NCBI GenBank assembly: GCA_036867785.1
Contig: CP145409.1
Location: 1,736,001-1,800,000 of the forward strand
DNA: 64,000 bases
DNA from: Plasmodiophora brassicae
Lineage: Eukaryota
Direction: 5' to 3'
Of the stretch, positions 1 to 64,000 are shown one piece after another; positions within the stretch are counted from its first letter, which is position 1, and every line of letters starts with the position of its first letter. The notes under the pieces are model-generated. The model saw nothing but the letters and a program-made list of their open reading frames with translations, was not told where the DNA came from and ran no database searches. Both the position numbers and the translations under genes were made by a program.

Positions 1-25193: not shown

Positions 25194-26641
25194 CTACGAC
25201 GGCGTAAAGCCTGTCGGAACCACAGCGGCGGACGCAGGGCGGCCGTTGTGGTTCGGTGCCCGAATAGTGGATATGCTGAACATGGAGACGATGGAGCCAA
25301 GGAACAGGTCGCCCAGGATGCCGATGTACAAGGTGCCCACCGAGCGGACGTACACCGAGAACATGCACGAGTTCGCAAAGTTGAAGACGGCGGCGACGCC
25401 CGTGTAGAACACGAACCGGGCGAAGCGCTCCCGACGCTGCTGGTTGGCCGAGGAAATGTCCTGCGACTGCCGAATAAGCTTGATGATGCGCCTGCCGTTG
25501 ACGATGAACTGCGTGCCGATCAGGAACTTCAGCGTGGAGAAGACGACGCCGAGATTGGTGTGATCCGTCAGCGGGTGGTATAGAACCTCCGCGATCTCGA
25601 ACACGACGCCGGCGATCGCCAGGAACGCACAGGCCAGAACAAGACCGGTACGGAGCCTCGACCCCTCAGACATGTCGGCCTCGTCCTCCGAACGCTTGAA
25701 GAGCACGCTGAGCGCCAGCACGCCCAGGAACGAAATATACAGCTGACTGCAGCACGTCGCGTTAGCGGGAGAAGCGTCGAACGGCAGCCAGGTCGTACCA
25801 GTCAGCCAGGAGATTGTACAGGTCGTACACGAGGAAGTGAGCCTCAAGGGCCAGGTGGAGGCCGCACAGGAACCGGAACAGATTGCAGGTGGCTTCCGGG
25901 ATCAGGTGGAAGCATTTCATGGGCTTCGCGGCCGACTCCGCCCGCACCAGCCACTGCACGAGGCGGTAGATGGCCGCGAACGCGTTGCTGACGGCCAGGA
26001 TGACGACGACGATCGAGGTCGCCTTTAAGATCGGGGACGTGAACACGGGTTCAAACGGGTTGGTCGCAGGAGCGACCTGGGTTATCCCTGGCCAAGTATT
26101 TTGTCAGACGGCGCGAAGGAAAGAGGGACACGATCCGCAACGCACTGGTGGCCCCCATTGCGATCCCGTCTATGACGCGTTGGCCGTCTGCCCGGCTGAG
26201 TTCGACAATTGTGACGGTCGTAAACGGACGGCTGACAACGTAGTGCTGAGGGGACCACATCCACGCTTCCGTCCCCGCTGTGAACGAATTGATCGTCCTG
26301 CGCAGCGCGGTCGGTACATCGAGAGTACAGACCTGTGGCATCCGAACTCACACGTGCACAATGATGCCTAGGCAACCAACGCGTTCACATTCCGATGCCC
26401 ATCTGTCCAGCTGGCATGGAGTCGTATCGGTATCGATCACGACGATGCTCCCCGCTGCCAGGTTGGCGTCCATCGTGCACGTCGCCGACGGTAGAGGCTG
26501 GCGGACAGTGGTTCCGTTTAGGGCAGCCTGACCCGCGAAGTAGAAGGGGACGTCGGACACGGTCACAGGCGATCCATCGTGGCGCTCCACGAGCAGCGTC
26601 GCCGTCCCAACGTGGACAGCACATAGCACCAAAATCCACAT
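25194..26641 (-). CDS. Signal peptide + PA (protease-associated)-like ectodomain + 7TM protein, copy A
   Basis: LAAGSIVVID...CQLDRWASECERVGCLGIIV (PA pattern), then seven hydrophobic segments; GT-AG introns join the ORF pieces. Confidence 0.7.
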
Positions 26642-26735
26642 CAGTTGTACAACGTCGACGATAATGGTTGGCTTATTAAGTACTCTCTCGATCCTGGTAG
26701 AATCTTTGCAAGAGGGGATTCCCTGTTTATTGATG

Positions 26736-28208
26736 TTACGTGCGGTTCCTAACGGGAACAGATCCCGTTGGTAGTGCAGTGGACGTTGGCAGACGGCCAT
26801 CGGTGTTTGGTGGGCGGATGGTCGCAATGCTGAAGGCGGAGACGATCGTCCCGGTGAAGAAGTCGCCAACGATCCCGATATAGAGCGTCTGCGACGAGCG
26901 TACGTAGACTGGGAACAGGCACGCGTTCCCGAAGTCGACAACAGCGGCGACGCCGGTGTAGAACACGAAGCGTGCGAATCGTTCGCGACGTTGCTGGTTG
27001 GCCGTTGAGCAGTCCTCTGACTGTCGAATGCGCCGGACGAGCCGCCAGCCATTAACGATGAACGGGGCCCCGATCATGAACTTCAACGTAGAGAATATGA
27101 CGCCGAGGACCGTATGGTCCAGCAGCTGTCGCCAGGTGAACTCCACGATATGAAACACGACTCCGGCTATCCCTAGCAATGCGCATGCCCATACGTAAGC
27201 GAGCCGGAGGCGGGAGTGACTGGACAAGTCAGCCCGCTCCTCTGACTGTTTGAAGAGTTCGCTGAGTGCCAGAACGCCAAGGAACCCAACGTACAGTTGA
27301 CTAAAACCGCATTCAGACCGGGGCGACGCAGCTGATGCAGAAGGGCGGTGCCTACCTGTCTGCCAACAGCGTGTACAGGTCGTACACCAGGAGGTGAGAC
27401 TGGAGGGCCAGGTGCAGAGCGGACAGGAACCTCCACAGGTTGCAGATGGCTTCCGGGATCAGGTGCAGGCACTTCATGGGCTTCGCCGACGGGTCGGCCC
27501 AGATCATCCATTGCAGAAGGCGGTAGACGGCCGCGATCGTGTTGGTGACGGATACGGTGGCGACCAGAATCGACGTGGCCCAGAGGAGCGGCGACATGAA
27601 GACGGGCTTGAACTGGTTTTCGGCAGGGGCGACCTGCGTCACATCTGTCGGACGACGACGTTCATTTCGGGATGTGTGTCGGGGATCACGCTGCGTTACT
27701 GGTGGTGCCCATTGCTATCCCGTCCAGGATGTGCCGGCCGTCTGGGTTGCTGACCTCGACGACTACGACGCTTGTGAACCGCCGGCTGAAGACGTAGCGG
27801 TGCGGCGACCACATCCAGGCTGCCATCCCCGCCGTGAACGAGTTAATGGTCCTACAGCCGCCGGTCAATGCATCGCAAAGAGTTGGGCGACGGTTTGGCG
27901 AACCTATGAACAATGATGCCGAGGCACCCGACTCGTTCGCACTCAGACGCCCACCGATCCAGCTGACATCCCGTCGCGTCGGTGTCGATTATGACAATGC
28001 TCCCAGTCGTCCGGCTGGCATCCATCGCGCACGACGCTGACGGCAGCGGCTGGCGAACGACGGTCCCATTGAGAGCGCCCTGCCCCGCGAAATAGAACGG
28101 CGCATCGTAGACAGTGGCCTGCGATCCATCCGGTCGCTCGACGAGCAGTATCGCTGCTCCAAGGTGGGCAGCGCAGAGCCACAGCAGCGCGGGCACCATC
28201 ATAAACAT
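26736..28208 (-). CDS. Signal peptide + PA-like ectodomain + 7TM protein, copy B (tandem paralog)
   Basis: Closely similar to copy A (CQLDRWASECERVGCLGIIVH, KPMKC.HLIPEA.CNL, ANQQRRERFARFVFYTGVAAV) with matching exon layout. Confidence 0.7.
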
Positions 28209-28511
28209 CGACGAAGTACTATATGGTACGGTACTGTTGACCACGATATTTTAGCCTGATGCCCCGGCCCCCCTCAACGTGCACCTCCAAACGCCAACGG
28301 AGCGGAAACGAGACAACCTTGAAAGCGCCGGTCTCATCCTCGAACATGACCCGCGATCCAGTGACCCACACCCTTAGCAAACAACCGTTGCTACCACGTC
28401 TGTCCACACGGGTGGTCATCGTGCTGGAATGCGCAGCACTGACGAGTTGCTACCTTCCTGCTGCGAAGGCGTGTTCGCACAAACAGCTGCAGTTGTCCGC
28501 GGCGGCGTTCG

Positions 28512-31500
28512 ATGGCAGACGCGCCTGTGCGTCGGCCGCGCCGCACGAAGCAGACGAAGAACCAGGTGATACTGGCGCGGGCGGATGTGACGACAGCATC
28601 CGGGGTGGTCATTGCCGACTGGCAGCGCCTGCCGCGGCAGCTGCTGCGCGAGCAGTGCCAGAAGATGAAGCGCCCCGCGCCCATCGTCGAACGCGCCCGG
28701 GCGGACAGCGCCAATGCGGAGTACCGCGCGCGTATTCGCCTGCCTGACGCGAAGAACGCGGCCAAGACCATGGCGTTCTGCACGAACGAGTCGTTTGCCA
28801 CGTTCGAGCTCGCGCAAGAGCACGCGGCCCTGCTCGCCCTGTTCAGCCTGGTCGGCCCGCTTGCCTACGAGTAACGTTCTGCATCATTCGACCGCCGTTC
28901 GGACGGTACGTTGTCCTTATTGATGTCACAGACGCAAGCTGCCCGAACCGTACAAGACCGCATGGCTTTCTCTCAGTTCACCGAACCCGGCCGTCTCGGC
29001 CACGTCGAAATTCGCCAGCGAGTTCGACCGGCAGGCCGCTGAAACGGAACGAAACCGGTCCAGCAATCGCAAGTCAGTACCCTGCCCGCTGGACGCCTTC
29101 CGTCCATACTGACGGCGATGACAGGGAAGCGCGTGAACATTTCAGGTCGAAGAAGACGGTCAAGCTCGCGCTGGACGCTGAGCACAGGCAGATGGTGGAA
29201 CGCGTTCTAGAGAACGTTGCTGATCGCGGCACCTCGCAATCGTCTGGGTCTCTTTCGAAAGACGATCTCGACGCTTTGTCAGAACGTTTGCGGTCATTGG
29301 GGTTCGCGCGGGCAGACGTATCAGCAGCCGTCCAGGTGGCAGAGGTTACTGCAGGATCCGATGCCCTAGCGTCTGAATCTCGCGCCATCGACTGGTTGGT
29401 CACCAACATTCCCGAGCAACGTCTACCAAAGGTGACAACAGCATCCATTAAACGAACATCCCTTGGGACTGAACTATCGGCTTTGTGTAGCGATTTGCCG
29501 CTCGTGACGATGCGTTCAGAGTTGAAGTCTCGGGTGACGTCGACGTTGCCGAATTGCCGCTCTTTGACCGGCTGCGACGCCTGGGGTATCCGAGGCGGGC
29601 TTGTCAGAAGGCTGCCAATGATTTCAACAGTTTCGAAGAAGGTTATTCACGTTCTGGTCGCGTTGCGTGCGATGCTGACTGCATGATATGTTAGGGAAGC
29701 TATGGTTATGGTGCGAAATGGTTCGCCATTTGTGCCCAGACTTAGCGCGACCTGATGATGATATCGCTGTGGAGGACGATGTTGCCGGGGAGCTGGTGGC
29801 CCTCGAAGCAATCTACGAGTCCGACTTCCGAGGCGGACCCGATTCTTGGACTGTTTCGCTATCGTCTGTCTTTGGCGACGGTTCTCTGCTTCGCATCGAC
29901 TTGCCTTCTGGGTCTCGTTACCCGCTTGAACTTCCAGTCATCGACGTGACCTCCAGCACTCTGTCCACGCAAGAGCGCCTGCGTCTGGTGCAGGAGATCG
30001 TTCGTCATTCGGCGAGTTTAATTGGAACTCCGTTCACCCACGATATCGTCGAGTGGATTCGATCGAATGGCAAACAAGCCCTGAAATCCGTTCGGCTGGC
30101 TTGGCCAGACGAATGGCTTGTGGATCGAGTAGGGATCGTTCCCATTAAATCTGTCGTGAAGATGCCCACTGACTGGTTTTAGGTTGAAGAAACCGTCGCG
30201 AAACGCACCCATGCAGAGAAGCCCAAACGGAATCTTGAGAAGAAGCTTAACCCTGATCCTGTTCTGGACATGCAGTTGAAGCGCGAGTACGAGTCGCGGT
30301 CGTCGTCTGAGGACTACCAGGAATTGCTGAAGAAGCGAAGGCGGCTACCAGTCTTTAAGTGCCGCGATCTGATCCTGGAGCGTGTCATGAACAATCGTGT
30401 GATCGTTGTATGCGCCGAGACGGGTAGTGGGAAATCGACGCAGATCCCATCCATGATCGTGGAGAATGCACTTGGACATGGACGCGGGTCAACGTGCCGC
30501 GTTGTTTGTACACAACCAAGGCGTATCAGCGCCGTGGGTCTTGCCACCAGAGTTGCAACAGAGCATTGCCAAAAGGTCGGCGTATCGTTCATCGTGTGCA
30601 CCGTCAGTGTGCTGAACGGGTTTCTGTAAGGTCGGGCAACTGGTTGGTTACAGGATTCGTTTGGAGTCGAAGGTTACCTATGAAACGCGCCTTGAGTTCG
30701 TCACGAATGGTATACTTCTGTAAGAAGCATCCGCCTATGACTGCGTTGCACGGCTTGCAACTTAATTTCTTATCCAGCCGTCAGCTGATGTCCGATCCCG
30801 AACTAAGGGGAGTTTCCCATGTCGTGCTGGACGAGGTATCGGCATTGACGTTAATTTCTGTTTTCGTCTCGTTTCACCTCTGCGCAGGTCCATGAACGTT
30901 CTGTCGAAATCGACCTCTTGCTGCTTATCCTTCGCCGCCTGCTTGCAACGCGGACCGACTTAACGATCGTCCTGATGTCGGCTACTGTCAATGCTTCGCT
31001 ACTCGCCTCATACTTCGCTGGTTTGTGTGTCCACATCATCACATTGCGTCTATTCGAACGAAAGCTCTTTGTAGATTGTCCTGTTGTCAATGTTCCAGGG
31101 CGAACGTTTCCTGTTGAAGTCCGCTACGTTGAAGACATAATCGAAGCAATCGGTGGGTGCCGCGTGGGATACGTCTGTTCTCAGCAGACCCAGATACCCT
31201 TGCTCTCAGGGTACCACCCATCGTCGCGATACGTGAAGCGATCTGGAGGCAGGCAAGATGATGCAAGCATCCAAACAGGGGCAGGTCAATCCACTGTTAG
31301 TCATGACGTCTCGACCGCTTGTGAAGTAACGTATGCAGAACCCTATTCCGCCAAGACGCTGGAAGTTGCATCACTGCTCGATCCTGACATATTTAATCCC
31401 GAGTTGCTCGGCCAGGCTCTTCTGTGGATTGTGAACACCTACCCAAGTGCAGGGTGCGGCTGCTTATGGCGTAATTGGAAGTGCTAGCGTATGACTTCTG

Positions 31501-33470
31501 CATCGCAGAGGCATACTTTGTTTCCTGTCGGGCCTAGCGGAGATCAACGCTTCGATCAATGAGGTTGGCGTGGTCGTGGTTCACCATTTAATACTTCCGC
31601 TGATGGGCCGTTCTCAGTTTCGAAAGATACTTGACCGAAGCGGGATACCATCGAAAGGTTTCGCACTTGTTCCCCTGCATGGATCGCTGTCCACAAAAGA
31701 CCAGGCCAGAGTGTTTGCTAAATTTGGCTCGGGAATACGAAAGATTGTCTTCGCAACCAACATTGCCGAGACGTCAATTACTGTTGACGACGTGGAGTTT
31801 GTCGTTGACTCCGGCAGGATGAAGGAGAGCCAGTTCGACGCGAAACGCGACCTCGACCTGTAAATTGCGTTCGCGAACCGGCTCTATGTTTCTTATATAC
31901 TCTGTTCATAGTCTTGTAGATACATTGGTCTCCAGAGCCAATGCTGAACAGCGCAAAGGGCGCGCAGGTCGTGTCAAGGCAGGACTGTAGGTCAGAGTAT
32001 GTTGCTGCCCTACTGATTTCTAAATACTCCTATTAGGTGCCTTCGTCTGTATCGAAGAGCGGCATTCAACGCCATGCCTAATCAGCATCGGCCAGAACTT
32101 CACCGGACGTCACTTGATCAAGTTTGCCTGCAGCTGAAAGCGGCTAACATTCCCTGTAACAATCTTGGGGAGCTTTTAAAGGAAGCGCTTGAACCACCAC
32201 CTGTCTCCTCTATCAGGCGAGCCGTTTCCACGCTTCAGACAATAGGTTGCTGCCGTAAATCCTATATTCCCTTAACCGTATTCTGACTGAATTCGTCATT
32301 CAGGTGCGTTAACTGCTGAGGATGAGGAGCTCACTCCTTTGGGACGTCATCTTGCTGTTCTGCCCATGGATGTCCGTCTTGGAAAAATGCTTATCTTTGC
32401 AGCATGTTTCGACTGCGTTTCGCCTATCCTTGTTATCGCCTCATTTCTGTCGCTTCGTTCCCCGGTAGAAACGGTTCCATCACCACTAAGACGTTAACTG
32501 ACCCATCGTTTTTAGTTCATTGCGCCGTCTGACCAACGTGATGCTGCCCAGGCGGCTCGCAAACAATTCGCTGGGGGGTCTATCTCTGACCACATGGCCT
32601 TGCTGAACATGTTCACTGCTTGGCTTGATGTGCGACAATCGGGTGAATGTGCCGAGCGCGACTTCTGCGATGAGAATTTCGTTTCTCGCATGACCGTTTC
32701 CACCGCGTTCGACCTTTGCAAACAGTTTGTCGAATCATTACGTTCAGCTGGGTTCATTCAGAGGTCGTCCAAGAACGCCTCAAAATGTACTGTCTGTGAC
32801 CCACGTCACCATGCACGATCTAACTCGTGTCGCCACCTAGCCACCAACCTCACCAGCGTGTTTGGGCTTGCGGAACATCATGACAGGAACGCATCGAACG
32901 TCTCGGTTATAACGGCCATCATCTGCGCTGGCCTGTACCCGAACGTTCTGCGTGTTCAGCATCCCGAGACACGGTTTGCACAAGTCAGTACGGGCGCTCT
33001 GCCCAAGACCCACAATCCCAAATCCATCCGGTTCTTCCGTAAGGATGGCGAGCGCGTCTTCATCCACCCATCGTCCGTCTGCTTCTCGGTGAACCATTTC
33101 CAATCGCCTTGGATCGTGTACAACGAACAGCGGCAGACGTCGAAGCTGTTCGTGTACGATGCGAGCATGGTTCCTTCGTATGCATCGTAGTGCATCTCTA
33201 CAACGTTCGTCAACTTACATTTAGGCCAGATATGCCCTTCTGTTGTTCGGCGGCAAGGTCGACGTGTCGCACGAGCGCAGTACAATCATCGTTGACGGAT
33301 GGATCGAGTTCAAAGCGCCGGCCCGGATCGCCGTTCTTGTTCGCGGCCTACGACAGGAACTGGACGCTCTGTTTCTCGCCAAGGCAAACGACCCGTCAGT
33401 CGATATTGCGTGTCATCAGGTCTCGCAGGCAATGTTGGCTTTGATCACGACGTCAGGTTCCGCGTCGTGA
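28512..33470 (+). CDS. DEAH/RHA RNA helicase, DHX57/DHX29-like (UBA-like, RWD, helicase core, HA2, OB), many introns
   Basis: ELVALEAIY..YP...P (RWD); AETGSGKST, TQPRRISA, LDEVHE, MSAT, TNIAETSIT, QRKGRAGR, SDH, FIHPSSV. Confidence 0.9.
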
Positions 33471-33560
33471 CCTTCGCAATGTGCCTTATACTACATATCC
33501 CGACATCAGAACCTTGCCGGAACGATTAGTCGATTACGCTTGTATTTAGAAACACTACAG

Positions 33561-35063
33561 TCATGAAGCGCCTTGCATGGCGACCATGTTGTTGATGATG
33601 GCGTTGCCGTCAACAGCCGTCACCCGGCCCGGTTTCCTCGGTAGGGGCCGCACCAGGTTCGTTCTCCCGTTCACCATCATCAGCGAGTTGTTCTGGTCGA
33701 GCGCCACCGGCGTCACATTAATTGCCTCCAGGTACCCTTTCAGCACCTCCTTCAACTTCTCATTCTCCTTCTTCAGGGCGTCCCTCTCTCGTTTGGCGTA
33801 CAGTCGTGTCAGCATCGCTCCCGATAACTTCTTCTGGAACGCGGCCAACAATGATCGCTTGTCGCCCTGGTCATCCTCATCAAGGGAGAACAACTCGTTG
33901 CGCAGCAAGTCGTCACCGTCGACGCCTGCTCCCGTTGCCGACATCTTCGACGCGAGCTCGGCCTGCTTCACGATCCGGGTCGCTTGGTCCAGTCGGAGCT
34001 TGGCATCCCGACGCGCATCGCGGCACGTTCTCGTCAGCTGCCGCAGCTGCCTGTAGGCGTTATCACGATCCTTGGCCATGCCCTCCTTCATTCTGAACAG
34101 CTGCTCGTGCAGGGTGTCGCGTTCGGCGCGAAGCGCCTTGTTACGCCGTTCGGAATCGTTGGAGCTCGTCGCCAGCTTCTTCCTCCACAACATGATCTCC
34201 GCCTGCAACGCCTCGTTCCGTTTCAGCTTCCTGTCGATATCCGCCGACAGCATCGCGTCGTTGTCCTGAAGTGTCTTGAACTCGCCGGCGCGCTCCTCGG
34301 TGCTCTGAACGTACGCGAAGTGTGCTGCGTCGAACTTTGCTTCCAGGTCGCTGATCGTCTTGTCCAGGGTCACCTTCAGGTCGTTGATCTGCTCCAGGTT
34401 CGACGACCGCAGCGATTCCCTGGCCATGTCCAGCTTCTGCTGCGCGTCCTCGTCTTCGTTGGCGGTCCTGACCGAGCATTCCCTGCCAACATCGGCGAAT
34501 TCCCGCTGCGCGTCTTGGAATTCGTTGGCGATGGTGGCGCGCTCCGCCTCGAAGTCGCCCTGCATGCGATTCAGGAACTGGTCGCCCTCCTGGCAGACGG
34601 CACACATGCGATCGGGGCCGACGAACGTCGTGATCATGCCCCGCATGGACATCGCATGGCTCCCGGTCGCGTGTCGCGCCATCAGCTCCGCCTGGCGTTG
34701 CCGCTCGAGAATCTCGCTTCGGAAGCACGTTTGCATCTGGGTACGTCGCTCGAGCTCGACGCGTGCGATGCGCCCATCGACGAGGGCCCGGTCGCGAACC
34801 TCGCAGCGAAGGCGGGAACGCCTACGAACGTCATGTCGCCGAGCGTGGATTCGATGCAGGGCGGTGTGCTCCCGAATTCCCTCCCGCATGCGCTGCAATT
34901 GCATCTGGGTCGTCCTGGCATTCTCGTCGAACGTCGCCTGGGCCAGCTCGGCGTCGCTGTCGACCTGTGTCACGTCATCGCCCTTGCTGCTGCCGCTGCC
35001 GTCGTCGGTGATCTCGCCGGCGCCTTTCACCTCCTTGCCAATCCGTGCGCCACCTCGCCCCAT
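33561..35063 (-). CDS. DRC2: Dynein regulatory complex subunit 2 (CCDC65-like); probably contains in-frame introns
   Basis: Long coiled coil with YVQSTEERAGEFKTLQDND and C-terminal ENEKLKEVLKGYLEAINV...NNSLMMVN, typical of CCDC65/DRC2. Confidence 0.72.
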   Translation of the reverse strand: MGRGGARIGKEVKGAGEITDDGSGSSKGDDVTQVDSDAELAQATFDENARTTQMQLQRMREGIREHTALHRIHARRHDVRRRSRLRCEVRDRALVDGRIARVELERRTQMQTCFRSEILERQRQAELMARHATGSHAMSMRGMITTFVGPDRMCAVCQEGDQFLNRMQGDFEAERATIANEFQDAQREFADVGRECSVRTANEDEDAQQKLDMARESLRSSNLEQINDLKVTLDKTISDLEAKFDAAHFAYVQSTEERAGEFKTLQDNDAMLSADIDRKLKRNEALQAEIMLWRKKLATSSNDSERRNKALRAERDTLHEQLFRMKEGMAKDRDNAYRQLRQLTRTCRDARRDAKLRLDQATRIVKQAELASKMSATGAGVDGDDLLRNELFSLDEDDQGDKRSLLAAFQKKLSGAMLTRLYAKRERDALKKENEKLKEVLKGYLEAINVTPVALDQNNSLMMVNGRTNLVRPLPRKPGRVTAVDGNAIINNMVAMQGAS

Positions 35064-35477
35064 CGCTAAGTGCAACCAACCGCCCCGCGAGTTACACTCT
35101 GTACGCCTGCGACGATCGCCCTGCTGGCATTACGGTACTTGTCACTATGTAATGCAACCTGGGAGCGCCACCTAATCGTTGTTATATTAGGGGCTGGCGT
35201 CGCCCATATTGATCGTACGCGACGGTACCTGCCTGCCGTCTAGCGACACAGGTACCAGCGTCGCGAGTTACGTTGGCCCCACGTGCAACGACCGTCGCTC
35301 TGCACAGCGTACGTGGCCCGACCGCACACGTTTCGCCCTGCACACGCGCCCGGCTGTCCTGCATCCAGCTGTTTCCAGGATGGCGATCGTTCGAGTATGG
35401 GCAGCAGATTCTCTCTGGAAATATCCCGGGCGCTCTCGTCAAATCCAGTGTATTGCGCTTGGGGCGTCGTCGGCGCC

Positions 35478-38159
35478 ATGGCCGACGGCAAGGACATCGC
35501 CACGATCTTCGCCGACGACTTCGGCGCCCGCCCGGCCCGCAACGTGCCCAGCTGGCTGTCGACGCAGATGTTCTCGGCGCCGTCGTCCGACGACGGCCTG
35601 TTCGACGGCCTGTCGGGCATCTCGGCCCACAACTCTGACGAGGACGAGGACGACGACACGTCCGACGACGGCCTGGGCAGCGAACACGAGTTCCAGTCGG
35701 GGCAGTTCGTCCCCGTTTCCCAGCACAGTCGGCACCGTGCCAGTGACGACGATGACGACGACGACGACGACGACGACGACGATCAAGACGACAGCAAAGT
35801 CGACAGCGCGAAGGCGACCGCGCCGCCCCTTCCAGAGAAGGACCATGGGCCGCTGGTCGATCAGGCGTTGCGGAAGGAGGCGCTCGTGGACGCGTTCTGG
35901 GACAAGACCAGCGTCGACGCGACGCCCGGGGAAGTTGCCGCCGAGCTCGACGATCCGGTCGGCAGCGAAACGGTAGCGGCGGCGGCGGCGCCCGGCCCCG
36001 TCGTCGTCGACGAGCTGGCGAACTCGAACATCCCGATCGACGTGCAGACCGTGCACCTGCTCCTGGCCCTGCAATCGCAGTACGTCAAGCTGCTGCGCGT
36101 CGTCGACCGGACGTACATTCGGGTGGCGCGCGCGTCCCACGCCCTGTCGAGGAAGCCGCGCGTCCTCGGCGACAACGAGATGGAGGCCATCTTCCTGAAC
36201 TGGAGCGACCTGCTGGCGGCGGCGATCGACCTGAAGCGCGCCATGCGCACCACGCGTCAGGCGGCGGGCCTGGACCCGGCCGCCGCCCTGTCTGGCCTGC
36301 TGGGCCACGTGCAGGCCCACCTGGCGTACCTGCGCCTGTACACGATCTTCGCCAGCGAGCACGTGTTCTCGATGAAGTCGCTGGAGGCCGCCATCCGCCG
36401 CCGGGTCGCGTTCGTCGACCTCATCGAGCTGAACGAGGCGTCGGACGGCATCATGTTCAAGGCGATGCTGGACCGCCCGCTGCGCCACTTCCAGGACCTG
36501 CGCGTTGTCGTCCACCGGTTCGTCGCGCTGGCGCCGCCGGCCGACCCGCTCGTCGCGACCGCCGAGCGCCTGGTCGGCAACCTGGCCAGCGCCGAGGAGC
36601 AGGTCAACCGCGAGGCGCTGCTGTCGGAGGCGCGGTCGCGCGTCATCTCGATCCAGGAGAAGCTGTTCAGCGGCAAGGTCAACCTGGTCTACCCGGGGCG
36701 GTACTGTGTGCGGTACGGCCCCCTGCAGAAGCTGACGACGGCGAACAAGAAGGACGGCGGCAAGGTCTACACGTTCTTCATGTTCGACGACCTGATCGTC
36801 GGCGCCGAGGGGCGCACCGGGCAGATGCGCGTCAAGTACGTCCTGGACCTGCAGGACATCAAGGTCAGCGAGAGCGCCGGCGGCGGGTCGTTCCACGTCG
36901 AGTCGCCGATCAAGTCGCTGCTGCTGGCCGGGTCCAGCGACGCCATCACGCAGTCGTGGATCGCCGACATTGTCGCCCACTCCAAGGCGCTGTCGCAGCG
37001 TCGCGGCCAGCATGGCGTGCGGAACCCGTTCACGCTCGACGAGCTCGTGCGCAACGATGCGGTTCGCGCCAGGTCCACTGTCGACGCCAGCCTCGAGGAG
37101 AGCCGCGACGTCATGCAGGCCGTGAAGCGCGACTGTGTCGACTCGTCGAACGCGAACACGTTCATGACGAACGACGAGGTCGCGGCCGAGCACCTGCCGG
37201 AATCGATGGGCGACGCGAAACAGTTCGATTCGGTCAGTATGGACAAGGCGGCGCCGGCGGACGACGCGGTCAAGACGGCGCTGCTGAAGATCCATGTGAC
37301 CGCCGCCGAGGCGCCGGAGGCGTCGCCCAGGCAGCGGATGGTGTCGCCGACGTCGTCGGACGCGGAGGCGGCGCCGGCCAGCTCGTCGAGCATGAAGAAG
37401 GCGACGATGCTGATGGGCATGGGCACGTCCGGCATGCTGGTCGGGTCCGGCGCCATGCAAGGGTACCTGAAGATGAAGGGGTCGACGTTCATGCAGCTGC
37501 AGTCCATGTTCTTCATGGTGAACGCGGCGAAACGCGAGCTGTGCAGCTGGAAGCTGAAGGCGGACGCGCAGCGGTCGTCGTCGCACCCGAAGAAGTCGAT
37601 CCCGCTGAAGGACGTCGTCGTGTTCCCGAGCGAGTCGGGCGAGGACGCCGCCTTCGAGCTGTACCACGCCGAGGCGAAGCGCCCGTTCGTGTTCATCGCC
37701 ACCGACCCGGGCAACCGGGACGCCTGGTGCGAGGCGCTGGCCAAGTTCAGGCAGGCGGACAGGACGATGGAGAACTTCTTCGAGAAGCGCGGCGGCGACC
37801 AGGGCACGAAGCCCTGGCGCCTGCGCTACTTTGTCATGCTCGAGACGCGGCGCGTCATCCTGTACTTCAATCGACGCCAGGTAGGACGCATGGGCGTTCC
37901 CAAACCGGGCCGGTGCTCAGCGTGTTGCCAACAGGATGCGGCCGGCCTGGACTGGCAGCTGAACGCCAACGGGTCGATCGACCTGACCGAGTGCTCGGCG
38001 CGGGCCATCGACCGGGCCGAGGCGCTGGAGAAGATGGGCCGGGAGTTCATCATGGAGGTGATCCCGAACAACACCCGGCGCCGGTTCTACATGGCCGGCG
38101 ACACCCAGCAGCTCGTCGACGAATGGGTCGGGCAGATCAGGAGGGTCGCCAGCCGCTAA
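35478..38159 (+). CDS. Dbl-family DH-PH protein with two additional C-terminal PH domains (in-frame intron 37881-37934)
   Basis: Acidic N-terminus; DH-like EAIFLNWSDL..YLRLY; PH (FFMFDDLIV...SWIADI); PH2 (MQGYLKMK...DAWCEAL); PH3 (FEKRG..WRLRYF...EWVGQI). Confidence 0.8.
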   Translation: MADGKDIATIFADDFGARPARNVPSWLSTQMFSAPSSDDGLFDGLSGISAHNSDEDEDDDTSDDGLGSEHEFQSGQFVPVSQHSRHRASDDDDDDDDDDDDDQDDSKVDSAKATAPPLPEKDHGPLVDQALRKEALVDAFWDKTSVDATPGEVAAELDDPVGSETVAAAAAPGPVVVDELANSNIPIDVQTVHLLLALQSQYVKLLRVVDRTYIRVARASHALSRKPRVLGDNEMEAIFLNWSDLLAAAIDLKRAMRTTRQAAGLDPAAALSGLLGHVQAHLAYLRLYTIFASEHVFSMKSLEAAIRRRVAFVDLIELNEASDGIMFKAMLDRPLRHFQDLRVVVHRFVALAPPADPLVATAERLVGNLASAEEQVNREALLSEARSRVISIQEKLFSGKVNLVYPGRYCVRYGPLQKLTTANKKDGGKVYTFFMFDDLIVGAEGRTGQMRVKYVLDLQDIKVSESAGGGSFHVESPIKSLLLAGSSDAITQSWIADIVAHSKALSQRRGQHGVRNPFTLDELVRNDAVRARSTVDASLEESRDVMQAVKRDCVDSSNANTFMTNDEVAAEHLPESMGDAKQFDSVSMDKAAPADDAVKTALLKIHVTAAEAPEASPRQRMVSPTSSDAEAAPASSSSMKKATMLMGMGTSGMLVGSGAMQGYLKMKGSTFMQLQSMFFMVNAAKRELCSWKLKADAQRSSSHPKKSIPLKDVVVFPSESGEDAAFELYHAEAKRPFVFIATDPGNRDAWCEALAKFRQADRTMENFFEKRGGDQGTKPWRLRYFVMLETRRVILYFNRRQVGRMGVPKPGRCSACCQQDAAGLDWQLNANGSIDLTECSARAIDRAEALEKMGREFIMEVIPNNTRRRFYMAGDTQQLVDEWVGQIRRVASR

Positions 38160-38431
38160 ACGAACGCATACTACTATCCCCAAACACACTAAAATTAAGC
38201 GGATAATGCGCCTCATGTTCATTGTGACAGATAACGCGGTCGTGCGTGCCACCTCGCCCGGTACGCTGATGACGACTCGCGACCTTTGGAGTGGATGTGA
38301 CGCCATTGCAATGGTCGCCGGTCGACGACGTTACGTGCACAGCTGGCCTGCCGCGATAGGACGCCCCTCTGTGGTATCTCGATGATGGAACGCGCAGAGT
38401 CGATCACGGAAGGTACCCCAGGTCGAGGTAG

Positions 38432-39939
38432 ATGGCGCAATCATCACAGATCGTCGTTGGGCTGGTGCTGGCCGTCTTCGTCGCATGGCTACAAGGGCGG
38501 CCATCGACTGGCATTCTCCCTCTGCGCGTATGGCCGGGATCACATCCTGTCCCTACCTGGCGCATCAACTCCTCAACGTTCATGGCCGATGTCGAGGCCA
38601 AGTCGCAACCCGTCGTCCTACGCGACCTTCCATCAGTCGCGCCCTGGCCGGCGTTCACGAAATGGAACGATCGCCGATACCTGAGCCGACACCTCGACCA
38701 GGTGACGGTGCACGTCCCGCGGTCCCCCACCGTCCAATTGCATAGTCGGGTGCAACCCTTCGGCTCGTTGCCAGGGGTCATCTGGACCCGGCCCTGGACG
38801 CAACGAAACATCACAGTGGAGGAGTTCACCAGCGCCCGCAGGCATCTGTATTACGCCATGATTCCTGGACGAAACCTGCCTGTAGCGATGAAGCGAGACA
38901 TTGGTGGTCTTGCCGGACTCGTGAACCGGAACATCGTGGAGGTGAACGTTTGGCTGACCAAGGCGCCGGTATCAACGCCAACGCACTACGATGTCACTCA
39001 CAACGTAATGCGCAATGGCGTTGCACCTCGTCTTCACATGCACACGCGGACAGTACTGACGCTCCTTCCAGACATACGTACAAGTTTCAGGGAGGAAGCG
39101 TTTCATTCTGTTCCCTCCTGAGGTGCGGCCATCCTGTGCCCCGAAACGTCACTGCCGGTGCTGTTGGATGACAGCCTTGTGCAGAGTTACGCAGGCTTGT
39201 ACCTGTACCCGCGACTTCATCCCAGCACACGACAGTCGCAGGCTTCTTTCCGGCTCGACCCGTCTCGCGAGCGTGTTGCTCGGGTCGATACCGACATGTT
39301 CCCTAGTGCAGCGTCACTGCAGGCGTATGAGGTCGTGCTAGAACCAGGTGACGCCCTCTTCATCCCGTCATACTGGTCCGTTTCCGTTCAGCAGACTGTG
39401 ACGATGCCTCGGCCGAACGTTTGCGCAGGTTCCATCACGTCATGGCGGAAGGCGACGACGCCTCCGTTAGCTTGTCGGTGTGCTGGGAATCAACCGGCCT
39501 GAGGTCTCGGCAGGCTCTCTACGACGTCCCTGCCCCGCCAGTCCCACTCCACTGGCCGCCCGCTCGTCGCGTCGCCGTCCTTATTGGGTTTGTCAACGCT
39601 ATCGTCCCTCACGAGATCGACATCACTGCGCTCATCACGAACGTGCTCGCGACCCGGTACCTGCCGCTTGAATTCGACGATCAAGCCCCGGGTCTATGGG
39701 ACCAGATCAAACCCAGGCCCTCCTTGCCTTGCGAGTGTGGTCCGCCGATGCCCCGCTCCGTCCTATCGGTCAGCAACCGCGTCAACGGGGTCGCCTTTCC
39801 GTCCGCCGCGCAACGCCACATCGAGATCGCCAACTACATCGAGGACGTCGTCGGCGACGCCCTCGGCCCCGACCTCGTGGCCTCATTCCTCCAGCTCTTC
39901 GTCCGGCAGTCGAACAATCCCAACCCTTGCTGTCCATAA
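38432..39939 (+). CDS. JmjC/cupin-like 2-oxoglutarate Fe(II) oxygenase with N-terminal hydrophobic anchor, 3 introns
   Basis: QPVVLRD..WPAFTKW, TPTHYD..HN, YPRLHPSTRQSQ, LEPGDALFIPSYWFHHV. Confidence 0.85.
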
Positions 39940-39981
39940 ACAAAAGATCAAGTCTCATGCGCCGCTCCAGACGAAAGTTTC

Positions 39982-40195
39982 CTGGGATACAGTCCCCAGC
40001 TGCAGCTGCGGTCACTGGTTACAGTCGGCCGGCCTGCAGTTGCGGGCACTGGAGACAGTCGGCCCCCAGCTGCAGTTGCGGTCACTGGTTACAGTCGGCC
40101 TTGCAGTTGCGGCCACTGGATACAGTCGCCCCCACTTCCCCAGCTGCAGCTGCGGGGTAACTGGCCACAGTCAATCGGCCCTGCAGCTGCAGTTG
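39982..40195 (+). repeat. Degenerate minisatellite, about 6 units of 31-45 bp
   Basis: Recurring ACTG-N4-CAGTC...(C)TGCAG(T/C)TGCGG units. Confidence 0.8.
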
Positions 40196-40600
40196 AAAGT
40201 TGAGACGGGTGTTGTTCGCGCCAGGCGAGCGCTTTCCTCGGCCGCACGGAGTATGTAGGTAGGCGGAAGAAGGGTCCCACCTGATGTCGTCGACTACGGA
40301 CGGTGGCGTCCGCCTTCGCCGAGATGTCGTGCACGATCTGGATCGCGTGATACAGCGGTGTTTCAGCAAGGAAGGCGCTGAGGTGGGATGTGGCATTGCA
40401 GTGTCCCGTGCGCGATGTTGACCGCTTGGAGAAGGGGGCGAACCCGTCCTGGCCGAACGACTGGATGCTCGTTCTCTCACTCCTGCATCGGTATTCGTCG
40501 TACGCCGCCTTCTGCATGCCGCCTGTTATGCTGTACGCCTAGTTATGATCTGTTCAGATCGGGGATAACGCCGGCGATCATTCGGGCTGAGGCGCAGACG

Positions 40601-42109
40601 ATGGCGATGCAGACGGTCGCATCGACACAATGGGCACCGTTGCAAGACCTGAACGCGTCGCACGGCCTTCGCTGTCGTGTTCGTTTCGACGGTGTCCATT
40701 GTTCCGCTCCGCTCATCGTTGACGTTGCCAGCGTGGACGGGGACCACCATCGTCAGGCGTTCGTCCACAATCGGTTCCAAACTGCGGCTCGAAACTGGAC
40801 CGCCACGCGAACCGTCCTTCGTATCGGTGATGCGCGTCTCGCTGGCAAGCGAATCCTACCCACGCCTTTGATCGTCGAAGAAATTGCCATGTCGTCCGTC
40901 GCGCTCGAGGACAATGCTCTTATCGGCTGCGTTACGAAGCGTCGCGATGGGCGATCGGAAGGCAGAAATGGCACCTGCCTGGTGCTGACGACGTCGTCAT
41001 CGCAAGCCACATACTGGTTCGCATGGGGCGAACATGCCGACGTCATGCGATTGGTTCAAGTTGGCGACTGGTGCCTCGTGAAAGGCGTCGTACTGGATCC
41101 CAGAAGGTCGTCGTACGGCGAGATGGGCCTGGCCGGCGCGTCCGTTGTCGAATCGACCGATGCGACCATCGTGCAGATCATCATGGATCCTGACGCGGAC
41201 CTGATTTCTTCCCTACCAAGACACGAGCTGAAGGAACCCGGTATTGCCTTAACCCAGGCCATGTCGACGTCCCAGCATCCCGTCGACCTGTATATGGACG
41301 GCGTCGACCTGGACGGGCAGCGCCTAACGTTGGCCGAGATTTGCCATCGGGCGCGAGAAACGGACGCGCCTCTCGTCCACGTTTCGTTCGTCGCATCGAT
41401 AACCTCGATCGACAGGCAATTGAGGCAGGCCAGCGTCGAAGACGGGTCCGGCGTTGTCGTGAATGTCGTCCTGAACGAGTACCAGTGCCAGGCTTGGCAG
41501 CCAGGTAACTGATTCCGATGCTGGTTCGCAGGTCAGGTGGTGACTTGCGGCGGCTGTTCTCAGGTCAGACACTATTCGCGTGTCGTCTTCGATCGACGCT
41601 GTCGCCGCGATTGTTCGAATGTGCAAACGACCCGCTCGTCAACGTTTCGCTGGAGACCGGCCTGCTCGCCTCCACGTCTCTGTACACGCTGACCACGCTG
41701 CACGAACGACCTCGCCGTGCCGCCAGCATGTTCGTTGCGCTGGCAACGTTAGCCGAGGTGCGCCCTTCGCTGCCAGATCATCGCCTGCGTCTGACATGCG
41801 GCGCGCTAGATCCACGAGCCCATGGAATGCACCCCAGCGATGTGCCTGGCGGACGACGGGACCGACGCCGTCGAGATGGAGCTCTCCTGCCTGGCGTTCA
41901 CGACCGTTCTGTCCTGTTCGCTGCAAGCGTTCGTTCGCGCTGACCGAACGACACGTTCCCAGCTGATCCATGCCGCGCGACAAAAGCCTGTACTGGCCCT
42001 GGTCACCACGATCGACGCCGGGCGGCGCCTGCGGATTGAGCACACGAGGCCGCCCACCATGCACCAACTCATCAAGTCGTTCTACGATGGCCCCGAGCGC
42101 CTTGCGTAA
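40601..42109 (+). CDS. Hypothetical protein with probable multiple OB folds (2 introns)
   Basis: OB-like strand patterns WFAWGEHA..VQVGDWCLV, ASVEDGSGVVVNV..WQPGQ, LADDGTDAVEM; ORFs join through GT-AG introns. Confidence 0.5.
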
Positions 42110-42123
42110 TCAACTCATGTCGT

Positions 42124-45100
42124 TTAGGGCGACGACCGGGACGCTGCTGCTGCCGCCGTCGGCGTAGTCGTGACGTACGCCTCGTCGTTGATCTTGTTCG
42201 CGTACTGCTGGAACAACCGAATGACCTGCGTGAACGACGGGCGCTCCGCCGGGTCGGGCTCGAAGCATCGCTCGATGACCGGTTTCCAGGACGAGCAGCG
42301 CGTGCAATCGTCCGGTAGGCCCGGGCGTTTCCCGTCGGCGAAGAACTCGCGAATGTTCCTCACCTGGAAATCGTTCCAGGGCACCTGCGCGCTAGCCACG
42401 AAGACGGCGACGACGCCGAACGCGTACACGTCGGCGGCCATGGTGTCGGCGCCCTGGTCGCCTTCCGGCGCCTCCAGCAGCAGCCGCTCGGGAGGGTAGT
42501 ACGCGGCGGCGCCGACGAACGGGTACTGCTTGATCAGCGGTTCGACGCGTCGCGGCAGGCCCACGTCGAACAAGCGAACCATCGGGCGCTCCCGTACGGC
42601 GACGAACACGTCCTTCACACGCAGGCGGCCATGGATCACCGACGGCGTCCTGGTGTGAAGGTACTCCATCGTCTCCGCGATCTGCAACACGATCGACAGG
42701 CGCACGTCGTCGTCTGACGACGGGTTAGGGGCTCGGGCGCGCACGAGGTCGCTTGCACGTACCCAGGTCGGCGTGGCGCTCCCGAATGTAATCGTCGAGT
42801 CGGGCGTGGTTCGGTTGTCGTCGATGGATGACGGATCGCGTCACCGGATCGACGCCCAGCGGTCGCTCAATGCATCGGTGGCGCAGCGAGGCGTAGTACT
42901 GTCTCCCAGACGGCGGGTTAGCACATGTGATGCGACACGACGACGACGCGATCAGGCGACCGACCTGCATGTCGTCCTTGAACCAAGCCGCCGATTGCTC
43001 CTTCTGCGCGTCGTTGAAGAACGACGGTACTGGGTACCTGGTGACCTGGACGGGCGCCTCGAGCCACACGCCGGGCCAGTCGACGCGTCCGCCGATGGCC
43101 AACGAGTTCTCCTCCTCCTCCTTCTCCAGCTGCGCCTGCTCGGTCAACGCTGGGCCTGTCGCCACGTCGACCTCGTTGTCGCTCCCGTCGCTGTCCGCCT
43201 TCGTCGTCGGTGACGTCGCATCCGACCCTTGCGTTGTTTCCGCTTCCCCATCTGACTCGCTGTCATCAGGTGGAGCCTTCCCCTTCTTCTTCTTGGCCGA
43301 GGACGTCCTCGACGCCGCGCCGTCGTCGTCGTCGGCCTCGCTGGTGCCCTCGTCGATGTTGTCCAAGGTCGGGCTGGCGACGCTCGCCTTCCTCGGAGAC
43401 GACAGCGCCTTCGTCAACGTCGCTGTGCGTTTCTTCTTCCGCCTGCCCTTCTTCCGGCGACGTTTCGCCCCGGGCGCCGCCGCGTCGAACCGCACGATCT
43501 CGTCGCGGGCGCTGATCTCCTGGAACGCGCCCGGTTGCCGCTCCCCAGGCACGTCGCCGTCGTCGTCGTACACGGCCCCGGATCTGTACGCGGCCGCCTC
43601 GCTGCTGTTCTCGAACAGGAGCATGCCGGGGACCTTCATCATGTCGACGACAAAGTACGGGCCGTCGTCGTCGAACGCGATCTCGGTCCAGCAGAAGTCG
43701 CAGGGCCATGGGTCGTCGACGCGATCCCAACCGGACCCGGAGCTGGGCCTCGACACGATCCTGCAGGACAGGGCCGTGTCCGACCCGCCGACCTTCGCCA
43801 GCAGGTACTTGAAGACGACGCTGCGCGTGCGCCCGATGCCGTACCCGGGCAGGAGCGCGCCCAGCGCCAGCACGTCGCTCCCCAGCTGGTTGCGAACGCG
43901 CTCCTGCTGGCCGCGCGACAGCGCCGCCTTGTCGGCCAGCGCCGTCCCGCCCAGCTCGCTGGCAACGAACATCGCCAGGGCGGCCACACGCGCTTTCACG
44001 TTCGGGAACGACGACGACGTCAGCGCCTGAGCGCGGGCGATCGCCCTACGAAGGCGCGGGTCGCGCCTGGCGTCCAGCGCGACCAGGGCACCCTGGATCG
44101 TGCCGATCGGGAAGTCGCGAGGGTCGACGACCTTGCCCCAGGCGAACGACGACGGCACCGCCGACACCGGGACGACGTCCGACGCGAAGTAGAACCCGTC
44201 GACGACGCTCTCGTCGCCGTTCAGGTACCCGAGCGCCTGCAACTTCTCGATCGGCCCGCGTACTCGCCGCTGGAACACCTTCAGGCCCTCGCGTATCGCC
44301 CCGTTCAGCTCGGCGTCGCGTTCGGCGAACGCCCTGCTCCCGAACGTCAGACGGTGTTGTGGGAACGCGCGCCAGATCTGACCTGGCGGAATGGCCTTGC
44401 TCGCCGACAGCGTCGACGTCGGCGCCCTGCTCGACGAGGAAGCGCAGGACCTGGGCGTGGTGCTTCCTGGCGGCGGCGATCGCGGGCGTGTTCCCGTTCG
44501 TGTCGGGCAGGCAGATCGAGGCGCCGCTGTCGACCAGCATGCGGACGACGTCGGCGTGGCCGTGCATCGACGCCTTCATGACCGGGGTGTGCCCGCTGAC
44601 GCCCGACACGTCGACGGGCAGGTTGCTGGACATGATGCGGTTCAGCAGGAGGCGGACGATGTCGGCGTGGCCGCGCTTCGAGGCGGCCGCCAGCGGCGTG
44701 CCGCGCTTCACGTTCGGCATGTCGATGACGGCGCCCCGGGCGAGCAGCAGCGACACCATGTCGACCTCGCCGAACATGCAGGCGGCGATCAGCGGCGTGA
44801 ACTTCGTCGTCGTCGGGTAGTTGATCTGCGACCCGTACTCGAGCAGCGCCAGGATCAGGTCCATGTTCCGCATCTTGCAGGCCATGACCAGCGGCGTCTC
44901 GCCGTTCTGTTCGGCCCACGTCAGCCGCCGCCCTACGAGCGACTTGTGCACACGGTGCGGTACCCGATTCGGGAGCTCCAGCTCGGCGCCTTCCTTCAGC
45001 AGCAGGTTGATGAAGTCCATGTTGCCGATGGAGCACGCCAGCGTCAGCGGCGTGTGGTCCCCGTCGGTCGGGTAGTTGATCTTGGCGCTGTTCGCCAGCA

Positions 45101-47063
45101 GCATCTTGACGAGCTTCATGTTCTGCTCGCGGATCGCGGTCAGCAGCGGCGTGTTGCCGTTCTTGGACCGGAAGTTCACGTCGGCCCCCTTCTGCAGCAG
45201 CAGCTCGATCAGGCGCGTGTGGTCCCGTTCGATCACGGCGATCAGCGGCGTGTCCCCGTTCTGCAGACGGCCGATCAGCGCGGCACTGCTTCGTCCCAAG
45301 GCAAGCCACGTCGACGTACCGCGCCCGGCGTGTGGATCAGCTCGCCGTAATCCTTCGCACAGATCAACAGGTACCGGACCATGTCCTCGAAGCCCTTCTC
45401 GCACGCCACGTGGAACGGCGAGTACCCTTCCTGTCCCCGAACGTTACCGTCTGGTCAAGGTCTTAACGCACACGCGGCGGTCCCCAACCTTGTGGAGGAA
45501 CATCCGGTTGACTTTCGTCTGGCCCCACTTGTTCAGGACGACCATCAGCGGCGTTAACCCTTTCTGGGGGAGGGGGTGGGCGCGCGGTCAGCCCAATGCG
45601 ATCAGGACGCGATGTGTCGACCCCCTTCGTACGTTGTCGCGGATGCGGGCGCATTCGGGCGCGACCTTGCAGATGTACTCGCAGACCTCCTGGTTCCATT
45701 CGCGCGCCGCCATGTGCATCGCCGTGAACCCCATCTCGTTCTTCAGGCACGGGTCGGCCTTGGCGGCCTCGATCAGGTACCGGAGGACGGCCTGCTGGTT
45801 CCAGATCGCCGCGACGATGACAGGCGTGTCGCCGTTCGCGTTCCTGGTGGACCCATTCGTTAACGGGACCGGGGGACACGACAAATACCGCCTGCACGCG
45901 CGGCACCACCCACCGAACGTTGACGTCGCAACGGCCCTTCTCGAACAGGAACTTGCAGATCTCTGCCTGGCCTGAGAAGGCGGCACAGTGGACGGGCGTG
46001 TCACCGCTGACGTTCTTCGGGTTCGGGTCCACCTGTCGTCGTGTTGACGGGCGCTGGTTTCGTGACAACAACAACGACAACGTGGGTGACCTGGGCGCCA
46101 TCGATCAGGTACTGCGTGGTCTCCAGGTGCCCGTTCGTCACCGCCAGATGCAACGGCGTGCACCCGTCCAGGCTCGCCGCGTTCGGGTCCACATGGCACT
46201 GCTTCACCAGGTACCTGGCGACCTCTGTGTGCCCATGCGCGCACGCCAAATGCAATGGCGTTCTGCGGGTGGTGTGTGCGTTCAGCCATCGTTAATGCTG
46301 GGACCTGCTCGATCCTCACCGCTTCCAGCGGTTGACCGACGCTGGGTTCAGTTTCGCTGTACCGCACAGGTAGACGAGGACGCTGAGGTGGCCGCGTGAC
46401 GCCGCGTGATGGGCGGCCGTGTTCCAGAACTGATCCTCGCAATGCGGGTCGACGCCCGCCTCCTCGTCCAGGAACTTGATCACGTCCAGGTGCCCACCGA
46501 ACGCTGCCAGATGGAACGCTGTATAGCTCCTCTGCAAACGATTGTCACGTTGCTGCCCTGCCAGTCGGATACGAAACAGCAGACCGCGTTACGAAGCGTC
46601 GGGTCAGGGTCGTACCGCTGCTGGAAGTATTTGACGATTTCGTAATGGCCTCTGGCGCACGCCAAATGGAACGGCGTGTTGCCATCCTGTCGAGGGTCAG
46701 CGGACCACAGCGCTGCCAGCACAGCGTATCGACCACCTTATCGACTGTAGCGATGCTGGCCTGCGCTTCTTCACAGAGGACCTTGCAGATGTCCAGGTAC
46801 CCGAGCTCAGCCGCCTGATGGATTGGCGTGCGATGCGACCCACGATGGCGCTGGTTCCCGAGGTTAAGACGCATCACACCGGGGGACGACACAACGAAGG
46901 GTACCTCTTGATGGTTTGCGTTCACGTTCTTGATAGCGAGTTCGCGCACACGCTCGAGTTCGCCTTTGCTGACGGCCTCGAACAGCAACCGGGTCGGAAG
47001 GACGACCTCGGTCTCGCTCGCCTTCTTTATGGCGCGGGCCGCCACCGCCCGTGCCGCCTCCAT
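42124..47063 (-). CDS. Large ankyrin-repeat + EDR1-like domain + TKL-type pseudokinase protein
   Basis: Many ankyrin repeats (GNTPFHLAC, GCTPLHLAV, GDTPLIA); intron 44334-44382 joins them in frame to DGFY...FVASELGG...RSVVFKYL..SCRIV...VVDMMKVPG; a further intron joins a kinase C-lobe (QIAETMEYLH, ADVYAFG, RCFEPDPAERPSF). Confidence 0.8.
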
Positions 47064-47160
47064 GCTCGAACTGGATCCCGACGCTCACAAATATCCCATT
47101 CAGATCCTCGTACCTGGTGCGAATCGGTTTATTCACCGATATAAGGATAGAGAAGAGTTA

Positions 47161-48361
47161 TGCAGGTGGCGCCAGCATGTCGTCGATGGCATTCGGAGGC
47201 CTTCGAGCGTTCTCACGAGCTAGCATATGCTGTGCGCCCCCGTTCAGTACCATGTGTACCAGCCGGACCTTGTTCTCAGCGCCGAGTGCCTCTTCTGCGT
47301 CCATTTCGGCAGGGAAGAGAAGGTTGGCGCCAAACGCAAAGCGAGGAAACATGCCAAGTATTTCCGGTTTCCATTCCGCGCTGATAATAATTACACGCGA
47401 CATCATAGAGGCCAGCGTCCGGCGAACTGGCAACGCTATGAGCCGCTCAGTGTCGACCAGAAGAAGGCATTCTTCAGTGGCGTGCGACCTGTGCGAGCGA
47501 CACTGCACCAATATGTACTTTGGAGCGAGTCAGGTTGCGCGGGTATAAGTGACCAGGAAGAGCATCATTGATGTCATCATCGACGGTATGCTGTGGGATC
47601 CCGAGAACCTCGAAGGCGATACGCGTGCCCGGATGATGAGTTCGTTGTCTACCTCCGAGGAGACAGACGGTCCCAGCAACTACGAAATCGAAATAAGGTC
47701 AGGCGTGGTGAATTTCAAGATAACATCGCAATACTGAATCAAATTCAGGAACCCTGCTCAATTCGACCTTGCCGTAGACCATCTCTCTGTGAACTGCTCG
47801 TGCCGGCAGACGGCGTTCCTGCTTACCCGCATAAACCATGGTGTGACGCTGGCCATAGATTCCCACGAGAGATGGTCTACGGCAAGGTCGAATTGAGCAG
47901 GGTTCCTGAATTTGATTCAGTATTGCGATGTTATCTTGAAATTCACCACGCCTGACCTTATTTCGATTTCGTAGTTGCTGGGACCGTCTGTCTCCTCAGA
48001 GGTAGACAACGAACTCATCCATCCGGGCACGCGTATCGCCTTCGAGGTTCTCGGGATCCCACAGCATACCGCCGATGATGACATCAATGATGCTCTTCCT
48101 GGTCACGTATACCCGCGCAGCCTGACTCGCTCCACAGTATTGGTGCAGTGTCGCTCGCACAGGTCGCACGCCACTGAAGAATGCCTTCTTCTGGTCGACA
48201 CTGAGCGGCTCATAGCGTTGCCAGTTCGCCGGATGCTGGCCTCTATGATGTCGCGTGTAATTATCAGCGCGGAATGGAAACCGGAAATGCTTGACATGTT
48301 TCCTCGCTTTGCGTTTGGCGCCAACCTTCTCTTCCCCGACGACATGCTGGCGCCACCTGCA
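47161..48361. mobile_element. Decayed DNA-transposon (hAT-like) 5' fragment present as two inverted copies
   Basis: Remnant ORF CLFCVHFGREEKVGAKRK...YFRFPFRADN.YTRHH...W..Y..LS...KKAFF resembles the N-terminal zinc-finger region of hAT-like transposases; it is frameshifted; 47312-47787 is the reverse complement of 47867-48336. Confidence 0.65.
47312..48336. repeat. Long inverted repeat: arms about 470 bp (47312-47787 / 47867-48336), 79-nt spacer, plus outer 25-bp arms 47161-47185 / 48337-48361
   Basis: Direct reading: ...gccgtagaccatctctc [loop] gagagatggtctacggc..., with near-identity along the arms apart from scattered substitutions and small indels. Confidence 0.95.
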
Positions 48362-48658
48362 ACTGCACAATGCGGGGTCGCATTGCGGACCGACCGCGAC
48401 CTTCCGTACGGACACTACCGTGCAAAATCCGTAAATAAAGAGGCCTGTGCATCAGGGGACTTACGCCCACCTGAAATCGCGGCTGAGATTCTGCATCATA
48501 ACTCATGACAGATCACCAGCGCTACGCACGCGGTGCACCGACCGTTGTACGCGTCCAGACACAGCACCAATGTGCAATGTGTTTGGAAACACTCTTCCAG
48601 GACATAAAATGCCTAACCTATCGTCGTGCAGTCCGTGGCGGAGTCCGCAGCAGCGGAG

Positions 48659-49559
48659 ATGGATCTCAGCGGCACCGTGGTCATCCCGGGCCAGGTCATC
48701 CCACCCGTCGACGATGCGAAAATCATTCCAGGCGCTGGCGTTGTTCAGTCAGACGGTATGCCCGGACGCTGCAATATTGAACGTGTGCACTTTAACGGAT
48801 GCGCTCAGAACGTACGCTGATTGCTACGGTGGCGGGAACGCTGTCGCTGTTGGCCTCCAAGGCGAAGACGCCAAATGTGACCATGGTTTCAAGTCAGATC
48901 GCTATTTGTTTCACTAACGTGTTTATGCAGGGACAGAAAGTGATGACGGCTTCCGTTGAAACGAACCAGAAACGGTATACACCGGCCGTGCATGATCAGG
49001 TTCGAGCTACGCGCACTGCCAACGAATTTGCACTAACGGCATACAGGTTCTCGGCGTGATCACATCGAAGCACGGCGAGCATTACCGGGTTGATATTGGA
49101 GCGAGTCGTGAGGCCCACCTTCCTGTTCTGTCGTTCCAGGGCGCAACGAAGCGCAATCGGCCGAACTTGTCTGTCGGCACACTGGTCTATGGGCAGGTCT
49201 GCTCAGCGAACGCCGACATGAAACCAGAGCTCACGTGCATATCGTCGCACTTCAAGAAAGAGTGGATGACGGGCGAGTCGCTATTCGGCGAGCTGAAAGG
49301 CGGGTACATGTTCTCGTGTTCCACCCAGCTCGTCCGCGACCTTCTCGACGAACGATGCGTTGTTCTCGGTGCCCTGGGCGCGTCGGTCCCGTTCGAGGTT
49401 GCGGTCGGCGCGAACGGCCGCGTCTGGGTGCGCGCGGACACGCCCGTGCACACGATCCTGGCGTCGAACTGTATCGCCAACTCGGAGCACCTGTCGGACG
49501 ACATGACCAAGGTCATGGTTCGTGAGCTCCTGGCGCTGACGGACTCCAGATCACATTAA
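48659..49559 (+). CDS. RRP40: Exosome complex component RRP40 (3 introns)
   Basis: KRYTPAVHDQV.GVI...YRVDIG...LSFQGATKRNRPNLSVGTLVY...FGELKGG...FEVAVGANGRVWV. Confidence 0.93.
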
Positions 49560-49706
49560 AGCGTCAACCATGTCTGAACCGTACTGCCGCTTGGCAGCCT
49601 AAAGCCATGGGCACATGCCGATTATAGAGTCGCGTGTGTGACTGGTGAGGGAGAGACCTTCCGACGGGGCGTCGAGCGGCTGCGTTGATCGGCGAGGGCG
49701 TCGCCG

Positions 49707-51554
49707 ATGGGCAACGTTCAGGGTGGGCCGCAGGACGCCATCGGCGCCTCCGTTGACATCCATGGGCGGCGCATGAAAATCGAGAGGCAACTTGGCGAAG
49801 GTCGGCCCCGCCGTTCCGGTCGCCGGCGCCGGCCATGCTGACGGTGATGGACAGGCGGGTTCGCGTACGTCTTCAAGGTCGTCGAGGAGTCGTCCGGCAA
49901 CGCGTACGCGTTGAAGCGAATCCTGGCCGCTGACTCGGAAACGAATGACATTGCCGAACAGGAGATCAAGGTCATGGTACGTGAAGCGCTCCATGCCAGC
50001 AACGATATCGGCAGGTTCAACGACAGTCGTGTCTTCCAGAAACAGTGCACGTCGAAGAATATCATTGGGTACAAAGGGCATACGAAGATCACGAGGCCGA
50101 AACGTGACGGGCACCGTTCGCCGGTGGAGTACTTCCTGCTGATGGAGTTCTGCCCGGGCGGGACGATGACGTCGTATCTGGACAGTCGGCACGGGCAGCC
50201 GTTCCCTGAACAGCAGGTCCTTTGCATGGCCCTGGACATCTGCGAGGGCGTCCGGGCGTTGCACAGTCAGCCGCAGCCGATCTGCCATCGCGACCTCAAG
50301 CTCGACAACGTCCTGCTGGCGAGCGACAAGACGTGGAAGCTGTGCGATTTCGGCAGCAGCACGACGCGGATCAAGGCGTATGGGACGAAGGAGGAGATCA
50401 CGCTCGAGGAGGAGACCATACAGAAGTATACGACACCGTCGTACCGAGCACCAGGTTGGTCCGTCATCGCCTATACGTCCAGACGTCCTGAACGTTCGCT
50501 AGAGATGGCGAACCTCTGGCAAAGGAAGGTGGTTGGGCCGAAGGCGGACATCTGGGTCTGTTGTTCGGCAGCGTCCATGCAAAGGAATCGGGCTGAGTGT
50601 CGACCGACAGGCGCTCGGATGCATCATCTATGCGATCGCCTTCCTGAGGCACCCGTTCCAGGGCGCGACAACGCTGACGATCCCGAAATCGAGCACGTTC
50701 TCGTCCGGGTTCCACAGTCTGCTGCGAGACATTTTCACGGAAGAGTAAGCGCAGGCGTTGCTGGTTGCAAACAACATTTGTATTGAGGGAGCGGTGATAG
50801 CCCTGAGAAGAGGCCTGATATCGACGAGGTCATCGACGAGATCAAGTGCCTGCAGAGAGGCGGCAAACCGAGCCGGTCGAAAGCGGGAACGAAGGCGACG
50901 AAGAAAGCGGTGGCGGAATCGTTGCCAGCGAAGTCGAAATCGAAGAAGAAACCTGTCGTTATCGACCCTCCGTCAGGAGCGGAATCCAGTGAGGAATTCG
51001 AATCATCGCCATCGTCGTCTTCAGCGTCCTCGTCGGAAAAGGACAGCGATGATGATGAAAGTGAGACGACGACGGCCAGCAGCAGCCCATCACCGCCTCC
51101 GAGGCGGAAGTCGAAGAAGAAACAACCGATATCGACACAGAAAGGCAAACCGAAAGGGCCGAGACCGGGTCCGGCGACCCCGTTCGCTGGGCCTTTCCAT
51201 GCGGCCTGGGACGCCTTCGCCGCATCTGACGAAAAGCCAACTGCAGCAAGTCGTCCCGCCCCACAACCGGACCTACTGAGTTTGTTCGCAGCCCCACCGC
51301 CTCAAGCGCCCAGCGTCGGGTACAATTTCGGTGCCCAGTTGGCGAACCCCGCACCAATGATGATGATGCCTGCCAGCAACCAGTTCGTCGCTGGCCAACA
51401 GCAACCGTTGCCGTCCCAGTTCGGCGGCGCACCTGCCCCACCCGCCCAACAACCGTTCATGGCGTTCGACCCGTTCGCTGCCGGGCCGGCGTCGATGCCG
51501 AGGAAGGCACCTCCGAATAACAGTGCCACCGACAGTAGCTGGGTGCAGTTCTAA
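49707..51554 (+). CDS. NAK-family (AAK1/Ark1-like) Ser/Thr kinase
   Basis: MGN start; LGEGGFAYV, YALKR, LLMEFC, PICHRDLKLDNVL, KLCDFGS, IQKYTTPSYRAPEM, KADIWALG; low-complexity tail with WDAF, DLL, DPF and terminal WVQF. Confidence 0.9.
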
Positions 51555-51706
51555 AAACTAAATGCGGCACTAACTAAGCGGATGCCGCCCCACTGGCGCA
51601 ACTTTGCGAACGAATGCAGCACGCGCCCGCTGCGCCTCTGTCAGTGTATTCCTGGTACGACGCCACTGCCAAGTTCGGACTGTTCGGTGCGCACAGGGTT
51701 TGCGTG

Positions 51707-52462
51707 ATGGATTTCCTCCGCCAACGCCGTCAGCCTTGGAAGCAGGTCGCGTTCCGAACGCATTACGGGCGGTATCTGTGCGCCGAGGACAACGGGACGT
51801 ATGTGGCGGACCGCAGCGTCGCCGGCCCATGGGAGTACTTCCAGGTGGTCGATGTTGATGGGGATGACGTCGTCGCGCTGCGGAACCGCCACGGGTTGTT
51901 TGTGGGTGTCGGGCGAAATGGGCGACTGACATCGTTCGAGGACGCGGGTGTGGACGCGCAGTGGTGGCTCGAGGACGCGTATCAACACCCGGGGATGCAT
52001 ACGCTGCGGAGCCGTCGGACGAGTAAATTCCTGTGCACAGCGTCGGCCAACGAGGCGCCGGTTGTCGATCGAGATGCGGTGGGAGAGTGGGAGCGGCTCC
52101 GACTGGAAGTTGTTCCAATTACAGTACGGACGCAGGACGACAAGTCGATCTGGCCCTGGGAGAAGTACGAACTCGTGGAGCTGACGCCCGGCGCCGGTAC
52201 TGATGGTGGTATTGTCGCGTTCAAGACCGAGGGTGCACGGTACTTGGGGACCGACTCCAACGGCAAGATCGATTCCATGAGCACGATCGTTGGCCTGGAC
52301 CAGGAATGGATCATGCGACCCGGGCCCATCGAACCGTTGTATACATTCCAGAACGAGCGAACGAAGAAGTTCTTGTCGTTACCTAGCCGACATGACGTCC
52401 TGATCGCCAATCGTGATGCACCATCCGTTACTGAAACGTTCACAGTACAGCCAGCCGTTTAG
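51707..52462 (+). CDS. Fascin-like beta-trefoil repeat protein
   Basis: Repeats VAFRTHYGRYLCAE...ADRSVAGPWEYF, VALRNRHGLFV, VAFKTEGARYL, ANRDAPSVTETF. Confidence 0.75.
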   Translation: MDFLRQRRQPWKQVAFRTHYGRYLCAEDNGTYVADRSVAGPWEYFQVVDVDGDDVVALRNRHGLFVGVGRNGRLTSFEDAGVDAQWWLEDAYQHPGMHTLRSRRTSKFLCTASANEAPVVDRDAVGEWERLRLEVVPITVRTQDDKSIWPWEKYELVELTPGAGTDGGIVAFKTEGARYLGTDSNGKIDSMSTIVGLDQEWIMRPGPIEPLYTFQNERTKKFLSLPSRHDVLIANRDAPSVTETFTVQPAV

Positions 52463-52587
52463 GATGTTTATTCATGGTATATTAGTATTGTACCGTATCG
52501 AAACGATAATTAAGGAAAACTGAGGTGCTGAGAACATAGGTGTCACGAATACACACAAAACGAGCTTGTCCCAAAATAAGAAGGTAG

Positions 52588-52658
52588 TGCATCGTCCGCG
52601 AATCGAACGCGGGACGTCTCGTTGGAAGCGAGACATTTTACCACTAAACTAACGATGC
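52588..52658 (-). tRNA. tRNA-Gly (TCC)
   Basis: Reverse complement GCATCGT...TAGTGGTAAA..TCTCG CT TCC AA CGAGA..GTTCGATTC..ACGATGC A folds as a cloverleaf. Confidence 0.95.
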
Positions 52659-52937
52659 AACCACATGGCAGCTGCTATGAAAACATCATGTACCGTAGAC
52701 CATGTATTATTCATTTGTCGGCCGGAACGATATTGGCTGCTGTTTACAGTACACAAACAAAGGTGACATGTCACATGCGTCTGCCAGGACGCGCGAAGAG
52801 CCTATCGACTTTGGTTTTGTGCCGTACGACTTTCTTTTTGTCGGGAGCATAGACGACGATTACTTGTATAGTGTGATTGGAATTGCAATTGGATCGATCC
52901 AGGTGACCCGTACTGGCGATCCGAGCACCTCGCCAGC

Positions 52938-54599
52938 ATGGCAGCTATCGTCCCTGTGGGTATCGACGACAAACGTCGTCGGAGGCCGTGCTGCCAGCCA
53001 TCGTGCCGCAGGAAAGAACGCTCGGCCAGCGTCATAATCACCAGGAACCTTGAGCGCGATAGGCAACGCGAGGCTCGCGTCCCTCGCGTTTTATTCTTAG
53101 GATGCGGCGAAAGCGGCAAAGTACGTACCCGAGTGACGTTGTTCGGGATGATCCTGACGGTTTGTTTCGGCTAGTCGACGCTCTGCAAGCAGTTGAGGTT
53201 TCTGCATGGCGTACCATACCCGACGGGGGAGCTGGTTCAGTGCCGGGCCATGATCCACCAAATGGCGATTAACGATGTGTATCGCCTGGTCCTGGCGGCG
53301 TCGTCGGCCAGCGTTCGGGAGCGCCTGGGTGCGGGACTGGTGTTCCCACACAACGTCCAGAAAGCCATGTACAAGGTGCAGCAGTGGTCCATGGATGGGA
53401 TGCCCGAACGGCTCACCGACGATGTGGTCGCGTGTATCTACGCGATCTGGATGGATCCGGGCATCCGAAGGGTACTGCTTCGAATTAGGCTTCCGAAGAG
53501 AGCGGGGTTGAACCGTGAACAACAGGTCTATGATCACCGGGAACTGTTTCACATGTCGGAAAACGTCCAGCACTTCTTTGATAAGATCGCGACGATCGCT
53601 CTGCCTTCGTGGTTACCGAGCGAGATGGACATCCTGATCAGCAGGGTGAAGACGACCGGCATTCACGATGAGGTCATTGTCACGGAAGGCACCAGTTCAG
53701 TGTCCCTCGCCAAGTCGTACGAACGCCACTGAGGCTTACCATGAATGACAGTGATCCGGATTATCGACGTTGGCGGGCAACGCAGCGAGAGAAGGAAATG
53801 GCTGAACGCCTTATCCGACGTCCATGTCGTCATGTTTGTCGTCGCTGGATCCGGTATAAGTAGCAATGAATCGGTACGATGACCCATGCTGAACTCTGCC
53901 ATCCAGATTACGACTTGAAATGCGTGGAGGTTGGGGGTGATCTAGCGGCCACCATTCCACTGCGGTTCTGATGATGTGCCATTGTAGGACAACACGACTA
54001 ACAGGGCCCTGGAATCACTGGACGTATTCAAACAGGTTCGCGGGTGAACTGGGCCATGTCGGCCACTCTCTCCCTCTCCCTTAAACTCAGACGGGTATCG
54101 TTGCCCAGGTCTGCAAAGCGCCGTCACTTCGAGAAGCAGGGTGCGTACCCGGCCGGCTTTCGTCGCGTCTCAGACTCCACTTACGGTTTGATATATAGGC
54201 TGGTGGTTCTGTTCAACAAGACGGGTACGTCGTCGCGTGAGACAAACGCTCGCTCGGTATGGAAGCTCCCGTTGCAGACCTATTCAAGAAGAAGCTGAAG
54301 GGCGTGCCGTTCGGGGAGCATATGGCGGGTTACCGAGGCGATGGGTCGTTCGCGTCCGCGTCGCAGTACTACCGCGATCTATACCAGACCGCGTTCGACT
54401 CCGTTTGCGCCGAGCTCCACATCAAATCTCGACCGTTGAAGTACGACAGGGGACGATGCGGACACGTCGTGCGCGCTGAAACTATGACAGGTTCTACGAC
54501 ACGACGGCAATCGATAAGGATAATATCAAGCTGGTGTTCCATAGCGCTAAATCGTACATCCTGCAGCAGCTCCTGAGAGGCGTCCAGCTGCTTAAATAG
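52938..54599 (+). CDS. Heterotrimeric G-protein alpha subunit (about 9 introns)
   Basis: Spliced product has G1 LGCGESGKST, G2 RVKTTG, G3 DVGGQRSERRKW, G4 LFNKTD, G5 TTAID; ends ...GVQLLK*. Confidence 0.93.
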
Positions 54600-54682
54600 C
54601 CATATAATCGACTAAGGATTGATATCAGTCATCGGGATCGGTTCCTGGGAATATCTTGGTGGTGTCCTGTCGGAGGGCAACG

Positions 54683-56491
54683 ATGTCGGGCGGCGCTCTG
54701 GTGGCCCCCAGCAGGCAGGATAGCTCGGTGATGCAGATCCCGGCGGATTTGCACATGCTTAGCGCCGAAGCGATCTGCGACGCGTTCCTCGATAGCGAGG
54801 ACGTCTACGTCCAGCAGTGCCTACGGAACCTGGTGGATCATTTCGAGAGCCGTCTGCGGCACCATAACGAGGAGAACGCGCCCATCCTGACCGACGCCGA
54901 GATCGAAAACATATTCCTGAACGTCGGCAACATCTACCTCGTCAACAGGCGCCTGCATTCGGAACTGCTGAAGGCCAGGCTCAACGGGCGCCTCACGGAG
55001 CAATGCGGCCGGATCATGACGTCGATGATCCCGTACTTCAAGCTCTACGCCACCTATATCAACCGCCAGAAAGGCGCCATGCAACTAATGCAGTCGCTAC
55101 GAAAGCGCAAGGGCAAGTTCAACGAGTTCTGTGCGATCAGCGAGCGATGCGCCGGGCACCGCGTCGCCAAGCTGATGGAAGGGCCGATCTTTCGCCTACC
55201 GCAGTACCTCGTGTTCCTCGCTGCCTTGTACCAGAAACTCGATCCGGACGAAAACACGAGTCGCGAAGTGAAGAACGCGATCTTCGCCATCCAGCAGGTC
55301 ACCGACCACATCTCGGCGAACCTTCAGGACGACGCCCAGCGGAAGCTGGTTGTCAGGTTCCAGGAGAAAGTGTTCCGCGGTACTGTGGACCTCGTCAGCC
55401 CCTCGCGACTGGTGCTGAAGTACGGCGAGCTGGAGAAGTCGTTCCATAAGAAGTCGCGCCTGCACAAATCGAAGAAGTACCTGTTCGTCCTGTTCAATGA
55501 CATGCTGTTGTACGCGACGATCCGGACGCCGATCCAGCCGAGTCGCGTCAAACACGTCCTGCACCTGGCGGGCATGGCCGTTGCCGACATCCCAGAACGG
55601 GACAACAACCCGATCCACAACGCCTTCTACGTGAAGGCGTCAACGAAACCGGTGACACTGCAGGCGGCGACGTACGAAGAGAAGGTGGAGTGGATGGCGG
55701 CCATCAATAGCGCCATCGACAACTTCAACGTCATCCAGGCGGAACTATCAGGGCAACCTGTCCCCGCTGACGGCGTCGAATTCGAGAAGATGATCTTCAA
55801 GAAGAAGTTTAGGACCGTCATACAGCAGAGCACGAAACATCGGGAGCGAAGAGCGCAGAGCGTCATCGAACGCGAACCGTCCAAATCGCTGAGCGTTCGG
55901 CAGATGCCTGACCTTACGATGCCTCGTACTGCAAGAGCGCGATCACCAGGACCAGTGAAATCGCCAACCCCGGTGAAGTCGCCGACACCGGTACCTGATT
56001 CGCCGGAACCTTCCCGTGCAGAACAGGAACCTGCCTCCCCGGAGGCTGTACCGATTGCACCACCCGATGTTGGCATGCAGCAAGACATCTCTGAGGACGA
56101 CGATGACGATGAGGGACAAGGCGACGATATGGGCTCCCCGCCTGTGTATATACCAGAGGCGCCACCAGTCCCTGCAGTTGTCATTCCAGCGAATGACGGT
56201 TCTTCGGTCATGATGCGAAGGAATTCAGCGCCAAGCCCGTTGAGCCGGAGCCGAAGGCAGGCCAGTAACAACGTGGCGCAGCCGGAGAGGCCGGACGCGA
56301 ACGACCAGCTGCTGAAAGAAATTCAGGCCGGAAAGGCGCTGAGGAAGGTCGAGCACGTGGAACGGCGACCACCGACTCAGTCAAGATTCGAGACCGACCT
56401 TCATGCACAGCTACAGAAGTCCCTTGACCGATATCGAAAATTCGTCCAGAACGAGGACGACAGCGAAATCGAGTCTAGCGCCTGGGAGTAA
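54683..56491 (+). CDS. DH-PH RhoGEF with proline-rich region and C-terminal WH2-central-acidic (WCA/VCA) tail, intronless
   Basis: DH (FLDSEDVYV, IENIFLNV, PYFKLYATYI, PIFRLPQY); PH (YLFVLFNDMLLY...KVEWMAAI); tail LLKEIQAGKALRKV...LHAQLQKSLDRYR...EDDSEIESSAWE*. Confidence 0.88.
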   Translation: MSGGALVAPSRQDSSVMQIPADLHMLSAEAICDAFLDSEDVYVQQCLRNLVDHFESRLRHHNEENAPILTDAEIENIFLNVGNIYLVNRRLHSELLKARLNGRLTEQCGRIMTSMIPYFKLYATYINRQKGAMQLMQSLRKRKGKFNEFCAISERCAGHRVAKLMEGPIFRLPQYLVFLAALYQKLDPDENTSREVKNAIFAIQQVTDHISANLQDDAQRKLVVRFQEKVFRGTVDLVSPSRLVLKYGELEKSFHKKSRLHKSKKYLFVLFNDMLLYATIRTPIQPSRVKHVLHLAGMAVADIPERDNNPIHNAFYVKASTKPVTLQAATYEEKVEWMAAINSAIDNFNVIQAELSGQPVPADGVEFEKMIFKKKFRTVIQQSTKHRERRAQSVIEREPSKSLSVRQMPDLTMPRTARARSPGPVKSPTPVKSPTPVPDSPEPSRAEQEPASPEAVPIAPPDVGMQQDISEDDDDDEGQGDDMGSPPVYIPEAPPVPAVVIPANDGSSVMMRRNSAPSPLSRSRRQASNNVAQPERPDANDQLLKEIQAGKALRKVEHVERRPPTQSRFETDLHAQLQKSLDRYRKFVQNEDDSEIESSAWE

Positions 56492-56916
56492 TCATAAGTC
56501 AGTATACTACGGCTAATTAATCGGTATTCTCCTGGCAGGATCGCCATGCCAACCAGTGAACCTTCTAGGCCGGCCTCTGGAACAGCTGGGCGCGGTAGAA
56601 TCGGGCGGCCCAAGACTGTTGAAGCGTTGCGCACCACCGTTTCTAGACGGGGACTTATTTCATTCGCACGTGACCTGTTTGGTCCACAGCCTTCCATATC
56701 CGCTGCTGTCCGTTTTAAAGGACCCCCCTTGCCCGTATAATCTTCTGAGAATGTTCGGCAAGTCCATAGCAAACTAGAGTGTCTAGCACTGCAAGCTCGT
56801 AATAGCTGTTCATTCTGCGGCGGGCCCGTGTCCGCGATCTGGAATGTTCATGTTTCCCCTGCATCGTTGGTGATTCAGATCTTGTCCACCACCAGTCCAC
56901 CACAACGTCTGTTCTC

Positions 56917-56970
56917 ATGTTGAACATCGTCCATATGTTGAACATCGCCTATATGTTGAACATCGTCAAT
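56917..56970 (+). repeat. 18-bp tandem repeat x3 (ATGTTGAACATCGYCNAT)
   Basis: atgttgaacatcgtccat / atgttgaacatcgcctat / atgttgaacatcgtcaat. Confidence 0.9.
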
Positions 56971-57469
56971 ATCTTCGACATGAAATATTGGCCACCAATG
57001 GATGCGGCCACACTTGGCCGTCGTATTGTGGCGAGCTCGATCGTATCCGTCTACTCTGCGTCTCTGCGCCGTTGGTCGTGACGGAATTCGCGACAACGCT
57101 TGTCTTCAACGGCATGGCTGACAACCATACTTCGTCGGTCTCGTACGTGGCACGAGTCGCCTGCAACCTGCTGCTACTTAGTCTGTGCACGTGCCATCAA
57201 CGATGCCCTCATCAATCGTGGGCACTGATCACGGATTGGGACCTGCTGAGAACCGACGGCACAAGAAGACCTGCCTATTACGCTGTCAGGACGATCAGAT
57301 CGCGCTTGCCCGCCAAGGTGTCACTCTGCGCTCGGCTCTGCTGCACAGCAACCGTCAGCGATGGCACTGGCCGCAACGGCCGGCATCAACGTCACGGTCG
57401 GCATCGTCAATTACGCGCCACCCAGCAACACCAGACGGCAAATGCAGCGCTCGAAAAGTTGTGTTGCCC

Positions 57470-58713
57470 AGCGTACACCTCGGGGCACAGCGCGGAGCGG
57501 TGACCAACCTTGTGACAGTGCTGTCAAGGAGGTCGCTTGGGGCAGGACGCAATGGAATGGCCAGCCTCGCGACAATAGTGGCAGACCAAAGGTTGCGCCC
57601 CTCCGACCTCGATAGCGTTGACGGCGGCGGTCGGATACTTCGGTTCGAGATGGACCGCCATCTCGAACATCTTGCCGTACTCGGTGTAGTTGTAAATGAA
57701 GAGGGCGTCTGAAAGTGCAGGGTTCAAGGACAGGCGGAACTTTTCCGCCAAACGGGACGGACTCAGCCTATACAAGGGGTCAAGTTGTAGAACCTTCTTG
57801 TACAAGCGCTGGAATGCCCGCGCGTGGTGAACCACACTGGCAGTCTGCTTGTCAAATCCGCTTCGACCTGCTTTAACGAAGGCTCCGGAAAATCATGAAG
57901 CAGGGGGGACGCCACGTCCGCCATTGACGCGTCCTCGGGAAGGTCAAGATAAGACGTCTCAAGGGCGTATCCTTTCAAGGCCGTCGTCAAGATGCTTTGC
58001 ACAGCGTCGGAAAGCGGACTGTTAGACGTTAACGGCGTCTGGGTGATCCGCGCGAAGGCGGTCAACCAACGCATCGTCGACAGACCGTCCGCCCCCGAAA
58101 ACCGCGGGATATCGTGGGACTGGACAGCAATAGGCGGCGGCGGCGGGGACACGGGATGCTGCGTCGACGGGGCGACAGAATTCGGCAGAGACGAAGCCAC
58201 AGAAGCGTGGAGAGGCAATAGGGAAGGCACAGCGCTGATGACCGGAGAAGCCGACGAGTCGTCTCGTCTCGGCCCGTATCGACCCATCGTATTGTACCGC
58301 GTCCTAACATTGTCCCGTCTAGGTAGTGTAGCATCGCAGCCATGGCAGGAGGTGATATCGTCCGCGAATCCGGATGTTGTCGGATGTTGCTGGCGCCATC
58401 GAGCTGCGCGACCTGAAGGCGGAGATCCTCGACCTCTTACCGCAGTTGAAATTCGCGGATGGCTCGCTGCGGGGGAGGGGGCTGGCCCTAGACAGCGAGC
58501 CATGCGCGAATTTCAACTGCGGTAAGAGGTCGAGGATCTCCGCCTTCAGGTCGCGCAGCTCGATGGCGCCAGCAACATCCGACGCAGCTGCAGCATCCGG
58601 ATTCGCGGACGATATCACCTCCTGCCATGGCTGCGATGCTACACTAGACGGGACAATGTTAGGACGCGGTACAATACGATATCAGCCGATACGGGCCGAG
58701 AAGGGCGAGACGA
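57470..58713 (-). mobile_element. Decayed retrotransposon gag remnant with two CCHC zinc knuckles
   Basis: DIPRFSGADG...WL..F gag-like segment; frameshift near 57830; CHYCREAGHSIASC followed by *QHCHKVGHRSALC (first Cys of the second knuckle is TGA at 57524-57526). Confidence 0.75.
58259..58713. repeat. Foldback inverted repeat: arms about 210 bp (58259-58469 / 58493-58713), 23-nt G-rich loop
   Basis: ...aattcgcggatggctcgctg [loop] cagcgagccatgcgcgaatt...; the same peptide (IELRDLKAEILDLLPQLKF) reads on both strands. Confidence 0.95.
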
Positions 58714-59252
58714 TACGCGTACAACCGATGGGTAGTCGGTCAAAATGTGACGACAGAGCAAGATGTTAGATGTGTCAACCACACGGATTGACCGACTGAG
58801 GTCGGTCCAACGTCGTGGACGTTTATTGGAGTATTGCGCTGCGGAGGAGCCCAATTAGGTGCCGGCTGAGTCGAACGGCTATTCGGGATTCGTTCGAGGA
58901 GTGTGGATGGCCCACGACGCGGTCAACCTGAAGTCGCCAGACTGCAAGAGGTCCAGAAAATGAAGGGCAGCATGTCATGTCGGCACATCCAGACCGCGGA
59001 ATGCTGGTGTTTGCTGCGCTGAACTGATCCTGATAACTTCTTAGACTCTCGTGTGAAAACGCATAAACCACAGGAATAAACGCACCACCAAACTCCTCGG
59101 CGTCAGCTCGTTACGACCTCTAGGAACAGGCATGCCCTAAGCCCATATTCCCATGTATCAGAGCTGATCGAGGGACAGGGCTTGCAGTTCGCACCGTGCA
59201 CTGGAGACCGCGCTCAATTTGCGCGCAGGCAATCTGGTCAACTTTGCGCTGA

Positions 59253-59442
59253 ACTATTGATAGCAGACCGCCGCACTGCGCAGGATATACTGCGGAGCCC
59301 GCCGCGCTTCCAGATTCCGCAGTTTGCACCATGCAGTGGGAAGGCGCGCTCCGTATGAGCGCAATTTGGCAAGACTATTGATAGCAGACCGCACTCCGCA
59401 CGGCGCAGGATACTGCGGAGCCGGCCGCGCTTCCGGAATCCG
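59253..59442 (+). repeat. Imperfect direct repeat, two copies of about 67 bp (59253-59319, 59374-59442)
   Basis: actattgatagcagaccg...gcaggata(ta)ctgcggagcc.gccgcgcttcc occurs twice. Confidence 0.8.
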
Positions 59443-59565
59443 GATTGCGGTGGCACGGCCGGAGGGCGCCAAACGGATTTCGAACCCGCAAGCGCAACAA
59501 CGTACGCCAGCCGTCCAGCTGACACGATCGACACCTCCTACATTGAAGGCAGGGGCACGAACGCC

Positions 59566-60494
59566 ATGGAACGTGGATCTGTCAAACCGGGTCTGCTTGC
59601 GCTTCTCGCTATCTTCCTGTCCAATGGACTCTGCAACGCTGTTGTACTGCAGTCTGGCAGAAATCGTGTCGAAATATCCAGTGATCGCGCTGCTCAACAT
59701 TCTCCAGTTATTGAAGATCGACTGAGGAATGCTGTGCGGCCCGGACGTTCAATCCGAATAACCCTGGACACTGCCATCGACGCTACCCAACTGTCCCTCA
59801 TCGCGGATTTCATGAACAGGGTGAATCAGGTACAAATATATATTCCACTGTTGCTTTTCTGCCAACTGACGACAATATGTGACCTTGTAAAGATTGAACA
59901 CGCACAACAATGGATCCAAGACGTATACTATCAAGGAGTTGACCCGAGTGACCTTCATCCAGTAGCCCAAGAGCTGCAAATGCCCCTGTTCCTGGCTGCA
60001 TTCGGCGCATCTTCACAAGACGATGACCTGCGAACTGCAATCCAATCCCAGCTGCAAGCGGCACGCGCAGCTTGGCAAACGACAGTACAGCCGCCACCAA
60101 TTACGGCGTCCAGCCTGCTGCTGCAAGACTTGCCCGACGCCGACCCGAATGGGTAAGCGAATGGTTGTATATATGCTCTGCATATCGTTGCGCCTCATTA
60201 TGCTCCAGATGCCCCATCTGCCTGGGTTCGTTCACCGACGTCGTCCAGGGCCCGGCGATTCTTCCTTTTCCATGCAACCACCCGTTCCACGATCGTTGTA
60301 TCAATGGCTGGTTCAGTGCAGGGCACAACTCGTGCCCATTGTGCCGCAGTTGCAGAGACCAGAGCCAGAACGCGGACGTCTCAGGAACGAACGCCAACGT
60401 TTCACCAACGAATACCGACGCCTTACCACGGCCTTCGAGGACTCGCTCAAGATCAGCAATTGTCCAGCTGATGTCCAGGTTCAGGCGGTCCTGA
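59566..60494 (+). CDS. Secreted protein: signal peptide + SKP1/BTB-like module + RING-H2 finger (introns 59830-59892, 60153-60208)
   Basis: Signal peptide ending LCNA|VVLQS; spliced CPIC...PCNHPFHDRCINGW...CPLCR (C3H2C3). Confidence 0.85.
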
Positions 60495-61214
60495 ACAAAA
60501 ACATTGGGGCATGTGTTTGAGTCCCCATGGGGTCGTTTGAATAAACGCGTTTGAATGAAATGTGTCCGTTTAGTGAACGGAGCCAGGCCGTCCGTGGAAG
60601 AATAGAGTTCCCCATCGACTATCGGGATCGTTCGGGCGCAGAACTTGGCTGGGGCTCGTGACAGGGCGGCGGTTTGTCGGTCATCGGGGTCACCATCCCC
60701 AGCGGCGGTATCGTCAGGTACGTGTGCACGGCTACTGTACGCTAAATTGTTGACGGCACCACCCGGCACACCTACACCGTCGCGAAGGATGCCTACTGTA
60801 GGTGCCGACGCCGTCATGGCCAACAATTACGCCTGGTAGATCCGAAATATTCGAGCTGCTGATATCACTAACGTTGTGTTTTCTGGTACGGTTTTCGTAA
60901 CTAGCAAGTATCTCCTTGAACTGCCCATTGACATTGATCATCCCGTCTGGTCAGCTGGAACCGGACGGGATCATGGACACCATTCGTACTTCTAAGCAGG
61001 TCGAATACAATCCAACGTAGACAACCCGTTTGAGGCGTTAACACGCTCCATATTCGCATTCTCCAATTTCCAGGCCTGCAGCCACAAACGTGGCTAAGCC
61101 GAACGCCAAATCGGGTGGTGTCGAGACGGCAGACGCGCGTGTTACCACGCGCGCGATGTCACGCAAATAGCACATTGTGTGCACGCCAGTGACCCGAAGT
61201 GTCCGTTGGTCACG

Positions 61215-62516
61215 ATGTCGATGAAGGCTGGCCTTGGATTGCGATACACGCTGGGTGGTGCGTTGCTGCTCGTTATCCCACCTGTGTTCGTCCATTTACT
61301 GTGGTATACGAATGCGCACCTGAACGGTTCGTTGCTGGCGCTGGTGAACGCCGTGCAACGGTACGGTCTGGCGAGCGTGCTGAAGCGCGCGATCCCGACA
61401 CCGTTTGACCCGGCCGCATGGCGTATTATTTCGACGTATGCCATCGTGCAGATGACGTTGATGACGCTAGTCCCCGGTCGCGTGTTCAAAGGCCCCGTCA
61501 CGCCAATGGGTAACGTTCCCGTCTACAAAGCCAATGGCGTCCAGTGCTTCTTTGCAAGCGTTGCGTTGTTCATTGCAGGTGCGGCTTATGGCTTGTACCC
61601 CGGATCAATTGTGTACGACCATGCCGGGCACCTACTGTCGTCCATGAACGTACTCGCGTTGGCATTCTGCCTGGTGCTGTACCTGAAAGGGATCGTTGCG
61701 CCCTCGTCGACGGACTCGGGCATGTCTGGCAACGTCATCTTCGACTACTTCTGGGGCACAGAGCTCTACCCGCGCATTGCATCCGTTGACGTGAAGATGT
61801 TCACGAACTGTCGATTCGGGATGGTGTTCTGGGCGATCGGCCCGATCTCGTACATGTTCTGGCAGCACGCCCGTTTCGGATACGTCGCCAACTCATTAGC
61901 AATCAGCGTCGCTCTCCAGCTCATCTACGTGACGAAGTTCTTCGTCTGGGAGACGGGGTACCTGGCGTCCATGGACATCATGCATGATCGCGCCGGCTAC
62001 TATATCTGCTGGGGCTGCCTGGTGTTCCTACCCGTCGTGTATACGTCGCAGGCCTATTACCTGGCGTCGCACCCGATCCAGCTGAGCACGCCGTTGGCCA
62101 CTGCGATCTTCGTTGCGGGATTGGCGTGCATCTGGCTGAACTACGATTGCGATCGGCAGCGCAAGCGCTTCCGAGAGAGTCGTGGGAACAGCCTCGTCTG
62201 GGGTCGTCCTGCCGAGTACATCACAGCGCGTTACACTGCTGGAGATGGGACCGCCCATGAATCCTTGCTGCTCTGCTCCGGATGGTGGGGCGTGTCTCGC
62301 CACTTCCATTACATCCCGGAGGTGCTGGCATCTTTCTTCTGGAGCCTGCCGGCGTTGTTCAACCACTTCATGCCGTACCTGTACACAGTCTACCTCGCCA
62401 TCCTGCTGGCTGATCGGGCGATCCGCGACGAAAAGCGCTGTCGTGACAAGTACGGCAAGGATTGGGACAAGTACTGCGCTCGCATCCCCTATTACGTCAT
62501 CCCATATGTCTTCTAA
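61215..62516 (+). CDS. DHCR7: 7-dehydrocholesterol reductase (sterol delta-7 reductase, ERG4/ERG24 family)
   Basis: GPVTPMGNVPVYKANG, DYFWGTELYPRI..DVKMFTNCRFGM, WETGYLASMDIMHDRAGYYICWGCLV, LLCSGWWGVSRHFHY, RDEKRCRDKYG; exact start uncertain. Confidence 0.92.
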   Translation: MSMKAGLGLRYTLGGALLLVIPPVFVHLLWYTNAHLNGSLLALVNAVQRYGLASVLKRAIPTPFDPAAWRIISTYAIVQMTLMTLVPGRVFKGPVTPMGNVPVYKANGVQCFFASVALFIAGAAYGLYPGSIVYDHAGHLLSSMNVLALAFCLVLYLKGIVAPSSTDSGMSGNVIFDYFWGTELYPRIASVDVKMFTNCRFGMVFWAIGPISYMFWQHARFGYVANSLAISVALQLIYVTKFFVWETGYLASMDIMHDRAGYYICWGCLVFLPVVYTSQAYYLASHPIQLSTPLATAIFVAGLACIWLNYDCDRQRKRFRESRGNSLVWGRPAEYITARYTAGDGTAHESLLLCSGWWGVSRHFHYIPEVLASFFWSLPALFNHFMPYLYTVYLAILLADRAIRDEKRCRDKYGKDWDKYCARIPYYVIPYVF

Positions 62517-62555
62517 ATGCTCTGGCCATATTCCAATTGACGCCATTTAGCATGT

Positions 62556-63146
62556 TCATAGAGTTGGTCGTCGTTTAGGAGGTTTTACGCGTGGGGGTTT
62601 AGGCGGAACGTCACCGCTAACGGCAAGTTTGTGTGTGGCCAGAAACGCGTCGTTCTTCCAGACTTCATCAACGGTGCGGGCACCCGATAGCGGTATCAAC
62701 TTGCCGCTGGGGTACACCGTAGCGAGATGCGCTGCTACACGATCCGCCAATGAGTCGCTTGCCGGCCTCACCGCCGATTTGCCTCGTAATCGCTCCTCGT
62801 CGTGCATTCGTCGTTGGCGTTCCAGATCAGAACTCGACAGAAGACAAGGCTGCGCCGCATCGGTCGCATCGCTAGGTTCGGCACGAGTTGAACGACTTGC
62901 CCCGCGACGACGGCCAGCCTTACGATCGTGACGACGACGGTTGTCATCCGAGTCGTAGTCTGAATCATGACGTCGTTTACGACGTGGCCGGTCGTCGCGT
63001 CGGTCCTGCTCATACGCAGCCCACATTCGCTGTTGCTCCAACTGTCGGTTATGCGTGTCGACCTGGCGGACGATGCCCTGCAGTAGACGCCGCCCACGAT
63101 CCCCGTCATCGTCCCGCGGATGACCACTTCGGCTGTCCGCCGCCAT
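62556..63146 (-). CDS. Hypothetical charged (R/D-rich) protein
   Basis: Single ORF starting MAADSRSG, with LLQGIVRQVDTHN and R/D-rich low complexity; fills the gap between DHCR7 and the tRNAs. Confidence 0.5.
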   Translation of the reverse strand: MAADSRSGHPRDDDGDRGRRLLQGIVRQVDTHNRQLEQQRMWAAYEQDRRDDRPRRKRRHDSDYDSDDNRRRHDRKAGRRRGASRSTRAEPSDATDAAQPCLLSSSDLERQRRMHDEERLRGKSAVRPASDSLADRVAAHLATVYPSGKLIPLSGARTVDEVWKNDAFLATHKLAVSGDVPPKPPRVKPPKRRPTL

Positions 63147-63358
63147 TCGCATCGGCCGCGCGGATAGCGTCGTGCAAGACCGTCAGCCAGTCACGGACTC
63201 GAAAACGAAGGCGAGGAACGGCAGGACAGGTCACGAATCATGACTGGCAGACCCAGCAGAACTAAATAGTGCATCGGTTACCGCCTATCGGTGTCGGGTG
63301 CACAGGCATGTCAGCGATGCAAAAAGAGAGTCCAGGACAGAAATCTTCATCTTGGCAG

Positions 63359-63429
63359 TGCGCCTGCCGGGAATCGAACCCGGATCAAGTCGTTGGCAAC
63401 GACCCATTGTACCATTCAACCACAGGCGC
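63359..63429 (-). tRNA. tRNA-Gly (GCC), copy 1
   Basis: Reverse complement GCGCCTG..GAATGGTAC..GGTCG TT GCC AA CGACT..GGTTCGATTCC..CAGGCGC A. Confidence 0.93.
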
Positions 63430-63683
63430 GTTTGACGACCCGTTCCTTCCGTAACCCTCTTGGCATTATCTTCGCCTCTGTTATTGTGTACATACCGTGC
63501 CGGTTTGATTCCGGTCCCGTGCAGTGCTTTCAACCGTCAACCGGTCGCTGAGAATGTAGCGGGCTGAGAATGTAGCGGTCCTGGTGCGACAGAATGATAG
63601 ACGTCGACGAGCAACGGACTCCGGCCAATGGATTTGGTTCCTGCCGGTGAGGCCGAACAAAAACCACCAAAACCAACGATGCT

Positions 63684-63754
63684 TGCGCCTGCCGGGAATC
63701 GAACCCGGACCAAGTCGTTGGCAACGACCCATTGTACCATTCAACCACAGGCGC
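63684..63754 (-). tRNA. tRNA-Gly (GCC), copy 2
   Basis: Same as copy 1 except one variable-loop base. Confidence 0.93.
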
Positions 63755-64000
63755 GAAGACGGTTGTTTTGCGCTGCCGCACAGTCCATGCGCCGGGCGAC
63801 GATCGGGACGGTAACGCAACCGGTGCAGCCCCGGACTGCGTTCTGAGCTGACGGCGGAGTCGGTATCGGGAGAGCCTGGCTGGATCGGATGACGCTCGCC
63901 GCAGCATGACGGCCGATGCGGCTACCCGCGTCGTGGACGTCGGTGGATCATGCAATGCGCTGTCTGTGTCCCCGATGCATGACCGCGTCGCGGTCGGCGG

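Follow-up and report, generated by a model that had tools for sequence, protein, structure and literature searches.

A rhizarian family of Dbl-type RhoGEFs with a WASP-like WCA tail, predicted to couple GTPase loading to Arp2/3 activation

In every studied system that we know of, Rho GTPases reach the Arp2/3 complex through separate proteins: a GEF acts on the GTPase and the GTPase on WASP or the WAVE complex. The class I nucleation-promoting factors (NPFs; WASP/N-WASP, SCAR/WAVE, WASH, WHAMM/JMY, WAWH and WAML) have in common a Pro-rich region, a WH2 (W) motif, a central (C) helix and an acidic (A) end with a Trp. The GTPase acts on these known NPFs from outside. Dbl-type RhoGEFs such as FGD5/6, FARP1/2, ECT2, intersectin and Asef have a full-length DH domain with a conserved core, directly followed by a PH domain, and to our knowledge none of them carries a WCA module. 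GEF and NPF can meet as a two-protein couple, as in the case of intersectin-l and N-WASP. Arpin, an inhibitor of Arp2/3 that has neither a WH2 motif nor a C helix, likewise ends in an acidic stretch with a Trp beside the last residue. According to the accessible text of PMC10072221, Dictyostelium GxcM-Fbp17/RacC-WASP forms a further couple of GEF and NPF. That lineage-specific N-terminal domains can join a VCA module is illustrated by WAML (IMD plus VCA), as described in the accessible part of Kollmar 2012.

The locus described here lies in a window of 64,000 nucleotides of Plasmodiophora brassicae DNA and consists of a single uninterrupted open reading frame, from ATG to stop, for the protein P0001 (Table 1). 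Judged from its sequence, P0001 probably (we would put it at roughly two chances in three) represents a rhizarian family of single origin in which a Dbl-type RhoGEF is joined to a WASP-type WCA module, with a predicted coupling of GTPase loading to Arp2/3 activation. The family shares the C helix and the acidic Trp end of the class I NPFs listed above, preceded by a WH2 motif in most members and by a Pro-rich segment that is modest in P0001, whereas its N-terminal part is a DH-PH RhoGEF, so that the GTPase activator, as read from the sequence, is built into the NPF. With the Dbl RhoGEFs it shares the DH-PH arrangement and the conserved DH core. The acidic Trp end is common to Arpin and the family, which in most members adds WH2 and the C helix. 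The frame lies on the + strand at precisely the position given in the initial annotation, and all motif strings quoted there were located in the translation, namely KSPTPVKSPTPVP (residues 426–438), PEAPPVP (residues 491–497) and the three tail strings of Table 1. The architecture that it proposed (DH-PH, Pro-rich linker, WH2, C and A) was borne out by a Pfam scan and by a predicted model, in which a folded DH-PH part is followed by a disordered linker and by two helices at the positions of WH2 and C.

Table 1. Predicted features of the candidate RhoGEF-WCA fusion protein P0001 (nucleotide positions in the window).
Feature	Residues	Position	Strand	Basis
RhoGEF-WCA fusion protein P0001, whole ORF	602 aa plus stop	54683..56491	+	
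DH (Dbl-homology, RhoGEF) domain	35–210	54785..55312	+	Pfam PF00621, 93 bits (cut-off 27.6)
PH domain	246–345	55418..55717	+	Pfam PF00169, 37.6 bits (cut-off 25.1)
Disordered Pro/Ser-rich linker	376–538	55808..56296	+	pLDDT <50 over most of it
WH2 (V/W) motif LLKEIQAGKALRKV	543–556	56309..56350	+	Pfam WH2 sub-threshold; family tail profile
Central (C) amphipathic helix LHAQLQKSLDRYRKFV	573–588	56399..56446	+	Conserved columns; helix predicted
Acidic (A) end QNEDDSEIESSAWE, penultimate Trp601	589–602	56447..56488	+	Trp nearly invariant

Contigs from sequencing runs that are putatively RNA cover much of the gene without splicing (54658–54889, 55109–55357, 55164–55527, 55448–55700, 56017–56399 and 56371–56669). 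None of these runs is recorded as RNA; two of them show spliced joints in a neighbouring gene and were treated as RNA for this reason, while the other two show none. Contigs of the splice-showing runs match 56050–56264 and 56371–56669 without any difference or joint. With these runs taken as RNA, the tail region of P0001 is transcribed, and together with its stop codon it is unspliced in the contigs. The earlier description of the gene as intronless is supported by these contigs and by the continuous DH-PH match, yet cover is partial: 54890–55108 and 55701–56016 are bare, which is evidence of nothing. Introns in the RNA-run contigs measure 53–73 nt, and the GC content is about 58%.

Both N-terminal domains named in the initial annotation score above their Pfam cut-offs, and the DH match covers positions 5–179 of the 180 in the profile. 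The PDB sequences nearest to the DH domain are those of FGD6, FARP2, ECT2, FGD5 and intersectin. The DH-PH part was predicted with a pLDDT above 90, and the top Foldseek matches of the model are all DH-PH tandems: Asef (E 5.5e-14), followed by collybistin, intersectin and P-Rex1, and also Vav1. Among these are structures of autoinhibited GEFs (Asef 2pz1, collybistin 4mt6 and Vav1 3ky9). PF00621 was found in all 20 family members scanned. In these 20 proteins Glu39 and Tyr175 are invariant and Tyr42, Arg171, Gln174 and Leu176 nearly so; we take residues of the E39/Y42 and R171/Q174/Y175 type to belong to the CR1 (Glu) and CR3 (Arg/Gln/Tyr) motifs. The DH score, the tandem fold and the core residues all point to P0001 as a Dbl-family RhoGEF with predicted exchange activity.

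The linker contains 28 Pro and 20 Ser among 163 residues, with two copies of KSPTPV, an acidic patch SEDDDDDEGQGDD, a PPVY motif and PEAPPVP. No conservation of the linker was seen in the family alignment. It had been annotated as Pro/Ser-rich, and such a segment is indeed present, but its Pro content is a modest 17% and a long poly-Pro run is absent. Long poly-Pro tracts usually supply profilin-actin. Some relatives, P0006 among them, do possess long poly-Pro tracts, as well as WW domains.

In the tail, the predicted order of WH2, C and A is present with recognizable motifs for each, and the C and A parts agree with the annotated ones; the protein's own WH2 motif, however, stays under the Pfam gathering score (19.9 bits against 23.1, E 5.9e-4, residues 538–557). 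It has the form LLxxI...LRKV, with a helix predicted for residues 540–548. The C region is predicted as a helix from residue 568 to 589 (pLDDT ~80) and is laid out as L573-xxx-L577-xxx-L581, followed by R583/R585/K586 and then F587-V588. This arrangement agrees with the general C pattern in the accessible text of Kollmar 2012, i.e. three large hydrophobic residues spaced by three, an Arg or Lys and another large hydrophobic residue, whereas the family-specific motif SLxxYRKFV differs from the C motifs of WASP and WAVE. The protein terminates in ...NEDDSEIESSAWE, an acidic end with a Trp; a penultimate Trp within an acidic run is described as a mark of Arp2/3 binding in the same text. Only six of the last 20 residues are Asp or Glu, a number tied for lowest with P0164, whose end looks cut, compared to 8–13 in the other members.

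When the tail of P0001 alone was compared with 177,635 distinct PDB sequences, the top four were N-WASP and WAVE1 (E 0.034–0.078). The match to WAVE1 is colinear and extends from residue 492 to 557 of 559, with weak E-values of 0.05–0.08. A profile built from 15 family tails matched N-WASP at E-values of 8.1e-16, 8.5e-13 and 3.1e-11, the first of these falling on the N-WASP WH2 repeats. In the Arp2/3-bound chain 6uhc_H, profile positions 6–72 correspond to N-WASP residues 423–490 with W, C and A colinear (domain E 5.8e-6), and the C helix of P0001 lines up with the corresponding C segment in N-WASP. At the level of sequence, the tail thus resembles the WCA modules of N-WASP and WAVE1 statistically. 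The profile also matches WH2 chains of Spire, WIP, MIM and INF2, and 17 of its 18 PDB matches at E≤1 carry names that we take to denote WH2-bearing proteins.

A word search with the 75-residue tail in a set of 5.8 billion proteins, at near lengths, returned 11 candidates and none at E≤0.1, word indexing being limiting for so short a query. Against longer proteins the tail profile gave 12 matches, all from the family: nine with PF00621 and three fragments of 143–211 residues. Canonical WASP and WAVE proteins are absent from this word-sharing search, which is uninformative on the distance to those families. In a language-model atlas the tail adjoins clusters of WH2-bearing fragments (0.87, 176 of 256 shared features), which we regard as a lead only. 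Its structure neighbours in the atlas are unrelated helical proteins below the bar and were rejected.

The C+A tail is shared by at least 24 of the best 150 representatives drawn from 1.84 billion proteins. In the alignment of 15 tails, Leu553, Leu577, Leu581 and Arg585 are invariant, and Ile547, Ser580, Val588 and Trp601 nearly so. Conservation of the tail in orthologs, on which the initial annotation had made its reading depend, was observed, the tail being kept in homologs at DH-PH identities of only 23–42%. Among 28 family members, 23 have a Trp and four a Phe within the last five residues, and the three spaced hydrophobic residues of the C helix occur in 24. At least one WH2 motif was recognized by regular expression in 22 of the 28, with two motifs in four of them. 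Pfam WH2 was matched at E≤0.01 by half of the 20 members scanned (best E 2e-12), and P0006 lies above the gathering score with 24.2 bits. P0004, P0005, P0030 and P0040 contain C and A with no recognizable WH2, so that WH2 appears to be dispensable for the role of the tail in these proteins. A stricter regular expression for the C motif fitted just 7/28 members, and a looser rule combining the C helix with an acidic-aromatic end was used instead. It captures 23 of the 28 family members and none of the 132 other stored proteins, which are mostly other RhoGEFs. On these counts the tail is more than a chance likeness.

In a DH-PH tree calculated with FastTree, all 25 tail-bearing rows fall into one clade of 48 rows (support 100), with none among the 90 rows outside. 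A quick IQ-TREE run, from which the long-branch row P0078 was omitted, yielded the same clade minus one long row (SH-aLRT 99). For the trees, 21 of 159 rows with fewer than 250 matched DH-PH positions had been dropped. No tail is present in 23 of the 48 clade rows, many of which are short or end in poly-Pro; many are probably cut, and some are possibly real losses. The closest relatives of P0001 (P0002, P0003 and P0012, 56–65% identity) are fragments that end before any tail. Twenty members were looked up, and all eight with an organism name come from Rhizaria. Proteins derived from transcriptomes of five named rhizarian genera show the fusion architecture, as do many proteins from metagenomes. 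Provisionally, the family appears to be old and so far confined to Rhizaria, with a fusion that arose once and was then kept; the restriction to Rhizaria is provisional because only eight of the 20 members looked up have an organism name. All seven Arp2/3 genes are reported for chlorarachniophytes and foraminifera in the accessible text of Krabberod 2017, and high copy numbers of Dbl, DOCK and Rho genes are reported for Rhizaria in the main text of Fort and Blangy 2017.

The view that this architecture is not among the named NPF classes has so far stood, as no description of a RhoGEF-WCA protein was found in the literature searched. The accessible text of Kollmar 2012 contains neither RhoGEF nor GEF, and in the main text of Fort and Blangy 2017 (175 genomes), which is separate from its supplements, WH2, WASP and Arp2 occur zero times. 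For Arp2 in Plasmodiophora brassicae, the literature searched held nothing informative. Apart from two weak matches to unrelated models, a Pfam scan of P0001 down to E 10 returned RhoGEF, models of the PH type and WH2; the subfamily-specific N-terminal domains (WH1, CRIB/GBD, WHD, WAHD, WMD/coiled coil and IMD) were absent. P0001 therefore falls outside every named subfamily (WASP, WAVE, WASH, WHAMM/JMY and WAML), and the proteins described here apparently form a Rhizaria-wide, WASP-family-like subfamily that seems to be undescribed.

Based on these comparisons we propose the following sequence of events. The PH domain and the contact between DH-PH and the GTPase would position the protein at the membrane, where a GTPase of the Rac/Cdc42 type would be charged with GTP by the DH domain. 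The WH2 motif would bring actin in monomeric form to this site, and Arp2/3 would be bound and activated there by the C helix together with the acidic Trp end, so that a branch is started. The relay from GEF via Rho GTPase and WASP/WAVE to Arp2/3 would thereby be partly hard-wired in one polypeptide. Two-protein couples likewise place a DH-PH GEF physically with a WCA module, so that loading and activation take place together, but they are joined by SH3/Pro-rich or adaptor contacts, whereas the link in this family is covalent. GTP-loaded GTPase in the vicinity could draw in more effectors and so generate positive feedback.

The tail may also fold back onto the DH-PH part and cause autoinhibition. 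Docking of the tail onto DH-PH gave a score of 0.50 (runs 0.50, 0.50 and 0.01) compared to 0.00 for the best control, a result graded as weak support; contact agreement in the runs was at least 46% and the pLDDT of the partner at least 41. Of 78 solved complexes, 51 attain the docking mark, as do 2 of 108 mismatched pairs. Scores of 0.60 or less are, however, seen for only five of the 78 solved complexes, yet for all four mismatches that passed among 180. As a tentative and rather doubtful extension, the tail and DH-PH might hold each other inactive until the membrane, the GTPase or Arp2/3-actin frees both, which would turn these Rhizaria-specific NPFs into self-contained positive-feedback units for branched actin of the pseudopod type. 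On this extended reading, the wiring from Rho to Arp2/3 would be unlike that of animals, fungi, plants and amoebozoans.

Several observations count against the coupling of GTPase loading to Arp2/3 activation: the sub-threshold WH2 and the acidic end of P0001, tied for weakest in the family; the linker without long poly-Pro and a C motif unlike those of WASP and WAVE; the weak E-values of the single tail against WAVE1; the members without WH2, the 23 tail-less clade rows and the weakness of the docking hint. Some of them fit a tail that binds Arp2/3, actin or both and serves targeting or regulation instead of activation, which we regard as unlikely. Such a tail could anchor the GEF on branched networks that are already in place, rival true activators in the manner of Arpin's acidic tail, or work chiefly as an intramolecular lid that blocks the GEF until Arp2/3 or actin releases it. 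The short acidic end of P0001, the four members that keep C and A without WH2, the docking score and the autoinhibited GEFs among the top fold matches would all be in line with this, whereas the WH2 motif kept in most members, and doubled in four, would be needless for an inhibitor or a lid. The order and spacing of W, C and A also correspond to those of Arp2/3-bound N-WASP (6uhc), and the invariant Arg and the hydrophobic residues of the C region match an activator signature in the accessible text of Kollmar 2012.

If the tail were a binder of actin monomers only (WH2 plus helix), the RhoGEF would sequester or deliver G-actin, or nucleate by itself like multi-WH2 proteins, with no role for Arp2/3. 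The PDB matches of the profile are strongest over WH2, the matches to Spire, WIP, MIM and INF2 and the WH2-bearing atlas neighbours (a lead only) point the same way, and still we judge this quite improbable: the best-conserved columns lie in C and A (L577, L581, R585 and W601) and not in WH2, and some members keep C and A without it. A single WH2, as far as we know, does not nucleate alone. The penultimate Trp in an acidic run, moreover, marks Arp2/3 binding in the accessible text of Kollmar 2012. An artefact, be it a chance likeness or two neighbouring genes wrongly joined in the assembly or through read-through, is very improbable indeed. The stretch without contig cover between PH and tail (55701–56016) and the ending of the closest relatives before any tail would allow for it; against it stand the uninterrupted single frame, the same architecture in five rhizarian genera and many metagenome proteins, PF00621 in nine of the 12 longer-protein matches, the profile E-values against N-WASP (8e-16 to 3e-11) and a tail rule satisfied by none of 132 other proteins.

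The actin regulators of Rhizaria, a group that includes foraminifera, amoebae of filose and reticulose type and organisms that infect plants, have hardly been studied. If the proposed coupling of RhoGEF and WCA module is true, a conserved natural fusion would unite the opening step of the relay with its final one. It would mean one more subfamily among the few class I NPFs and provide a compact example of signal and actuator hard-wired together. The family would also offer a handle on how pseudopodia are built in Rhizaria.

The RhoGEF-WCA gene is a single open reading frame encoding a protein (P0001) of 602 aa from ATG to stop, as the initial annotation had proposed, and the sequence strings quoted there were all found in the protein (residues 426–438, 491–497, 543–556, 573–588 and 589–602). 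Contigs assembled from four presumed RNA runs (X15–X18) were aligned over window positions 54000–57000. In the gene upstream of RhoGEF-WCA, an X17 contig contains three GT..AG joints of 53–73 nt and X16 shows one splice joint, so these two runs contain spliced RNA. Over RhoGEF-WCA the contigs of the four runs are joint-free (54658–54889, 55109–55357, 55164–55527, 55448–55700, 56017–56399 and 56371–56669), and those of X15, X16 and X18 are identical to the window sequence. The tail, the stop codon and ~180 nt past it are therefore present in the RNA-run contigs as in the genome. The description of the gene as intronless agrees with the six unspliced stretches, including the stop codon; 54890–55108 and 55701–56016 lie outside the contig cover. 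These contigs carry no strand or expression-level information.

The GC content is about 52–67% over the window and about 57% near RhoGEF-WCA. Sequencing runs containing this DNA include plant metagenomes, and in combination with the rhizarian relatives described below they tentatively point to a rhizarian associated with plants. The other eukaryotic genes encode G-alpha, RGS, IQUB, ankyrin and ERG4/ERG24 proteins and a second RhoGEF (see table). The second RhoGEF, P0011, has an Asp-rich N-terminus, two PH stretches and a DH match under threshold; it has no WCA-like tail. The three introns of the upstream G-alpha-like gene flank micro-exons of ~34 nt (54106–54139) and ~26 nt (54198–54223). At 54277–54332 an X16 contig omits 54 nt with CT..AC ends, equivalent to GT..AG on the minus strand, and an X17 contig reads through 54277–54412 uninterrupted; the skip may reflect alternative splicing or transcription of the opposite strand. 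Contigs just downstream of RhoGEF-WCA (X15 from 56785, X16 from 56723) have ~4–8 times its word depth, which suggests a more abundant neighbouring transcript.

Positions of RhoGEF-WCA, its features and other genes in the window
Feature	Position	Strand	Evidence
RhoGEF-WCA ORF (P0001)	54683–56491	+	ATG to stop
RhoGEF/DH domain of P0001	aa 35–210	+	Pfam, full length, 93 bits
PH domain of P0001	aa 246–345	+	Pfam, 37.6 bits
PPVY motif in P0001 linker	aa 486–489 (56138–56149)		PPxY-type
Second RhoGEF (P0011)	35397–38159	+	920 aa; DH 24.9 bits
G-protein alpha subunit-like gene	53250–54598	+	ORF fragment 47.5 bits, cut-off 48.8
RGS-domain protein, IQUB-like flagellar-type protein, two ankyrin-repeat proteins, ERG4/ERG24 sterol reductase	3949–6795, 22052–23581, 44046–45119, 61215–62516		ERG4/ERG24 268.7 bits

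The proposed DH-PH head was recovered by Pfam in both parts, and the N-terminus is predicted to resemble a Dbl GEF. In an AlphaFold2 model (mean pLDDT 73.4) built from an alignment of 20 family members, DH-PH is confidently folded (pLDDT >90), residues from about 376 to 538 are disordered, and short and confident helices occupy the WH2 (540–548) and C (568–589, pLDDT ~80) positions, respectively, followed by a disordered acidic end. The top Foldseek matches were only DH-PH tandems (Asef, collybistin-Cdc42, Ephexin4, FARP2, intersectin-Cdc42, P-Rex1-Rac1 and Vav1). By sequence the DH-PH part is nearest to FGD6, FARP2, ECT2, FGD5 and intersectin.

The C-terminus is predicted to resemble that of a WASP-family class I nucleation-promoting factor (NPF) of Arp2/3. 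Among 177,635 distinct PDB sequences, the four that matched the 74-aa tail best were N-WASP and three chains of WAVE1, at weak E-values of 0.03–0.08; the WAVE1 alignment (residues 492–557 of 559) is colinear from WH2 through the terminal Trp. A profile built from 15 family tails matched N-WASP far more strongly (E 8.1e-16, 8.5e-13 and 3.1e-11), its positions 6–72 aligning with residues 423–490 of the Arp2/3-bound chain 6uhc_H (domain E 5.8e-6). Seventeen of its 18 PDB matches at E ≤ 1 bear names of proteins that we take to be WH2-bearing. In these 15 tails L553 (within LRKV), L577, L581 and R585 are invariant, and I547, S580, V588 and W601 nearly so. The general C-domain rule, as given in the part of Kollmar et al. 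2012 (PMC3298513) used here, is three large hydrophobics spaced by three, an R/K doublet or triplet and a large hydrophobic, and the helix L573-xxx-L577-xxx-L581-D-R-Y-R-K-F-V588 conforms to it. The WH2 match of P0001 (residues 538–557, E 5.9e-4) scores 19.9 bits, under the Pfam gathering score of 23.1.

A word search of 5.8 billion proteins found only nine relatives, three of which, at 36–40% identity in DH-PH, already bear the tail. Run exhaustively against 1.84 billion representatives, phmmer yielded 2,845 matches at E ≤ 1e-3. The strict C+A rule selected 21 of the 150 best representatives; with P0027, P0051 and P0073, judged by eye, at least 24 of these 150 are tail-bearing. Among 28 family members the three spaced C hydrophobics occur in 24, at least one WH2 by regular expression in 22 (two in four of them), and an aromatic within the last five residues in 27 (W in 23, F in 4); the combined tail rule holds for 23 of 28 members and for 0 of 132 other proteins compared. 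A Pfam census of 20 members counted RhoGEF in 20, PH in 15, WH2 in 10 (best E 2e-12; above the gathering score in P0006) and WW in 7. Among longer proteins the tail profile found 12 matches, nine with PF00621 and three that are fragments of 143–211 aa. The WW domains lie between PH and WCA; P0001 has none, and it may have lost this domain yet retained a WW-ligand-like motif, or its PPVY may be due to chance.

Of 159 matched proteins, the phylogeny includes the 138 in which 250 or more positions of the DH-PH profile were matched. FastTree placed all 25 tail-bearing rows in a single clade of 48 rows (support 100); the 90 rows beyond it all lack the tail. The tail label requires 13 changes on this tree versus a shuffled mean of 23.4, with 0 of 500 shuffles equally low. 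A quick IQ-TREE run (LG+G4, 83 rows, long row P0078 omitted) separated the remaining 47 rows of this clade from all others (SH-aLRT 99). The 23 tailless clade rows are mostly short (≤480 aa), poly-Pro-ended or with degenerate C-like motifs; we interpret the majority as truncated gene models, and genuine losses are possible. Organism names were looked up for 20 tail-bearing representatives: the eight that carry one are all Rhizaria, including Mataza sp. D1, Nonionella stella (three proteins), Paulinella micropora, Paulinella chromatophora and Leptophrys vorax, and the other 12 are metagenome or Logan proteins. The nearest outgroup in the FastTree tree consists of the DH-PH proteins P0087, P0098, P0105, P0131 and P0047, all except P0047 with a WW-domain-like C-terminal stretch; P0087 contains a WH2 motif, LLASIRAGTKLKKV, and no C+A end.

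Based on these results we propose, with a probability of roughly 0.65, that P0001 is a putative RhoGEF that activates Arp2/3 through its own WCA at one membrane site. The RhoGEF, recruited to the membrane, would load a Rac/Cdc42-like GTPase, and in the same place the WCA would deliver actin and activate Arp2/3. One protein would then combine the opening and closing steps of the usual GEF-to-Arp2/3 relay. Full NPF potency is less likely given the sub-threshold WH2, six acidic residues in the last 20 (joint lowest in the family), the lack of a long poly-Pro run and family members wholly without WH2.

The tail could instead bind Arp2/3 for targeting, inhibition or autoinhibition, which we consider rather unlikely; the family members without WH2 and the weakly acidic end of P0001 weigh on its side, and the match to Arp2/3-bound N-WASP and the WH2 kept in 22 of 28 members on the other. 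Docking of the tail on its own DH-PH was graded "weak support", with a score of 0.50 (runs 0.50, 0.50 and 0.01) versus 0.00 for the best control, at ≥46% contact agreement and partner pLDDT ≥41. Of 78 solved complexes, 51 attained the docking mark, as against 2 of 108 mismatches; just 5 of the 78 did so with scores ≤0.60, a range that also contains all four passing mismatches of 180. The predicted pose is no more than a hint that the tail may autoinhibit DH-PH. A tail that binds only actin monomer would account for a WH2 and leave the conserved C helix and terminal Trp aside, and seems improbable. That the fusion is an artefact, conceivable where contig cover is interrupted, we regard as very improbable beside the uninterrupted reading frame and the tails in rhizarian and metagenome relatives.

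The initial annotation proposed a candidate new class of Arp2/3 activator. A Pfam scan to E 10 detected no NPF head domain (WH1, CRIB, WHD or other) in P0001, which in this respect differs from WASP, WAVE, WASH, WHAMM/JMY and WAML, and our literature searches found no published description of a DH-PH + WCA protein; a supplementary table may list one. Fort and Blangy 2017 (PMC5499878), in the portion consulted, surveyed 175 genomes for Dbl-like GEFs and reported high copy numbers of Dbl, DOCK and Rho in Rhizaria; its main text has no occurrence of WH2, WASP or Arp2. In the accessible part of Krabberod 2017 (PMC5455982), the full set of seven Arp2/3 genes is reported from both chlorarachniophytes and foraminifera, and neither RhoGEF nor WH2 is mentioned. 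RhoGEF or GEF does not occur in Kollmar 2012, which, in the sections used, delimits WASP subfamilies by domains beyond the shared Pro-rich and VCA parts. Judged from sequence, the RhoGEF-WCA architecture is conserved and apparently undescribed, and by that convention the P0001 family would be a new subfamily with DH-PH as its defining head.
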